From a virus, in the IMG/VR virus record IMGVR_UViG_3300042564_002302, positions 1-64,000 of that record: 64,000 nt of DNA. One strand, 5' to 3'. The notes beneath the pieces are model-generated. The model had not been told where the DNA came from, ran no database searches, and saw only the letters and a list, made by a program, of their open reading frames with translations. Within the stretch, counting starts at the first letter, position 1, and every line of letters begins with the position of its first letter. Position numbers and translations under genes: made by a program. Of this stretch, positions 1-64,000 are shown in pieces.

Positions 1-57
1 CTCAGGTCGTTTGGGTTTAGGTGTCTAGACTTTGTGTGCTAACCCCCCAAAACCTAT

Positions 58-474
58 TTAGAGATACTTAGCAATCTGCTTCATTGTAGAAGCATTTACT
101 GTTTCCTCATCTGTCATCTTGAGAATTGTGAGAGCATTTGTGATGTCCTCTACAATTTCATTGTATGAGTGCTGGTGCATAACTGTGAAATCACGCTCAG
201 GCTCTTTAGGGAAATCGCTTTCCTTTACAATCAAATCAAAATCAACATTGAGAGAGTTGTTCCAAGAACGATAAGATGTGCGGAAGTTTTCAGCCTTCTT
301 GATGTTTGCAATAGCAAAATCCTGAACTTCCTTTTTCCACTTCTCTCTTGACTTCTCATACTTTGCTTCGTTTGCACCCTGCTCAGCATAGTCTTTCTTG
401 ATAGTTGCCAACTTTGTTTCCAAAGCCTTGATAACCTTCGGTGTTGCCACCTTTACTGTAATTGCTCTTGACAT
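58..474 (-). CDS. hypothetical early protein (138 aa, partly coiled-coil)
   Basis: ORF track; SD GAAAAGGA upstream; own promoter at 511-532. Confidence 0.8.
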   Translation of the reverse strand: MSRAITVKVATPKVIKALETKLATIKKDYAEQGANEAKYEKSREKWKKEVQDFAIANIKKAENFRTSYRSWNNSLNVDFDLIVKESDFPKEPERDFTVMHQHSYNEIVEDITNALTILKMTDEETVNASTMKQIAKYL

Positions 475-510
475 AGTTTTCCTTTTCTTGTAGTGGGTTG
501 TATTTGGAGT

Positions 511-532
511 ATTGTATCAGAGGGGTCTGACA
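511..532 (-). promoter_or_regulatory. TGTCAG-N10-TACAAT promoter (PafBC/RecA-NDp-like), copy 1
   Basis: minus strand TGTCAG acccctctga TACAAT, upstream of SD and ATG at 474. Confidence 0.8.
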
Positions 533-612
533 TTTTACCCCGTAGGGTGAGAGTTCTTACTTACGACATTGGGCGAGAACACTCTCTAAACTGCCCCTGT
601 TTCGTTGTTGGA

Positions 613-759
613 TTACTTGATAGTAGTCCAACGCTCTTTACCACCCACATCTAGGCGGACACGCAAAGAGCCATTTGCGTTCTTGACTACTTCCTCAACC
701 TTGCCTGATACACCAGACTTAGCAGTTGTGAAGGTTTCCCCGATTTTTGGAGTTGTCAT
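613..759 (-). CDS. small basic beta-rich protein (MTTPKIGETF..., 48 aa)
   Basis: start reassigned to ATG 759 behind SD GAAAGGA; the longer ORF in the track would run through the promoter. Confidence 0.75.
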   Translation of the reverse strand: MTTPKIGETFTTAKSGVSGKVEEVVKNANGSLRVRLDVGGKERWTTIK

Positions 760-789
760 TTTTGCTTCCTTTCGTTTGTTGTTGAGAGT

Positions 790-811
790 ATTATAGCGGA
801 TAGGTCTGACA
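790..811 (-). promoter_or_regulatory. TGTCAG-N10-TATAAT promoter, copy 2
   Basis: TGTCAG acctatccgc TATAAT. Confidence 0.8.
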
Positions 812-849
812 TTTAGCCACCCCAATCCCATTATGCGAGATAGTTTTTG

Positions 850-865
850 TGTGATAAAAATCACA
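850..865. promoter_or_regulatory. CRP/GlxR-type site, perfect TGTGA-N6-TCACA
   Basis: TGTGA taaaaa TCACA upstream of promoter copy 2. Confidence 0.65.
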
Positions 866-1046
866 CGGCAGATAACTCATTAGCCCAGCAAGCATCTTCA
901 AACTTGCGGAAATCAAAGTTAGGATTATCAGCAGAGAACATTTCGCCAAACTCAAATACTAAATCCTCAAAAGAGTTTGAAGGTAGTAGGTCTGAGAATT
1001 GTTCCAAGATTTGTGCAGTTCTTACATAGTCCTTGCGTGTCATCAT
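861..1046 (-). CDS. hypothetical protein MTRKDY...DNPNF family (paralog of 3485-3652)
   Basis: ORF track; SD GAAAGG; shared MTRKDYV.TA.IL and DNPNF..KF motifs. Confidence 0.8.
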   Translation of the reverse strand: MMTRKDYVRTAQILEQFSDLLPSNSFEDLVFEFGEMFSADNPNFDFRKFEDACWANELSAV

Positions 1047-1078
1047 TTTAGTTTGCCTTTCGTAGTTGGTATGGGAGT

Positions 1079-1100
1079 ATTATAGCAAAACCCACTGACA
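1079..1100 (-). promoter_or_regulatory. TGTCAG-N10-TATAAT promoter, copy 3
   Basis: TGTCAG tgggttttgc TATAAT. Confidence 0.8.
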
Positions 1101-1137
1101 TTTTCCAGGTGACACGCCGTAATTTCCCGTAAATCCC

Positions 1138-1153
1138 TGTGATAAAAAACACA
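1138..1153. promoter_or_regulatory. CRP-type site (1 mismatch)
   Basis: TGTGA taaaaa ACACA. Confidence 0.55.
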
Positions 1154-1240
1154 CGATCTTAATTTGACTTACTGGCGAGTAGGGCGTGGCGCTGTCGGGC
1201 GTGTTGCCCTAGGCGCATATTTATGCAGAGTTATGAATAA

Positions 1241-1519
1241 TTATTCATATTCATCGTTGCACCAATTTTCTAAGTGGTGCGACATTATAATCTGATTAGC
1301 GGGAGCAGCTAAATTTCCACGCCAAGAAACGCCTTCAGGTAATTCAATCTCACGATAATAATCGCCTTCGTTATATGCTTCTATTGCTTCAATGCAAACG
1401 GGCACCATAGAATAAGGAACGGGCGGATAATGATTATTGCGTAATTGAATTGTAATTGCAGTGTTTAGATCAATACCAAAATCATTTTCTGCAAGTTCAG
1501 TAGATAGTGTATTTCCCAT
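1241..1519 (-). CDS. hypothetical protein (MGNTLSTELAEN..., NHYPPVP motif, 92 aa)
   Basis: start reassigned to ATG 1519, which overlaps the upstream TAA (TAATG coupling). Confidence 0.75.
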   Translation of the reverse strand: MGNTLSTELAENDFGIDLNTAITIQLRNNHYPPVPYSMVPVCIEAIEAYNEGDYYREIELPEGVSWRGNLAAPANQIIMSHHLENWCNDEYE

Positions 1520-1728
1520 TAGCGTGTTACCACCCTTCCATCTCGATAAAAAATCTTTGTGTAGCATTTTGCGCTAGGCGTATAAATATTTACAGTTGAA
1601 TATTCATTAGCCATTCCCCAGTCTTTGAATAGGAAGAAATTTTTCCACGCTTCCATTTCATCGTCATATTTCCCAGTCCAGTGTGGGCTTTCTTCATAGT
1701 CATATTGACAAGTTACTTTGTATTCCAT
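1519..1728 (-). CDS. hypothetical protein (69 aa)
   Basis: ORF track; TAATG-coupled to both neighbours. Confidence 0.75.
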   Translation of the reverse strand: MEYKVTCQYDYEESPHWTGKYDDEMEAWKNFFLFKDWGMANEYSTVNIYTPSAKCYTKIFYRDGRVVTR

Positions 1729-1892
1729 TATTCATTCACCCAATCTAAAGTCAATTCATCTTCTACATCTGCGACACAATCGCAAGGCTCGACATCGTAG
1801 TCATATTCATTTCCAAAAAATACGAAGCCTGCGCCACCGCATTCATCGCAAGGGGCTGCAACAATTTCCATTAGTTGTTTTACATTAGCCAT
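1728..1892 (-). CDS. Cys-containing microprotein (CxxCxGxG...CxC), putative Zn-binding
   Basis: start reassigned to ATG 1892 (MANVKQ...) behind SD GAAAGGA. Confidence 0.75.
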   Translation of the reverse strand: MANVKQLMEIVAAPCDECGGAGFVFFGNEYDYDVEPCDCVADVEDELTLDWVNE

Positions 1893-1893
1893 A

Positions 1894-2007
1894 TTAGTTT
1901 TCCTTTCGTGTTGTTGCGGATATTGTAGCAGATAGCACTGACAAGGCTTCTGCCTTGCTTGCCTCTCGCTGAGCGAGAACGGCGGCTCTAAATTCATCTA
2001 GATTCAT
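1894..2007 (-). CDS. 37 aa microprotein MNLDEFRAAVLAQREASKAEALSVLSATISATTRKEN
   Basis: read by eye; TAATG-coupled to the upstream ORF; contains promoter copy 4. Confidence 0.55.
   Translation of the reverse strand: MNLDEFRAAVLAQREASKAEALSVLSATISATTRKEN
1922..1943 (-). promoter_or_regulatory. TGTCAG-N10-TACAAT promoter, copy 4 (inside a small ORF)
   Basis: TGTCAG tgctatctgc TACAAT, 30 nt upstream of ATG 1892. Confidence 0.75.
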
Positions 2008-2129
2008 TAGATAGCACCTTCCTGAAATAATCCAATTTCAATGTCTAGTAATTCTTCAGGGGTTGCCTTAGATAAATCTACCCAAGACACGCCCTCTTCA
2101 TTTATGCGAGCAAATTCAATGTATCCCAT
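2007..2129 (-). CDS. 40 aa acidic microprotein MGYIEFARINEEGVSWVDLSKATPEELLDIEIGLFQEGAI
   Basis: read by eye; abuts both neighbouring ORFs. Confidence 0.65.
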   Translation of the reverse strand: MGYIEFARINEEGVSWVDLSKATPEELLDIEIGLFQEGAI

Positions 2130-2131
2130 TA

Positions 2132-2341
2132 TTACTCACCTACCTTTACCGCAATAGTTGCGTATTGTGTGCGTATTTTGCCTTTAGCATTTACGCCGAT
2201 TACATAGGCTTCAGTATTTTCACCATACCAAATACCTTCACGCTTTTCAGCGGAGATAATCTCACCCGAAAAAAATCGGTTGCGTGAGCGATAGTGTTTT
2301 CCTATAAGTAGGCTTTCGATAGTGTATAGTTTAGTAGCCAT
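2132..2341 (-). CDS. hypothetical protein (MATKLYTIESLL..., 69 aa)
   Basis: ORF track; ATG 2341 preferred behind SD AAGAAGG. Confidence 0.75.
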   Translation of the reverse strand: MATKLYTIESLLIGKHYRSRNRFFSGEIISAEKREGIWYGENTEAYVIGVNAKGKIRTQYATIAVKVGE

Positions 2342-2375
2342 AAGTGGCACCTTCTTTCTTTGTTGTTATGCCGTA

Positions 2376-2397
2376 AGTATAACAGAACCCACTGACA
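2376..2397 (-). promoter_or_regulatory. TGTCAG-N10-TATACT promoter, copy 5
   Basis: TGTCAG tgggttctgt TATACT. Confidence 0.8.
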
Positions 2398-2446
2398 TTT
2401 TTCACATTACTAGCCAGTAAGTCCAAATAGTAAGACGCTCAAGCCG

Positions 2447-2462
2447 TGTGTTTTATCTCACA
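2447..2462. promoter_or_regulatory. CRP-type site (1 mismatch)
   Basis: TGTGT tttatc TCACA. Confidence 0.5.
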
Positions 2463-2481
2463 CCAAAATGTCCGTTTTGTC

Positions 2482-2554
2482 TGTCAAATCGACACACCGT
2501 AAATCCCAGCCTTTTTTATAACAATTTCATAAAGACACGCCCGACCCCGCCTCG
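2482..2554. repeat. intergenic repeat element: TGTCAAATCGACACACCG (2482-2499) plus AAGACACGCCCGACnCCGCCTCG (2532-2554)
   Basis: 18 bp exact copy at 3386-3403; 22/23 copy at 3337-3359; 11-bp core inverted at 1194-1204. Confidence 0.8.
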
Positions 2555-2579
2555 AATTTTTATGCATTGCGTTGCATAT

Positions 2580-2711
2580 TTATTCAGAGAATTTATTTTT
2601 GTATTTTTGTTTTCGTGAATAAACTTTTTTAGATTTTACAAACGAAGCTGCGTTTGATCTTCGCAACTCCATTAGTTTTCTAATTTGTTCTTTTGTTTTT
2701 TTAAATTCCAT
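2580..2711 (-). CDS. 43 aa very basic peptide (ELRRSNAA...KKVYSRKQKYK)
   Basis: read by eye; TAATG-coupled; SD GAGG. Confidence 0.65.
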   Translation of the reverse strand: MEFKKTKEQIRKLMELRRSNAASFVKSKKVYSRKQKYKNKFSE

Positions 2712-2809
2712 TACCAACACCTCTCACATAACACGGTTAAAAATTCTGCGTCTTCTTCAGACATTTCCATTACGAATTCATCGCAACCTTTACAATTCAT
2801 ATCTTTCAT
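2711..2809 (-). CDS. 32 aa CxxC...CxxC microprotein
   Basis: read by eye: MKDMNCKGCDEFVMEMSEEDAEFLTVMCERCW. Confidence 0.6.
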   Translation of the reverse strand: MKDMNCKGCDEFVMEMSEEDAEFLTVLCERCW

Positions 2810-2980
2810 TTATTCACACTCACAATTTCCATATGGGTCAAACTCGCAGAAGTAGCAACCCATTTGCTCACCGTGAGCCTTGCATACATAAACAAACTGT
2901 GATTCATCACAGCAGAAGTGCTGACGGTCAATGATTTCATAGAATTCATTTTGGTCAATTACAATAGTTGAATTTATCAT
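2810..2980 (-). CDS. 56 aa Cys-rich microprotein (7 Cys)
   Basis: read by eye: MINSTIVIDQNEFYEIIDRQHFCCDESQFVYVCKAHGEQMGCYFCEFDPYGNCECE; ATGA overlap with upstream ORF. Confidence 0.7.
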   Translation of the reverse strand: MINSTIVIDQNEFYEIIDRQHFCCDESQFVYVCKAHGEQMGCYFCEFDPYGNCECE

Positions 2981-3153
2981 TTAGATACCTTCCAATCTCT
3001 CCACATTGGGAGTCTTTCATAGTCGGTATCATCATACCAACTTTCAATATTATTTTCACACACTTCGCAAAATGTGTATCGCATATCATCTACAATAGAG
3101 ATAGCAGGTTTGAAGGGAGTGTGCTCTTTGCACATTGTAATTGTTGAATTCAT
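2977..3153 (-). CDS. 58 aa CxxH...CxxC microprotein
   Basis: read by eye (MNSTITMCKEHTP...FCEVCENNIESW...); SD GAAAGGA. Confidence 0.7.
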   Translation of the reverse strand: MNSTITMCKEHTPFKPAISIVDDMRYTFCEVCENNIESWYDDTDYERLPMWRDWKVSK

Positions 3154-3203
3154 TTGAATTCCTTTCTAGTTTGAGAACCTTTCTCAACTTTCTTTATAAT
3201 GGA

Positions 3204-3225
3204 ATTATAGCAGGGGGGTCTGACA
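3204..3225 (-). promoter_or_regulatory. TGTCAG-N10-TATAAT promoter, copy 6
   Basis: TGTCAG acccccctgc TATAAT. Confidence 0.8.
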
Positions 3226-3336
3226 TTTACTGACGGGTAATGCCACAAATCGGACATTTTGAAATGTGATGTAGGTCATGTGGATAACTCACGCTCAAAT
3301 TCCAGTGTGATGTGCGTCATGTGTATAAACCTGTGG

Positions 3337-3403
3337 AAGACACGCCCGACGCCGCCTCGGAGATCGCAGCGAATTTTTTGCGATATGTCAAATCGACACA
3401 CCG
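3337..3403. repeat. second copy of the intergenic repeat element (two blocks in swapped order)
   Basis: AAGACACGCCCGACGCCGCCTCG 3337-3359; TGTCAAATCGACACACCG 3386-3403. Confidence 0.8.
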
Positions 3404-3484
3404 CAAAAAACTTTTTTATTTTATAAAATTATTAAACCGATTGCTAAAGCTAAGGCGCCTAATAAAATTAAATAAAATTCTGCT

Positions 3485-3652
3485 TTAATTTTTATAAACC
3501 GCCTCTCTAAATTTTGTTTCGTTAAAATTTGGATTATCGCTTGCAAAATATTCGGAGAAATCTTTTACAATATTTCCAGAAACGGCGGGATGAAGATTTG
3601 AAATGTAAGAATTTAAAATCTCTGCAGTTTTTACGTAGTCTTTTCTAGTCAT
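3485..3652 (-). CDS. 55 aa protein, paralog of 861-1046
   Basis: read by eye: MTRKDYVKTAEILNSY...FASDNPNFNETKFREAVYKN. Confidence 0.75.
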   Translation of the reverse strand: MTRKDYVKTAEILNSYISNLHPAVSGNIVKDFSEYFASDNPNFNETKFREAVYKN

Positions 3653-3756
3653 TAGTTTAGTCCATTTTCTCTTAGGTCTTTGATTACAAGGCGGAGCATA
3701 AGTAGCGCAGGAATTCCAATTCCTATTTGCACTAGTGTAGTTAGTAGTCTGTTCAT
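3652..3756 (-). CDS. 34 aa putative membrane peptide
   Basis: MNRLLTTLVQIGIGIPALLMLRLVIKDLRENGLN; TAATG coupling. Confidence 0.6.
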   Translation of the reverse strand: MNRLLTTLVQIGIGIPALLMLRLVIKDLRENGLN

Positions 3757-3894
3757 TTATTTATTCTTCTTTCTCTTATAAATTTTGTAAGCGATTAACG
3801 CAATAGCGGACGGGATCAAAACTTGCCACGATAGGGCTATGTAGCAAACATAGGTGTCAAACTCTAAGCCGTAGTCATTTAGTTCTAGTGTCAT
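3757..3894 (-). CDS. 45 aa putative single-pass membrane peptide with basic tail
   Basis: MTLELNDYGLEFDTYVCYIALSWQVLIPSAIALIAYKIYKRKKNK; SD GAGG. Confidence 0.65.
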   Translation of the reverse strand: MTLELNDYGLEFDTYVCYIALSWQVLIPSAIALIAYKIYKRKKNK

Positions 3895-4049
3895 TACTTA
3901 TTTACCTCTACTTCTCTAATGTTATAGGTAAAGCCTTTACCTAGTTTATTTAGTTCAGCGATTACCGCTAAAATTTCTTCGGGCTTGCTAGCCTTTTGAT
4001 TTACGGCTAATAGTTGAGAGCCTTGCCATAGTGTGTAGGTGATAGTCAT
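3894..4049 (-). CDS. 51 aa hypothetical protein
   Basis: MTITYTLWQGSQLLAVNQKASKPEEIL...; TAATG coupling on both sides. Confidence 0.65.
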   Translation of the reverse strand: MTITYTLWQGSQLLAVNQKASKPEEILAVIAELNKLGKGFTYNIREVEVNK

Positions 4050-4240
4050 TAGAGCATTTCCGCCATTTCTGATAGTAGAGCACTTACTTGCTCATCTGTT
4101 AATTCTTCATCTAGGAAATCCTCATCTTCTGAGGTTTCCATTTCTTCATCTAGGTAGGCGTAGGCGTCTGCTACATCTTCCTGAATTGTATCCCACTTAG
4201 AGTAGGTTGATTGTGTAAAGTTGTAATTTGAGTAAGACAT
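4049..4240 (-). CDS. highly acidic 63 aa protein
   Basis: ORF track; 19 D/E versus 1 K. Confidence 0.75.
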   Translation of the reverse strand: MSYSNYNFTQSTYSKWDTIQEDVADAYAYLDEEMETSEDEDFLDEELTDEQVSALLSEMAEML

Positions 4241-4274
4241 TTTTTATCTTCTTTCTTTAGTAGTTATAGGGTTA

Positions 4275-4304
4275 ATTATAGGGGGACGATTTAGGGAAAG
4301 TCAA
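4275..4304 (-). promoter_or_regulatory. sigma70/SigA-type promoter TTGACT-N18-TATAAT
   Basis: consensus match upstream of 4240; CRP-like TGTGA-N6-GCACA at 4315-4330. Confidence 0.7.
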
Positions 4305-4320
4305 ATCTATTTCGTGTGAT

Positions 4321-4533
4321 TTAGCGCACACGATTAGCGAATACCCACTTACTTTCGTTAGGGGTTAGATAGCGGTGAGAAATCATATTCTCAGAGGCTA
4401 CCATATGAACGAACGCCATTCGGCTAATGTAGTTACCATTAGCAAGGCGGAAGATATTTTTATTCTTAGTGTTAGAGGAAGCCATTGGGTGGCTAGGCTC
4501 TACTACTACTGTTAGTGTATTTAGTGAATTCAT
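4321..4533 (-). CDS. hypothetical protein (70 aa)
   Basis: ORF track; SD GAAAGGA. Confidence 0.75.
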   Translation of the reverse strand: MNSLNTLTVVVEPSHPMASSNTKNKNIFRLANGNYISRMAFVHMVASENMISHRYLTPNESKWVFANRVR

Positions 4534-4648
4534 TTTAGAATTCCTTTCTTTTTATTTGGTTAGTATTTCTAACCTTTTCCTTGACCTAACTTATTTGCCC
4601 TATTGCTAGGGGCTCATTTAGGATTTTCTATTTAATTGTTATGGCTTA

Positions 4649-4677
4649 AGCCTAGCACACCATTTCGGGAAAATCAA
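4649..4677 (-). promoter_or_regulatory. SigA-type promoter TTGATT-N17-TAGGCT
   Basis: actinobacterial-style -10 TAnnnT; CRP-like TGTGG-N6-TCACA at 4688-4703. Confidence 0.6.
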
Positions 4678-4698
4678 GCCCATTTGGTGTGGTGTTGC

Positions 4699-4878
4699 TC
4701 ACACTAGGCGAGGGTCTGTCCTAGAGTCAAACCGCCACTCTGGTGTGGGGCAAGTAGCCTGATGAACTACATATCCTAACCAGTTATTATCACAGTTAGG
4801 GCAAACCATATGCAATGGCTTAGGCATATCCTTAACATCGGACATCCAACTATTTCTATTTTCAAACAGTGAATTCAT
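4699..4878 (-). CDS. 59 aa CxxC...HxxxC microprotein
   Basis: read by eye (MNSLFENRNSW...VCPNC...HQATC...); SD GAAAGGA. Confidence 0.65.
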   Translation of the reverse strand: MNSLFENRNSWMSDVKDMPKPLHMVCPNCDNNWLGYVVHQATCPTPEWRFDSRTDPRLV

Positions 4879-4932
4879 TTTGAATTCCTTTCTTTTTTCT
4901 GTTGATAACCTTTATCAACTTTCTATAGTAGA

Positions 4933-4954
4933 ACTATAACACCTACCACTGACA
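4933..4954 (-). promoter_or_regulatory. TGTCAG-N10-TATAGT promoter, copy 7
   Basis: TTGTCAGTG gtaggtgt TATAGT; CRP-like TGTGA-N6-CCACA at 4993-5008. Confidence 0.8.
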
Positions 4955-5110
4955 AATTGGGGGGTTTTTGGGGTGTTTTTCAAAACTATTTTTGTGATTT
5001 AGACCACATCTAGGGCTATGGGCGCACTAAATGTCCGATTTTTACCTTTTCAGATCGTGCATCATACATGAAAAATATATATTAACATTTTTATAAATCT
5101 GAAAAAGCAG

Positions 5111-5140
5111 TTGACCAAAATAAAAGGGCGGAGGTATAAT
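5111..5140 (+). promoter_or_regulatory. SigA-type promoter TTGACC-N18-TATAAT (leaderless; probably also drives the tRNA)
   Basis: ATG 6 nt after the -10 hexamer. Confidence 0.6.
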
Positions 5141-5146
5141 AAGATC

Positions 5147-5224
5147 ATGAGAACAATACTTGCCATAGCTATAGTCACCACAATGACTTTTATCTTTGGC
5201 ATATGCTTTCAGATATTTGCATAA
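5147..5224 (+). CDS. 25 aa hydrophobic peptide
   Basis: MRTILAIAIVTTMTFIFGICFQIFA; leaderless geometry. Confidence 0.45.
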   Translation: MRTILAIAIVTTMTFIFGICFQIFA

Positions 5225-5229
5225 CCCTA

Positions 5230-5304
5230 GGGGATATAGCTTAATCTGGTTAAAGCATTTGTCTTATATACAAACGACTCTGGGTTCAAATCCCAGTATC
5301 CCTA
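5230..5304 (+). tRNA. tRNA-Ile, anticodon UAU
   Basis: acceptor GGGGATA/TATCCCT, D arm GCTT/AAGC, anticodon stem TTTGT/ACAAA with loop CT-TAT-AT, T arm CTGGG-TTCAAAT-CCCAG; CCA not encoded. Confidence 0.85.
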
Positions 5305-5322
5305 CAATGATATAATTATCCT

Positions 5323-5469
5323 ATGCATGATCATGATAATTTTGTAATAGCTACAGGTGGCGGAATAAGTGAGATGACACTTATGTGGATCATCATGGGA
5401 GCTATGGCTATACATCACATTTGGATGTGGCATAAAATGAAATCCAAAAAGTGCAAGTGTAAGAAATGA
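5323..5469 (+). CDS. 48 aa putative membrane peptide, His-containing with basic Cys tail
   Basis: MHDHDNFVIATGGGISEMTLMWIIMGAMAIHHIWMWHKMKSKKCKCKK; TGaTATAAT 6 nt upstream (leaderless). Confidence 0.55.
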   Translation: MHDHDNFVIATGGGISEMTLMWIIMGAMAIHHIWMWHKMKSKKCKCKK

Positions 5470-5543
5470 ATTGGATACAAGCAACAATTATCTTTGGACC
5501 TATAGTGGTTCTATTAATTGCATTTAGAAAAGACATTTTCTAA
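5466..5543 (+). CDS. 25 aa hydrophobic peptide
   Basis: MNWIQATIIFGPIVVLLIAFRKDIF; ATGA overlap with the previous ORF. Confidence 0.45.
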   Translation: MNWIQATIIFGPIVVLLIAFRKDIF

Positions 5544-5946
5544 AAAAAATATTATATTAACATTTCTAAATATCTAATATTTTAGTTGACTAAGATATAT
5601 ATGATATATATTCTAGTTGACTAAGATTTATGTTCTTTTAAATGACGATTATATGTCATATAAGCAAAGTCTGATCTGACTTGAATTTCTTTCTTACATA
5701 TCTCACATACTATAACCTTCAAAAGAGTATCCTTTCAAAATGGAACGGCAGCTAGAGCTTTAGCTCTCTTGGCTCATAGAGGCATATAAGCCCAATTAGA
5801 ACCATATATATCTAAAAGTACTATAGTGAGCAATGCCACAGTATATCTAAAAAGGCCTTGGAAGCCAATATTAGGAACTTTTAGCCTTAGAGGGTACTCA
5901 TCTATCAGAATGATAGAGTTTGGTACCTTAGAAGGCCATATAGAAT

Positions 5947-6162
5947 TTATTCTTCGGAATTAAGACTAGGTTCTGGACCTAATAGATTTCCCTGTCTATG
6001 TTGATCAAGTAATGTCATGAGTTCCTCGCCTTTTCCGACTCCGTCTGCTATTAAGCAGAGAACGTCGTATATGCGAGATAGCATGATATATGTGACAATA
6101 CCGATATTATCATCAATTGATCCTGGTTGACTAAGATTGTCTTCTGGCGCCGAATCACTCAT
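5947..6162 (-). CDS. hypothetical protein
   Basis: ORF track; overlaps thyX stop. Confidence 0.7.
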   Translation of the reverse strand: MSDSAPEDNLSQPGSIDDNIGIVTYIMLSRIYDVLCLIADGVGKGEELMTLLDQHRQGNLLGPEPSLNSEE

Positions 6163-6850
6163 TTTCGAACACTACCTTATAAGTTTCAGGAAATGAATCC
6201 TTAGTTAGTTCTTTAACAGCTCTAGCATATTCCTGGATCTCAAACTGTGCATCATGTTCTAGTCTCTGCTCTAGGAAGTTTAATACTCCATGTAGAGATG
6301 TTGTCCAACGCCAGCGCACATACATTGAATATGCTGGAAGAAGCATACGAGCAAGTTCTGGAGCAATTCCATCTTCTAGAGCCTCGTGATATTTAGATTC
6401 TCCAAAATCAATGATATGACGCAAAGCCTGTGTGTATTTTGCGCCGATCACTACATTGACAGGTTCCGCCGAGCCCTGCTTAGAGTTTTCTGGAGCTCCA
6501 CGCCATTCATCTGGCAGTGGAAGATAGAAATGTTCCTTCTCTGTAATGTATCGTCGTGAAGATTCATTCCAGCCGTTCTGATCATCAATGTGTGTTGATG
6601 AGACAGCATACTTCCACCACTGTCTTGCTACGAAAAGTGGGGCATAGATTTCAAAAGTAACTGCTGCATGTCTAAAAGGACTCGTGTGATTTTCTTTCCA
6701 TAGAAAGCGGAGTAGGTTTGTATCCTTTGGACTTAATTCTTTTGATTCCTTATCGTAGGAAACTCTGGCTGCATTTACAACTGCAAGGTCATCACCCAAA
6801 ACTGAGACGAGTCTGACTGACCCTTTATCTAGTACTTTTAATTGTGTCAT
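6155..6850 (-). CDS. thyX: FAD-dependent thymidylate synthase
   Basis: NAARVSY, HTSPFRH, PLFVARQW, WNESSRRY, ELARMLLP and HDAQFEIQEYA motifs. Confidence 0.95.
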   Translation of the reverse strand: MTQLKVLDKGSVRLVSVLGDDLAVVNAARVSYDKESKELSPKDTNLLRFLWKENHTSPFRHAAVTFEIYAPLFVARQWWKYAVSSTHIDDQNGWNESSRRYITEKEHFYLPLPDEWRGAPENSKQGSAEPVNVVIGAKYTQALRHIIDFGESKYHEALEDGIAPELARMLLPAYSMYVRWRWTTSLHGVLNFLEQRLEHDAQFEIQEYARAVKELTKDSFPETYKVVFENE

Positions 6851-7043
6851 TTAATGCTGCTTTCATTTTATCGTAATGGTTTAGGCCAATATAAATTTTA
6901 TAGTTGCAGGCCAGGCAATATGCAAAAACCTTATCTTCATTATCAAGGTTCGAGTAAAGAATACCATGAAGGCTATCCAAACCGCAAATAAGCTCATCTG
7001 GATAGCGCTTCATGAATTCTCTGACAATTCGAATGTCAATCAA
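6825..7043 (-). CDS. small putative Zn-binding protein (C...H...CxxC)
   Basis: ORF track; LICGLDSLH and YCLAC. Confidence 0.65.
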   Translation of the reverse strand: MIDIRIVREFMKRYPDELICGLDSLHGILYSNLDNEDKVFAYCLACNYKIYIGLNHYDKMKAALNDTIKSTR

Positions 7044-7592
7044 TTATTTTTTAGCTTTCTTGTTTAAGTAAAGCTCTGCATACTGTGCATATGCATCACG
7101 GTACCTAGATTTTCCATAGGTACTCCATGAAGACCAGTCTCGTCCTCCTTGAGACATGTAGAAAGCAATCTTAGCACTCTCTACAGGGTTAAAGAGATCA
7201 GTCTTCTTGTCAAGGTTAAACTTTTCAAGACGGTCCTGTCCTAGGATTCCCAACATGTTGATTTGGAAAATGCCGTAAGAGTTATCTCCTGTTTTTACGT
7301 TACCATTAAACGCCAATGGTCGCCCATTGGATTCTGCTTTTGAAATTGCCCATGCTTCACGGAGGTTAGTTCCTGTAAAGCCAGCAATCTTCAACACTGC
7401 CACTAGATCATCATCGTTCAGTGTAGTAGCTTCAGAAAGAATCTCTTCTTGACTTTTCTGTGCTTCTTGCTGTACAATGTTTTCAGCGGCATATGCCACC
7501 TCTGATTTTGGAGGGATACCTGGGATTAAGACAAGCGCTAGTAAAATACCGCCCAACTTAATCGGGGTCTCGCCCATATTTTGAGTAAACAT
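7044..7592 (-). CDS. secreted/membrane-anchored lytic transglycosylase-like (lysozyme fold) protein
   Basis: N-terminal hydrophobic segment; AES catalytic motif, SYGIFQIN, LFNP, WSSW. Confidence 0.8.
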   Translation of the reverse strand: MFTQNMGETPIKLGGILLALVLIPGIPPKSEVAYAAENIVQQEAQKSQEEILSEATTLNDDDLVAVLKIAGFTGTNLREAWAISKAESNGRPLAFNGNVKTGDNSYGIFQINMLGILGQDRLEKFNLDKKTDLFNPVESAKIAFYMSQGGRDWSSWSTYGKSRYRDAYAQYAELYLNKKAKK

Positions 7593-7599
7593 AAATACT

Positions 7600-7628
7600 A
7601 TCTTAACCTAATTCGGAAGGCCTGTCAA
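7600..7628 (-). promoter_or_regulatory. SigA promoter TTGACA-N17-TAAGAT (leaderless)
   Basis: ATG 7592 lies 7 nt downstream of the -10. Confidence 0.7.
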
Positions 7629-7631
7629 GTC

Positions 7632-8648
7632 ATGATTATAAGTTTTAACACAAACCCAGGAAATTTATCTATTAATACTGGATATGGTTATGCAGGTTTC
7701 CATATGGTAACAAGTTTACAGAAACTAGGATACAAAGTTCCGTATAAATATGACAAAGCACCAGTTCAAATAAGCTTTTGTCAACCACAGTTTTTTGATC
7801 ATAAGTCAAATCAATATCAAATTGGTTATATGCCATGGGAATCTACAGAATTTAAAGAAGGTTGGTTAGAAGAATTAAATTCATGTGATGAAGTTTGGAC
7901 AACTTCTGAATGGTGTAAAAATATTTTTATCAAGGCGGGTATTGAAAAACCTATATATGTATATCATCATGGTATTGAAGATATATGGACACCATTAAAA
8001 AGAACTAGAGGAAATACTTTAAGATTTCTACATGTTGGAGAACCAGCACCTAGAAAAGGTGGACAAATGGTTCTTGAAGCCTTTATGGAAGTTTTTGGAA
8101 ATGATCCAAGTTATCGCCTGACACTAAAAGCTCATAATCAATCAACTCTTAGAAATCATAATAAATATAATAAAAATAATATATTTAATAATATATATAA
8201 TATTAATGATATATCTAATATATATAATAATATATCTATTATAACAAATGAAGTTACTACAAGTCAACTCGTGGGATTATTTCATACTCATCACGCTCTA
8301 TTATATCCATCTTACGGAGAAGGTTTTGGTTTCATTCCGCTTCAAGCACTTGCAACTGGCATGCCAACAATTTGTACTGGAGAATGGGCACCATATAAAA
8401 ATTACTTACACGATCTTGCCGTAGATTCTCAATATGTGGACAGCCCGTGGCACATGATGCACCCTGGACTTGTAGTTGAGCCGTCTTATGAAGATCTTAA
8501 GAGTAAAATGATCAAGGTAGCTGATGACTATGAAACTTACTCAGATAAGTTTTTTGATCAAGCTAAAGCTGTACATGAGGATTACAATTGGTTGCAGTTG
8601 ACCAAGAATGCCTTTAGCAGAATTGAAGAAAAATTTTCTGAAAGCTAG
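7632..8648 (+). CDS. GT4 (group 1) glycosyltransferase
   Basis: PWEST, DEVWTTS, RKGG, YPSYGEGFGFIPLQALATGMPTI; start reassigned to ATG 7632. Confidence 0.85.
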   Translation: MIISFNTNPGNLSINTGYGYAGFHMVTSLQKLGYKVPYKYDKAPVQISFCQPQFFDHKSNQYQIGYMPWESTEFKEGWLEELNSCDEVWTTSEWCKNIFIKAGIEKPIYVYHHGIEDIWTPLKRTRGNTLRFLHVGEPAPRKGGQMVLEAFMEVFGNDPSYRLTLKAHNQSTLRNHNKYNKNNIFNNIYNINDISNIYNNISIITNEVTTSQLVGLFHTHHALLYPSYGEGFGFIPLQALATGMPTICTGEWAPYKNYLHDLAVDSQYVDSPWHMMHPGLVVEPSYEDLKSKMIKVADDYETYSDKFFDQAKAVHEDYNWLQLTKNAFSRIEEKFSES

Positions 8649-8728
8649 ACTTTCTAAAATCTATTTAGTACAATTGGTAATATCACATAACAAACCCATT
8701 AGAGTGGGTCCTAGAGGAGACTTTTAAA

Positions 8729-10660
8729 ATGCAAGAAACAATTCAAAATCCATACGAGAACTTTATCGCTTTGTCAAGATATGCGAGATGGCTTCCAGAA
8801 GACAATCGTCGTGAGACATGGGGAGAAACAGTAGATCGCTTTGTGTCATACATGACAAAGCATCTAAAAGAGAATCATAGCTATGAGCCATCGGCATCAC
8901 TTACCTTAGAAATTAGAGACGCAATTTTTAATCGTGACATTATGCCATCAATGCGTTCTGTTATGACTGCTGGTTCCGCTTTGGATAGAGATAATGTTGC
9001 TGGATACAACTGCTCTTTCTTGCCAGTCGATTCACTTCGTTCTTTTGACGAAGCAATGTACATTTTGATGTGCGGTACTGGTGTTGGATTCTCTGTCGAA
9101 TCAGTTTATGTTGATAAGCTTCCAATTGTTAATGAGCATTTTGAAAAGTCTAGTACAGTTATTGTTGTTGAAGATTCAAAAGCTGGTTGGGCAAAAGCAC
9201 TTCGTGAGTTGCTTGCACTTCTATGGCAGGGACAAATTCCTACATGGGATGTTTCTCAAGTAAGACCAGCAGGAGCACGTCTTAAGACATTTGGTGGTCG
9301 TGCATCAGGTCCAGAGCCATTGGTAAATCTTTTTGAGTTCTGCGTTACAACAGTAAAGCATGCAGCTGGAAGAAAGCTTCGTCCTATTGAAGCACATGAC
9401 ATTATGTGTAAGGTTGGAGAGGTTGTTGTAGTAGGTGGAGTTCGTCGTTCTGCACTTATCTCACTTTCTGATCTTCGTGATAACGATATGGCTAAAGCAA
9501 AAGCTGGAGCATGGTGGGAAGCAACAGGACATCGTGCACTTGCAAATAATTCAGTAGCATATGCTGATCGTCCTTCGATGTCAGACTTCATTGCAGAGTG
9601 GAAGAATCTTTATGACTCAAAGTCTGGAGAGCGTGGAATTTATAATATCAAGGCTGCACAGAAGCAGGCTGCAAAGTATGGTCGTCGTGATGAGTCAATT
9701 CGTTATGGAACAAATCCTTGCTCAGAAATTATTTTGCGTCCTTATCAGTTCTGCAACCTATCCGAAATCATTGTCAGAGAAGAAGATACGGAAAAGACAC
9801 TTGCACGTAAGGTAGAGCTTGCTACTATTCTTGGAACATGGCAGTCAACACTTACTAACTTTAAGTACCTAAGAAAAATATGGAAAGAAAACACAGAAGA
9901 AGAAAGACTGCTTGGTGTTTCTATCACTGGACAATTTGGCAATGAACTAATGTCTGGCAAGAAGGGTATGGATAAGCTTTCAGACATTCTAAACACTCTT
10001 CGTGAACTTGCAGTATCTACAAACGTAGATGAAGCTGGAAAGATTGGTATTAACCCATCTGCTGCAGTTACCTGTGTTAAGCCTTCTGGTACCGTCTCAC
10101 AGCTTACTGGAGTATCTTCTGGAATGCATCCATGGCACAACGATTATTATATTCGTACGGTTCGTGGAGACAAGAAAGATCCACTTACTCAATTTCTTAT
10201 CGAAGCTGGAGTTCCAGCAGAAGATGATTTTATGAATCCTACACAAACAAAGGTATTCTCATTTCCAATTAAGGCACCAAAGGGAGCAGTTCTTAGAAAT
10301 GACCTAACTGCAATTGAGCACCTTAATATTTGGCTTACATATCAAAGAGCATGGTGTGAGCATAAGCCTTCTATTACCGTTTCTGTTCGTGAAGAAGAGT
10401 GGATGGAAGTAGGAGCTTGGGTTTGGGAGCACTTTGACGAAGTTTCTGGAATCTCATTCTTGCCTTATTCAGATCATACATATAAGCAGGCCCCATATCA
10501 GGATGCAACGGAAGAAGAATACCTTGCTGCAGTGGCAAAGATGCCAGAGCAAATTATGTGGTCTCTTCTTAGCATGTATGAGACAGAAGACACTACTTCT
10601 GGAACTCAAAATCTAGCATGCTCTGCAGATGCAGGCTGTGAAGTGGTTGATATTAGTTAA
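8729..10660 (+). CDS. nrdJ: class II (adenosylcobalamin-dependent) ribonucleotide reductase, monomeric RTPR type
   Basis: YNC, GTGVGF, GGVRRSA, TNPCSEI, CNLSE, KPSGTVS, C-terminal CxxxxxC; no beta subunit adjacent. Confidence 0.92.
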   Translation: MQETIQNPYENFIALSRYARWLPEDNRRETWGETVDRFVSYMTKHLKENHSYEPSASLTLEIRDAIFNRDIMPSMRSVMTAGSALDRDNVAGYNCSFLPVDSLRSFDEAMYILMCGTGVGFSVESVYVDKLPIVNEHFEKSSTVIVVEDSKAGWAKALRELLALLWQGQIPTWDVSQVRPAGARLKTFGGRASGPEPLVNLFEFCVTTVKHAAGRKLRPIEAHDIMCKVGEVVVVGGVRRSALISLSDLRDNDMAKAKAGAWWEATGHRALANNSVAYADRPSMSDFIAEWKNLYDSKSGERGIYNIKAAQKQAAKYGRRDESIRYGTNPCSEIILRPYQFCNLSEIIVREEDTEKTLARKVELATILGTWQSTLTNFKYLRKIWKENTEEERLLGVSITGQFGNELMSGKKGMDKLSDILNTLRELAVSTNVDEAGKIGINPSAAVTCVKPSGTVSQLTGVSSGMHPWHNDYYIRTVRGDKKDPLTQFLIEAGVPAEDDFMNPTQTKVFSFPIKAPKGAVLRNDLTAIEHLNIWLTYQRAWCEHKPSITVSVREEEWMEVGAWVWEHFDEVSGISFLPYSDHTYKQAPYQDATEEEYLAAVAKMPEQIMWSLLSMYETEDTTSGTQNLACSADAGCEVVDIS

Positions 10661-10704
10661 GACCGCTTGTGTGATAAAATTAAGTTATATCACCAGGAGA
10701 TTTC

Positions 10705-11052
10705 ATGTCTTTTATCACTAAGAATTTTAATGTAGATCAAGGCTCTACTTTTACCTTTTCCATAGTATGGAAAGATGGTAATGACCAGCCAATTGATGTA
10801 ACTGGATACTCTGCAAAAATGCAGGCTAGAGATTCTCAAGGCGGAAAGATACTTGCTTTTACACTTACTCACACAGATGGCATAGTAGTTGGTGGTTCAA
10901 ATGGAACTATATCAGTTACTATAAGCCCAGAGAGAACAAACAAGTTAATATTCCCAAAGACATTCTACGATATTCTTATAACCTCACCTTCTGGCACAAA
11001 AACCAGAATCCTTGAGGGAGTAATTACTCCAAATAGGGCGGTAACAGTTTAA
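10705..11052 (+). CDS. virion structural protein (Ig/BppU-N-like adaptor)
   Basis: DQGSTF...IDVTGYSAKMQ.R...YD...RILEG pattern; first gene of the fibre block. Confidence 0.6.
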   Translation: MSFITKNFNVDQGSTFTFSIVWKDGNDQPIDVTGYSAKMQARDSQGGKILAFTLTHTDGIVVGGSNGTISVTISPERTNKLIFPKTFYDILITSPSGTKTRILEGVITPNRAVTV

Positions 11053-11534
11053 TGGCTGAAACAATTATAGTAACAGAAATCAATCAGACAGTTCAGGTTG
11101 ATGAAAATACTACTGTAATTCAAATAGCAACAACTGGACCACAAGGTCCATCTGGAAGAACTATCCTAAATGGGTCAGGTAATCCAAATGATGCTCTTGG
11201 AGCCATTGGAGACTTTTACTACGATACTACTGGGTATAAATTTTGGGGACCAAAGATATCTACAGGAAATGGATCATCTACAGGAACCTGGATTGGCTCA
11301 ACTGTAATACCATTTAATGAACCAGTAGCTTTTGAGTATAGCTGGGATTCTATGACTTTACATCAGTCTGGAGAGTATAGAGTAGTAATAAACCACGGGC
11401 TTAACTTCCGTCCAAATGTTACTGTTAAGACCTCTGGCGGTGCTGTATTAGAGACTGGTATAGAGTATAATAATCTTAGTACACTTACTTTATCAGCAAG
11501 TGCAAATTTTAGTGGGACAGCGTACCTGTCTTAA
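11052..11534 (+). CDS. fibre-associated structural protein (short GPQGPSG, G.IGDFYYD, HGLNFRPNV)
   Basis: motifs typical of phage fibre proteins. Confidence 0.6.
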   Translation: MAETIIVTEINQTVQVDENTTVIQIATTGPQGPSGRTILNGSGNPNDALGAIGDFYYDTTGYKFWGPKISTGNGSSTGTWIGSTVIPFNEPVAFEYSWDSMTLHQSGEYRVVINHGLNFRPNVTVKTSGGAVLETGIEYNNLSTLTLSASANFSGTAYLS

Positions 11535-11546
11535 CGAGGAGTTATA

Positions 11547-13040
11547 ATGGCAAGACTATTTGCTGTAAATATTGATCTAGCAAAAAATCAACTTATCAAT
11601 GCTAGAGTCCATAACGCTGCAGCTTCAACAGATATATCTAACCCAGGCGTTGGTCAGCTTTACTACAATACAACAGATAACTTCCTATACTTCTGGAACG
11701 GCACCACATGGCTAAGAGCCTCTGGTGATTTTGGTGCTGGTGGAGAAACATCAGCAATTAGATTTAATGCTACAGAGTCAGATGGTACATCGCTTGCTGT
11801 AGCTCGTGCAGATCATACACATGAGATGCCAGATGTGCTTGGCACAACAAACCAGATTACAGTAACTAAAGATGCTACAACTGGGGATGCAACATTCTCT
11901 CTTCCTAATGATGTAACTGTACAAGGAAATATCTCTGCTGCTACATTTACTGGTTCCTTTACTGGAAATGCAGATACAGCATCTAAGTTAAAAGATGCTA
12001 GAGAGATTAAGCTTACTGGTGATGTAACTGGTTCTGTAAACTTTGATGGTTCCGCAAATGTTGAAATTGCAGCTACAGTTGCTCCAAATTCTGTAGCACT
12101 TGGTGATGATACAACTGGATCATTCGTACAGACAGTATCTGTAAGTGGAAATGGTCTTTCAAAGACTGGTGGAGTTGGCGAAAAAGAAGATATAACAATT
12201 TCTTCAAATGCTACCTATCTTTCAACACCAGAAACAATAGTATTCCGTGACTCAGAGGGTGACTTTGAAGCTCACGACATTACAGCTAATAAGGTAATTA
12301 TTACTGGAACCCCAACTTCTGCTACAGATGCAGTGACTAAGGGTTATGTAGATGGGCTAAAGCAAGGCCTTGATGTTAAAGACTCAGTAAAACTTGCAAC
12401 AACAGTAAATATTGCACTTGACAACACAACTACAGCAGTAGATGGTGTATCAATTGTTACTGGAGATAGAATTCTTGTAAAGAATCAAGATACTGGATCC
12501 CAGAACGGCGTATATGTTGCTAGCACAACTGGAGCATGGTCAAGAGCAGAAGATTTTGTTCAAGGTAAAGTATCTGCAGGAGCATTTTTCTTTGTAGAGG
12601 CTGGTAACCTAAACGGCAATAATGGTTTTACGCTAACTACAGATGATCCAATCTCAATTGGCAATACAGCACTAACATTTACTCAGTTCTCAGGAGCTGG
12701 TCAGGTAATTGATGGCGACGGTATTAATAAGAACGGAAATACACTTTCTGTAAATGTTGGAACTGGTATAGTAATTGAAACAGATGCTGTTTCTATTGAT
12801 AAAACAGTAGTAGTTCGTAAGGTAATTGGAACTATTCCAGCAGCTTCAACAGGAACTCAATTTGATATTGGACATAACTTAAATAATGCATATCCAGTAG
12901 TTCAAGTATTTAGAGCTTCTAACGGTACTCTTGTAGAAACCGATGTTGAAAGCGTTGATGCAAATACAACTAAAATTAGAGTAGCAACTGCACCTGCAGA
13001 TCTCGGTCTAGGAGACCTTAAAGTAGTAATTCACGGATAG
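11547..13040 (+). CDS. tail/head fibre protein
   Basis: GQLYYNT..W repeat, ARADHTH, GNADTASKL, DAVTKGYVD, DVKDSVKLATT...RILVKNQ...NGVY. Confidence 0.75.
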   Translation: MARLFAVNIDLAKNQLINARVHNAAASTDISNPGVGQLYYNTTDNFLYFWNGTTWLRASGDFGAGGETSAIRFNATESDGTSLAVARADHTHEMPDVLGTTNQITVTKDATTGDATFSLPNDVTVQGNISAATFTGSFTGNADTASKLKDAREIKLTGDVTGSVNFDGSANVEIAATVAPNSVALGDDTTGSFVQTVSVSGNGLSKTGGVGEKEDITISSNATYLSTPETIVFRDSEGDFEAHDITANKVIITGTPTSATDAVTKGYVDGLKQGLDVKDSVKLATTVNIALDNTTTAVDGVSIVTGDRILVKNQDTGSQNGVYVASTTGAWSRAEDFVQGKVSAGAFFFVEAGNLNGNNGFTLTTDDPISIGNTALTFTQFSGAGQVIDGDGINKNGNTLSVNVGTGIVIETDAVSIDKTVVVRKVIGTIPAASTGTQFDIGHNLNNAYPVVQVFRASNGTLVETDVESVDANTTKIRVATAPADLGLGDLKVVIHG

Positions 13041-13049
13041 GAGTAGTAA

Positions 13050-16000
13050 ATGGCTAAACAGTTCCTATCTACAGTTGCCCTACCTAGTTTAGAACAAAGC
13101 CCAGATGGTACATATCCTGGTGAGCTTTATTATAATTCTACAGACAGCACAGTCTACACATTTGATGGTATAAATTGGGGTCCAGTTTCTGTTGACTACC
13201 TAAAACAGATGTTTGTTGGTGGATCACACTCTGGAATAGATGTTTCATATAATGCAGCAACAAATACCTTAGATTTAAAATTAGAATCTATAGAATATTC
13301 ACAAGAGCCATCTGGATTTCCAGATAGAACCACTACATCAATATCATATAGCGCTCCATCTAGAACTTTTTCTATAGGGCCAAATGCAAATGAGGGTAAC
13401 TCAGAGTTTGAAGTATTTATTGCTGGGAAAAAGGTTGTAAAGACTACACAAGAGTCCGTAACTCTCCCAGATCAGCCAGGAATATATTATATATACTATA
13501 ACAATAACTATGTTTTAACGTATAGCACTACTGTATTTGACTTTCAATATGATGTTCCAGTTTCAGTAGTTGTTTTAGGACAAAGCCTCGAACCATTAAC
13601 AGTTACCGATGAAAGACATGGAATTGTTATGGATTGGGCAACACATTATTATCTTCATAGAGTTAATGGTACTCAGATAGTAAATGGTGGATTTAATGCT
13701 GGGAACTATACACTTGGCGGAGACGGAACAAACGACTCGCAAGCAAAGCTATCAATAGGAAATGGAACTATCTTTGATGAGGATAATCAGTTTTCTATTA
13801 CACATAGTGATAATCCTGCAGGATATTATGAACAGTATCTAAATCCAAACACAAGGCTTCCAGTATTTTACAGGCTTAACGGTTCATGGGAAAAATCTGG
13901 AATTACAGACTATGCATTTTACTCAGTAGATGGTGTACCACAGATAAATGCTGTTTCTGGATCTACATGGTCACTTTTACCAGAAACAAACAACAAATAT
14001 TTTGCATCATATATAGTAGCAACAAATAGCATAACTTATCCAATTATTGCAATAATGGGACAGAGGTCTGACAACAACATAGGAAATGCAATTGCAAATA
14101 ATAACTTTGCAGACCTAGACCTATCTGGACTTCCAGAAGTTGAGTTTGCTCCACTTTATAGAGTTATTTATAAGTATAATACAGGGTTTACAAGTACATC
14201 TAAGGTTATTATAGAAGATGTATCAAGCATTAAAAAATCTAGCGGATCAAGCGCATCTTCTGTGTCAAGTAATGATCATGGAAATCTTGTAGGGCTAAAC
14301 GATGATGATCATATTCAGTATATACATATTTCTAATCCAAGAACCATAACAGCAGCACATACTTTCAACAATACTGGTGCACCGTTTGTACTTGGACCAA
14401 ATTCATCTGGACAGCTTGTTATTGGATTAAACTCAGAAAAACTTGGCGGTAAGACTTTATCTGAAGTTGAGCATACAGCATTTGGCTATGCACAAGATGC
14501 ACAATCGGCAGCTTTAGCTGCTGCAAAGGGCTATACAGACCAGGAGATAGCAGATCTTGTAGGAACTGCACCTAACCTTTTAAATACCCTTGGTGAGCTA
14601 TCAGATGCCCTAAATGACGATGCCAATTTTGCAGCCACAGTAACCTCAGCACTTGCAGGAAAAGCTTCAACAACACATACACATGCAGCCTCTTCAATAA
14701 CTAATTTTTCAGAAGAAGTTCAAGATGCAGCGGCATCATTATTTACTCACTTAAATCACAATAATATAACAGCAACATATGATGATGTAACAAATCAGAT
14801 AGTATTTACAGCAACAGCTCAGTTAACACAAGAGCAGGTTCAAGATTTTGTATCCCCACTTCTTGTTCATAACAACCACACAAATATTCAGGCAGCATAT
14901 GATGATGACAATAATCAATTAGTTCTTGAGGCAATAATTCCTCCATCAAAGGCTATCATGTCTGCTGCCGCTCCTTCAACTCCAGCAAATGGAGAGTTTT
15001 GGTTTGACCTAGATGAGTTTAGAAGTGGATCAACAAAAGCACTAAAGATATATAATGCTTTCCCACCAGCATACTTGGGCGCATATAATAATGGTGCAGA
15101 TTATTATCCTGGAGATATAGTTTCATATAATGGATCTTTCTATATAAGAATTTTAGAGCCAAATCCTGGATACCCACCTGGAACACCTTATTGGGAAGCA
15201 TATACATTTACACCTGGTTGGGAGTATGTAAGCTCTAACCTATCTTTGTCAACTACAAATGTGTGGACTGCAAAAAATACATTTAATAACGGCGTAATTA
15301 TTGGCCTAAACTCAGCACCTACCGCCCCAGTGCTTGGACAAATTTACTATGATTCAACAACGCTTAAGCTAAGAGCATACAATGGAACAGCTTGGGTAAA
15401 TATAGAAGGCGGCGGCGGTGGCGGCGGAGCAGCATTTGATCTAGTATCAACAGATACATCAGCAGTTCCAGCAATTATGTTCTTTGGTGCAGCAGCACCA
15501 ACAACTGCTCCAAATACTGGAGATATCTGGATAGATATAGACGATGTTGTTGGAGAATCAGAATATATTCACGTAGGTCCAGATGCACCTTCAAACTTTG
15601 GATCAAATACACTGTGGGTTGATACAGATGAAGTAAATGGCCCACTAATATATTCAGATGAAGATCCACCAACATCAACTCCAACAGAAGGAGACTTTTG
15701 GGTAGATCTAGATGATCTTGCAGGGCAACTTGTTGCAGTTGGGTCATCAGCTCCAGACGAGGACACCACAACACTTTGGATTGATACAACAACAGAAGAA
15801 GGTTTAGAAAACTTTACTATAAAGAACGTATTTGAGGGAAATAGATCTGTCTACTCGACATACTCCGCTTTACCAAACCCAGCAACCCACGGCGGAATGA
15901 TTGCATTTGTTGAGTCTGAGCAACAGTTTTATTTAGCATTTTCAGATGTTCCAAATTTAGTTGCTGGAACAACATTTACTGTTACTAAAACAGAATCACC

Positions 16001-16358
16001 TATGGAATATGTGATTAACAATAATCGTGAGCCAGTAATAAACCTTGAAAGAGGAAAGCGGTATGTATTTAATGTTAATACTCCAGGTCACCCATTTTGG
16101 ATTAAAACAGATCCAATAATAGGTGTAGACTATGGCTATCCAACTGGAGTTACAAACAATGGAATATCTTCGGGAACAATTACATTTGATGTTCCTTACA
16201 ATGCTCCTGACGAATTACATTACATTTGCCAAAATCATGCACATATGACAAATAAAATTAATATAACAGGTGTTGTAAATCCAACTGGTGGATGGAATAG
16301 ATTACTTCCAGATAGAGTGCAGGATAATATGGTTGTTCTTTCATGGATGGGATTCTAG
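13050..16358 (+). CDS. large mosaic fibre protein (fibre coiled repeat, CBM5/12-like module, WxDxD repeats, cupredoxin-like C-domain)
   Basis: LVGTAPNLLNTLGELSDALNDDANFA; YYPGDIVSYNGSFY; five W(I/V/F)DxD/T repeats; HPFWI...YICQNHAHM. Confidence 0.75.
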   Translation: MAKQFLSTVALPSLEQSPDGTYPGELYYNSTDSTVYTFDGINWGPVSVDYLKQMFVGGSHSGIDVSYNAATNTLDLKLESIEYSQEPSGFPDRTTTSISYSAPSRTFSIGPNANEGNSEFEVFIAGKKVVKTTQESVTLPDQPGIYYIYYNNNYVLTYSTTVFDFQYDVPVSVVVLGQSLEPLTVTDERHGIVMDWATHYYLHRVNGTQIVNGGFNAGNYTLGGDGTNDSQAKLSIGNGTIFDEDNQFSITHSDNPAGYYEQYLNPNTRLPVFYRLNGSWEKSGITDYAFYSVDGVPQINAVSGSTWSLLPETNNKYFASYIVATNSITYPIIAIMGQRSDNNIGNAIANNNFADLDLSGLPEVEFAPLYRVIYKYNTGFTSTSKVIIEDVSSIKKSSGSSASSVSSNDHGNLVGLNDDDHIQYIHISNPRTITAAHTFNNTGAPFVLGPNSSGQLVIGLNSEKLGGKTLSEVEHTAFGYAQDAQSAALAAAKGYTDQEIADLVGTAPNLLNTLGELSDALNDDANFAATVTSALAGKASTTHTHAASSITNFSEEVQDAAASLFTHLNHNNITATYDDVTNQIVFTATAQLTQEQVQDFVSPLLVHNNHTNIQAAYDDDNNQLVLEAIIPPSKAIMSAAAPSTPANGEFWFDLDEFRSGSTKALKIYNAFPPAYLGAYNNGADYYPGDIVSYNGSFYIRILEPNPGYPPGTPYWEAYTFTPGWEYVSSNLSLSTTNVWTAKNTFNNGVIIGLNSAPTAPVLGQIYYDSTTLKLRAYNGTAWVNIEGGGGGGGAAFDLVSTDTSAVPAIMFFGAAAPTTAPNTGDIWIDIDDVVGESEYIHVGPDAPSNFGSNTLWVDTDEVNGPLIYSDEDPPTSTPTEGDFWVDLDDLAGQLVAVGSSAPDEDTTTLWIDTTTEEGLENFTIKNVFEGNRSVYSTYSALPNPATHGGMIAFVESEQQFYLAFSDVPNLVAGTTFTVTKTESPMEYVINNNREPVINLERGKRYVFNVNTPGHPFWIKTDPIIGVDYGYPTGVTNNGISSGTITFDVPYNAPDELHYICQNHAHMTNKINITGVVNPTGGWNRLLPDRVQDNMVVLSWMGF

Positions 16359-16410
16359 TGCTTCCATTAGGTATAAATATTTGGTATAATTCTATAAGGA
16401 GTGTGGGCTA

Positions 16411-16971
16411 ATGTCATTAAAACGTTGGGATGGTACCCAGTGGGTAACCGTTGCAGGATCTAGACCAGGACCAACTGGTCCACAAGGTCCAGCAGGACCT
16501 ACAGGTCCACAAGGCCCAGCAGGGCCACAGGGAGTTGCAGGCCCAGCAGGGCCAGCAGGTGTCCAAGGTGTTGCAGGTCCAGCAGGACCACAAGGTGTTC
16601 AGGGAGTTCAGGGTCCAGTAGGTCCTAGAGGTTCTCAAATCTATAGCGGTAATTCAAATCCGTCACCATCATCTTTATATGCCGACGGTGATTTTTTTAT
16701 AAATAGCGTCACTGGAGACGCTTTCATATATAATAATACTAGCGATACATGGACATTACAAACAAATGTAAAGGGTCCAACAGGTCCAACAGGTCCGCAA
16801 GGTCCAGTAGGTCCTACTGGAGAAGTAGTCGTTGCAGATATTGAAAGAAGAGTTTCTGCTTACGAGATTGACACACTGCTAAATCTTGGCATATATTATC
16901 CAAAATATACAACTTTAGCAAACTTAACTCAGCTGACTGGCACAATGCATGCCACAAGCTTTATAATTTAG
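16411..16971 (+). CDS. collagen-like (Gly-X-Y) fibre protein
   Basis: about 18 consecutive GXY triplets plus a second short run; extended -10 TGgTATAAT upstream. Confidence 0.85.
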
Positions 16972-16981
16972 GAGACACAAG

Positions 16982-19900
16982 ATGGCAAGAAAAGTATTAA
17001 AGGATACCTACTATACATTTGATCCAGTAAACAGAAAGATCACTGTTGCTAAGATCATTCAAAGAGAACGTTTGATGCTTATTACAAACGTTGTCACAGG
17101 AAAGGTAATCTATAACTTTTCAGACCCATCTTTAGGTGCCTCAGACTACGAATTAACAAAAGATACACAGTTTCCAAAAACAATAATCACACTCGAATAC
17201 AATACTGCAAATATGTCTGCTACAGACGAATTGCAGATTATGATGGATGAGTGGGAAGAGACTTTTAAGCCTACAGATAACCTTCTAGATGCAGTTGGCA
17301 AGCTTAGAGTAGCAATGCCACAGTCCCTTATTGATACCGACTTTGAATACGGTGCACAGCCATCTAAATGGGAAACATTAGTACTTCAAAATAACTATCC
17401 AACATTTTTTGCTCGTGCAACTGGTGGTAACTCACTTGATGTTGTTTCAATTGTAGGAAATGGAGTATCTCCAAGATCTACAGTAACAGTTACTTGCGCC
17501 CAGGACCACTTCCTTTCAGACGGAGACGTAGTTTCTGTTAATGAAGCTTTAGAAAATAACGCAGAAGGAACATTCCTTGTAAATCAGATCTCATCAACAG
17601 TATTTGAGTATGTTGCAAAGGGTGTTGTTTCTGGAAACGTTCTTGAAGGTACTTTAACATCCGTATATGGTGGAGGAATCTTTGATAATGCACACGTTCC
17701 AGGAGGAGCTGCTGGAGCACTTAATACATGGAGAGCAGAATCAGATCAGCTAACTCCATCAACAATTACAGTTACAACCACACAGCCGCATGGACTGTAT
17801 CCAGGAACACCAATTCTTATTTCAACAACTTCAGGAAGCCCACTGAATGGTAGCTGGTTAATTACTAAGGTTGCAACAACAAGAACATTTGAATTTACAG
17901 TATTTGATCGTGTTACAAACCCAATCAATACAAATCAGGTTGGACTTTACACAAAGCCAGAAGGTTATGTAGACCACAGACCATTTGACGGTGGTGTTGT
18001 TATGTCAACAGGAAATAACGTTTGCGGAACACAAACAATTCGTCAAACACGTCGTTACTTTAGATACCAGTCTGGTAAGTCGATTCAGTTCTCAACAGGA
18101 ACTAAGTTCACACCAGCATTTGACATTTCTTACATTGGATCGTCTTCAACCTCAAGCGGCGCTAATACAATTACAATTGAAACACTTCAACCAAATAACT
18201 TACAGCCAGGTGCTATAGTTAAGATTGAAGGAATTGAAACTGTTGGAGCATACAATCCGTTTAATGGTGAGTATGAGGTTAACTCAATTCTTACAGCAGA
18301 AAGATTTACAGTAGTAAAGAATTTTACTAGCTCAATAAATCCAATCGATCAACTACCAGGTGGTATTAACGCCTTTGTGACAGCATATCAGTGGAAAGGC
18401 TCAGCAACAAGAGCTGGACTTTTTGACGATCAGAACGGATTCTTTATTGAGTACGATGGAGATAAGCTATATGCGTGTCTAAGATCATCAATTAAGGAAC
18501 TTTTTGGTAAAATCAGCGTTACAAAGTACTCAAGCCTAGTAACTGGAACAGGAACAAGATTTAGAAAGCAGCTTGTTGTTGGAGATATGATTGTTATTCG
18601 TGGTCAGTCTTATAGAGTTCTAAATATTCAAGACGACTCTACAATGAACATATCCCCAGCGTATCGTGGAGAGTCAACAGCTAGCGCAAGATATCTTTTG
18701 ACACAAACTACAAGAGTTCCTCAAACAGAGTGGAATATTGATAGAGTTGACTCAACTGGTCCTTCAGGATACACACTTGATGTATCTAAGATGCAGATGA
18801 CATTTATCGACTATTCTTGGTACGGTGCTGGAACAATTAGATATGGCTTCCGTGGAATTAACGGAGAAATTATCTGGTGTCACTCACTTCCAAATAACAA
18901 CGTAAATACTGCAGCTTACATGCGTTCTGGTAACCTTCCAGCACGTTACGAATCAATTAATGAGCCAAACCACTCAGCAAGACTTATCTCTGGTGGTACA
19001 GCAGTCAAGGGTTCAGTATTAACTCCAAACGAATCATTAATATATGTTGACGATGTAAGCAGATGGCCAAATAATGGATATCTACGCATTGCAGATAACA
19101 CAAACTTTGAAATTTGCAGATATACTAACGTTGGAGCATACAATCCTACAGTTGGTGGATACCCAGTAACAGTAATCAGAAGATCATCAATGCCTCTCTA
19201 CTACTCTGGTCAACCATATGCTCTATATGGCACATCATCAGCAGTAAACTTTGCTCCAGATGCATCAATTCCTGGTGGTGGAGGAACTTCACAAGTTTCA
19301 GTTCAAACAATTTCTCAAAACTGTGCTCCAGTACTTAGCCACTGGGGTTCATCAGTAATTATGGATGGAAAGTATGATCAAGACCAGTCGTTTATCTTTA
19401 CTGCAGGTATGCAGAGATATCTACAGGTTGGTGGATCTGGTACAGTTACAGCAAACATTGCTGCATATCAGGTTGCATCAGGTGTTGTTACATTAACAAC
19501 AGTTGGTAACCATACACTTCAAAACGGTCAGCCAGTAAATATTTCTGGAATCGGTGCAGAAGCTTTCTTGACAGCATATCAAAGATTTAATAATACTGCT
19601 ACAGTTTATATTACTGGTAATAACCCATTCCAAGTTGGAGATGTTATTACTGTAACTGGACTAAACCCAGCATATAATGGTACATATAGCGTTACTGCAA
19701 GAACAGCAACTAACCTATCTTACTCAAACCCAGGTGGAAACCAAGGATTTACATCCCAGAACCCAGTTGGAAAGGCAGTAGGTACACTTAATCTTAATGG
19801 AACATATACAATCACATCTGTATCTGGTACAACATTCACATACAATAAGGTAAACGTTCAGGATATTGCATTTACAGCCGTAACAAGCGGTGTTGGTTCA

Positions 19901-20473
19901 GCAACACAGTCATTCGGAGCAACACCTACACCACGTCCTCTAGTATCGATTAGAATTGCACCTTCTGCAGATAACGGTCTAGGAAGAAACTTTGGTGTTC
20001 GTGAAATTGCAAACCGAATGCAGCTTAAGCTTGACTCAATTGGTGTACTTTCACAGGGCCAGTTCTTGATTGAAGGAATTCTAAATCCTGCAACACTAAA
20101 CGGTGCTGCAATTCCTTCAGCATGGGAGAACGTAAGAGTTGGTTCTGGTTCCCTTGCACAGGTTCTTTACCACGATAATACAGGAACTCGTGGAGATGGA
20201 ACTCCAGTTACTTCTCCTACAAATACTATTAACGGCGGAGACCGTGTGTTCGCATTCTACACAGAAAACTCTGGTGGTAACAACTACTCAGTCTCTACAC
20301 AAGATCTTACAAAGGTACGAGACCTTGGTAACTCAATCTTGAATGGAAATGGAAGCAATACTAACCCAGGATTCCCTAATGGTCCAGATATTCTTACAAT
20401 CCAAGCAACAAACATTGGTTCAACAGCTGCAAACGTACTTTGCAGAATCTCATGGACTGAAGCTCAGGCATAA
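16982..20473 (+). CDS. large virion structural protein (1163 aa, repeated H.L..GD.V.I beta modules)
   Basis: ORF track; RQTRRYFRYQSGK, IDYSWYGAG; SD GGAG. Confidence 0.65.
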   Translation: MARKVLKDTYYTFDPVNRKITVAKIIQRERLMLITNVVTGKVIYNFSDPSLGASDYELTKDTQFPKTIITLEYNTANMSATDELQIMMDEWEETFKPTDNLLDAVGKLRVAMPQSLIDTDFEYGAQPSKWETLVLQNNYPTFFARATGGNSLDVVSIVGNGVSPRSTVTVTCAQDHFLSDGDVVSVNEALENNAEGTFLVNQISSTVFEYVAKGVVSGNVLEGTLTSVYGGGIFDNAHVPGGAAGALNTWRAESDQLTPSTITVTTTQPHGLYPGTPILISTTSGSPLNGSWLITKVATTRTFEFTVFDRVTNPINTNQVGLYTKPEGYVDHRPFDGGVVMSTGNNVCGTQTIRQTRRYFRYQSGKSIQFSTGTKFTPAFDISYIGSSSTSSGANTITIETLQPNNLQPGAIVKIEGIETVGAYNPFNGEYEVNSILTAERFTVVKNFTSSINPIDQLPGGINAFVTAYQWKGSATRAGLFDDQNGFFIEYDGDKLYACLRSSIKELFGKISVTKYSSLVTGTGTRFRKQLVVGDMIVIRGQSYRVLNIQDDSTMNISPAYRGESTASARYLLTQTTRVPQTEWNIDRVDSTGPSGYTLDVSKMQMTFIDYSWYGAGTIRYGFRGINGEIIWCHSLPNNNVNTAAYMRSGNLPARYESINEPNHSARLISGGTAVKGSVLTPNESLIYVDDVSRWPNNGYLRIADNTNFEICRYTNVGAYNPTVGGYPVTVIRRSSMPLYYSGQPYALYGTSSAVNFAPDASIPGGGGTSQVSVQTISQNCAPVLSHWGSSVIMDGKYDQDQSFIFTAGMQRYLQVGGSGTVTANIAAYQVASGVVTLTTVGNHTLQNGQPVNISGIGAEAFLTAYQRFNNTATVYITGNNPFQVGDVITVTGLNPAYNGTYSVTARTATNLSYSNPGGNQGFTSQNPVGKAVGTLNLNGTYTITSVSGTTFTYNKVNVQDIAFTAVTSGVGSATQSFGATPTPRPLVSIRIAPSADNGLGRNFGVREIANRMQLKLDSIGVLSQGQFLIEGILNPATLNGAAIPSAWENVRVGSGSLAQVLYHDNTGTRGDGTPVTSPTNTINGGDRVFAFYTENSGGNNYSVSTQDLTKVRDLGNSILNGNGSNTNPGFPNGPDILTIQATNIGSTAANVLCRISWTEAQA

Positions 20474-20484
20474 AAGGAGTATAA

Positions 20485-21165
20485 ATGCCAGATTACACAA
20501 CGCTTGCCGCTCAAGTCGAGCTGTTTAAGGATAAGGTAGATGCCTTATCTGCAACTACACTCGATGCTAATGAACTTGTTCTTTTAGCTTCAGCGCTAAA
20601 GGCACTTGGCGAAGGCATGGGTGTAAATGATATTATTGACGCATCTACTTCAGAAATTGCAAGAATTACTGATGCAGCAGATGATGAGATTGCTAGAATA
20701 AACGGTACTTCAGCTGGTGCAATGATTCTAGAACACGATTCATCACTCACAGCACTTGAGTCATGGAGACCAAATGTTGATAACTATATTAATACTAATC
20801 AGCAAAATCTTCAAGATGTTCTTTCAGATATATCAACACTTCAATCAACAACAGCTTCTATTCCTGCGGTATATAAGGTGATGTCAGACATTACTTATAA
20901 TGTTCAAAATAGAGAACAGCTTTTCCTACAGCCAGATCCAGTACAAGGACAAACAATTGTTTTGCCTACTGGCCCAGCACTTGGAGACTTTGTTATTCTT
21001 ACAGATATCTCTGGACTTCCAAATCTTGGAACAGGTGATAAGGTTAAGATTGATCCAGGCAATAAGCTTATTATGGGTGTTGCAGGAATAATGAATTTTG
21101 ACGTAGACTATGCTAGTATTCAACTAACATATTCGAATGAAGCTTACGGATGGAGAATATCATAA
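20485..21165 (+). CDS. fibre adaptor-like protein (coiled-coil N-term shared with 23099-23428)
   Basis: N-terminal paralogy; C-terminal LP..PA.GD.V...D and YGW. Confidence 0.6.
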   Translation: MPDYTTLAAQVELFKDKVDALSATTLDANELVLLASALKALGEGMGVNDIIDASTSEIARITDAADDEIARINGTSAGAMILEHDSSLTALESWRPNVDNYINTNQQNLQDVLSDISTLQSTTASIPAVYKVMSDITYNVQNREQLFLQPDPVQGQTIVLPTGPALGDFVILTDISGLPNLGTGDKVKIDPGNKLIMGVAGIMNFDVDYASIQLTYSNEAYGWRIS

Positions 21166-22604
21166 TGCCAACATCATTAAATAACGTACTAAAAACAATT
21201 CAGGGGGTTGTATCAGAAGCATCTTCAGCTCCAGCATGGCAGCAAGATCCATATCTACAGCCAGCGTTCTTTGTCAGAAATAACCAGACATGGCCAGGAG
21301 CAGGTGCTCTTATTTTTAACCATTACATGGATGTAATGGGTAAGATGGACCAGTCTCCAGAATCATATACAACTAACCGATGGGATTCATATTCTGGTGA
21401 TGAGTTTGGCGGAGGTTATAGAGGGTATAGCGGATGGGCACCATCATCTAACGGAAATACAACATGGAATGCTTCAACATCCATGAATACAGATTTAGGA
21501 CACACATACTTTAGACCAGTCGGAACAATTGGTTCTGGATCCATCACAGGTTCTGGTGATAATACACATGCAACACCATCAATGCATGGAAATCAGGTTG
21601 GTGCGACATTGACTCACAAGTCAGCATTTGTAAATGATCAGACACGTTTTGGTATTGGTACAAAGAACCTTGTAGACCTAACTCAGATTAGATATAATAA
21701 TACAACATATCAGACTAAAGCATGGACTACATTCCCCACGGGACTGTTTGCAGCATCACACGATGCAGTAATTGGCGGAATCTCATATAACATTAAGAAC
21801 AAGTGGCTAGTAATAATGGAAAGGTCTGGATATAACCATAGACCAATTATTATTAAAAATATGCCAAATCCAGATACATACATTCAAGATGCAGAAGCAT
21901 ACAAAGCTTTAATTACAACCAGATTGTCAGAGGCTGGAAACGTAGTAAGAACAACATCATATCACTATAAGCCAACAAACAATGGTAACGAAGATAACTT
22001 AAGAGGTGTTCCAGTTATATGTGATGATGGAACAATTTACTATACACAGGCAATTCGTGACTGGGGATACACAATCTCATATTGGACATTTGACGGAACA
22101 ACAATTTCAACAAATACAAACCTTCATCAAAGATCATGGACTACCATGTATGGATGGGGAGATGACAGAAACCAGGGCGGAATGCACTGGATTGTTTCAA
22201 ACGATGGAACAAAGATTAGAATTCAGTCACAAGCATACTATTATCACTCAGGATTCTACGGTGTAATGATCGATGTTTTAACTGGAAGATGTGTATATGA
22301 CTATTACTGGCATAACTCATCATGGTGCCGTCCAGTAGTACCAATTCAAAAAGATTTGTTTATAGTTGCCGCAGAAGACGGAAACAACGACAACGGACCA
22401 GGTATGTACTTGCATGTATCTAACTTTGAAGATGAGTGGAGATATGCTGGAAGAAATACATCTAATGCTAAAGTAAGAAATGCAACTTCTGACCCATACT
22501 GGGCTGGAAAGAACTATATGTTCAATACGCCATATCACTCAACACACTATACAACACCAATGATGTGGCCAAACTATGATAGATATTCGGTAGGTAACAG
22601 ATAA
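21165..22604 (+). CDS. aromatic-rich beta protein, putative receptor-binding fibre tip
   Basis: start at ATG 21165 (TAATG coupling); followed by a chaperone-like gene. Confidence 0.6.
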   Translation: MPTSLNNVLKTIQGVVSEASSAPAWQQDPYLQPAFFVRNNQTWPGAGALIFNHYMDVMGKMDQSPESYTTNRWDSYSGDEFGGGYRGYSGWAPSSNGNTTWNASTSMNTDLGHTYFRPVGTIGSGSITGSGDNTHATPSMHGNQVGATLTHKSAFVNDQTRFGIGTKNLVDLTQIRYNNTTYQTKAWTTFPTGLFAASHDAVIGGISYNIKNKWLVIMERSGYNHRPIIIKNMPNPDTYIQDAEAYKALITTRLSEAGNVVRTTSYHYKPTNNGNEDNLRGVPVICDDGTIYYTQAIRDWGYTISYWTFDGTTISTNTNLHQRSWTTMYGWGDDRNQGGMHWIVSNDGTKIRIQSQAYYYHSGFYGVMIDVLTGRCVYDYYWHNSSWCRPVVPIQKDLFIVAAEDGNNDNGPGMYLHVSNFEDEWRYAGRNTSNAKVRNATSDPYWAGKNYMFNTPYHSTHYTTPMMWPNYDRYSVGNR

Positions 22605-23053
22605 TGGAACTATTACAATTTAATGATTCAGGTGTGTGCGTAGGCACATCCCCATTTGGAACACATGCAAGCCCAGACCCAGATTCTACTCCATTTAGAT
22701 GGAAGCTAGATGATGATGGAACGGTTGTAGATGCCTTCCCAGGTATTGATGATGAAGATATTATGGAGGCATACAATGCGTCCATAGTCTTGGATAGCAT
22801 CGAAAGACTTAAAAAGGAAAAGATTAAGAAGGTCAAGGAAGCGGCGGCAGGATATATCCAAGAGCTTCAATGGAAGGTAGATAGAGCCCTTGAGAGAGAT
22901 CTCCTAAATGGAACTTCTACAGTCAACGAGATTTATGCAATAAAGGAAGATATCAGACAGGCAAGCAATGCAGTAGAATTGCTTATTAGTCAAGCTGACT
23001 CAGAAGAGGCTGTAAATCAAATTAGCCATTCTCGCTGGTGGCCTGCTCAATGA
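22604..23053 (+). CDS. tail fibre assembly chaperone-like protein
   Basis: WK..RA.ER...IRQASN..E..I helical C-term ending in W; position after a fibre gene. Confidence 0.55.
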   Translation: MELLQFNDSGVCVGTSPFGTHASPDPDSTPFRWKLDDDGTVVDAFPGIDDEDIMEAYNASIVLDSIERLKKEKIKKVKEAAAGYIQELQWKVDRALERDLLNGTSTVNEIYAIKEDIRQASNAVELLISQADSEEAVNQISHSRWWPAQ

Positions 23054-23098
23054 AAACCTTTAATGGTATAATTAATTTATTCGGAGGAAATTACCACA

Positions 23099-23428
23099 AT
23101 GGCATATGATAGCTTAAATACACAGATTGAGCTCTTTAAGACTAAGGTCTCAGCTCTATCTGGTTCAACACTAAATGCACAGGACCTCGTGTTCCTTGCC
23201 AAAGCAATTGAGTCAATGGGTAATCTCCTTGGTGTCAATGATGTTCTAGCTGTTACAGCAGAAAAAGTAAATGAAATTCAGAATGCATCTTCAGGTGCAG
23301 TAACACAAATTGGAAACGCTGGTAGCGTTCAGATCGCTGCCGTTGCAACATCAGCTGCAACAGCAAGCGCTAATCTCCAAAGCACAATTGATACATTCAG
23401 AATTTATTCAGAAATGGGAGTGATTTAA
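23099..23428 (+). CDS. short coiled-coil fibre adaptor (paralog of 20485 N-term)
   Basis: QIELFKTKVSALSGSTLNAQDLVFLAKA versus QVELFKDKVDALSATTLDANELVLLASA. Confidence 0.65.
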   Translation: MAYDSLNTQIELFKTKVSALSGSTLNAQDLVFLAKAIESMGNLLGVNDVLAVTAEKVNEIQNASSGAVTQIGNAGSVQIAAVATSAATASANLQSTIDTFRIYSEMGVI

Positions 23429-23429
23429 T

Positions 23430-23747
23430 ATGGCCGTAGTAAGCTTACCAAACAGATATTTTGCTGGAGAACTAACAACTCAGGAAGCCCTGGTTGCAAC
23501 AGTTCCATCAGCGACAACAGATGTAGTCACATGCATTACATTTGACAATCTTACAGATGTTGCACAGAAGGCAACAGTAAAGCTAGCAGATGTGCTTTTT
23601 GCGAAGGACTTGGACATTGCTCCAAGATCACTTGTTGTCCTTGACTTCAAGCAAACACTAAATGCAGCAGATACAATTAAAGTACAGGCATCAGCAAATT
23701 CAGCAGTTACATGCTTTATTTCTGGTGTAAGAATTACAAATTCTTAA
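23430..23747 (+). CDS. small beta-sandwich virion protein (paralog of 29205-29531)
   Basis: similar length and N.T...V.L / L...D.I / ISGV pattern. Confidence 0.6.
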   Translation: MAVVSLPNRYFAGELTTQEALVATVPSATTDVVTCITFDNLTDVAQKATVKLADVLFAKDLDIAPRSLVVLDFKQTLNAADTIKVQASANSAVTCFISGVRITNS

Positions 23748-23765
23748 TAGAAAATAGGAGTCAAA

Positions 23766-25328
23766 GTGCCAACGTCATCAACAACTAACCAGATTTATAT
23801 TCCTGGACTAACAGACCAGATTAATGATGGTATTGCAAATATCACGCCACAACAGATGGTGGAAGAAAGATTCTACGATAGCGGTGTCTGGACAAAACCA
23901 GATGGAGTTAACAGAGTAGAGGTTATTGTTGTTGGTGGAGGTGGCGGTGGCGGAGCATCTCGCTATGGAAACGTTGGCGGTGGAGGCGGTGCTGGAGAGT
24001 ACCGCAGAGCAACTTTTGCTGTTTCATCAGGTGTAAATATTACAGTTGGAACAGGTGGAACTGGTGGCCTATACGACAGAAACCCAGGAAACCCAGGAAA
24101 CCAATCATCATTTGGAACGCTTCTTGTTGCAGATGGCGGACAAGGCGGAATGGGAGGATCAAACGTTGGTCCTATTAGAACTTATGGCTCTACAGGTGGA
24201 GCAACCTGGGATGGAGTAAATAACTATAACCATCAAGCAGGTGGCGGTGGCGGAGCAGGATCACCAGGAAAGTCTGGAGACCATGGACCACACCCAAGAT
24301 ACACTTCTTGGAGCGCACACTCTGTTTACAAGAGAAGAAACTCTTGGGTAAACACAGGTGGATTCGGTGCATACAACGATAACTCATCTTCTTACTCACC
24401 TACATTTGACTCAGGAATGGGTGGAGAGGGTATTGACGGCATTGCAGGTGGCGGAGCAGGTGGAGGACAAACATATTCCTATGATTCAAACTCATATGCA
24501 GGATATCGTTTAGGTCACTCAGGCGGAGGAGACTCTGGTTTTGCAAGACTTCGTGGTAAAGCATGGAACCTAACAAACAACACATATTATGACTTAGATC
24601 AACTTTGGATGCATGATGGTCTTCCAGCTATTCCAGGTACTGGATCAGGTGGAGGGGGAGCAAATATGCTACCACAAAGCAGCAACTACCACATGACAAG
24701 ATCTGAGTGGGCAGATCCACTAGTAAATCCATTTAGAATGGAATACGGAAATACAGATTATCGTGGTTGGAGATCAATCACAGATTTAGTAGCATCACTT
24801 CCTGGAGAAACAGGATATGCAACTGGAACAGCAGTTAGCTACAACGGCGAGAACTGGTCCTGGCAAGCTGGATCACAAAGAATGACAGCTTCTACTTCAG
24901 GTAAAGCTGTTATGCAGCCTAACTCATTAATGCCATATGTATACGGATTGCACTATGTTCCAAGCGTTGGAACTTTTGCATCCTATCAGCCAGGCGGATC
25001 AACAACAACACAGTTTGGTTGGGCAATTTATAACAGAGACCGCCAATTGCTTGGCTACACATTAAAAGCAACTCAGTATTCTACTGGAACTGGATGGACT
25101 TCAAGTTATGGTTATAATGGAAGCACAAACGACTATAATACGTTTGCCATAACAAATAATTTCTATCATCCAGATGCATTCTTTATGGCTCCAATTATTT
25201 ATGTAAACAACGTTATTGCAGGCAGCTATTATGCTTGCGACACTTCAGATTCTGGAAGATATTATAATTCTGGACGTGGTGGAGATGGTGGAAAGGGTAT
25301 CGTAATTGTACGATATGCGGTGAAATAA
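23766..25328 (+). CDS. glycine-rich fibre/receptor-binding protein A
   Basis: SGVWTKP...VEVIVVGGGGGGG...GGKGIVIVRY. Confidence 0.75.
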   Translation: MPTSSTTNQIYIPGLTDQINDGIANITPQQMVEERFYDSGVWTKPDGVNRVEVIVVGGGGGGGASRYGNVGGGGGAGEYRRATFAVSSGVNITVGTGGTGGLYDRNPGNPGNQSSFGTLLVADGGQGGMGGSNVGPIRTYGSTGGATWDGVNNYNHQAGGGGGAGSPGKSGDHGPHPRYTSWSAHSVYKRRNSWVNTGGFGAYNDNSSSYSPTFDSGMGGEGIDGIAGGGAGGGQTYSYDSNSYAGYRLGHSGGGDSGFARLRGKAWNLTNNTYYDLDQLWMHDGLPAIPGTGSGGGGANMLPQSSNYHMTRSEWADPLVNPFRMEYGNTDYRGWRSITDLVASLPGETGYATGTAVSYNGENWSWQAGSQRMTASTSGKAVMQPNSLMPYVYGLHYVPSVGTFASYQPGGSTTTQFGWAIYNRDRQLLGYTLKATQYSTGTGWTSSYGYNGSTNDYNTFAITNNFYHPDAFFMAPIIYVNNVIAGSYYACDTSDSGRYYNSGRGGDGGKGIVIVRYAVK

Positions 25329-25675
25329 TGTCAAAGGTAATTCTTAAATTAGATGAAACACATAAAATTGTATTAAATGCATTTTCTGCTCCAGATGATT
25401 GGGCAACTTCAGAGGATGAGTTTGATACTACGGTAGATGACAGATATCAGTATTGTGCTCCAAGCCAAGGTTGGCAATGGAATGATGAGGTTGGAGCTTT
25501 TGTATCACCTCGTCCACAAGACTCAGACACAGAGACATGGTCAATTACAAATTCACTACAGTGGGTATCAGACCTTGTATCACCAGAACCAGAAGAAGAA
25601 AATACAGAAAGAATTGAAATCCCTGGGCCAGGTACTGAGCCAGGGCTTCCAGGAGACGCACTAGAGGATAACTAA
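25328..25675 (+). CDS. chaperone/partner of glycine-rich protein A
   Basis: GW.W...F.PRP...W pattern; paralog of 27252-27587. Confidence 0.6.
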   Translation: MSKVILKLDETHKIVLNAFSAPDDWATSEDEFDTTVDDRYQYCAPSQGWQWNDEVGAFVSPRPQDSDTETWSITNSLQWVSDLVSPEPEEENTERIEIPGPGTEPGLPGDALEDN

Positions 25676-25677
25676 GA

Positions 25678-27255
25678 ATGCCTACATCATCAACTACTAC
25701 ACAAGTTTATCTTGGAGGCTTACAATCTGAATTAGCATTAGCAGTTTCAGGTATTAAGCCAACACAGATAATGGAAGAGCGCTTCATCTCAAGCGGCACA
25801 TGGGTAAAACCAGATAATGTCAATAGAGTTGAAGTTATCGTCGTAGGTGGAGGCGGAGGCGGAGGCGCATCTCGCTATGGCCAAGCAGGTGGCGGAGGAG
25901 GGGCTGGAGAGTGGCGCACAGGCACTTTTGCAGTAAACGCTAACGTAACAGTCACAATTGGTAATGGAGGCGCTGGTGGCGTCTATGACCGTCAATCTGG
26001 ATCGGCAGGAAGCCCCTCATCATTTGGTAGCTTTCTTGTATCAGATGGTGGAGAAGGCGGTTGGGGTCAGGCATCAAACCCAATAAGAACGCATGGCTCA
26101 ACTGGCGGCTGCACCTGGAAAGAAGGTGTTGATGATAGAGTTATTCACGCAGGCGGCGGTGGCGGAGCAGGTTCAGTAGGACAGGTTGCTCAAATTAATG
26201 GTGCAAACGACTGGGTTAGAAACTTTCCAGCTAATCAACCATTAAAAAGAAAGAATTCAAGAGTAAATGCTGGTGGTTCTGGACAGTACTACGGCGGAAC
26301 AGATAGATCATTTGCTGGTTCACCAAATGGTGGAATGGGTGTAGATGGCATTGCAGGCGGCGGCGGTGGCGGAGCTCAAGGCTACTCATACGATATTAAC
26401 TACTCTTCTTTTGGAAGAGGTTCAGATGGTGGCGGAGACGCAGGATTTAGAAATAGAACAGGTAGAGGTTTTAACCTAATATCTGGAGCAGAGTATGACC
26501 TAGACTCACTTTGGTACAGAGATGGTTTGTGGGGTATTCCAGGAACTGGTTCAGGTGGTGGAGGAGCAAATGTTCTTTCTCAGGGTTCACAATATCACAT
26601 TAGAGATACAAACTGGTCACCAAGTTTAACAGAGCCATTCTATATGTCTTACGGAAATACAGATTATCGTGGTTGGAGATCAATCAATGATTTAGTTTCC
26701 ACATTAACAACAGCTACAGCTCAAAACCACACTCAGTCTGGTTGGGCAGCAGGTTCTTCAATTAACTATAACGGAGAAAACTGGTCCTGGCAGGGTGGGT
26801 CACAGAGAGTTACAGCAACAGGAAACGGAAAGGTTATAGTACAGCCAAATAATCTTATGCCTTATATTCACGGTCTCTCATATGTTCCAACATGGTCGTC
26901 ATTTGTTTCATACCAGCCAGCTGGAGCAACTCAACTTAGATTTGGATGGGCTATCTATAACAAGAATAGACAGCTTCTTGACTATACACTAAAGAATACA
27001 GACTATAACACAGGAACATCTTCTTGGGGTACAGCATATTCTATCAATACAAGCACAAATAACTGGGATCAGGGTATATATAACGATGCTTGGCATGAAG
27101 ACGCTTATTATATGGCACCAATTATTTACGTTAACAACGTGATATCAGGAAGCTACGTAGCATTTGACACAAACGACTCAGCTGGATTCTTCCAGTGTGC
27201 TAGAGGCGGAAACGGAGGAAGAGGTATCGTGATTGTGAGGTATGCATTAACATGA
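25678..27255 (+). CDS. glycine-rich fibre/receptor-binding protein B (paralog of A)
   Basis: colinear similarity over the full length to 23766-25328. Confidence 0.75.
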   Translation: MPTSSTTTQVYLGGLQSELALAVSGIKPTQIMEERFISSGTWVKPDNVNRVEVIVVGGGGGGGASRYGQAGGGGGAGEWRTGTFAVNANVTVTIGNGGAGGVYDRQSGSAGSPSSFGSFLVSDGGEGGWGQASNPIRTHGSTGGCTWKEGVDDRVIHAGGGGGAGSVGQVAQINGANDWVRNFPANQPLKRKNSRVNAGGSGQYYGGTDRSFAGSPNGGMGVDGIAGGGGGGAQGYSYDINYSSFGRGSDGGGDAGFRNRTGRGFNLISGAEYDLDSLWYRDGLWGIPGTGSGGGGANVLSQGSQYHIRDTNWSPSLTEPFYMSYGNTDYRGWRSINDLVSTLTTATAQNHTQSGWAAGSSINYNGENWSWQGGSQRVTATGNGKVIVQPNNLMPYIHGLSYVPTWSSFVSYQPAGATQLRFGWAIYNKNRQLLDYTLKNTDYNTGTSSWGTAYSINTSTNNWDQGIYNDAWHEDAYYMAPIIYVNNVISGSYVAFDTNDSAGFFQCARGGNGGRGIVIVRYALT

Positions 27256-27587
27256 AATCTATAGTCACCTTAGACGAGAATAGAATTGTACTATCAGCCA
27301 AAGTTGTTGAAGACAATTATATGGTAAAATTAGATGAGTTGGACTGCTCGACAGATCCAATTTATCAGTACTCACCTCCATCACTAGGATGGTTTTGGCT
27401 AGAAGAAGCAGGAAGACTTGTTCCTCCAATGCCAAGCACAAAAGAGGATTGGAAGTGGGAAGATAACCACTGGAGATCTAGTTTAGAATCACCAGCAGGT
27501 AATCCAGAAGTTTTGGCAGAGCAAGTTCCAACAAGTACTCCAGAATTTCCAGCAGGACCAGTAAAACCAACACCAGGAGATAATTAA
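27252..27587 (+). CDS. chaperone/partner of glycine-rich protein B
   Basis: paralog of 25328-25675. Confidence 0.6.
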   Translation: MKSIVTLDENRIVLSAKVVEDNYMVKLDELDCSTDPIYQYSPPSLGWFWLEEAGRLVPPMPSTKEDWKWEDNHWRSSLESPAGNPEVLAEQVPTSTPEFPAGPVKPTPGDN

Positions 27588-27588
27588 G

Positions 27589-28014
27589 ATGGGTATAACA
27601 TCATCACCACAACAGGTAACACCAGCACTCTGGTCGTATACCTACGTACAAGCGCCAGTTAATGGCAATGGCTACGACTACTTCAATGTTTCTGTTCGTA
27701 GAAAGAACTATGGAAACGTATCAACAGCATGGGCTGTTACAGTAGATGAAGCAGCAGTACATAAGGCAGTTCTCACTGGTAATACAACAGTTTCATTCAC
27801 AGGTCTAGCAGCTTCTCTTGGTGGAGTTATGGTCTGGCAGGTAGAAATCAAGGGTGGATCACTCTTCACAGTAACTTGGCCAGCAGCAGTCAAGTGGGAC
27901 TCTTCTGCAAGTGCTCCGTCGCTTTCAGCAAATACAACAGTTCTAAACTTCTTTACACCAGATAACGGAACAACAATTTACGGCGGATTAGCTTTCGCAG
28001 ACATAAACGCATAA
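27589..28014 (+). CDS. fibre tip-like beta protein
   Basis: TVTWPAAVKW...APSLS...FFT.DNGTT.YG. Confidence 0.6.
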   Translation: MGITSSPQQVTPALWSYTYVQAPVNGNGYDYFNVSVRRKNYGNVSTAWAVTVDEAAVHKAVLTGNTTVSFTGLAASLGGVMVWQVEIKGGSLFTVTWPAAVKWDSSASAPSLSANTTVLNFFTPDNGTTIYGGLAFADINA

Positions 28015-28023
28015 GGAGAAAAA

Positions 28024-28458
28024 GTGTACGCAATAGTAGAAAATCAAAAGGTAGTTTCAAGTGGAACTCTAACTGAGCTATTCCCTAGCATCTCTTTCCC
28101 AGCGACTGGTCCAGACCAGGAGTTCTGCAAAGAAAATAATCTTACAGCAGTTGAAATGACTGCTAAATATAACAAAGATACTGAAGAACTTGTTTTCCTA
28201 GATACACCTAAAGTTACAAAGGGTGGGAAAGTCGTAGGAGTAGAAGTTAAGAAGCTTTCAGATGAAGATGCATGGACAAGAATTAAGACAAAGAGAGACC
28301 AATTGCTTACATCAACAGACTGGACACAACTCCCAGACACACTTGATGCAGCTAAGACAAAAGCATACGCAGAATATAGAGCGGCCCTAAGAGACATCAC
28401 ATCAGCTAAGTCTCCAGCAGATGTAGCATGGCCCAAGGACCCAAATGAGGGAAAGTAA
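28024..28458 (+). CDS. phage tail/fibre assembly chaperone
   Basis: RDQLLTSTDWTQLPD...YRAALRDIT...WPKDP. Confidence 0.8.
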   Translation: MYAIVENQKVVSSGTLTELFPSISFPATGPDQEFCKENNLTAVEMTAKYNKDTEELVFLDTPKVTKGGKVVGVEVKKLSDEDAWTRIKTKRDQLLTSTDWTQLPDTLDAAKTKAYAEYRAALRDITSAKSPADVAWPKDPNEGK

Positions 28459-29190
28459 GTGTTCCCTAATAACCTACTAACATTTAAGACAGACGCCCGT
28501 AGACCGTTTCCAATATCTACTGGTCTTCAGCTTCACTATGATGCAGATGCTCCACTTACAATTGTAAAAGACTCAGTCGGAAGAGTTTCTCAATGGAAAG
28601 ATCGCTCAGGATTTAATAGACATGCTGTTCAAACAACACAAGTAAACCAGCCAATATACTCACTAAGACAAATCGGCGGAAAACCAGCAGTTGTATTTGA
28701 TGGTTCAAATGACTTTATGCTTATTGGTGATGGAACAATGTCATTTCTTAATACAGCAGATATAACAATGTTCTTGGTATTTGATAGACCAGATACTCCA
28801 GTTAACAAGCCGATATTTGGTGGAACTGGATCAATTACAAGACAAAACTTTTCAGCTGGATTTAACTCAGCTACCAACTTCGGTATAAGATTTCAAAATG
28901 ATGATGCAAACGCACTTATTCCAAATGTGGCTGCAGGAACACCAGAACTTATAACATTTACATTTGATTCTTTAACTAACGGTAAAATCGTTAGAAGAAA
29001 TAAAGTTCAAGAGCTTGAATCAGCAGGTACTGGATCACTTTCTGGTATGATTGGTCAAGCGCTTGGAAGATATCTTACACAGTACGGTAATATTCAATTG
29101 GGAGAGGTTGCTATATTCAATAGAGTACTGACCCAGGCGGAAATTGATAATGCGGAAGGCTCCCTTGCAATCAAGTGGGGCGTATCTTAA
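28459..29190 (+). CDS. LamG/concanavalin-A-like lectin-fold virion protein
   Basis: LHYDA...VSQWKDRSG..H...FDGSND...GEVAIFNRVLT.AE...KWG. Confidence 0.75.
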   Translation: MFPNNLLTFKTDARRPFPISTGLQLHYDADAPLTIVKDSVGRVSQWKDRSGFNRHAVQTTQVNQPIYSLRQIGGKPAVVFDGSNDFMLIGDGTMSFLNTADITMFLVFDRPDTPVNKPIFGGTGSITRQNFSAGFNSATNFGIRFQNDDANALIPNVAAGTPELITFTFDSLTNGKIVRRNKVQELESAGTGSLSGMIGQALGRYLTQYGNIQLGEVAIFNRVLTQAEIDNAEGSLAIKWGVS

Positions 29191-29204
29191 GTTAGGAGTA
29201 GTAA

Positions 29205-29531
29205 ATGGCATATGTACCAGCAAGATTGGTTGGCCCATATAATCTGGTAGATAGCTATCAGTCTCTTTATGCTGCAACTTCAGCAACAATTGTCAAGCAA
29301 ATAGTTTTATCAAATATTACTGGGTCAGATACTACAGTTAGACTTCACCTAACAACTTCTACACAACAACCATCATCTTCAAACGCCCTTCTTCAGGATG
29401 TTGAAATTGAAGCTAACTCCACAGTTATTGCTGACATGACTCAGGTTATGAACACTGGAGATAGACTTTACGGCAGAACTGCAATATCAGGCGCCGTCAA
29501 CATTACTGTATCGGGCGTAGAAGATAAATGA
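29205..29531 (+). CDS. small beta-sandwich virion protein (paralog of 23430-23747)
   Basis: TIVKQIVLSN...GDRLY...VSGVE. Confidence 0.6.
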   Translation: MAYVPARLVGPYNLVDSYQSLYAATSATIVKQIVLSNITGSDTTVRLHLTTSTQQPSSSNALLQDVEIEANSTVIADMTQVMNTGDRLYGRTAISGAVNITVSGVEDK

Positions 29532-31123
29532 GTGGCGTACAGTCTATACCCCCAAGAAAAAATTTAGGTGTCTCTAGTACTTCAGAGCCACCATTAAAGC
29601 TTGCTGCCCCAGATATATCTGGATTAACATTAGAACAAGCAAAAGTTAAAATTATTGATTCTGGATTTAGATACGACATAGATTATCTAATTGACGATAC
29701 TCGTGTAGATGGAGTTATCTTAGGGCAATACCCTCCAGCAGAAACCTTGAGACGTGAAAACGGAAAAATAAAAATTCAGGTTAACTCTAGAAGTAGTTCT
29801 ATAATGCCAGATTTAATAGGTAAAACTGAAGCAGAGGCTACAGCATTGCTTCAAGAGCAACAGATATTGTTTGTTATTACAAGAATTGATACACCACAAG
29901 CAGCATATGCAAATAAAATTTTTTATCAGTCTTCACCATATGGCACTGTCTTAGCCAGAAATATAGCAGTGGTAAGCCTGTCTCTTGGAAACTATGTGGC
30001 AGCCACAATTGGTTCACTTCCTAGCGTTTTAGGTTTAACTTATGATTTGGCCCTACAACAAATGTCTGTTGCAGGATTTTCTAATATTCAGAGGGTGCTT
30101 GATACATCTAATACAGTAGAGTATCAAACTAAGAATGGTGTTGTTAAAGAGCAGTTCCCTCCTGGAGGACAAACAACATCATTTACTCAGGTAATTCAAC
30201 TTAAAACATATGCTTACAGCGGTGTTGTAGTTCCTAATCTTTCTGGCTTAACTGTTTCAGAGGCTCAGTCACAGATATCCGCACTTGGCTTAAATTATGC
30301 AGTTGGATCATCAGTAGATACTTCAAACTCAACCCTAGGAAACAAGGTTTCTTCTCAATCTCCAGCCGCTGGTTCAACAGTGGTTTCTGGATCAACAGTT
30401 ACATATAATTATTACACATATGTATATGTAGCACCAGTTCCACCAGTTGCAGTGTCTCCAGCACCACCTACTCCACCAGTGGCTCCAGTAGATCCACCAA
30501 TTGGAGTTATTCCAGCTCCACCAGTGGCTCCAGTAGATCCACCAATAGTTCCTATTTCACCAGATGTGCCACCTGTTGGACCCATTTATGTATACCCAAT
30601 TGATATTCCACCAATTGATTTCCCTATCGGAGTTTCACCAGCCACAGGAAAGTCAGTTGGTATCAATACACTTGTAAGAACTCCAGATGGCTTAGTAGCA
30701 GCAAAAGACTTAAGAGTTGGTGATACTCTAATTTCCGCTGATATAAATACATTCCCAAGTGAAGGGTTTAATGCAACGGACCTTGCACTTGCATGGAAAG
30801 ACTCTACTCCAGAAATAAATATTGTAAATACAGTAATTGATGGAATATCGAGAAAGATGTCATCTTATGCAGTAGTCATTAATAATGATTTATTCTCAGA
30901 CAGCCACTACATCCTTGCAAAAAGAAATGGAGACGCACAGTTTGTAAAGTCCCTAGATATTGAGTCTTCTGATTTAATTTATTCATATCAGGATAACGAT
31001 TGGGTTGAAATTACAACATTAGAAAAGGTTCAGGTTGACCATGAAATTATTTCTATCAACTGTGAGCCATACGATATATTCTTTACAGAGAATATGCTTA
31101 CACACGATTCGCATAGTGTTTAA
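29528..31123 (+). CDS. 4x PASTA + Pro-rich linker + C-terminal Hint-like domain protein
   Basis: four PDxxGxTxxxA...QxP repeats; about 70 aa Pro-rich tract; SVGINTLVRTPDG...DLRVGD...SH...INCEPYDIFFTENMLTHD. Confidence 0.8.
   Translation: MSGVQSIPPRKNLGVSSTSEPPLKLAAPDISGLTLEQAKVKIIDSGFRYDIDYLIDDTRVDGVILGQYPPAETLRRENGKIKIQVNSRSSSIMPDLIGKTEAEATALLQEQQILFVITRIDTPQAAYANKIFYQSSPYGTVLARNIAVVSLSLGNYVAATIGSLPSVLGLTYDLALQQMSVAGFSNIQRVLDTSNTVEYQTKNGVVKEQFPPGGQTTSFTQVIQLKTYAYSGVVVPNLSGLTVSEAQSQISALGLNYAVGSSVDTSNSTLGNKVSSQSPAAGSTVVSGSTVTYNYYTYVYVAPVPPVAVSPAPPTPPVAPVDPPIGVIPAPPVAPVDPPIVPISPDVPPVGPIYVYPIDIPPIDFPIGVSPATGKSVGINTLVRTPDGLVAAKDLRVGDTLISADINTFPSEGFNATDLALAWKDSTPEINIVNTVIDGISRKMSSYAVVINNDLFSDSHYILAKRNGDAQFVKSLDIESSDLIYSYQDNDWVEITTLEKVQVDHEIISINCEPYDIFFTENMLTHDSHSV
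30471..30546 (+). repeat. 31-bp exact direct repeat (45 bp period) in the Pro-rich linker
   Basis: CTCCACCAGTGGCTCCAGTAGATCCACCAAT at 30471-30501 and 30516-30546. Confidence 0.85.
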
Positions 31124-31125
31124 CA

Positions 31126-31695
31126 ATGCCTACAACAGTTTCCCATTTAGAGACAGATGGTGTTCCAACACCGTCTTATTCTCAATACCCCTCAGAACTA
31201 GATAAATCTTGGATCCAAGTAACATTCTTTGAAGATCATCCAAAGCTTGCGGGTGTAATTTCAATATATAAAAATGATAAATATCCTACAGGAACAATTA
31301 TATTCTCTAGGCACATATTAAATGACTATCCAGATATGTATATGACATTAAATAAAGGTGGAGACACATATGCAACTACAGGGAAAAATGTTGTGCTATC
31401 AGATAGAATTTATACAAATCCTATTTACAGAAGAAGAGGATATTGGAAATGGGCTGGAAGTATGATGAGATCAATACTCTATTCGTACAACGGCCTAGTC
31501 CTTGATGGAACAGATGATAGGGCTTTAGCTATAGAAAAGATATATGTAAAAGCAATGAAGCTTGGGGGTCAAAAGAAATGGTTTCCAAATAATGGAAGAA
31601 TGTTTAACCATAAAGGCTGGGAAAAAGAGCCACCAAGAGAACCCGCCTTTCCCTATATATGGTATAATCAAAGACTAGGAGGAAAAAATGGATAA
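31126..31695 (+). CDS. putative GNAT-fold protein
   Basis: IYTNPIYRRRGY resembles the acetyl-CoA-binding motif A. Confidence 0.45.
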   Translation: MPTTVSHLETDGVPTPSYSQYPSELDKSWIQVTFFEDHPKLAGVISIYKNDKYPTGTIIFSRHILNDYPDMYMTLNKGGDTYATTGKNVVLSDRIYTNPIYRRRGYWKWAGSMMRSILYSYNGLVLDGTDDRALAIEKIYVKAMKLGGQKKWFPNNGRMFNHKGWEKEPPREPAFPYIWYNQRLGGKNG

Positions 31696-32251
31696 AGAAC
31701 ACTTAGGTTCTGGAATAGTTGTATACAGCAATGTATTTAATCAAAATGAGGATCTTATTCAAGCATTAAAATCTTCAGAAAATATAACCTGGCTTAACTC
31801 AATGGTTGGTATGGGTGGAGAAGCAAAGCTTCGTGAAACATCAAGAAAGTCAAAAAATGCAAATATAACTCAAGATGGCAGAGAGGTTTCAAATATGATT
31901 TCTCTAAGAACTAAGCTAGCTGTTGCTATGATACCAATGCTAAGAGACTACTGTGATACATTTAATGCTTCCTACTACTGGATAGAAAGCTTAGAGTTTC
32001 TTAAATATGACGAAACAGATTTTTTCCAGGAGCATAACGACTTAGGTCAAGGGCTTACAAGAAGAATATCTTTAGTTTTTTATCCAAATGACGACTATGT
32101 TGGCGGAGAGATAGATTTTGTTAATCACGGATTAAAGGTAAAGCCAAAAGCAAACCAGCTCATTGTTTTTCCTTCAGACTACGAATATCTACACAAGGTT
32201 CATGAGATTACAGAAGGAATTAAGTTCTCAGTAGCCTCATTCTTGAGGTAG
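31688..32251 (+). CDS. 2OG-Fe(II) oxygenase, prolyl-4-hydroxylase-like
   Basis: HND...YPNDDYVGGEIDF...KPKANQLIVFPS..YLHKV..ITEG.K. Confidence 0.88.
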   Translation: MDKEHLGSGIVVYSNVFNQNEDLIQALKSSENITWLNSMVGMGGEAKLRETSRKSKNANITQDGREVSNMISLRTKLAVAMIPMLRDYCDTFNASYYWIESLEFLKYDETDFFQEHNDLGQGLTRRISLVFYPNDDYVGGEIDFVNHGLKVKPKANQLIVFPSDYEYLHKVHEITEGIKFSVASFLR

Positions 32252-32253
32252 TT

Positions 32254-32799
32254 ATGCCCAAAGCATTTGTTGAAAAAGAAGTCTTTGATAGGCAGTACTT
32301 TAATGATCTAAAGAATCATTTTATTTCACATCCGTTTTTAAACGATGCTAGTTATGATTATTATGGCAGCAAAAGAATAGATTCTTATGAAGAGTCATAC
32401 TTAAAGGATGCCCTAGAAAGACTTCATGAAAAAGCAAAGGTTCTTTTTGGCTCTAAGGCCCTAGTTCCAACATATGCAGTATTTTCTGAATATTCTGGAC
32501 AGCAAGCAATGCTAGATGAGCATTTTGATATTGGACCCTGTACCTACACAATAGATCTATGTCTTTATGAGAAAGAAACTTGGCCACTTATTATAGAAGG
32601 CGAGAGCTACTATTTTGGACCAAATGAGGCAGTTTGTTTTTATGCAAATGAGCAAAAACACTGGAAGCCAGAATTTCCAAGCCCAGATACAAACAGGGTT
32701 GGAATAGTTTTATTACACTATGTAGAGCCAGACCACCCATGGTGTTTGCTATCAGAATCTGCTAAGCCGATTATACGAAAGAAACTTTATGCTAAATAA
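32254..32799 (+). CDS. 2OG-Fe(II) oxygenase-like protein
   Basis: L..HFD...YTIDLCL...WPL...HW...LHY. Confidence 0.75.
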   Translation: MPKAFVEKEVFDRQYFNDLKNHFISHPFLNDASYDYYGSKRIDSYEESYLKDALERLHEKAKVLFGSKALVPTYAVFSEYSGQQAMLDEHFDIGPCTYTIDLCLYEKETWPLIIEGESYYFGPNEAVCFYANEQKHWKPEFPSPDTNRVGIVLLHYVEPDHPWCLLSESAKPIIRKKLYAK

Positions 32800-33376
32800 T
32801 GAGACTGATATACTAATTAGAAGGTCTAGCAATCCTGAAATAATAAGATCAAAAGTCAATGTATCTTTATATAAAGATATAATAGAAAATGTATCATCAG
32901 ATGTTGAGCACGTATTAATATTTAATTCTGGGATAAAGGCAGACTTTGTTGAGTCTGTTAAGCCATATGACAGTAGGTTTAGCAACTTCCTTGGACTTTA
33001 CTACCCAGACGTTCACGATGCCTTCATTATAGTTAGAGACCTTGTAAAAGATATGTGTTGGAAGTTTGATATAAACTATTCAAAATCTTCATACTATATG
33101 TCTTCTGATTTTATGACATTGGATAATGATCATTGGTATGATGGCGGCGGTCTAAGAATTCCAGCCTTTAATGGTTTAATTATAGTTGATTCCCAGCCAA
33201 ACACTAAACTCTGGGTCTCAGAAACCGAGATTGATGTAAACCCAGGAGACGTCTTATTGTTTGAGGCAGGCCATAAGGTAGCTTTTGGTAATAGCAATAG
33301 TTTGGTGATATCATTTAACGTAGCACCACTTTCAATGTTAAACGGACAGTATCCAAATAAATGGATACCATTATAG
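32789..33376 (+). CDS. degenerate 2OG-Fe(II)/cupin-fold protein
   Basis: PGDVLLFE...VISFNVAP...WIP; no clear HxD. Confidence 0.5.
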   Translation: MLNNETDILIRRSSNPEIIRSKVNVSLYKDIIENVSSDVEHVLIFNSGIKADFVESVKPYDSRFSNFLGLYYPDVHDAFIIVRDLVKDMCWKFDINYSKSSYYMSSDFMTLDNDHWYDGGGLRIPAFNGLIIVDSQPNTKLWVSETEIDVNPGDVLLFEAGHKVAFGNSNSLVISFNVAPLSMLNGQYPNKWIPL

Positions 33377-33386
33377 GAGAAAAAGA

Positions 33387-33824
33387 ATGAACTGCATAGA
33401 AATATACAAGATTGATCCATTAGACATAGACCCTGAGATGGATTTGTCTAGTCAAGAATTTGAAGACATTGTGTCTTCTCGCATCCAGCCAGCCATTGAT
33501 GAATATGTCATCAAGCATAAGCTACCAAGAGTTGGACGAGGGTGGAAGATGGTAAACAATGAGTCTGCTACTGAGTCTGCATTAACTGTTGATGATGTAA
33601 AAGAAGAGCAGTCCGTATATACTGTTAAAGTATTTTTAAACAGCTCTTTCTCTGGCGGAGAGTTTAATTTTGTACACAGAGATGTTATTTCTCAGGTTTC
33701 TCCAGGAGACATCTTGATTTATCCGTCATCATATATAAACGCATATAAGGTTATGCCAGTAACATCTGGATCTCAAAAGTATTTGGTAAATAAGTATAGA
33801 TTTCCAGGAACTGCAGAGGGTTAA
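33387..33824 (+). CDS. 2OG-Fe(II) oxygenase-like protein lacking iron ligands
   Basis: FLN..FSGGEFNF...PGDILIYPSS....KV.PVTSG but the catalytic His residues are absent. Confidence 0.6.
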   Translation: MNCIEIYKIDPLDIDPEMDLSSQEFEDIVSSRIQPAIDEYVIKHKLPRVGRGWKMVNNESATESALTVDDVKEEQSVYTVKVFLNSSFSGGEFNFVHRDVISQVSPGDILIYPSSYINAYKVMPVTSGSQKYLVNKYRFPGTAEG

Positions 33825-33826
33825 AA

Positions 33827-35452
33827 TTGAAGATAGTAGACCTACAGTATAATGCAAATACTTCAGCCATAACCGACGTATCACCATTTGGACACTCTGT
33901 AACACATAATGTTTCTGGCAGATATATGCCATTTAGCTCTAAGTATTTTTCGTCTACACCAAAAACTGGCATCTCCTCTTGTTACATCCCAGCAGCAAAA
34001 AATATAAAGGTAACAACAAATAAGATTGGCTTAACCCATCAGATTGAGAATGAATTCTCAATCTCTATGATTTTTAGTCCTGTATCTTCTGGTTCATACA
34101 CAATATTCTCTATGGACGGAGACAAATGTTTATTAGAATATATTGATGGCGTTGTTAGGTTTAGCGTTGCTTATGTAGATGAAAATACACACTACGCTGT
34201 ATCTTACCCACTTCCATCCGTAGATAAGGCATACCATTTGGTTTGTTCATACAGGCGTGGATCCATAGGTATTAATTCAAATGGCCTTTTAAAGGCCACA
34301 GCGGGCCTACCAACAGACTTTAAGTTCATCTCTGATGTATCTGGTCAGACCGAAATAACATTTGGCGGAAACACGTCTGGAAACTTCTTTATTGATGATA
34401 TATCCATAGATAATAAGTATCTTTCAGAAGACGAAATACTTTTGTCTTCAAATGGATATGGATCTCCACACACATTTGACCAGATTGTTTTTGGGGCAAA
34501 CGCATCATATGCTAATCCACTAGACCACAACGAAAAAGAGATTATTTTTAAATATTCATATCCTCAAGACAAAGCTTTTTCAGAAGCATATTCTATGTCT
34601 TATATGACATTAAAAAATAATATTTTATATTCAGACTCGGACGGAACTACCGTACCAGAGTTTGTCGATATTATAAATTTTCCAATTATAGACTCAACTA
34701 GCCATAATCAGATAGACTATGATGGGTACGGAATTACTGCCTCATATAGTTTTGATGGAGATACTTATACTAGTCTAAATAATCATTCTTCTATTCCAAA
34801 TTTTTCTGGAGGTCAAGTATACTTTAAGCTTGAGTTATCTCCTGATAGTAGTTCAAGAATAGACTCATTATCATTCAGAGTATTTGAATCAACCAATTTC
34901 TATACAAGAAGATCTCAGGAGCCAGTATCTTCTACTGCGACATATAGATGTGGGTATGGTACTACAAGCATTTTAAGCAACTCTTCTGGTGTAGGTGTCC
35001 TGCCATCAGATCCACTAGTTATAGACAATCAAGACGGCGTCTCAGTTGTTGAGATGATGTTTAAGGCCACATCTTCTTCAAGATCGGTCTTGCTATCTGA
35101 TGCAGTTGGGCTTTCAGCAAACGGCACACCAAATGTATTTACAAACATAGAGGAATGCTATGTCAATGGAGAGTATGTAACAGCAATGCCTACAGTTATA
35201 CCAGGCGTATGGTACCACCTTGTAGTATATCTAACTAATCCAGTAGACACGAATACCATAACAATTGGCGAGGCTAGCAAAAGCATTATATACTCAAACA
35301 TAGCACTATACAAAGATCAAACACTAGTAGAGAATAACTATTATTCTTATTTCTATAAGGATTTAATAACTGCACCATCAGACCACATTCAGCCCGACGA
35401 CCTAGGCTTTAAGACATTCTATGTGGACAAGGTAGTGCTCTCAACATCCTGA
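33827..35452 (+). CDS. LamG-like domain virion structural protein
   Basis: FSISMIF...YHLVCSY...IDDISI....LS..EI; second WYHLVV module. Confidence 0.6.
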   Translation: MKIVDLQYNANTSAITDVSPFGHSVTHNVSGRYMPFSSKYFSSTPKTGISSCYIPAAKNIKVTTNKIGLTHQIENEFSISMIFSPVSSGSYTIFSMDGDKCLLEYIDGVVRFSVAYVDENTHYAVSYPLPSVDKAYHLVCSYRRGSIGINSNGLLKATAGLPTDFKFISDVSGQTEITFGGNTSGNFFIDDISIDNKYLSEDEILLSSNGYGSPHTFDQIVFGANASYANPLDHNEKEIIFKYSYPQDKAFSEAYSMSYMTLKNNILYSDSDGTTVPEFVDIINFPIIDSTSHNQIDYDGYGITASYSFDGDTYTSLNNHSSIPNFSGGQVYFKLELSPDSSSRIDSLSFRVFESTNFYTRRSQEPVSSTATYRCGYGTTSILSNSSGVGVLPSDPLVIDNQDGVSVVEMMFKATSSSRSVLLSDAVGLSANGTPNVFTNIEECYVNGEYVTAMPTVIPGVWYHLVVYLTNPVDTNTITIGEASKSIIYSNIALYKDQTLVENNYYSYFYKDLITAPSDHIQPDDLGFKTFYVDKVVLSTS

Positions 35453-35511
35453 TTTGTCCAAATCAAGGCACATATTCCTAGTTAAGCAAGAGAAAATGGT
35501 ACAATAGACAA

Positions 35512-35844
35512 ATGAACAAAATTAAATCACAGGCAATAGAAGAAACAATCTACGGACTCTATGTTTGGCAGATGCCAGATGGTAAGTGGGTCGGAGATGA
35601 TGATGGTAACTATTTAAATATACCTTCAGTTAAGAACGATAAGAAAAAGATGGCTATCTTAAAAGAGGTTGTTGGGTCTTATGGCGTAGAAGAGGGTGGA
35701 CCAGTATTCCTTTCAGGAAGACGTAGAGTTACAGACGAAGAGTATGCCCATCAAAGACAAAGGCTTGAATGGGGTCTTACACCAGACCCATATGACATTG
35801 GTGAAAGTTTAGATCAAATGAAGAGGATAAAAAATGGCAACTGA
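35512..35844 (+). CDS. hypothetical protein immediately upstream of portal
   Basis: ORF track; leaderless TGgTACAAT promoter. Confidence 0.7.
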   Translation: MNKIKSQAIEETIYGLYVWQMPDGKWVGDDDGNYLNIPSVKNDKKKMAILKEVVGSYGVEEGGPVFLSGRRRVTDEEYAHQRQRLEWGLTPDPYDIGESLDQMKRIKNGN

Positions 35845-37405
35845 GTTTGAAGATGAAAAAGACCTTATTGAAATAAGTCATTCAGGAGATCTGCCACTTA
35901 ACGGACAGATGGATGAATATGGAGATCCCTTCAAGAGGGACTTTGATTCGATAAAAAAGATGAATGGTTTCAGCACTAACTTTAAAAAGAAGTTAGCCAG
36001 AACAGATCTCAATAAATTCTTGCGTGGCAATGGTTCAGAAAGTAATGCAATCATTGAGCCATTTATGATTACTGGCTATAGCATATTAGACGTTGTGCAG
36101 CCACCTTACAATATGGATTACCTCTCAAAGATTTATGAAGTTTCTTCAGCTCACTATGGAGCGGTTAATGCAAAGGTTGCAAACATTGTTGGCTTGGGGT
36201 ATGACTTTGTTGAAAGCCAGGCTACAAAAGAAAAGCTTGCAGATATAACAGATGATGTGCAGCTTGAGAGAGCACGTAGAAAGCTAGAGAGAATTAAGAT
36301 TAGTCTTCATGAGTGGCTAGAGTCTACTAACGAAGAGGAAACTGTAGTAGAGACATTGTCTAGAGTCTGGAAGGACTACGAGACAACTGGAAATGGTTAT
36401 ATTGAAATCGGCAGAAAGAATACTGGAGAAATTGGATATATTGGACATGTGCCAGCGGCATCTATGCGTGTTCGTAGACTAAGAGACGGCTTTGTTCAAA
36501 TCATTGGAAATCAGTCTGTATTCTTTAGAAACTATGGATCAGAAGATGATACTAATCCAATAACAGCAGACACTAGACCTAATGAGATTATCCACCTAAA
36601 GAACTATACACCTACAAATGGATATTACGGTGTTCCAGATATTATTGCTTCAAAGAATGCTATGGCTGGAAACGAGTTTGCTGCAAGATTTAACCTTGAC
36701 TACTTTGAGAATAAGGCTGTTCCAAGATATATTATCACAGTAAAGGGTGCCAAGCTTTCAAATGATTCAGAGAAGAAGCTGCTAGAGTTCTTCCAGACTG
36801 GACTAAAGGGTCAAAATCATAGATCACTATATATTCCACTCCCAGCAGATAATCAGGACTCTAAGGTTGAGTTTAAGATGGATGCGGTTGAGGCTGGAGT
36901 TCAAGACTCTTCCTTTAATAACTATAGAACAGCGAATAGAGATGAGATATTAATGTCTCATCGTGTTCCAGTAAATAAGATTGGAACACCTTCTGGCGTC
37001 TCACTTGCCAATGCTCGTGATGCAGACAAGACATTTAAAGAGCAGGTATGTCGTCCAGCACAGAAGAATCTTGAAAAGAGACTTAATAAGATTATCTCTG
37101 AAAAGACAGATATGTTCCTTCTTAAGTTTAATGAGCTTACCCTTACAGATGAAGATACTCAGTCAAAGATTGATGAAAGATATCTTAGAATGAAGGTTTT
37201 AGTACCAAACGAAGTAAGATCCAGAATGGGTCTTCCAGGAATTGCTGGCGGAGACGATCCAGTAGAGCTAAAGCCACAGCAGGCAGCAGAGCAAACAGCT
37301 CAAGCAAGTGGCAATAGAAATCGTGATCAGCAAAGACAAGGTAATCAGCCAGATGTATCTGGAGAGGGAAGAAATGCTCAAGGCGATGGAAGACAGCAAA
37401 ATTAG
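35834..37405 (+). CDS. portal protein (PBSX/HK97-like)
   Basis: DYETTGNGYIEI, NEIIHLK, YYGVPD, YFENKAVP, RDEILMSHRVP, PNEVR..MGLP. Confidence 0.92.
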   Translation: MATEFEDEKDLIEISHSGDLPLNGQMDEYGDPFKRDFDSIKKMNGFSTNFKKKLARTDLNKFLRGNGSESNAIIEPFMITGYSILDVVQPPYNMDYLSKIYEVSSAHYGAVNAKVANIVGLGYDFVESQATKEKLADITDDVQLERARRKLERIKISLHEWLESTNEEETVVETLSRVWKDYETTGNGYIEIGRKNTGEIGYIGHVPAASMRVRRLRDGFVQIIGNQSVFFRNYGSEDDTNPITADTRPNEIIHLKNYTPTNGYYGVPDIIASKNAMAGNEFAARFNLDYFENKAVPRYIITVKGAKLSNDSEKKLLEFFQTGLKGQNHRSLYIPLPADNQDSKVEFKMDAVEAGVQDSSFNNYRTANRDEILMSHRVPVNKIGTPSGVSLANARDADKTFKEQVCRPAQKNLEKRLNKIISEKTDMFLLKFNELTLTDEDTQSKIDERYLRMKVLVPNEVRSRMGLPGIAGGDDPVELKPQQAAEQTAQASGNRNRDQQRQGNQPDVSGEGRNAQGDGRQQN

Positions 37406-37416
37406 TCTACCAATAT

Positions 37417-37445
37417 TTGCGTTTTAATCATCTAAGCGATATTAT
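37417..37445 (+). promoter_or_regulatory. late promoter TTGCGT-N17-TATTAT
   Basis: near-identical architecture at 43278-43306. Confidence 0.6.
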
Positions 37446-37454
37446 TTATACACC

Positions 37455-39005
37455 ATGGAAATATTAAAAGCCAACTGGACAACAGATGGGGATAGCATTA
37501 AAATTGCTGTTCCGTTCTCCAAAGTCGACATTGAAAAGCGTACAGTATCAGGTTTCGCTACCCTAGATAACGTAGACTCACACGGAGATGTTGTTACATC
37601 AGAGGCAAGCGTATCTGCATTTAAGAGATTCAGAGGCAACCTAAGAGAAATGCATCAGCCATTGGCTGTAGGAAAGGTTGTATCGTTTGAACCAAAGGAT
37701 TACTATGATCCAGCAGATGGAAAAGTTTATAGCGGCGTATATGTCACATCATACGTTTCAAAGGGTGCACAGGATACTTGGGAAAAAGTTCTTGATGGAA
37801 CACTTTCTGGATTCTCAATTGGCGGAGCAATCAAGTCAGTAGAAAACGAATTCGTCGCAGATAAAGATGCTATGGTTAGATTTATTAAAGACTATGACCT
37901 TGTAGAACTTTCACTAGTTGATAACCCAGCAAACCAACTTGCAAATATCTTTTCTATTGAAAAGGTAAATGGAGAAATGGTTATGAAGGGTATGGCAACA
38001 GAAGTCAACGCAGAAAATATTTTTTGGTGCGGAGACGATTTTGTAGCAATAACATCTTCACAAGATAACGCTAGCTGCGAGTCTTGCGGAACAGAGATGG
38101 AAAAGGTTGGATGGGTTGAAAAAGATGCAGAGGGAGACACAGTAGAAATTAGAGATGTCTCAGAAGAATATTTCTCAAAGTCTGCATTCAAATCAGGAGA
38201 TTTTGTTTCATGGAATATATCAAATGGAACAGCAAGAGGAAAAGTTTTAAAGTATAACAAATCAAATATTATAGTTGAACTATATCGTCCAAGTGGAAAT
38301 GGTTGGTCTACAACAGAGAAGTCAATGTCAGTTGACATGTCTGCACTAAAAAAGATCTCACCACTTAAGGTAAACACAGAAAAGAATTCTGAGATTGACA
38401 AGGTCACAGAAGAGCGTCGTGAGTCTATTAACGGCGGCGTTTTAAATAAAGAAATAGCCAAAGAAGGAGGTACAGACGTGGAAGATACAACTAATGTTGC
38501 AGCTGAAGAAGTTGCAGTAGAAGCTACCACAGAAGTAGCCTCTGAAGCGGCAGCTGTAGAGGAAGCTGTTGTAGAAGAGGTTGCTGCAGAAACAGCTCCA
38601 GAAGGCGATGACACTGCTGTTGAAAAGGCAGCCGATATTCAGGAAGTCGCCGTCGAAGAGTTGGATTTCGCAAAGAAGCTTGATGAACTCAAGGATTTCT
38701 TTGCTGCAGGATTTGCAAAGAATGCGTCAGAAAGCGCTACTGGACTTGATTCAGTAAAGGCAGAAATCGCAGAAATCGCAAAGTCATCAGACGCTAAGTA
38801 TGATGAGCTTTCAAAGAAGTATGATGAAGTTTCTGCAACACTAGCTGCACTTAAGGGTGGGCTTGATGTTACAGAGAAAAGAATTGATGCAGTTGAATCA
38901 GATACTGCTATCAAGAAGTCTGTTGATCTTGGCGGAACAACAGAAGAACCCATTAAGAAGAGTAAGTGGGGCGGCACATTCCTCGGTGTGCAAAACATTC
39001 TCTAA
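37455..39005 (+). CDS. prohead maturation protease fused to a Tudor/SH3-like insert and an acidic scaffold domain
   Basis: VSGFAT..NVD..GD, REMH, GFSIGG, LVELSLVD.PAN; FKSGDFVSW...ARGKV; E/A-rich coiled-coil C-term. Confidence 0.88.
   Translation: MEILKANWTTDGDSIKIAVPFSKVDIEKRTVSGFATLDNVDSHGDVVTSEASVSAFKRFRGNLREMHQPLAVGKVVSFEPKDYYDPADGKVYSGVYVTSYVSKGAQDTWEKVLDGTLSGFSIGGAIKSVENEFVADKDAMVRFIKDYDLVELSLVDNPANQLANIFSIEKVNGEMVMKGMATEVNAENIFWCGDDFVAITSSQDNASCESCGTEMEKVGWVEKDAEGDTVEIRDVSEEYFSKSAFKSGDFVSWNISNGTARGKVLKYNKSNIIVELYRPSGNGWSTTEKSMSVDMSALKKISPLKVNTEKNSEIDKVTEERRESINGGVLNKEIAKEGGTDVEDTTNVAAEEVAVEATTEVASEAAAVEEAVVEEVAAETAPEGDDTAVEKAADIQEVAVEELDFAKKLDELKDFFAAGFAKNASESATGLDSVKAEIAEIAKSSDAKYDELSKKYDEVSATLAALKGGLDVTEKRIDAVESDTAIKKSVDLGGTTEEPIKKSKWGGTFLGVQNIL
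38478..39005 (+). CDS. putative nested scaffolding protein (internal in-frame GTG start)
   Basis: strong SD AAGGAGG 7 nt upstream of in-frame GTG 38478. Confidence 0.55.
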   Translation: MEDTTNVAAEEVAVEATTEVASEAAAVEEAVVEEVAAETAPEGDDTAVEKAADIQEVAVEELDFAKKLDELKDFFAAGFAKNASESATGLDSVKAEIAEIAKSSDAKYDELSKKYDEVSATLAALKGGLDVTEKRIDAVESDTAIKKSVDLGGTTEEPIKKSKWGGTFLGVQNIL

Positions 39006-39027
39006 GAAAAAGGTGGTGAAAAAATAA

Positions 39028-40098
39028 ATGAGCAACGAATTGTTAGAAAAAGCAATTACAACAACAAACTTGGGAACCTCTGCTGGCGATGACGCTAGAG
39101 GCGGTCTCCTAAAGCCAGAACAAGCTAATCGTTTCATCGATTACATGTTTGATGCCACAGTTATTACTAAGGTAGCTCGTACTATACGTATGAGATCAGA
39201 CATTCAAGAAATCGATAAGATTGGCGTTGGCGAGAGAATCCTTCGTGTCGCAACAGAGGCACAGGATACTTCATCTGCACAAGGTGTAGTATTTTCAAAG
39301 ATCTCTCTAGCTACAAAGAAGCTTCGTCTTGACTGGGAACTTTCAAGCGAATCTCTAGAGGATGGTATCGAGGGTGCAGATCTAGAAGATCACATTGCAA
39401 GAATGATGGCTACTCAGGTCGGAAACGACGTTGAGGATCTAGTTATCAACGGTAATGGTGCATCACAAGACCCACTTCTAAAGGCATTTGACGGAGTTCG
39501 CAAGTTGGCAACAACTCACGGACACGTAGTAGATGCAGGTGGAGCAGCAATCACTAAGGGTATCTTCAATGATGCACTTAAGAAGATGCCACGTCGCTAC
39601 AAGCAACGTCGCAACCAGCTTCGCTTCCTTTCTGGTTCAAACTTGGTACAGGATTACCTGTTCAGCTTGACCAGCATTCCAGGAACTCCAGAAGATATCG
39701 CTTCAGGTATCGTTCGTGGTGACGTAGTCGCTAATAACGGAGCTCCAGGAGGAGTCATTCCTTACGCATTTGGTATTCCAGTAGTGGAAGTTCCAATGCT
39801 TGATGAAAACCAAACTGGAACATACTCAGGTGCATCAGGAGCACACGGTGATATTCACCTTACATTCCCTGATAACGTACTTGTCGGTATCAAGCGTGAT
39901 ATCGTAGTACACCGTGAGTTCAAGCCAAAGAAGGATACAATTGAATACACATTGTTCCTTCGTGTTGGAACTGCAATCGAAAATCCAGATGCTTTTGTCG
40001 TCGTAAAGAACGTCAAGATCTCTGCAGGATACGATTCACGTGACTTCGCAGCCGCAACTGGCGGAAGCTACACAAACTATCCAGCAAACCGTCCATAA
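39028..40098 (+). CDS. major capsid protein (HK97 fold)
   Basis: GGLLKPEQANRFID, ELSSESLED.IE, EDLVINGN, GIPVVEVP; position after protease. Confidence 0.92.
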   Translation: MSNELLEKAITTTNLGTSAGDDARGGLLKPEQANRFIDYMFDATVITKVARTIRMRSDIQEIDKIGVGERILRVATEAQDTSSAQGVVFSKISLATKKLRLDWELSSESLEDGIEGADLEDHIARMMATQVGNDVEDLVINGNGASQDPLLKAFDGVRKLATTHGHVVDAGGAAITKGIFNDALKKMPRRYKQRRNQLRFLSGSNLVQDYLFSLTSIPGTPEDIASGIVRGDVVANNGAPGGVIPYAFGIPVVEVPMLDENQTGTYSGASGAHGDIHLTFPDNVLVGIKRDIVVHREFKPKKDTIEYTLFLRVGTAIENPDAFVVVKNVKISAGYDSRDFAAATGGSYTNYPANRP

Positions 40099-40120
40099 TA
40101 ACGGTTTAAAGGTGCTTTGG

Positions 40121-40156
40121 AGTGGGATCCCTTAAGGGGGATCCCACTTCTCTTTT
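40121..40156 (+). terminator. intrinsic terminator after the capsid gene
   Basis: AGTGGGATCCC...GGGATCCCACT followed by TCTCTTTT. Confidence 0.8.
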
Positions 40157-40198
40157 AGCTTCTATAATGATATAATTGTTACAAAGAATGGAGAAATA

Positions 40199-40591
40199 AT
40201 GTCATTTGACACTATGAAATTATCTGAACTAAAGAAGGTCGCTGAAGATTTCGGCGTAGATTTAGAGAATGCAAAAACAAAGGCAGAGATTATTGCCGCA
40301 TTAGCAGAAGAAGGCGTGAACTTTGATTTACTTGATAAGTTCACAAATGTAGAAAAAGAAGATTTGCCAGAGGCTCCGATGTTTGATAAACTATCAAAAG
40401 TTGATCTTGGATCTGATACAGCCCTAGTAAAGATGGAAAGATTGAACAGAAGCTATGAGACGTTTGGCTTTACGTTTAGTCAGGACCACCCATTTGTGCC
40501 AATGCCAATGCATTTAGCCCAAGAGATTTTTGACAACGAAGAAGGATTTAGACTGGCTACCCCAAGGGAAGTCAACGAGTTTTACTCATAA
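40199..40591 (+). CDS. head-associated protein with N-terminal HeH/Rho-N-like helical motif
   Basis: MKLSELKKVAEDFGV....KTKAEIIAAL. Confidence 0.6.
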   Translation: MSFDTMKLSELKKVAEDFGVDLENAKTKAEIIAALAEEGVNFDLLDKFTNVEKEDLPEAPMFDKLSKVDLGSDTALVKMERLNRSYETFGFTFSQDHPFVPMPMHLAQEIFDNEEGFRLATPREVNEFYS

Positions 40592-40602
40592 GGAGATAGT
40601 AC

Positions 40603-41535
40603 ATGGCGGAGTTGCACTACGGTTCACAAGGAATCATTCATTTTAATACCTTGATCGGTAGCCAATATATTGACTCATCATCTATAACTGCAACACTAAG
40701 GCCAAATCCAACAACATTGGTCCCTTCACCAGCAGCAGTAGCATTGACGGTTGTAAACGATGATGTTAATGAGGGTAGCTATTGTGCCTATGTGCCAAAC
40801 TCCCTAACTGCATACGGAGCATATAACTATCTAGATCTAGATGTTTCATACGCAATACCAGGAGATGCAACTCCGTCTACCCTAAGAAGAAGATACTACT
40901 TAGTAAAGCCATATGCACATATGGATGAGATCATCCACGAACTAGGATTTGGTATAGACACTTCAGATCCAAACTATAAGACAACATCTGAACTAATGGC
41001 TGCAGAAAGATGGGCTAGGTTTAAGATTGATGCTTATACTGGGCAGACATATGGAATTGAGACAAAGTCTGTCGAGGTAATTGGAGACGGCACCGATGTT
41101 TTGTTGCTACCAGAAAGACTAGAGTCATTCTCTCAGGTATCATGTGATGATGTAGTAATTCAGGATGCAACATTTAAGATTACTCCAACAAACTATGCAA
41201 TAAGAATTAATAAAGAGCCAGGAATCGATGTGTTTGAGACATACCCTTATGTTTCAGATATTGCAACACCTGGATATTTTTCAAAAGGCAAGAGATATAC
41301 AATAGCTGGTGTATTTGGATATGTTCACACACCAAGAGCTATTGTGGAATGCACTCTTAAGCTGGTTAATGATTTCTTCTGTCAGGATACAGTATGGAGA
41401 GATAAGTATGTGAAGAGAATGCAGACTGGAGATTACACAGTTGAGATATCACCACAAGCATTTTCAGGAACAGGTAACTCATCAGTAGACAGAGTGCTTG
41501 ACTCAATGATAGCAAACAGGATGGTCATTATTTAA
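40603..41535 (+). CDS. head-tail adaptor (connector) protein
   Basis: AERWAR.KIDAYTGQ, FGY...P.AI, TGN..VD..L; synteny. Confidence 0.7.
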   Translation: MAELHYGSQGIIHFNTLIGSQYIDSSSITATLRPNPTTLVPSPAAVALTVVNDDVNEGSYCAYVPNSLTAYGAYNYLDLDVSYAIPGDATPSTLRRRYYLVKPYAHMDEIIHELGFGIDTSDPNYKTTSELMAAERWARFKIDAYTGQTYGIETKSVEVIGDGTDVLLLPERLESFSQVSCDDVVIQDATFKITPTNYAIRINKEPGIDVFETYPYVSDIATPGYFSKGKRYTIAGVFGYVHTPRAIVECTLKLVNDFFCQDTVWRDKYVKRMQTGDYTVEISPQAFSGTGNSSVDRVLDSMIANRMVII

Positions 41536-41963
41536 TGAAGAGCTGCCTAGTCGGTTCAAATTTTTTCATGAAAATGGATATCTATGAAAGAATTACAACC
41601 CAGGATGAAAATACTGGAGCCCTAAAAAAGGTTTGGGGTTTTAAGTCAACCCAGAGCTGCCTTGCTCGTGGTCAGATTACCGATAGCGCAACTTCACCAG
41701 GAAGCAATGATAAGGTCGGAGAAAGATATTTTAATACAGAATTTATTAAAATAGAATCTCCAGTTAGACTGTCTAAAACGCAAAGAATTACTAACATAAG
41801 AAATCAGCAGAATGAGTATATCTGGATAGAGCAAGATAGCTACACACAAGATCCAACTGTGTTTGACGTACTTGGATGCATACCAGTTATGGACCCATTC
41901 GGCGCAATCATTTCTTATAACGTAACAGCCAAGCGTTCTGAGGTACAGTCAATTGAAAGCTAA
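41535..41963 (+). CDS. head-closure (stopper) protein
   Basis: synteny; QDENTGALKK.W. Confidence 0.6.
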   Translation: MKSCLVGSNFFMKMDIYERITTQDENTGALKKVWGFKSTQSCLARGQITDSATSPGSNDKVGERYFNTEFIKIESPVRLSKTQRITNIRNQQNEYIWIEQDSYTQDPTVFDVLGCIPVMDPFGAIISYNVTAKRSEVQSIES

Positions 41964-42741
41964 TATAATATCCCAGATAAAAGGAATAGAATCAGCTCTA
42001 GCAACTAAGAAGCCAGGAGCATTTTCTGATTCAGGCGGAACTGCAAAGATGGCTGCAGCAATATACTATAAAGCAGCTACATTAGAGTATCTATTAAATT
42101 CTGAAAGAACACAAGATTCAGTATCAAATAAAATTTTTGGCCAGATAAATAAAGACTTTGGATCATATACCGATTTACTAGCAGCTAGCAATACGGCAAG
42201 ACTACATCACGTTTATGAATGGAAAAGGGCTGGAGATCCGTCAGCTAGACTATGGGTTTTAAAAAATACTCGTGGCAAAAATTATAATATGTCAATATCA
42301 TATCAGTTTAAGCAATCAAAAACTAATGTCCCAAATCAAAAGTCATTGAAGAAGTATGTGTTTAAAGAAAAAGCTAGAATAATGGAGTATAGAATTCCTG
42401 TACTCATCAAACCAAGATCACTTGGCGGAAGGCTGGTTTTTGAGGGAAGAGACGGAAAGACAATATTTATGCCAAAGGGTCGCTCTGTTGTAGTAAATAA
42501 CCCAGGTGGAACAATGGTCTATCAGGGCTTTTCAACCACATATAATAAGTTCTTTACAACAAAAATGGTATATGATTCAATAGAAAGATCTGGGGTGAAG
42601 AAGTCTTTAAGTTCTGCTAGTAAAAAGGCAGCAAAGCTTCCTTCGACTATATCTGGAAAACTAACATTTTCAAGAATATCTGCATCTGCAGTAAGGTCTT
42701 TAGCAAAGTCTAGCGCAAGCAATGCATCAAGGAGTATATAA
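41953..42741 (+). CDS. neck/tail-completion protein (basic)
   Basis: synteny; LHHVYEW, FKEKARIME. Confidence 0.55.
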   Translation: MKANIISQIKGIESALATKKPGAFSDSGGTAKMAAAIYYKAATLEYLLNSERTQDSVSNKIFGQINKDFGSYTDLLAASNTARLHHVYEWKRAGDPSARLWVLKNTRGKNYNMSISYQFKQSKTNVPNQKSLKKYVFKEKARIMEYRIPVLIKPRSLGGRLVFEGRDGKTIFMPKGRSVVVNNPGGTMVYQGFSTTYNKFFTTKMVYDSIERSGVKKSLSSASKKAAKLPSTISGKLTFSRISASAVRSLAKSSASNASRSI

Positions 42742-43274
42742 TGGCAAACTATTCAATTAACGCATCATCGGCTATTCGTAATTACTTATGGGATCAGCTA
42801 AAGTCTCAAAACTCAGATGTCAATATAGGTCAAAAAATGTTTGATGAGCAAGAGTATGATTATCAAAATACAGGGAATATATGGATTCCGATATTTCCAT
42901 CACAGCAAGAACCAGAACTAGACGGATTCTTTCAAAACAAAAAACATATAATTTATAACTATGTGGCAGATGGCTACGAGGACAACTGGCTTATTTGCAG
43001 AGACTCAATGCTATTCACTATATATTCAAGTAACTACTCAGAGATAGTAGAGGTCCAGGAGTTTATGCTAGACCTATTTAGAAGAATGGATGATTCAGCT
43101 AAGGATGTCAATAACTACCTTGGTCAGACATCACCCTTTATATTCTATTCAATTAGCCTTACAGATATGCTTTCCCCAGAGCCAGAGGTGGAAAAGGCAG
43201 GCTTGATGGCAGGTCAGGTAATGATAAGATACAAGTATGGGCGAGTAGTAACAAAGGCTGGAAGATTCGCATAG
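42741..43274 (+). CDS. tail terminator protein
   Basis: synteny immediately before the tail tube gene. Confidence 0.55.
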   Translation: MANYSINASSAIRNYLWDQLKSQNSDVNIGQKMFDEQEYDYQNTGNIWIPIFPSQQEPELDGFFQNKKHIIYNYVADGYEDNWLICRDSMLFTIYSSNYSEIVEVQEFMLDLFRRMDDSAKDVNNYLGQTSPFIFYSISLTDMLSPEPEVEKAGLMAGQVMIRYKYGRVVTKAGRFA

Positions 43275-43277
43275 GCT

Positions 43278-43306
43278 TTGCGTTTTAACCCAAAAGGCGA
43301 TACTAT
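43278..43306 (+). promoter_or_regulatory. late promoter TTGCGT-N17-TACTAT
   Basis: matches 37417-37445. Confidence 0.6.
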
Positions 43307-43383
43307 TTACCTATCGAGGATTGAGCTTAGCCAGCTTACTTAGTAATAAAAATATTTTTCCAATTTAAATGGAGGTGGAATAA

Positions 43384-44061
43384 ATGGCAACAACAGACGT
43401 ACGTAACGTTATCGTCGGTGCAGCAGAAGTTTTCGTTTCAGCGAAGGACTCAACAGATGTACCACTATGGCCAACATATGCACTACCAACACTAGAGGCA
43501 AATAAGCCAGCAGCATCCAAGTTTGAAGCAGACGCAACAAACTGGAGAGGCGTAGGATTTACAACTGAAGGTATTGAAGTAGCATACTCACCAGATTACG
43601 GTGACATTCAGGTTGACCAGTTGCTTGATACAGCTAAGCTGTTCAAGCAGGGAATGACAGTATCGATTAACACAACTCTTGCAGAAGCAACACTTGAGAA
43701 TCTTCTCGTAGTTTTTGCTCAAAAGGGTTCAACAAAGAAGAAAGACGCATCTGTCTCATCAGAGTACTTTGGTGGAGGAACAGGAGCAGAGTCTCTCGGA
43801 ATTGAAGCAGGTGCACTTGGTCAGGAGCCAGTAGAAAGATCATTGGTCTTTATTGGTAACGCTCCAAGAACTGCAACAGGTAAGAAGCGTGAAAGAATGT
43901 ACCACATTCGTCGTGCTCTCAACGTTGAGGCATCATCACACTCATACCGTCGTAACGAAGCAACAGTTTTCCCAGTTTCTTTCCGTTTGCTTCCAGACTC
44001 ATCCTTCTCAGGAGCAGAGTACGGAACAATCGTAGACAGACTGATCGAAGCAGCTTCATAA
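43384..44061 (+). CDS. major tail tube protein
   Basis: NVIVGAA, VGFT.EG....Y.P....IQVDQ, TTLAEATLENL; followed by chaperones and TMP. Confidence 0.85.
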   Translation: MATTDVRNVIVGAAEVFVSAKDSTDVPLWPTYALPTLEANKPAASKFEADATNWRGVGFTTEGIEVAYSPDYGDIQVDQLLDTAKLFKQGMTVSINTTLAEATLENLLVVFAQKGSTKKKDASVSSEYFGGGTGAESLGIEAGALGQEPVERSLVFIGNAPRTATGKKRERMYHIRRALNVEASSHSYRRNEATVFPVSFRLLPDSSFSGAEYGTIVDRLIEAAS

Positions 44062-44091
44062 TTAAAAATTAATATATTAGTTTTTAGCTAA

Positions 44092-44122
44092 CAAGGGCCC
44101 CCAGGAGACTGGGGGCTTCTTG
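44092..44122 (+). terminator. hairpin/terminator after the tail tube gene
   Basis: GCCCCCAG-GAGA-CTGGGGGC; weak U-tract. Confidence 0.6.
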
Positions 44123-44180
44123 CCTTAGTACCTTTTATTTAGTATAATTATAGAGATCTTTCAGAATAGGAGAATACACC

Positions 44181-44513
44181 TTGGCAACTAAGGTTTATGA
44201 AACATACGAAATAGAACTACAAGACGGCACTGCCGTTACACTAAAGCCACTTCCAATTAACTCTTTAAGAGAGTTTATGGGTCACATGGGCAAGCTTGAT
44301 GGCACTTTAACAGAAGGTGATGCAGTCGATGTACTTATCGATGCAGCTGCTGTTGGAATAAAGCTATCCGCACCAGAACTAGCAGCAGACAAGAATCGTC
44401 TTGGCGACGTTCTTGACATGCCAACAATAATGAAAATTATTGAGGTGTGTGGAGGCATTAAGATGGATGACCCAAATTTAATGGCGGCGGCTCTACTAGC
44501 TGGTCAGAACTAG
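44181..44513 (+). CDS. tail assembly chaperone (G-like)
   Basis: TTG start behind SD AGGAG; synteny. Confidence 0.8.
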   Translation: MATKVYETYEIELQDGTAVTLKPLPINSLREFMGHMGKLDGTLTEGDAVDVLIDAAAVGIKLSAPELAADKNRLGDVLDMPTIMKIIEVCGGIKMDDPNLMAAALLAGQN

Positions 44514-44833
44514 ATTTAGTCGCCATTGAATCTGAGGCATTTCTTCTAGGCCTCTGGAAAAACTATGAAGAGCTTGAGTCTTCGATATCTATGCCAGAGC
44601 TTTTAGCAATACTAGAAGCAAAGAGAAAAGCAGATAACGAAGAAAAAAGATTTCTTGCATCATTGCAAGGTATTGATCTAGGTAAGGAAACTGCTCCTGC
44701 TGGAACAAAGACCTTGGAAGATGTACAGAAAAAGGTACTTGATGAACATGCAGGTATCGATGATTCGATGTATGACCTGATGCAAAAAGACGGTTTCGGA
44801 ATTGGCGCAGGGTTAGGATATCGTCAGGAGTAA
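44471..44833 (+). CDS. tail assembly chaperone GT extension via -1 frameshift
   Basis: -1 frame open from 44471 to 44833; slippery C CCA AAT / A AAT TTA at 44471-44480. Confidence 0.75.
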   Translation, partial: PKFNGGGSTSWSELDLVAIESEAFLLGLWKNYEELESSISMPELLAILEAKRKADNEEKRFLASLQGIDLGKETAPAGTKTLEDVQKKVLDEHAGIDDSMYDLMQKDGFGIGAGLGYRQE

Positions 44834-44841
44834 TAGTGTAA

Positions 44842-47800
44842 ATGGCAGAAATTCTAAATACAGAATTTAAAGCGACGGCAGATTTTGGTCAGTTAATTTC
44901 AGAGGCCAATCGTGCCGTTGCTGCTCTTTCTAAACTCAGAAACGAATCATCAAAAGGCAATATGAATATTGCTGCAGATTTTGCTGCAGCCAACAATCAA
45001 TTTAGACAGGCAGTTACATCAACTGGATTATTTACAGCATCCATGGTTGATGTTACCAGTAATACACAAAAGTTTGGAAAGTCTTTAGATCAAGGTAAGT
45101 TGAAACTAAAAGACTACTTTACAACTTGGCGTGATTATAGCAGAGGAACTGCTGGAGATATTAGAAAGCTTGCACAAGAGCAAGTTAGAATGCAACAGTC
45201 TGTTGTCCAGAGTCTTGGAAGAGACATGTCTGGTGCTTCAAAGGCAATGGTTATTACCCCTACTGGTATTGATGCAGTAGCGAATGCTGGAAGAATTGCT
45301 TCTCAAGAATTATCTATATATAACAAGGTTCTCAAAGATGGAGCTACGTCACTTATTAACTGGGGTAAGAATACACAGTGGGCTGGACGTCAGCTTACCG
45401 TAGGACTCACAGTACCTCTTACAATATTTGGAAAAGCTGCTGCAGATGCATTTAAGCAAGCAGATATGGAACTAACAAGACTTACAAAGGTTTACGGCGG
45501 AGCAGCTGGATCATCAGCAGAAGAGTTAGCAATGGTAAGAGACAATGTGTCAGCACTTGCTAGAGAGCTAGCACAAAACTATGGTGCTGCTTATAAAGAA
45601 ACTCTAGCTCTTTCAGCAGACATTGCAGCAACAGGTGCTGAAGGTGAAGCGCTTCTAGGTTCTATTGCAGAAACTACAAGACTTTCTACACTCGGTGAAA
45701 TTGATCGTCAAGAAGCTATGAAGGCAACTCTTGCACTTCAAACTGCATTCAACATGAATACAAAAGAGCTCTCTGAATCAATTAACTTTCTTAACGCAGT
45801 TGAAAACCAAACATCAACAACACTTTCAGATTTAGTTGAAGCAATTCCAAAAGCTGGCCCAGTCATTAGAGGTCTTGGTGGAGACATTGAAGATCTAGCG
45901 CTTCTTATAACAGCGATGAAGGAAGGTGGAATCGGAGCAGCAGAAGGTGCTAACGCACTAAAGTCAGGACTTGGTTCCCTTATTAATCCATCTAAAGCAG
46001 CATCACAGTATATGGCTGGATTTGGTATAAGCCTACAAGGTATTGTTGATAGCAATGCTGGTGACCTTATGGGAACAATTATGGATTTCAAGAAAGCGCT
46101 TGATACCTTAGATCCACTAGCAAAGCAGAAAGCAATCGAATCAATTTTTGGTAAGTATCAGTTTGCAAGAATCGGTGCACTGTTCGATAACATTGGTGAG
46201 CAAGGTAGCCAGACATTACAGGTAATGGATCTCATGAAATTATCTGCTACAGACCTAGGAACAATTGCTGATCGAGAATTAAAACTTCTAACAGAGTCTG
46301 CATCAGGTAGATACAGAAGAGCACTTGAAACATTTAAGGCATCCATATCACAAATTGGTGAGCCATTCTTAAAGGTAGCCGCAGGCCTTCTGGATGTTGG
46401 ATCTAAATTAATTAATATCTTTAATAGCCTTCCAAAGCCAATCAAGGCATTTGCTGCAGGGCTTGGAGTTATAACAGCAGTAATTGGACCAATGATTATG
46501 TTGGCTGGTGTATTTGCTAACTTCCTTGGATATGTTGTCAAGGGTATAGCAATGCTTACCAAGTTTGGTAATAAAGCAGAGTCATTTAAATTAGTAACAA
46601 CTGCCACAGTTGCAGCAGATCAAGTGGCAGACGCCTACACATCTTCATTATATAATCAAGAACAGGCTGCAAGCATTCTTAGAGCCGAATTAGAGCGTTT
46701 GGCAATGGCATATAGGGATATAGCTACTGCAGCCTCTATGCCCCCTCCAGGGGCTCCTGGTGGCGGAATTAGAGGTCCTGGTGGACCAGATAATAACGGC
46801 GGTGGGGGAACTCCTCCAATTATGGTTCCAACATCAACTGCCCCAGAGTTCCAAGACCTTACTGGAACTGTTGAGTCAATTAAGAATGACCCAGCAAAAG
46901 CAAAGTCAATGGAAGTATTTAGTAAGAGAATTAAGGCCTTAGAAGCAGAAGGTCTAAGTACAGCCAGAGCACAGACTGTAGCAATGGCCGAAGTTCAAGA
47001 CATGCTTATGGTTAGCACAGCAGGTGGAAATGCAACTGGATTTGCTACGGCAGTTCAGGGCGGATTTGCTGGATTTGAAAATGGAGTAGTTGGTGGATAT
47101 GGTGGAGACAGAATTGATCTTACATCTGCAAATGCTATGGATGCTCCAAATATTGCACATACAGACCCTGCTGGAAAAAGAAAGGGTGTTCAAACTCTTG
47201 CTCCAACAGTTCAATCAAAAGGTGCAAACGAAGCTTCAAAGAAGTTAAAGGCAGACCCATTTGAATACAATGGAAGAACTTATGATGCTGGACAATTAAG
47301 TATTTATACACCAGAAGAAATTGTAACAATGGGAGGCCAGGGAGTATATATGGGCTCTGGTGTATCTGGTGCATATAAAGCTGCCCCTCAATTTGATGTT
47401 GGAGAGACAGCAATAAGCAAGAAGAAAACTAAGATTGGTAAGCAGGTTGCACTGTTTAAAGAGAGATTTGTTGGTAGAGGATCAGAGCTATCTGCTACAA
47501 CTCCAGTTCCAGTTGCAATGCCAGCACCACAAACACCAGCTAATAAACGTAGTGCAATTGATGTTTATAATGACCCAAATACAGATCAGGCAACAAAGAA
47601 GTCAATTGATCGAAATAGAAAAAAGCAGGGCATGGCACCTCTAGGTGGAGTTGTAAATACACGTGGACTTGAAAAGGGAATGCGTTCTTCTTCAAAGTAT
47701 GCGGCACTATTTAATAATAAAATGATGGCATCTGTAGGAACAGTTGGTATGATTACAAGCATGCTTAACTCTATGACAGGAGTTCAGAACAGCTTAGTAA

Positions 47801-50412
47801 ACAACGCCGCTAACTTTGCAATGACACTAGGATATGGTTTGCCAGCAATTAAGTCTATGGGTAAAGGTCTTAAAGAAGGCGTTGGCCTTATGGCTAAGCA
47901 GGGTGGGCTTATGGGTAAAGTCGGTAAGGGTGTTCAGGGTGTAGGTCGTGGACTTATGGCCATGGGTCTTACTGGACCATGGGGAATGGCAGCAATTGCT
48001 GGAGTAGTTGCAATCGGTTTTGCAATTAAGTACATGAATCAAAAGCATCAAGAATATCTTCGCAAGACTAAAGCAGACATTAATGTATCTGATGCAGCAC
48101 TAAAGAAGTTTGGTGGAACAGCGCTAGATGCAACTAAGCCTTTTGAAAAGTTTGTTAAAGATGCACAGGCATTAGGCGAAAGATTAGGAAGCGCAAAGAG
48201 CGGAAAGAAAGACCTACTAGGTCTACCAACTAGAGAAGAGCTAGATGCAATATCTAAAGATGTAGACAAACTATTTGAAGATCAAATAAAGAGATTCAAG
48301 GATATAAAGAGTGGGTCAGAGGCAAATGCTCTAGCAAAGAATCTTAAGGCCACACTTGTTGCACAGGGTGTAGACACTAAGGATGCAGATAAGATTATTA
48401 TGTCAATTCTTGAAAAGGCTGGAAAGACACAATACTCAGTTCCAGTGTTTATGGAAATACAAGGAATTACAAATCAGGCAGACGCCTTAGATAGATTAAA
48501 GCGTGATGCATCTAAGTCATTTAAAGACATACAAGATTCACTTAAGTTAGACACTGGATATATTGATGAAGCTGCAACTGGAAGAGTTCTAGTTCAGATG
48601 GACAACCTTTCAGCAGCAGCAATTGCCTCAGTAAAGGACTTCAAGGATTTGGGTGGAGTAATGAATCTTCTTCCAGAAAATATGAAGAACCTAAGCTTTG
48701 AGCAGCTTAATGCTACTGTTAACGGAAAAGCATTTCTTAAAGAAATGGAAAAGTCAAATAAAGCACTATATGATGCTTTCAAGCAAGCAGGAAGTCTTGG
48801 CAATGCAGTTCAGTTTGCAGCAGCAAACGCTTTGGGATTAACTACAGCTCTTTCTGGTGTAGCTGGACAGCTAGATATTGTTTCTCAGCAGGCACAAGGT
48901 CAACTGACAGATCAGTTTATGGCATCATCTGGTGTTGAGAAATATTATAATGCAGCAATAAAGAAAGAAAATGCTGCAATTGCTAAGATTAGAGAAAGAA
49001 TTGCTGGGCTGGATAAATATACAGAGAATCAAATTAAGGCAATTGAAAAAAGAATTGATGCTGAGAATAAAGCATATGAAGCGCTACAAAAGCAAACAGA
49101 TGAAAGAAAGAGACAGCTTAAGCTGCAACAAGAATCAGAAAATTTTGCATTAACACTTTCTGGTAAAGAGCAGGAGAAGCAGTTTGCGCTATTGACTGGA
49201 AACAGACAAGAAGCTGCAATGATAGGTATTGATATTGAAAAGATGCTTCAGGATAGATCCGTTGATCTAGCCGAGAATGCCTTGGACGAAAAGGCAAAGG
49301 CCGATGAAGAGGCACACAAGAAGAAGCTAGAATTGCTTGATGCAGAAAAAGACAAGATAAAAGAACTTGGCGATGCTGAAAAGGAAAGAATAGCAGCAAC
49401 ACTTAATAAGCAAATTCAAGCCCATGAAAAGGTAATCGAAAACTTAAGAACCCAGATGGCAACTAAGCTACTAGAGGTAAAGAAGCTTATGATGGATGCC
49501 CTTTCTGGTGGAGAAATTGGCAAAGAAGCATGGGATAAGCTTCAGAAGATATTTAAAGATATGGGTGGAGATATGACTGTCTTAAAGACAGGCGTAGGAT
49601 CATTTATTAGTTCTATGACAAAAGACTTTATGAAGTTCTTCTCAGACTCACTGCAGATGATGCTTGGCACAAAATATACGGTTGATCAAGAGACTGGAGA
49701 TATTTATGCTACTAAAAAAGATAAGTCTGGTAAAGCTATTCGTGATAAGAATGGCGCCTTGGTTGCAGATAAGTCTGGAGGTGCCAGAGGAAATATTGGT
49801 GACCTTGGACTTCTGATAGCTGGAGGAAATCCTACTGGAAGCAAGGCTTTCTACTCTGTTCCAAAGAATGCAAAGTTCTCATCTGATTTTGGCGGAACAA
49901 GAGCCTACATGACATTTAGAGATGCACAAGGTATTACCAAAACTGATTCTATTATTGATTTCCCTGGCGGTGCAACAATAGATGAAGATGCCAAAGATAT
50001 GTACGACAAGTATATAGCAGATGGGTACACTTTTGTTGGCTATGGAAATAAAGGACAGTATGCCAATGGCGGACATGCAAAGAAATCTTACATGTCTATG
50101 GGAGCAAGAAAGTTTGCATATAATGGTGCTGCAATGCAAAGAGCATACTACAAGGATGCAAATGCCCAAGCCTACCTTGTAGGAGAAAAGGGTCCAGAGT
50201 TATTTATTCCTGATATGAATGGAAATGTTGTATCAAACAGAAGACTTGTTCAGGCGGTAAGAGATATGAGTGTAACTGGTGGAACTGGATCTAACTATAA
50301 TATTGTTGTTAATGTTACAAATCCTGGTGCAAGCGCAGACCAGATTGCTAATACAATTGCAGGCAGAATGAAGCTTGAGCAAATGAGAGTTGGGGAAAGT
50401 AGGTACGCATAA
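44842..50412 (+). CDS. tape measure protein
   Basis: 1856 aa Ala/Gly-rich helical protein with TP901-like core (AVENQT...L.EAIPKAG), hydrophobic segments and C-terminal LVGEKGPELF. Confidence 0.92.
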   Translation: MAEILNTEFKATADFGQLISEANRAVAALSKLRNESSKGNMNIAADFAAANNQFRQAVTSTGLFTASMVDVTSNTQKFGKSLDQGKLKLKDYFTTWRDYSRGTAGDIRKLAQEQVRMQQSVVQSLGRDMSGASKAMVITPTGIDAVANAGRIASQELSIYNKVLKDGATSLINWGKNTQWAGRQLTVGLTVPLTIFGKAAADAFKQADMELTRLTKVYGGAAGSSAEELAMVRDNVSALARELAQNYGAAYKETLALSADIAATGAEGEALLGSIAETTRLSTLGEIDRQEAMKATLALQTAFNMNTKELSESINFLNAVENQTSTTLSDLVEAIPKAGPVIRGLGGDIEDLALLITAMKEGGIGAAEGANALKSGLGSLINPSKAASQYMAGFGISLQGIVDSNAGDLMGTIMDFKKALDTLDPLAKQKAIESIFGKYQFARIGALFDNIGEQGSQTLQVMDLMKLSATDLGTIADRELKLLTESASGRYRRALETFKASISQIGEPFLKVAAGLLDVGSKLINIFNSLPKPIKAFAAGLGVITAVIGPMIMLAGVFANFLGYVVKGIAMLTKFGNKAESFKLVTTATVAADQVADAYTSSLYNQEQAASILRAELERLAMAYRDIATAASMPPPGAPGGGIRGPGGPDNNGGGGTPPIMVPTSTAPEFQDLTGTVESIKNDPAKAKSMEVFSKRIKALEAEGLSTARAQTVAMAEVQDMLMVSTAGGNATGFATAVQGGFAGFENGVVGGYGGDRIDLTSANAMDAPNIAHTDPAGKRKGVQTLAPTVQSKGANEASKKLKADPFEYNGRTYDAGQLSIYTPEEIVTMGGQGVYMGSGVSGAYKAAPQFDVGETAISKKKTKIGKQVALFKERFVGRGSELSATTPVPVAMPAPQTPANKRSAIDVYNDPNTDQATKKSIDRNRKKQGMAPLGGVVNTRGLEKGMRSSSKYAALFNNKMMASVGTVGMITSMLNSMTGVQNSLVNNAANFAMTLGYGLPAIKSMGKGLKEGVGLMAKQGGLMGKVGKGVQGVGRGLMAMGLTGPWGMAAIAGVVAIGFAIKYMNQKHQEYLRKTKADINVSDAALKKFGGTALDATKPFEKFVKDAQALGERLGSAKSGKKDLLGLPTREELDAISKDVDKLFEDQIKRFKDIKSGSEANALAKNLKATLVAQGVDTKDADKIIMSILEKAGKTQYSVPVFMEIQGITNQADALDRLKRDASKSFKDIQDSLKLDTGYIDEAATGRVLVQMDNLSAAAIASVKDFKDLGGVMNLLPENMKNLSFEQLNATVNGKAFLKEMEKSNKALYDAFKQAGSLGNAVQFAAANALGLTTALSGVAGQLDIVSQQAQGQLTDQFMASSGVEKYYNAAIKKENAAIAKIRERIAGLDKYTENQIKAIEKRIDAENKAYEALQKQTDERKRQLKLQQESENFALTLSGKEQEKQFALLTGNRQEAAMIGIDIEKMLQDRSVDLAENALDEKAKADEEAHKKKLELLDAEKDKIKELGDAEKERIAATLNKQIQAHEKVIENLRTQMATKLLEVKKLMMDALSGGEIGKEAWDKLQKIFKDMGGDMTVLKTGVGSFISSMTKDFMKFFSDSLQMMLGTKYTVDQETGDIYATKKDKSGKAIRDKNGALVADKSGGARGNIGDLGLLIAGGNPTGSKAFYSVPKNAKFSSDFGGTRAYMTFRDAQGITKTDSIIDFPGGATIDEDAKDMYDKYIADGYTFVGYGNKGQYANGGHAKKSYMSMGARKFAYNGAAMQRAYYKDANAQAYLVGEKGPELFIPDMNGNVVSNRRLVQAVRDMSVTGGTGSNYNIVVNVTNPGASADQIANTIAGRMKLEQMRVGESRYA

Positions 50413-50864
50413 TGGGAACAAATAATAACTTTAACTTAACTTTACCAAAGGGTTCCATCCTTGAAATCGAGGATGGCGGAGTATGGAAAAAAGTTACTGA
50501 GCATAACCGTCGTGAGCTCAGTATAGGAAACACCCGCATAGAAGAAACAAAAAGAATGGCTAACGGGACACTAAGAAAGCATTACGTTGCAGATAAATTG
50601 ACTTTCTCTCTTAGCTGGGACATGGTTCCAGGAAACTCTATCAATGCGGTAGAAGGTAGAAGTAGCGGTGTATGGGCTGTAGATAATCTAAAGACGTTTT
50701 ATTCGTCTGCTGCTGGAAGATCATCATTTAGAATACAAATTAAAAAAGCAGATTTATCCTATGAAGGTCCATACACCGTTATTTTTAAAGAATTCTCTCC
50801 AACAATAGTTAAAAGAGGAATTGACACATACTATAACTTGTCTATAGAACTTGAAGAGGTATAA
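50412..50864 (+). CDS. distal tail protein-like
   Basis: synteny after TMP; RMANGTLRK..VADK..FSLSW. Confidence 0.6.
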   Translation: MGTNNNFNLTLPKGSILEIEDGGVWKKVTEHNRRELSIGNTRIEETKRMANGTLRKHYVADKLTFSLSWDMVPGNSINAVEGRSSGVWAVDNLKTFYSSAAGRSSFRIQIKKADLSYEGPYTVIFKEFSPTIVKRGIDTYYNLSIELEEV

Positions 50865-53800
50865 TGCTAAGTACAACCCCAGCTCTATTAGATATCTTTA
50901 AGAAGAACACATCTATCAAGATTGTTCCCAAAGTCGTGCTTGAAAACAATATGAATTATATGGCTAAAAATATTGTTGTTACAAGTACTAATAAAACTGG
51001 TAACGCAACAGACGCAAACCTTGCAACACTATTTCCAGCCTCATCTGTCATTGAACTATTTAGACCATCAAAGCCTGGAATAAAGTATTCTCTTCAAGAA
51101 GCTTCTAAAGACAAGCTTAGCTCATACACATCAAAGACTACCCCAGCAGCAAGAGTTTATCTTGTAGGAAAGAACTCAAAGTATAAGTATTATGTAGCCA
51201 ATCAAGCTGGATCAATCAACATTAACTATGGCCAGAATATTCAGGCAAATAAATTTGTAATGAAGTTTGAAGTAAACCACACAAGACCAACAGTAAATAT
51301 CCAAGCTGGAACAACAGTTGTATTTAATGGTCAGGTTCCAGAAAGTGGAATTATAGAAAAGTGGTATAACGGAAGTGCTTGGCAAGATACTGATACATCT
51401 GCATCTAACACTAAACAAACATTTATAACACTTTCTTTGACAGCTACTAGCCCTGGGTTTATTGGAATTATTGAAATTTCACCACTACACGTAGTGGACA
51501 TGACCAATGTTGTTTCTGAGTTGTCAATAAAGAAAGATGATTCATCTTCATCAGATTTGCTTCCAGTTGGAATGATCACCTCTAACTCTATGTCTATGAG
51601 TTTGTTTGAAGATAAAACTTATGACGTAGTCCCATTTATAAAGGGCAATGCTATTGATACAACAAAGATTCAAATTGGAGTAAACTCTAAGTTTAAAGTT
51701 TCAGCAGTCGTGGACGACACAAATACAGTACAGCAGGGAATATTCTACGCAGTATCAGTTAACGAAGGCGAGTTTGGCTCATTTTCTGTAGACGCCCTTG
51801 ATGTTGCTAAGCACTTACAAGAAATGAAATGTCCAGAAATTTTAATTGATAATGCACCATTTCAGTCAGTTATATGGAGACTGCTTGACGCAGCTGGCTT
51901 TGTAGACTACGATTTTACAAACTGTCAAAATCAAATTCTTACAGTTAAGTACTGGTGGGGAGATGACAGCAAAACTGTATGGCAAGCTATTCAAGAACTA
52001 TGTAGAGAAACACAAACAGTCGCCTATGTTGACGAATATGGAAAATTAGTATTCTATGACAAGACTTTATTTTATAGTAATGCTAAGTCCGCATCATGGA
52101 CCTTTAGATATGCTGCAGATGGGGACAACAAACCAGATATTATTGGTCTTTCTAAAAAAGAAACACCAACATCAAACAACATTACGGTTAACTACTCAGT
52201 CCCAATGGTTAGCAGCCTTGAAAAAACATCTAATCCAGCATGGGATGAACAATCTCCATCTACTCTATACGCTGCTCCGTTCCAAGGTATTGTCTCAGAA
52301 GGTGGATCAGACTATATAAAGTACTCATTGCAGAATGTATTTTCTACAAGTATTCCAACAAGAATGAATTCTTATGTAATTATTGATCAGGAAGTTATTG
52401 AATATGAAGGCATCGAATTTTCATACCCATCAATTAAAGAGGAAGATGCAGCAGGAGTAGTTCAGACTGTTGCGGCTGGAAAGAAAGTTATTACAAACGA
52501 CAATGACTTTTTAGAAATGAGATCTAGGTACGGCAACACGCTTGTTGAAACTGGCAGATTAAAGATTAAGACCAGAGGCGTATTTGGAACAACATCAGCT
52601 ACACATAACTCAGACCCATCAGCATTTATATCTCCATGGTCAGCAAAACACTATAATCCTACCTCAAGTCCAGTTTATTCTAATGGCGTTACCTGGACTG
52701 TTGCTGAAACAGATGCAAAGTCCTTATTGTCAGGAAAGGGATCTGCTGGAGAAAATCTATCAGCACTGGTTATAAATAAAAATCCAGCTGGCAAGAAGAA
52801 TACATATACTGTTGCCTATAAAGCTATGGCTGGCACATATTCAACCTATACACAATATGGGACAAAGTTTGGATTCAAACTAGAAGAAAACGTATCTGGG
52901 CAAGAAGCAGGTATGATAATTAACTGGGATCCATCAACAAAAAGTGGATACCGTGTAAAGATAGTAAGTACTAAAACTGCAGCATCTGCAGGTACTAATG
53001 AACTTACTATACAAAAAATTGTAGGCGGTGTGCCTACTCAATTTAGCAAACCACTAGCAGTCAATGTATTTGAAAACAGATACTACCCTCTAGAAGTTGT
53101 GCTTGAAAAGCAGTCTGGTAAAAATATAATAACTGCATATGTTGGAGCTGGCAACAAATCAACGTGGGAAGATTCGGTATCACCATTACCAGATTCTGGA
53201 AACATAGCAGTGTATTCTGGATCACAGAGCACAGCGTACTTTGACTATATTTACGCAACCTCCCTTGTATCTGCAAATCCAGACTTCAGTGTTAACAGAA
53301 ATATATCGGCAATCAACCTGCTGTATAGTTTTGGTGGATACAACATGACCAACTTTAAGCAAGAAGCAGCAAGTAAAGATATTTATGAGTTTGGATCTGT
53401 TGCACGAGAGATGTATAAATATGATATTGCGTATTATATTAAACCTTCAATCCCACAGGTGGTTGCATCAACCAATCCCTACGTAGAGGCAATCGGCCTG
53501 AGACTTGGCGCATTTGGCGGAGAGTTCTTTTTGGTAAACACATCTAGCTCTACAGTTGAACTGGCTGGGGATAATGGTATAAAAACAATTGTTGTAGCAA
53601 AGAATATTAATAAGAGCGGACCAATGACAATTGAGAAAAAGCCAACTAGTGGGGACATAAGTCAGTCTATGAAGTTTGAAACATCATGGATACAGACCAA
53701 GGCATCGGCAGAGAGTCTTGCCACATGGCTACAAACACAATGGTCGAAGGCTACAGTAGATGTTGAGATGGAGTGCTTTGGTAATCCACTCTTTCAGATC

Positions 53801-53932
53801 GGAGATATAGTTTCAATTAATTATCCAGACAGAGGTTTTGATGGGTCTGGAAAATACGTTATTAGATCAATTAATCATTCATTCTCTACTGGGCTAAATA
53901 CGTCTCTAGTTCTAAGGTCAATTTTGGTATAA
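50864..53932 (+). CDS. tail tip / baseplate hub protein
   Basis: TVWQAIQELC...YVDEYGKLVF; C-terminal FGNPLFQIGDIVSINY. Confidence 0.7.
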   Translation: MLSTTPALLDIFKKNTSIKIVPKVVLENNMNYMAKNIVVTSTNKTGNATDANLATLFPASSVIELFRPSKPGIKYSLQEASKDKLSSYTSKTTPAARVYLVGKNSKYKYYVANQAGSININYGQNIQANKFVMKFEVNHTRPTVNIQAGTTVVFNGQVPESGIIEKWYNGSAWQDTDTSASNTKQTFITLSLTATSPGFIGIIEISPLHVVDMTNVVSELSIKKDDSSSSDLLPVGMITSNSMSMSLFEDKTYDVVPFIKGNAIDTTKIQIGVNSKFKVSAVVDDTNTVQQGIFYAVSVNEGEFGSFSVDALDVAKHLQEMKCPEILIDNAPFQSVIWRLLDAAGFVDYDFTNCQNQILTVKYWWGDDSKTVWQAIQELCRETQTVAYVDEYGKLVFYDKTLFYSNAKSASWTFRYAADGDNKPDIIGLSKKETPTSNNITVNYSVPMVSSLEKTSNPAWDEQSPSTLYAAPFQGIVSEGGSDYIKYSLQNVFSTSIPTRMNSYVIIDQEVIEYEGIEFSYPSIKEEDAAGVVQTVAAGKKVITNDNDFLEMRSRYGNTLVETGRLKIKTRGVFGTTSATHNSDPSAFISPWSAKHYNPTSSPVYSNGVTWTVAETDAKSLLSGKGSAGENLSALVINKNPAGKKNTYTVAYKAMAGTYSTYTQYGTKFGFKLEENVSGQEAGMIINWDPSTKSGYRVKIVSTKTAASAGTNELTIQKIVGGVPTQFSKPLAVNVFENRYYPLEVVLEKQSGKNIITAYVGAGNKSTWEDSVSPLPDSGNIAVYSGSQSTAYFDYIYATSLVSANPDFSVNRNISAINLLYSFGGYNMTNFKQEAASKDIYEFGSVAREMYKYDIAYYIKPSIPQVVASTNPYVEAIGLRLGAFGGEFFLVNTSSSTVELAGDNGIKTIVVAKNINKSGPMTIEKKPTSGDISQSMKFETSWIQTKASAESLATWLQTQWSKATVDVEMECFGNPLFQIGDIVSINYPDRGFDGSGKYVIRSINHSFSTGLNTSLVLRSILV

Positions 53933-53941
53933 TGGTATATA

Positions 53942-54358
53942 ATGGTTAAAAACATAATAACATCGTATGATGTATCAGAAAAAGAACCAATGTTGGCTGA
54001 CGCCAACAATGTTGCCGCACAACTTTTAGCTGCTAAGAATATTCGAGTTGGAGCTACTTCTGAAACACTAGGCTACGCAGTAAGACAGCCTGATGCAGAT
54101 GATACTACGCCAGATGAAGAGTCAGATGACGAGGCCTCTGGAGTTCCAGCCCCAAACATTTCCGATATCTTGGTTAAGAATTCGGCTGGATCTTATGTTC
54201 AGGTTCAGACTGGAGCACAGTATGGCAAGCTATACGTGGACGGAAAGACCAAGAAGGTCGAACTAGATTTTAAAGTTATGATTCCAGACGAGCTATTTCA
54301 GCTTGGAAAGGTATCAGTAGAAATACTATCAAAGAATGAGGTGCTGGCTACATTATGA
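53942..54358 (+). CDS. minor tail protein
   Basis: ORF track; synteny. Confidence 0.55.
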   Translation: MVKNIITSYDVSEKEPMLADANNVAAQLLAAKNIRVGATSETLGYAVRQPDADDTTPDEESDDEASGVPAPNISDILVKNSAGSYVQVQTGAQYGKLYVDGKTKKVELDFKVMIPDELFQLGKVSVEILSKNEVLATL

Positions 54359-55185
54359 TTACATCAATAGGTAAGAGATATATCCTTGACTATTTTGCCA
54401 ATAAAACAGCATCACGAACAAAATATATTGCAGTTGGTATAGGTAGCGATACAGCAAGTGTTAATGATATAAAGCTACATTTTGAGACTGGCAGATACCC
54501 AGTTATATCTACATCATTAGATTATGTTAATAGCCAAATCATCTATAAGGCTCAGTTGCCAGTAGATCTATATGCAAAGATATCAGAGCTTGGCCTGTAT
54601 CAAGATAGTGGTGCAAGTCCAACAATATACGATAGCAATGTTGTTTCATTTTTTGACAATGACGCAGAGTGGACAAATGGGACAATTGCCCCATCAGTTC
54701 AATCCAAGGTTGGAGAAAGCATGTTCTTTGTTCAAACTGGAAATGGATCATCGGTAACCACAGAGAAGACAAGAGACTTTGATTTTAGTGGATACTCTGG
54801 AAATGATAAAATTTCTGTAGCATTCTATCAAGATGCCAACCTATCTAATTTTAGATTGAGATTGCATACAACCAATACAGATTACTATTACTATGACTTT
54901 ACAGCAGAAGCTTCTGCTGGATATTATTTAAAAACTATAAGCATGTCAGATATTATTAATAATACTAATAAGCAGGGTAGCCCAACAACAGACTTTGAAA
55001 AGATATCTATAGTTGTTACCCCAGAGTCTGGCACAGTATCAGTGCTTCAATTAGATGCTCTGAGAATAGACGATATGGACATCTATACATACGATAAGGG
55101 AATTATTAGCAGATCAGTGATTACTCCAGTTACTAAAGAATTTGGTAGAGTTATGGATGTTGAATATCGTATGGAGATGTCATAA
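54355..55185 (+). CDS. baseplate/fibre-attachment protein
   Basis: MIT..GKRYI..YFA....YIAVGIG...L.FE..R...ISELGLY. Confidence 0.6.
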   Translation: MITSIGKRYILDYFANKTASRTKYIAVGIGSDTASVNDIKLHFETGRYPVISTSLDYVNSQIIYKAQLPVDLYAKISELGLYQDSGASPTIYDSNVVSFFDNDAEWTNGTIAPSVQSKVGESMFFVQTGNGSSVTTEKTRDFDFSGYSGNDKISVAFYQDANLSNFRLRLHTTNTDYYYYDFTAEASAGYYLKTISMSDIINNTNKQGSPTTDFEKISIVVTPESGTVSVLQLDALRIDDMDIYTYDKGIISRSVITPVTKEFGRVMDVEYRMEMS

Positions 55186-57578
55186 TGGCAGATCCAACAC
55201 AGTTTAAAACAGCAAAGATAAATAATCGCACACCTGCGACTACTGAGTCATTTCACTTTAGGTATGTTGTTACAAAAGATGACGGAACAAAGATTGAGGG
55301 TAATACAGCCTCAGTAGATATATCAACAATAGGCAACGGTGTTGCACCTGCAGCAGTAACAGGGTTAACATATACTCCAAAAGCTGGAGATATGATTTTT
55401 AAATGGAATGCAAATACTGAAGGCGACCTAGACGGATACGAAATAACAATATCTGACGGTACAGATATAACAACAAATTTTAAAACATTTAAGCTAAACG
55501 CCACAACCTACACACTTGCACGATCCGAAATCATATCAATATTTGGTATAGCTCTTCAAACTATTAGATTTTCTATAAAGGCAGTAGATACTGGTGGAAA
55601 TAAATCAGCTGCAGCAACTGTTGTAGTTCAATTAGTTGATGATACAGATGGAACTGGTTCACTTAAAACAACAAGCACCCCAGTTCTTACAGCTGGAATT
55701 GAAAGCCTCAGCGTTACTTGGGACGGAAAAGCGGTTGGCAATGTTGCATACTCTGTAAATATAGATAGAGTAGAAGCCACAGTTACACCTGGAAATAAAA
55801 CAATTATTTTTACAGGGGCAAGTACTCAAACACTAAGCGGTCTTACTGGTGGAATAACATATACAGTTTACCTAAAAGCATATGATAAATTTGGTAGAGT
55901 TTCTGCTCAATCAACCCCAGCGTCTATTGAGGTAAGAGCAGTTCCAGCAGCAGAGCCAGAAACACCAAAGGTTGTAAATGCTGCAGCACTTACTGCAACA
56001 GGTGTATTTGCTGGAATTAATCTGACATGGAACGGAACATTTGCAGACAGCTCTACAAAACTTACAGGTTTTGATGCACTAGATGTATATGCGGCTACTG
56101 CTGCAGATGCTGCAACATTTACATTTGTAGGATCATTTAACTCTACTGGGACACAAACAATATTTATACCAGTAAATGGAACAACTATTGCTTATGGTGT
56201 TACATCATATTTTAAAGTAAAAACAAGAGTAGTTGCTGGATCAACTCCTGCTACAACATACCCAGCGTCAGCATTTGGAACGGTGCTAACTGCAACTGGA
56301 ACTCCACAAAGAGCATCAGAAACAGACCTGGGACCAGGAGCTGTCACTATTGCTAAGCTCAAGGGAAATGTTTTAGTATTTGATAATATTAAAGCTGGAA
56401 CTTTAAGTGCAGCATCATTCTTTAGAGTTGGGGCAATGAATCAGCCAGATGGTTTTTCATCTTCGGGCGCAAGAATTGAAATGTCTAGCTCTACTGCAAA
56501 TATAATATCCGTAGTAAATCCATTAAATGATCAAACAGTTTCTTTTCCAGACAGGCCAATTCAGCCTGGTCTATCCGTATACCTTTCTGGACAAAGCCCA
56601 ACATTTCAAGCAGATTTAAGTGGAAACGTAAAAATAGATTTATCTCAAAGTGCTAGCTCAACATTTACAGCTGGTTCTACTGGAGCAAACAAATTTGTTG
56701 TAATGGGTAAGACTGAAATAGATGCTGTTAATACATCTGGCATATACGTGGGAAATGATTTTAGCTCAGCACCATTTAGAGTTGCATTTAATGGTAATTT
56801 AAAAGCAACCCAGGCAGATATTACTGGTGAAGTAAAAGCAACAAGTGGAAAAATTGGTGGATGGAATATTGTTGGTGACCAGATAAGATCTATGCCATCT
56901 GGAACAGATTCTATAACTACTGGCACTGTTACAAAGTACCCAATGGTTATTGATGCCGCCACACAAACAATTCAATTTAATCAAGGGCAAGCAGGGTCCT
57001 TCGTCCTTGATGTAGATTCTGTCACTGTTCCAAATACAGCTACTGGATCATACTCTGGCACTGGTGTTGAGGTTGTTGACGGTGAAGTTGTTGATGATCA
57101 GCATGCCGCCTATTCATATTTTTATGAAAGTGGATCTTCTACGTCAACAACAGCAGAAACAATTTCTATTAAAAGATATAATACTGCTGGAAATATTCAG
57201 CCAAAAATAACATTATCAACTGGTGCAAATGGATTTTTACAACTATATAATAGAAGTAATCCTACAGGAAACGTTCTTGAAACTTCATACATATTGTTAA
57301 AAGATGGTGGAGTTGTTATATCTACACAAAAAGGTTTTCAGATTAAGGGTATGTCTACTGCCGCTCACCACGGATATACAAACTCTCTATATGGTTTAAC
57401 AGGAGTAAGCGGAGAGGCTGGTGCAATGCTAGTTGCTAAATCAGACGGAACAGTATCTCGTGGTAGAGCAATATTTAAAACAACTGGTAAAGAAGTAAAT
57501 ATTACTTCAACTTCAATTTCAAACGTATGGCGTGGTGTAGGTTTGGAAGGGGACCTACTGTTTAGCACAAACAACTAG
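55185..57578 (+). CDS. tail fibre/spike with fibronectin type III domains
   Basis: APAAVTGL...WNANTEGDLDGYEI...AVDTGGNKS; ITGEVKATSGKIGGWNI. Confidence 0.75.
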   Translation: MADPTQFKTAKINNRTPATTESFHFRYVVTKDDGTKIEGNTASVDISTIGNGVAPAAVTGLTYTPKAGDMIFKWNANTEGDLDGYEITISDGTDITTNFKTFKLNATTYTLARSEIISIFGIALQTIRFSIKAVDTGGNKSAAATVVVQLVDDTDGTGSLKTTSTPVLTAGIESLSVTWDGKAVGNVAYSVNIDRVEATVTPGNKTIIFTGASTQTLSGLTGGITYTVYLKAYDKFGRVSAQSTPASIEVRAVPAAEPETPKVVNAAALTATGVFAGINLTWNGTFADSSTKLTGFDALDVYAATAADAATFTFVGSFNSTGTQTIFIPVNGTTIAYGVTSYFKVKTRVVAGSTPATTYPASAFGTVLTATGTPQRASETDLGPGAVTIAKLKGNVLVFDNIKAGTLSAASFFRVGAMNQPDGFSSSGARIEMSSSTANIISVVNPLNDQTVSFPDRPIQPGLSVYLSGQSPTFQADLSGNVKIDLSQSASSTFTAGSTGANKFVVMGKTEIDAVNTSGIYVGNDFSSAPFRVAFNGNLKATQADITGEVKATSGKIGGWNIVGDQIRSMPSGTDSITTGTVTKYPMVIDAATQTIQFNQGQAGSFVLDVDSVTVPNTATGSYSGTGVEVVDGEVVDDQHAAYSYFYESGSSTSTTAETISIKRYNTAGNIQPKITLSTGANGFLQLYNRSNPTGNVLETSYILLKDGGVVISTQKGFQIKGMSTAAHHGYTNSLYGLTGVSGEAGAMLVAKSDGTVSRGRAIFKTTGKEVNITSTSISNVWRGVGLEGDLLFSTNN

Positions 57579-57586
57579 GGTATATT

Positions 57587-60500
57587 ATGGCAGGCAAAGC
57601 ATACATAAAAAACTCAAGTACTCAATGGAAGATTATAAAAAAGGCTTATTATAAAGTAGGTCAGTCATGGGTTCCAATTCAGAAAGCATACGTAAAAGTA
57701 GGCAACCTTTGGAAGAAGGTATTTGACTCTGCATCACAGGCACCAATTGGCACACTTACAAGAATTCTTTATAAAGGGTATGCTCAAAATGGTGGAGTAT
57801 ATGTAGGGGATCTTCCAAGCTCATGGGTAACAATGGGTCCAGATACATCAACATGGGGAACTGGAACCACCTATCTTTGGGGTGAAGACGGAACTTGGGA
57901 CGCAAACGGCGGAACAATTTCATTCTACAGAAGAGGGTTTTACTACAATACCACAAATGATAGAAATACATATACTTTAATTACTGGAACTAATGCTGAG
58001 GGAAATGTTGACGCAGGCGGAGGTGGAGATAAGCTTCGTAATGCCTCTGGCTATATCTCTGACTATGATAATAAATACTTATGGTATGTTACATCTGCAA
58101 CAAATACTGCTGGAGTAACTGGTTTTTCGGCAGCTAACCCGACATTTGTTACAAAGCAGTCACCTGATTTTTCTAATAGTAACTACGACAATTTCTATTT
58201 TGACACTCCAGATTCAATACCGTCTGGCGGAACTGTTAAGTTTAACTTCTATATTGCAGATGAGTGGTACAGAAGAATAGATAAGTCTCTATCGTATATG
58301 GAATTTGCAATATTGGATAATGCAAATGACGGATTTGAGTCTGGAACAAAAATAGGCTCAAATGTACTTATGAGCTCAGTAACGACAAGCACAACTAATG
58401 ATGTTTTGTATGGGTCATATGATTTTACAGTACCAGCATCATCTACGTACCTTGGTAAATATTTAGCAGCTAGAATGTTTTTGAGAAATAGTTATACTGA
58501 GTGGTACATATATACTCCAGTAGAATCTAATACTCAAGTTAGCACTTCCCCTATCACAGCCACGCCAGTTATTGATGTTCTACCAACAATAACAAAAAAA
58601 GATTCATATCAAACACAAGGTTATAATCTTACTGGAAATGTAGGCAGATGGACTCCAGATGCTACTAGCGTTGAGTATGGATGGCAATATTCTGCAAACG
58701 GTACTACTGGCTGGACAGATGTTAGATATGCACAATATTTTCCTGGATCTGGAATGGTATACCCAGTGTTTGTTGGTTCAGCATCTTCTGAAGGGGGCGG
58801 ATATGATTATCTAATCCCAACTACATTCTATACCAACTCAACTGGAACAACCACGCCATCAGAAACAAAGTACTTGAGATTTTGGTCACAAGGCGCTGTC
58901 AATGGTGTCAAGGCCGCAAAGACATACACTGCTGCTTTAGGGCCAATATACAAAGCTCCTACTGTTCCAGGAACTCCAGATATTGCATATTATGAGCAGG
59001 GAACCGTTTCTGGAAATATAACAGCTGGTTTTGTTTGGGATGCTTCAACTTCGTTCTATAGGTATGAGATTGAAAGAAAAACTGGTGGCGGAGTATGGAA
59101 TACAATAGCAACAGGAATTACAACAAATGGTGGGTATTTTTCAAAGTATACTGTAAGCGTACCACTTGGCACAGCAACGTACAGAATTGTTGCCGTAAAT
59201 GAAGATGGTGTCAAAGCATATTCAACAGAAGTAGTATTTACTGCCTCTGGATTGCCAGGAGCATTTAATATAACATCTGCAGTTAAAGACATTCAGTATG
59301 CTGGTTTATTTCAAAACTATAGAGATGTTAAGACATACTGGGGTGCTTCAACAAATGCAGAGCTGTATGCTGTAAGATATCAAGGTACAAATACTGCTCC
59401 AGGAACTCCAGGAAGAGAGTCAACATGGACTGAAGTTCAGCCTGAATTTAATGAATGGAGCTATACAACAGATGCTCCAGCAACAGATGACACCAGAGCT
59501 AATCTTAGGTATATGAAAACTACTGGATTAACTTATTCGTACGGAACTTGGTATATTACAACCTCTGGTAATCATAAACTTAATATTGGACAGGCAGTCT
59601 ATGTACAATGGCCTTCAGCAAGCTCTAGCAATGATGGTGTTTATATATTACAAGGCGCATCTGGAACGTCTCTATCAATAACAGCAAAAAGCTACGCTCC
59701 AGTTACATATTCATCAACAGATAGACCTGAAGTATCGGTTGGTTGGTTAACAGCATCTGATTACCCATCGCTTAGCCCAACAGCATTTTATGGAGGAGAA
59801 AGACAGGCTGACGTCTACACCTACTATCGTGTAGCTGTTCGTGCAGAAAATTCCGCATCATTAGCAGAGCTTAATCCAACATATAGTAATGGTGGAACAT
59901 CTACAAATATTCAATGGTTTGAATTAACTGGAACAGCGCCGTCTGGACTATCTATATCTGAAGATTCAAAAACTTCAACGTCTGTAAATATAACAGCATC
60001 CTATACTAGCACTGGAAGCTCAGCCTTTTCAAAATATCAATGGTCTACTAATGGAACTAATTGGACTGACGACACAACGTCTCCAGTAAATGTAACTGGG
60101 TTAACAGCAGACACAACATATACTATTTATGTTAGGGCTGTAAATGCAGAAGGTTTAGCAAGTGAATATAAAACATTATCTGTTACAACAAAAGCTGGTG
60201 TCGGGGCTTTTAACCTTGGAACAGTTACAAAGGGTAAGCTTGGTGCTAGCGTAGCAAGCAAGAGAAGAATTTCAGCAACATTTACAAACCCTACTAACGC
60301 TGCATATTATGAAATGGAAGTTCAGGCAACAAACACCGAACCAGATACAATACCAAGGACATGGGCTACCCTAGTTTCATTTGCAACAGCATCTCTAATA
60401 TCAAAGCCAACTAGTGGAGATCCTACTTTAACCTATGATGCAAATAATTATAAATATTATAGGGTGGCAGTTCGTGCAACGCCAAGTCCATATGATACAA

Positions 60501-61918
60501 CACAAGCAACTTTTAATAATGGTGGAACATCTGATTCGCCTGTTTATGTTGATGCTGCTGGAACAGCACCAAATGCTGTTACAATGCCAGACACAGCTAC
60601 AGTTACAAAAAATAGCTTAAGCATTGATTATACGCTTCCAACTGGAACTAATACAGGTTCAGCTGCACTATCTACAACTGAATATAAAAATGGAAGCTCT
60701 GGAACATGGACTGCTACAACCGCAGATCCGCTAGTTATATCAAGCTTGGAAGCTGGAACAGATTATACAATTTATATGCGTACTACAAATTTAGATGGAC
60801 TGACAAGCTCAGAAGCAAGTAAGACATATACAACAACTAAGGTTCCATTAGCATTTACTGTTAACAGTATGACATTTACAGATGGAACGGCAGCTACAAT
60901 TGCTGTTAGCAAAGAAATAGCTGTTACCACATCAAATACTTCCTGGACACTTGGTACAGACACAGATACAGCATATTCAGGGGCTGATAAGTATAGAACA
61001 GAAGCGTGGTCATCTAATGCAACTACAATGACATATCCAGGAGGTTCATCTGCTTCTCCTGGGTATACATTTAGAGGAATAAATAAGTATGACTATAGCA
61101 CTTATACTGGATATGGCACATTAAATGTAAGGGTTTCTGGAACTAGCCCAGTACCAAAAACAAAAATCTCATGGAATGCATCAACAAATGCTAAAAGTTA
61201 TACATTTGATTATAAAATTGGTGCACTTACAACTACATATACGTCAGTCGCTCAAACAGACACATTTTATGAGTGGTCTTGGAATAGCTCTATTTTAGAT
61301 ATTACTTTAGTAAAAGTAACAGCATGGAGTAATAATGATGGAACTGGAGACTCTGTCGTAGGAACATTTGCAGCAGGTGCTATAAAAACTGGAAAGCCAA
61401 CTGAGACCTGGGGTACTTCTGTTACTAAAACTGCAACTATTGCTAAGCCATTTGTTTCCCCAACCGCAACAACACCAACACCATCTTTCAGCAGATTTTG
61501 GCAGACTGCTACCACAACAACAAGACAGCAGGGTCTCAACTGGTATTGGAATAATCCAACAGTTAACGATGACGGTCAAATTTTTGGCTGGGACTGGGAA
61601 GTTAGAGTTTCAGATGTTACAAATTATACTGTTGAGCCACACAGATGGGGTTGGGCCACATGGACTGGAAGAACAGGAATTCCATCTGGAACAAATAGGG
61701 GAATGCAGCCATACAATGCAACAAAAGGATATACAGCGCTTGTGTATTCTGGCTCTGGTTCAACAAACAATAACGTTACTGGATCCCCATTTCACAATAG
61801 AATTAGATCTACAAATGATCTTCCTTCATCTAACTCGCTTAGATATGGAAGAATTCGTGTAGTTCTTAAGGGCACCAATGGATCTTATTATCCACAAAGC
61901 TGGTCAGGAAATGTATAA
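57587..61918 (+). CDS. large FN3/Ig-repeat tail fibre or receptor-binding protein
   Basis: N-terminal KAYxKxxxxW triple repeat; several GL...T.Y.IYVRAVN / YYRVAVRA modules; Thr/Ser-rich. Confidence 0.75.
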   Translation: MAGKAYIKNSSTQWKIIKKAYYKVGQSWVPIQKAYVKVGNLWKKVFDSASQAPIGTLTRILYKGYAQNGGVYVGDLPSSWVTMGPDTSTWGTGTTYLWGEDGTWDANGGTISFYRRGFYYNTTNDRNTYTLITGTNAEGNVDAGGGGDKLRNASGYISDYDNKYLWYVTSATNTAGVTGFSAANPTFVTKQSPDFSNSNYDNFYFDTPDSIPSGGTVKFNFYIADEWYRRIDKSLSYMEFAILDNANDGFESGTKIGSNVLMSSVTTSTTNDVLYGSYDFTVPASSTYLGKYLAARMFLRNSYTEWYIYTPVESNTQVSTSPITATPVIDVLPTITKKDSYQTQGYNLTGNVGRWTPDATSVEYGWQYSANGTTGWTDVRYAQYFPGSGMVYPVFVGSASSEGGGYDYLIPTTFYTNSTGTTTPSETKYLRFWSQGAVNGVKAAKTYTAALGPIYKAPTVPGTPDIAYYEQGTVSGNITAGFVWDASTSFYRYEIERKTGGGVWNTIATGITTNGGYFSKYTVSVPLGTATYRIVAVNEDGVKAYSTEVVFTASGLPGAFNITSAVKDIQYAGLFQNYRDVKTYWGASTNAELYAVRYQGTNTAPGTPGRESTWTEVQPEFNEWSYTTDAPATDDTRANLRYMKTTGLTYSYGTWYITTSGNHKLNIGQAVYVQWPSASSSNDGVYILQGASGTSLSITAKSYAPVTYSSTDRPEVSVGWLTASDYPSLSPTAFYGGERQADVYTYYRVAVRAENSASLAELNPTYSNGGTSTNIQWFELTGTAPSGLSISEDSKTSTSVNITASYTSTGSSAFSKYQWSTNGTNWTDDTTSPVNVTGLTADTTYTIYVRAVNAEGLASEYKTLSVTTKAGVGAFNLGTVTKGKLGASVASKRRISATFTNPTNAAYYEMEVQATNTEPDTIPRTWATLVSFATASLISKPTSGDPTLTYDANNYKYYRVAVRATPSPYDTTQATFNNGGTSDSPVYVDAAGTAPNAVTMPDTATVTKNSLSIDYTLPTGTNTGSAALSTTEYKNGSSGTWTATTADPLVISSLEAGTDYTIYMRTTNLDGLTSSEASKTYTTTKVPLAFTVNSMTFTDGTAATIAVSKEIAVTTSNTSWTLGTDTDTAYSGADKYRTEAWSSNATTMTYPGGSSASPGYTFRGINKYDYSTYTGYGTLNVRVSGTSPVPKTKISWNASTNAKSYTFDYKIGALTTTYTSVAQTDTFYEWSWNSSILDITLVKVTAWSNNDGTGDSVVGTFAAGAIKTGKPTETWGTSVTKTATIAKPFVSPTATTPTPSFSRFWQTATTTTRQQGLNWYWNNPTVNDDGQIFGWDWEVRVSDVTNYTVEPHRWGWATWTGRTGIPSGTNRGMQPYNATKGYTALVYSGSGSTNNNVTGSPFHNRIRSTNDLPSSNSLRYGRIRVVLKGTNGSYYPQSWSGNV

Positions 61919-61950
61919 TATGATACAATTCTATAAGAATGGAGATATAA

Positions 61951-62175
61951 ATGAGTAATGAATTAAGTAATCAGGATAAGCAGTACATAATTAATCAAAA
62001 GATCAGGTTCCTTAGAGAGCAGATATATAATGCTGATGTTGATATTCAGCTTGCACAAGCTCAGGAAATTCCAGATACAGAGCAGGTTGAGCTCTATACT
62101 CAGTATAAAGTTGACTGGAACGCAAAAATTGTTGTTCTTGAGGCAATCCTTCAAGAATTGCTAAATGCTCAATAA
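61951..62175 (+). CDS. small coiled-coil protein (paralog-like to 62202)
   Basis: LSNQDK..II.Q.I..L versus LTNEEK..II.Q.I..L. Confidence 0.65.
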   Translation: MSNELSNQDKQYIINQKIRFLREQIYNADVDIQLAQAQEIPDTEQVELYTQYKVDWNAKIVVLEAILQELLNAQ

Positions 62176-62201
62176 AATGGTAGAATATACGTGGAGGCAA
62201 A

Positions 62202-62426
62202 ATGACTACATCACTTACAAATGAAGAAAAGGCTGGCATAATTGACCAGCATATTAGAAGCCTGGACTATGCTATCTATGGCCTTGAGCTAGATAAGATT
62301 GAGGCACAAGCCGCCTCTCCAGTAGATGCTACTGCTGTTACTAACGCTACAGCAAGAATTACATCTCTAACTGCCAAGAGAACAGCTCTTGTGGCAGAAA
62401 AAGACTCATTGTCTTTAGAAGAATAA
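62202..62426 (+). CDS. small coiled-coil protein
   Basis: SD GGAGG; TGgTAGAAT upstream. Confidence 0.7.
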   Translation: MTTSLTNEEKAGIIDQHIRSLDYAIYGLELDKIEAQAASPVDATAVTNATARITSLTAKRTALVAEKDSLSLEE

Positions 62427-62441
62427 TAGAAAAGAGATAAA

Positions 62442-62630
62442 ATGGAAAAAGCGGAACTAATCATTGCCGCTCTACAACAGCGCATGGGAGATCTTGTTTC
62501 TAATTATGAGACTCAGATTGCTATGCTAAGAGCAGAAATTACTTACATGATGAATGAACAATCTCAAAAAGAAAAGGACACTGCAGACTATAATGCTGAA
62601 TTACTTCAAAAGGTCGAAGAGCTCTCCTAA
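62442..62630 (+). CDS. small coiled-coil protein
   Basis: ORF track. Confidence 0.65.
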   Translation: MEKAELIIAALQQRMGDLVSNYETQIAMLRAEITYMMNEQSQKEKDTADYNAELLQKVEELS

Positions 62631-63015
62631 CCTTGATGAGGTTAAATCCCTTACTGGAAAAGCTTATATGATATCTGGCATGTTCTATAGAACAGAGTCT
62701 GGAAACTTTTATATCAAGTCTAATAAAAGGTATAAGGTTTACTCAGAAAGATGCCTGCAGTCTTGGGCAACACCAGTAATCAACTCTAAGTTTGCCAATA
62801 TATCACATATACCTTACGCAGGAGTTCTTGGTTTTAGAGATGGAACCATTATTCATAACCTAGCAGATGGTAAAATATATATAGTGTCTGACAATCAAAA
62901 GAGGCAAATAAAGACTCCAGACGCCTTCCCAGAAGGCTGGATTGAGCAGTACAAGATATTGGTTAGCGAAAGTGAAGCCAATCTACACAAGGATGGTGCA
63001 GATATAAATGCCTGA
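62593..63015 (+). CDS. hypothetical protein
   Basis: start reassigned to ATG 62593 behind AAGGA; LGFRDGT....DGKIY. Confidence 0.6.
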   Translation: MLNYFKRSKSSPNLDEVKSLTGKAYMISGMFYRTESGNFYIKSNKRYKVYSERCLQSWATPVINSKFANISHIPYAGVLGFRDGTIIHNLADGKIYIVSDNQKRQIKTPDAFPEGWIEQYKILVSESEANLHKDGADINA

Positions 63016-63460
63016 TATTGTAGTTCCTACATTTAGTGCTAATGATCCATTAGATTATGGTAAGCTAACTCAGCTAGCAACAGCCATAACATTGGTAAAT
63101 GCTGCTATTCCAAAGCCTGAAGTAAAAACAGATCCAACAACTGGAACTGAAGTTGCTGTAAAAACTCTTACAAAGACAAGCCCTTCTCCAATAAAGGTAC
63201 CCTTTGATAAGCTTAATGTAAGATATGAAGGGGATATCATCGACCTTGGTGTAACATTTAAATCAACACCCAAGATCTTTTTGACAGTCACATATCCAGC
63301 AACAACTACTACAAATAGAATTGTTGTAGCAAACGTAAAGTCTGCTACACCATCTTCGTTTAAGCCTGAGTATTTTGTATTCCAATGGGGAGCAAAATCA
63401 TCTCAGTCTGGAACAGGAAGCTTTACAATTGATTGGTTAGCAATAGGAGAAATAGCTTAA
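63008..63460 (+). CDS. fibre-tip-like protein (H-type lectin/gp53-like C-term)
   Basis: F..TP.IF.T...WLAIG. Confidence 0.55.
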   Translation: MPDIVVPTFSANDPLDYGKLTQLATAITLVNAAIPKPEVKTDPTTGTEVAVKTLTKTSPSPIKVPFDKLNVRYEGDIIDLGVTFKSTPKIFLTVTYPATTTTNRIVVANVKSATPSSFKPEYFVFQWGAKSSQSGTGSFTIDWLAIGEIA

Positions 63461-63463
63461 CTA

Positions 63464-63742
63464 ATGAAGAGTGGTTACCAGCCATTAAAAAGCTGGCACC
63501 AACGAAATAGAAGTATAAGTCAGAATGGTTACGTTCTGATATGGGTGCCAGAACATCCCAAAGCCTTTGCAGGAGGCTGGTATTACGAACACGTTTTAGT
63601 GATAGAGAAAGAGATAGATAGATTGATTAATCATTTTGAGTCAATTCATCATATAGATGAGAACAAACAAAACAATCAATCATATAATTTATTTTTGTGC
63701 AGTAGGTATCAGCACGACAAAGCGCATAAAAGATGTGCTTGA
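63464..63742 (+). CDS. HNH homing endonuclease-like protein
   Basis: GY...P.HP.A...YEH.LV.E...E.IHHIDENKQNN...NL....H. Confidence 0.85.
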   Translation: MKSGYQPLKSWHQRNRSISQNGYVLIWVPEHPKAFAGGWYYEHVLVIEKEIDRLINHFESIHHIDENKQNNQSYNLFLCSRYQHDKAHKRCA

Positions 63743-63767
63743 CAATAATAAGACAATAACATAGAAT
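63739..63767 (+). promoter_or_regulatory. SigA promoter TTGACA-N17-TAGAAT
   Basis: consensus match upstream of 63816. Confidence 0.75.
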
Positions 63768-63815
63768 ATAAGAAAGGCGACGAAGAGTCGTCTTTTCGTC
63801 GTAGTTAGGAATACA

Positions 63816-64000
63816 ATGACAGAAGCAAAGAACGACCTTAAATGGATGATGGTTAGTGACGTTCACTTTCCAAGACATGATCCTAGAAAGGTCGAGTTGT
63901 TCTTAAAGGTTATGAAGTGGTTTAAGCCACATGCAGTTGACCTATTAGGAGACATCGACGATGCTGACTCTACAAGTAGATGGTCAGCTGAACATCCACT
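63816..64000 (+). CDS. calcineurin-like metallophosphoesterase (partial, runs off the window)
   Basis: read by eye: MTEAKNDLKWMMVSDVHFP...LLGDIDD (DxH and GDxxD motifs). Confidence 0.8.
   Translation, partial: MTEAKNDLKWMMVSDVHFPRHDPRKVELFLKVMKWFKPHAVDLLGDIDDADSTSRWSAEHP

Follow-up and report, generated by a model that had tools for sequence, protein, structure and literature searches.

Promoters shaped like PafBC promoters in an uncultured lake phage

The question raised by this locus is why a block of very small phage genes should be preceded, again and again, by sites which have the layout of host promoters switched on by PafBC, the actinobacterial activator that responds to single-stranded DNA. 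The window examined here (viz. the whole stretch of DNA that was analysed, 64,000 nucleotides in length, corresponding to positions 1 to 64,000 of the IMG/VR record IMGVR_UViG_3300042564_002302) is part of a 90,415-bp contig of an uncultured freshwater phage with 39% G+C. In the original prediction, seven minus-strand copies of the motif TGTCAG-N10-TAnAnT were described in the region 511-4954, and it was proposed that the phage may couple early host-takeover microproteins to the PafBC damage sensor of its host. The observation itself is confirmed by our analysis. Exactly seven matches to this pattern were found, all on the minus strand, whereas shuffled sequences gave a mean of 0.23 matches and none of 100 shuffles reached seven. 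A scan of the rest of the genome had been proposed beforehand as a test of this observation, and it showed no further copy in the whole contig, while a backwards control pattern gave 0 matches. A relaxed scan with TGTC-N12-TAnnnT added no credible site. Of the seven sites, four read TGTCAGTG and three read TGTCAGAC, and six of the seven carry the TG of an extended -10 one base upstream of the -10 hexamer, the exception being the site at 790-811. In the order of their coordinates (511-532 to 4933-4954), the distances from the end of the -10 to the ATG are 36, 30, 32, 29, 34, 50 and 54 nt, and in each case an AAGGA-type Shine-Dalgarno sequence is present. The features of this region, in the direction of transcription, are as follows.

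4933..4954, minus strand: PafBC-type promoter P7 (TGTCAGTGG...TGTTATAGT), with a 54-nt leader containing two hairpins
4699..4878, minus strand: 59-aa ORF with Cys pairs, the first gene after P7, for which no Pfam or PHROG family was found
4321..4533, minus strand: 70-aa ORF with a hairpin leader, before which no PafBC-type promoter was seen
4275..4304, minus strand: canonical sigma-70-type promoter TTGACT-N18-TATAAT, lying inside the array
3485..4240, minus strand: five small ORFs (63, 51, 45, 34 and 55 aa) downstream of the canonical promoter
3204..3225, minus strand: PafBC-type promoter P6 (TGTCAGACC...TGCTATAAT), with a 50-nt leader containing two hairpins; the identical 22-mer is in the relative G004
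2580..3153, minus strand: four small ORFs (58, 56, 32 and about 43-46 aa), three of them Cys-rich, after P6
2376..2397, minus strand: PafBC-type promoter P5 (TGTCAGTGG...TGTTATACT)
1894..2341, minus strand: three small ORFs (69, 40 and 37 aa) after P5
1922..1943, minus strand: PafBC-type promoter P4 (TGTCAGTGC...TGCTACAAT), lying inside the 37-aa ORF; the identical 22-mer is in G004
1241..1892, minus strand: three ORFs (54, 69 and 91 aa) after P4, the last of which is conserved in 25 IMG/VR loci
1079..1100, minus strand: PafBC-type promoter P3 (TGTCAGTGG...TGCTATAAT); G004 has the same site with G at position 5
861..1046, minus strand: 61-aa ORF after P3, a paralogue of 3485-3652
790..811, minus strand: PafBC-type promoter P2 (TGTCAGACC...CGCTATAAT), the one site without the extended -10 TG
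613..759, minus strand: 48-aa ORF after P2
511..532, minus strand: PafBC-type promoter P1 (TGTCAGACC...TGATACAAT)
58..474, minus strand: 138-aa ORF after P1; the contig ends 57 nt beyond it, so the array may continue

Enrichment in related phages had likewise been named in advance as a point to be examined. Of 27 early-region loci of environmental relatives, 25 have 4-22 copies on the gene strand. Over all 112 loci examined at that stage (1.35 Mb), there were 251 forward, 10 reverse and 14 control matches, and five further relatives have 8-15 copies each, mostly in blocks of 8-10 kb. Further, among 674 unique extended -10 sites, TGTC lies at the exact offset in 240 hits, whereas at the other offsets tested (-4 to +4) the count is only 0-11. 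Of the 43 one-mismatch variants of TGTCAG, 40 differ at position 5 or 6 and only 3 change TGTC; the core is therefore TGTC. The logo of 169 unique sites shows no -35, with only an A-run at the place where a -35 would lie, and a consensus scan of the seven sites of this phage flagged two of them, each with a weak 4-of-6 hexamer (TGGAAA and GTGAAA). Of 170 unique sites, 126 are followed within 120 nt by a Shine-Dalgarno sequence, a start codon and an ORF of at least 25 aa, at a median distance of 31 nt. However, the closest cultured relatives of this phage, viz. Streptomyces phages of the Stanwilliamsviridae, do not share this characteristic. In five of these Streptomyces relatives, whose hosts have PafBC-type promoters (PMC5087735), no enrichment was seen (4 hits against 14 control hits), so the motif is a trait of this clade. 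The phage also has canonical TTGAC-type promoters elsewhere, and the sites described here are thus a distinct class.

The geometry of these sites equals that of the published PafBC motif tGTCgg(N10)tA(N3)T, in which PafB contacts positions -23 to -28, the GTC triplet is read by two arginines and there is no -35 (PMC8635444). All seven sites have the tGTC(g/a)g box exactly 10 nt before a TAnnnT -10, and the near-invariance of the GTC triplet with looser neighbouring positions is also seen. The consensus tTGTCRgtg-N8-TAnnnT, which was given for this motif in the original prediction, was not encountered in the literature that we consulted. On the host side, the strict motif lies upstream of recA, on the recA strand, in 19 of 27 Actinomycetia loci and in 14 of 16 small-genome loci, i.e. 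in 33 of 43 in total. Five complete 1.4-Mb genomes, considered here as candidate hosts, read tTGTCAGTGG(or AGG)..CCTG(C/A)TACCTT before recA, which is almost the phage form. Independent agreement comes from positions that were not fixed by the search pattern. The trimers at positions 7-9 of the phage sites are ACC in 55 and TGG in 38 of 170 sites (background 1.2% and 1.6%, respectively), and at the host recA sites TGG (8) and ACC (6) of 29 are also the two commonest. A comparison of the sites with a matrix of host sites had been suggested earlier as a check, and on the non-pattern columns the matrix derived from host recA sites scores the phage sites -1.08, against -4.29 (sd 0.28) for random positions. 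However, position 5 is A in most phage sites but G in most host sites, and when the contig is ranked with the host recA matrix only two of the seven sites are at the top (ranks 1 and 2), two more are at ranks 13-14 and three are lower.

The phage is most likely an actinophage. It encodes WhiB (45.3 bits, above the cut-off), whose gene is used as an indicator of actinophages (PMC10202952, PMC10914622), and its portal and capsid proteins are about 61% identical to those of Streptomyces phages. The individual host has not been identified. The binning of related phage contigs with Aquiluna, Bacteroidia, Saccharibacteria and Brevundimonas MAGs is contradictory and is probably a composition artefact. 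The presence of pafBC in the host, another point that had been put forward beforehand for checking, was examined in candidate lineages only, and the outcome there leaves undecided whether the organism reading these sites has the pair. Tandem WYL ORFs are present in five of five of the small genomes, and one pair was confirmed as PafB and PafC. In these 1.4-Mb genomes the tandem pafB-pafC genes are followed by tatC, and their domains are WYL, WCX and HTH_PafC, with matches to PDB 7p5x and 6sj9. HTH_PafC passes its cut-off in 57 of 61 genomes of the class, or in 50 of 54 if the unpublished ones are left out. It had also been asked whether the phage possesses a WYL regulator of its own, and none was found in its contig or in five relatives, one of which is 97% complete. 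A tblastn search with PafB and PafC against 1.43 Mb of phage DNA gave nothing below E = 3, and no sigma region 2 was found in the phage DNA. The contig is only 73% complete and a phage factor could lie in the missing part. A 53-aa helix-turn-helix protein is encoded at contig positions 77402-77563.

Based on these results, the interpretation given in the original prediction is partly supported. The explanation that we favour, with moderate confidence, is that the seven sites are real promoters of the actinobacterial PafBC-dependent class, each with a -26 element TGTCAG at about -28 to -23, no -35 hexamer and a -10 TAnnnT, and that they are read by the PafBC and RNA polymerase of the host. In this view, the housekeeping RNA polymerase of the host would stop at the -10, and host PafBC, once it has bound single-stranded DNA, would slip between sigma region 4 and the DNA, with its PafB helix-turn-helix reading the GTC triplet. 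Transcription would then start about 7 nt after the -10, giving short leaders with strong ribosome-binding sites and 1-4 small genes per promoter. The phage would bring the promoters and the host the activator, and the block would be switched on or boosted when single-stranded DNA appears, either from phage replication or recombination, from nuclease attack on the incoming genome, or in a host that is already damaged. What our analysis establishes is the existence of the sites, their fixed register and their conservation in a phage clade, together with the occurrence of the same motif at actinobacterial recA genes and of pafBC in candidate host genomes, whereas the host, the binding of PafBC and its requirement, the start sites, the timing of the block and the trigger are inferences, and it is likewise not shown that the block is early or serves host takeover. 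No bench experiment was carried out; PafBC occupancy and pafBC-dependent induction by single-stranded DNA or DNA damage were not measured, and the only RNA-derived data, contigs of RNA libraries, contain promoter sequence and hence say nothing about transcription starts. A real-time in vitro transcription assay with mycobacterial polymerase, PafBC and short single-stranded DNA has been published (PMC11804915).

However, if the host housekeeping polymerase alone can read these sites, then they would be constitutive extended -10 promoters, as was also allowed for in the original prediction, and TGTCAG would be the binding site of a phage-encoded regulator without a WYL domain, either a repressor that later shuts the block off or a MotA-like activator that defines a middle class. 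We regard this possibility as less likely, but it stays open. The -10 is close to consensus, TG precedes it in six of the seven sites and G is found at that position in 147 of 169 sites overall, and it is much stronger than the host TAGCGT-type -10, so the promoters may fire without any activator. The incompleteness of the contig, the small helix-turn-helix ORF and the absence of this usage in the Streptomyces relatives are also in accordance with it. On the other hand, a phage-specific site would not be expected to copy the host recA promoter down to the TGG/ACC preference after the hexamer, no candidate factor stands next to the block, the 97%-complete relative still has no WYL gene, and the fixed register with the -10 fits a factor working within the polymerase complex better than a simple operator.

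It is also conceivable, but improbable, that the sites act mainly as decoys, so that many strong PafBC sites on a replicating phage genome would soak up PafBC-polymerase complexes and starve the PafBC regulon of the host, the expression of the small genes being secondary. The phage has 7 sites in 4.4 kb and relatives have up to 22 in 20 kb, whereas candidate host genomes have 11-15 pattern matches per 1.4 Mb, and in one such genome nine sites sit before island genes, among them a DNA methylase, TPR proteins and a peptidase. However, the promoter-like distance of 126 of the 170 unique sites from a ribosome-binding site and an ORF argues for selection on expression, and titration was not measured. 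The least likely reading is that the motif is a repeat spread by the duplication of gene cassettes, and hence a by-product of paralogous small genes rather than a selected regulatory signal. Some of the small proteins are indeed paralogues (861-1046 and 3485-3652) and two leaders are near-copies, but the spacers and flanks differ while TGTC, its register and the -10 stay fixed across 169 unique sites, and one of the two paralogues (3485-3652) lies behind the canonical promoter and not behind a TGTCAG site. This reading is already disfavoured.

In comparison with known systems, the closest are the PafBC-dependent (RecA-NDp) promoters of Mycobacterium and other Actinobacteria, which are read by sigma adaptation. 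The 22-nt layout tGTC(g/a)g-N10-tAnnnT, the box at -28 to -23, the lack of a -35, the nearly invariant GTC and the preference for TGG or ACC after the hexamer are shared with them. However, the sites described here are on a phage and drive small genes of unknown function instead of repair genes, position 5 is mostly A, the -10 is near consensus with an extended TG, an A-run precedes the box, and the density is about 1.6 per kb against about 0.01 per kb in candidate host genomes. In the middle promoters of phage T4 (a MotA box near -30, with AsiA; sigma appropriation) the -35 is similarly replaced by a box closer to the -10, which is read by a protein wedged between sigma region 4 and the DNA, a comparison that is drawn in PMC8635444 itself. 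However, T4 encodes its own factors and remodels sigma, whereas here no phage factor was found (homologues of MotA or AsiA were not sought) and the box equals the site of a host activator. Plain extended -10 (TGn) promoters share the TG and the lack of a -35 but have no conserved element at -26, whereas here TGTC is at a fixed offset. The host-takeover or pre-early modules of large lytic phages such as SPO1 and T5 are likewise blocks of many small genes without known families, with closely spaced promoters and strong ribosome-binding sites, but those modules use ordinary host promoters. In SOS-coupled prophage induction through RecA and LexA- or CI-type repressors, a phage also reads the DNA-damage signalling of its host, but that system works by repressor cleavage in lysogens, whereas here an activator-type promoter sits on what looks like a lytic genome, in which no search for an integrase or repressor was made.

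PafBC promoters are known only as the DNA-damage regulon of the host, and our literature searches found no paper describing a phage regulon of this kind. A far-reaching possibility, which we consider unlikely but not excluded, is that a whole clade of abundant lake phages uses PafBC, the single-stranded-DNA alarm of the host, as its own sensor. In that case the small-gene block would be a takeover or counter-defence programme that fires only when DNA ends or gaps appear, whether from nuclease attack, replication onset or UV-damaged cells, and its many strong sites would also out-compete the PafBC regulon of the host, which in candidate hosts includes the island genes noted above. If a phage clade drives a gene block through PafBC promoters, this would be the first case of a lytic phage using a host WYL activator and sigma adaptation for its own programme, and it would parallel the MotA/AsiA system of T4, but with a borrowed factor. 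It would further link phage gene timing to single-stranded DNA, the same signal that many defence regulators sense, and it would do so in phages of some of the most abundant freshwater bacteria.

If the motif TGTCAG-N10-TAnAnT occurred in this DNA by chance, then fewer than one copy on average should be found in it. However, exactly seven matches to this pattern were found in the window, all of them on the minus strand and at the coordinates stated in the original prediction, whereas shuffled sequences gave 0.23 matches on average and none of the 100 shuffles reached seven. The occurrence of the motif in the rest of the genome had been proposed in advance as a check, and in the whole record, which is a 90,415-bp IMG/VR virus contig rated 73% complete, there is no other copy of this motif and no match to the backwards control pattern. 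A looser scan (TGTC-N12-TAnnnT) also added nothing credible. The division of the sites into four of the form TGTCAGTG and three of the form TGTCAGAC, the presence of TG before the -10 in six of the seven sites, and the distances of 29-54 nt from the -10 to the start codons all agree with what was described in the original prediction, and the observation thus holds in full. As the array reaches the first bases of the contig, it may be cut short.

The window has a G+C content of about 39%. The portal protein is about 61% identical to those of Streptomyces phages of the family Stanwilliamsviridae, whose genomes are about 130 kb, and the major capsid protein is likewise about 61% identical. The contig encodes a WhiB-like protein scoring over the Pfam cut-off, and in papers on freshwater phages whiB is treated as the mark of actinophages (PMC10202952, PMC10914622). 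It also encodes its own RecA, DnaB-type helicase, primase, Pol III alpha and a Cas4-like nuclease. The stretch 1-5400 is represented in lake-water and freshwater metagenome runs, with nine runs from eight studies containing at least half of its words, although one of these may be the source sample. Based on these results, this is an uncultured freshwater phage, most likely of an actinobacterium. Contigs from four freshwater metatranscriptome runs, at 90% identity or more, cover parts of 1-5400 and are deepest at 1-720. However, as these contigs include promoter sequence and carry-over of DNA is not excluded, they provide no evidence on start sites or expression, and no significance should be attached to the parts that lack cover.

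The following features of the array and its surroundings are referred to below (positions are those of the window unless noted otherwise):
3145-3197, 4870-4926 and 4525-4585, minus strand: three leaders with a two-hairpin layout
850-865, minus strand, with similar words near 1135-1150 and 2441-2460: palindromes of the TGTGA-N6-TCACA type
about 2530-2560 and 3340-3370, minus strand: a repeated G+C-rich word in two intergenic stretches
861-1046 and 3485-3652, minus strand: two paralogous small proteins
4275-4304: a canonical promoter inside the array
5230-5305, plus strand: a tRNA-Ile gene with anticodon TAT, just upstream of the array
contig 77402-77563 (outside the window; L113:13402-13563 in the locus numbering), plus strand: a 53-aa helix-turn-helix ORF

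In the three leaders, the first element is a 6-9-bp hairpin whose stem differs between copies by paired changes, whereas the second is formed by two GAAUUC words and holds the AUG in or at its loop, next to the Shine-Dalgarno sequence. The folding z-scores are -2.6, -5.5 and -4.2, and this layout may be a form of translational control. The palindromes lie 60-85 nt upstream of some of the promoters; they could be read as CRP-type sites, but they could also be terminator stems without a T-run. The G+C-rich word (CGAGGCGG.GTCGGGCGTGTCTT) is repeated upstream of the promoters P5 and P6 of the array, and GTGTCGATTTGACA-like words stand nearby. Of the small proteins encoded by the block, ten gave no Pfam hit above the cut-off and only one weak PHROG hit. 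The two paralogous proteins both start M(M)TRKDYV and share DNPNF, and of these one lies behind a PafBC-type promoter and the other behind the canonical promoter. A search for the conserved 108-aa protein of the block found no cultured phage that encodes it.

The enrichment of the motif in related phages was another point on which the original prediction could be examined, and the outcome differed between cultured and environmental relatives. Five cultured Streptomyces relatives show no enrichment, with 4 matches against 14 for the control pattern. In contrast, one environmental contig with a 79%-identical portal has nine copies on one strand within 5 kb, and three of these are identical to sites in the window. 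A search with the 108-aa protein brought 25 loci, and when these are considered together with that relative and the window, 25 of 27 loci carry 4-22 copies on the gene strand. Over 112 loci, there were 251 forward, 10 reverse and 14 control matches. In addition, five larger relatives, one of them 97% complete, have 8-15 copies each, nearly all on one strand and mostly within blocks of 8-10 kb. It should be noted that sites from related genomes are not independent. The logo of 169 unique sites reads aAAA-TGTCAG-(T/A)(C/G)(C/G)-..t.TG.TA.AaT and shows no -35. When the hexamer was not presupposed, TGTC was found at the exact offset before 240 extended -10 hits, as against 0-11 at neighbouring offsets, and of 43 one-mismatch variants, 40 change position 5 or 6. 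Further, 126 of 170 unique sites are followed within 120 nt by a Shine-Dalgarno sequence, a start codon and an ORF of at least 25 aa, with a median distance of 31 nt; the first ORF has a median length of 61.5 aa and successive sites are 688 bp apart at the median. These are promoters of one conserved class.

Two IMG/VR pattern scans, in which five Ns rather than the required four were placed between TGG and TG, returned single off-register matches and they are not informative as to how widespread the motif is. However, three of the loci obtained in this manner (L330, L412 and L413, the last from a contig of 129,481 bp) happen to carry correct-register arrays. These virus contigs form a second group, with a G+C content of about 45%, which carry 6-8 correct-register sites of the form tTGTCGGGG..TG.TAaaCT, each followed by GAAAGGGA and a start codon, and there is no tblastx match to the present phage in the pieces of these contigs that were compared.

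The in vivo PafBC motif has been given as tGTCgg(N10)tA(N3)T, in which PafB contacts -23 to -28 (the "-26 element"), the GTC triplet is read by two arginines, its guanines are almost invariant across actinobacteria, and no -35 exists (PMC8635444). PafBC is activated by single-stranded DNA (PMC11804915). The phage sites have this layout exactly, although the form of the consensus given in the original prediction, tTGTCRgtg-N8-TAnnnT, was not seen in the literature consulted. In a sample of the class that holds an Aquiluna-labelled MAG, the strict motif lies upstream of recA on the coding strand in 19 of 27 loci (two loci from unpublished genomes were left out), and this is also the case for 14 of 16 loci from small genomes, with the other two differing by one base. 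Five complete genomes of about 1.4 Mb read tTGTCAG(T/A)GG..CCTG(C/A)TACCTT, and they have A at position 5 and the TG before the -10, as in the phage. These small genomes may be Nanopelagicales-like, but this is only a guess that rests on their size and on the 44-47% G+C in one region. The three bases after the hexamer were not part of any search pattern, and in the phage they are ACC (55 of 170) or TGG (38 of 170), against backgrounds of 1.2% and 1.6%, while TGG (8) and ACC (6) are also the two commonest among 29 unique host recA sites. A comparison with a weight matrix had likewise been suggested at the outset, and on the non-pattern columns a matrix built from the host recA sites scores phage sites far above random positions (-1.08 against -4.29, sd 0.28). 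However, the full host matrix ranks only two of the seven sites at the top of the contig (first and second), two more are at ranks 13-14 and three are lower, due to the facts that host sites are G+C-rich, so that the high-G+C columns penalise the A+T-rich phage sites, and that they mostly have G at position 5.

Whether the predicted host possesses pafBC was also among the points to be examined, and candidate hosts were searched for it. All five small genomes that were searched have two adjacent WYL ORFs. In one of these genomes, the pair consists of WYL+WCX and HTH_PafC+WYL+WCX, followed by tatC, and the first ORF matches the PafB chains of PDB 7p5x and 9fnd and the PafBC of 6sj9. HTH_PafC passes its cut-off in 57 of 61 genomes of the class, or in 50 of 54 when the seven unpublished genomes are not included. 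The small genomes have 11-15 pattern matches per 1.4 Mb, against 7-10 for the control, and the phage block is therefore about a hundred times denser. In one 1.4-Mb candidate-host genome (G149, contig C1, 439,000-471,000; loci L176 and L177), nine PafBC-type sites cluster in about 31 kb of lower G+C, each of them 25-200 nt before an ORF. These ORFs are a trypsin-like peptidase, two TPR proteins, a C5 DNA methylase, an OGG-like glycosylase and four unknowns, and this region may be a variable or defence island wired to PafBC. A similar cluster is present in a further genome, G190, at 915-961 kb.

Attempts to identify the host through genome bins did not provide a usable assignment. A scan of genome contigs with the phage WhiB found no relative, whereas the same scan with the ribonucleotide reductase found nine loci, most of which are phage contigs binned into MAGs of unrelated names, viz. 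Saccharibacteria, Brevundimonas, Bacteroidia, Aquiluna and Patescibacteria. The contigs of this phage clade in public MAGs include the loci L115-L119, contig C2 of genome G006 and contigs C6, C57, C106, C174, C213 and C215 of genome G009. The Bacteroidia MAG holds several contigs with motif clusters, while contig C2 of the Aquiluna MAG is a free 57-kb phage contig with no host flank. The presence of these contigs in the bins should not be interpreted as indicating the host, as it is likely due to bin contamination by phage DNA, and binning has therefore not been used here to name a host. Strong Shine-Dalgarno sequences, such as those in this block, argue against Bacteroidia.

The possibility that the phage encodes its own WYL regulator had been raised as a specific test, and no WYL domain was found in this contig or in five relatives. 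A tblastn search with PafB and PafC against 1.43 Mb of phage DNA gave nothing below E = 3. There is no sigma region 2 in the contig and only a sub-threshold region-4-like hit (Sigma70_r4, 19.2 bits), which is the 53-aa helix-turn-helix ORF of the replication module, located between a 188-aa ORF and a methyltransferase gene. The contig also has canonical TTGAC-N16-18-TAnAnT promoters (12, against 4.6 in shuffles), of which one lies inside the array at 4275-4304 and several lie near whiB at 78-88 kb. The TGTCAG promoters are thus a separate class, and the phage may have a temporal programme, although the order in which the two classes act was not determined.

Our literature searches found no paper describing PafBC-type promoters on a phage, although PafBC regulon tables in supplementary files, which could list phage-like targets, were not part of this survey; one study reportedly deals with pafBC and mycobacteriophage resistance (Rafique et al. 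2025, cited in PMC12848934). The results added here are the register test, the shared TGG/ACC preference, the near-identical recA promoters and the pafBC genes in 1.4-Mb genomes, the lack of enrichment of the motif in cultured Streptomyces relatives, and the chance find of a second group of contigs with arrays of tTGTCGGGG-type sites.

The original prediction was that the phage may couple early host-takeover microproteins to the PafBC damage sensor of its host, and this interpretation is supported in part. While the promoters, their conservation and their agreement with the PafBC motif are results of the sequence comparisons, the reading of these promoters by PafBC is inferred from them, and "early" and "host takeover" are likewise inferences, which rest on the make-up of the block, viz. 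about 22 small ORFs without families, strong ribosome sites, and a strand opposite to the rest of the genome. The main rival explanation, which we consider possible but unlikely, is that the near-consensus extended -10 makes these promoters constitutive and that TGTCAG serves a phage regulator without a WYL domain. The shared TGG/ACC preference and the near-identity to the recA promoters of candidate hosts speak against this rival, but they do not exclude it. A role of the sites as decoys is less likely still, and it is least likely that they are a by-product of duplication. Of these readings, the one that we favour, with moderate confidence, is that the host RNA polymerase-SigA together with the host PafBC reads these promoters, in which case the block would be switched on or boosted when single-stranded DNA appears.
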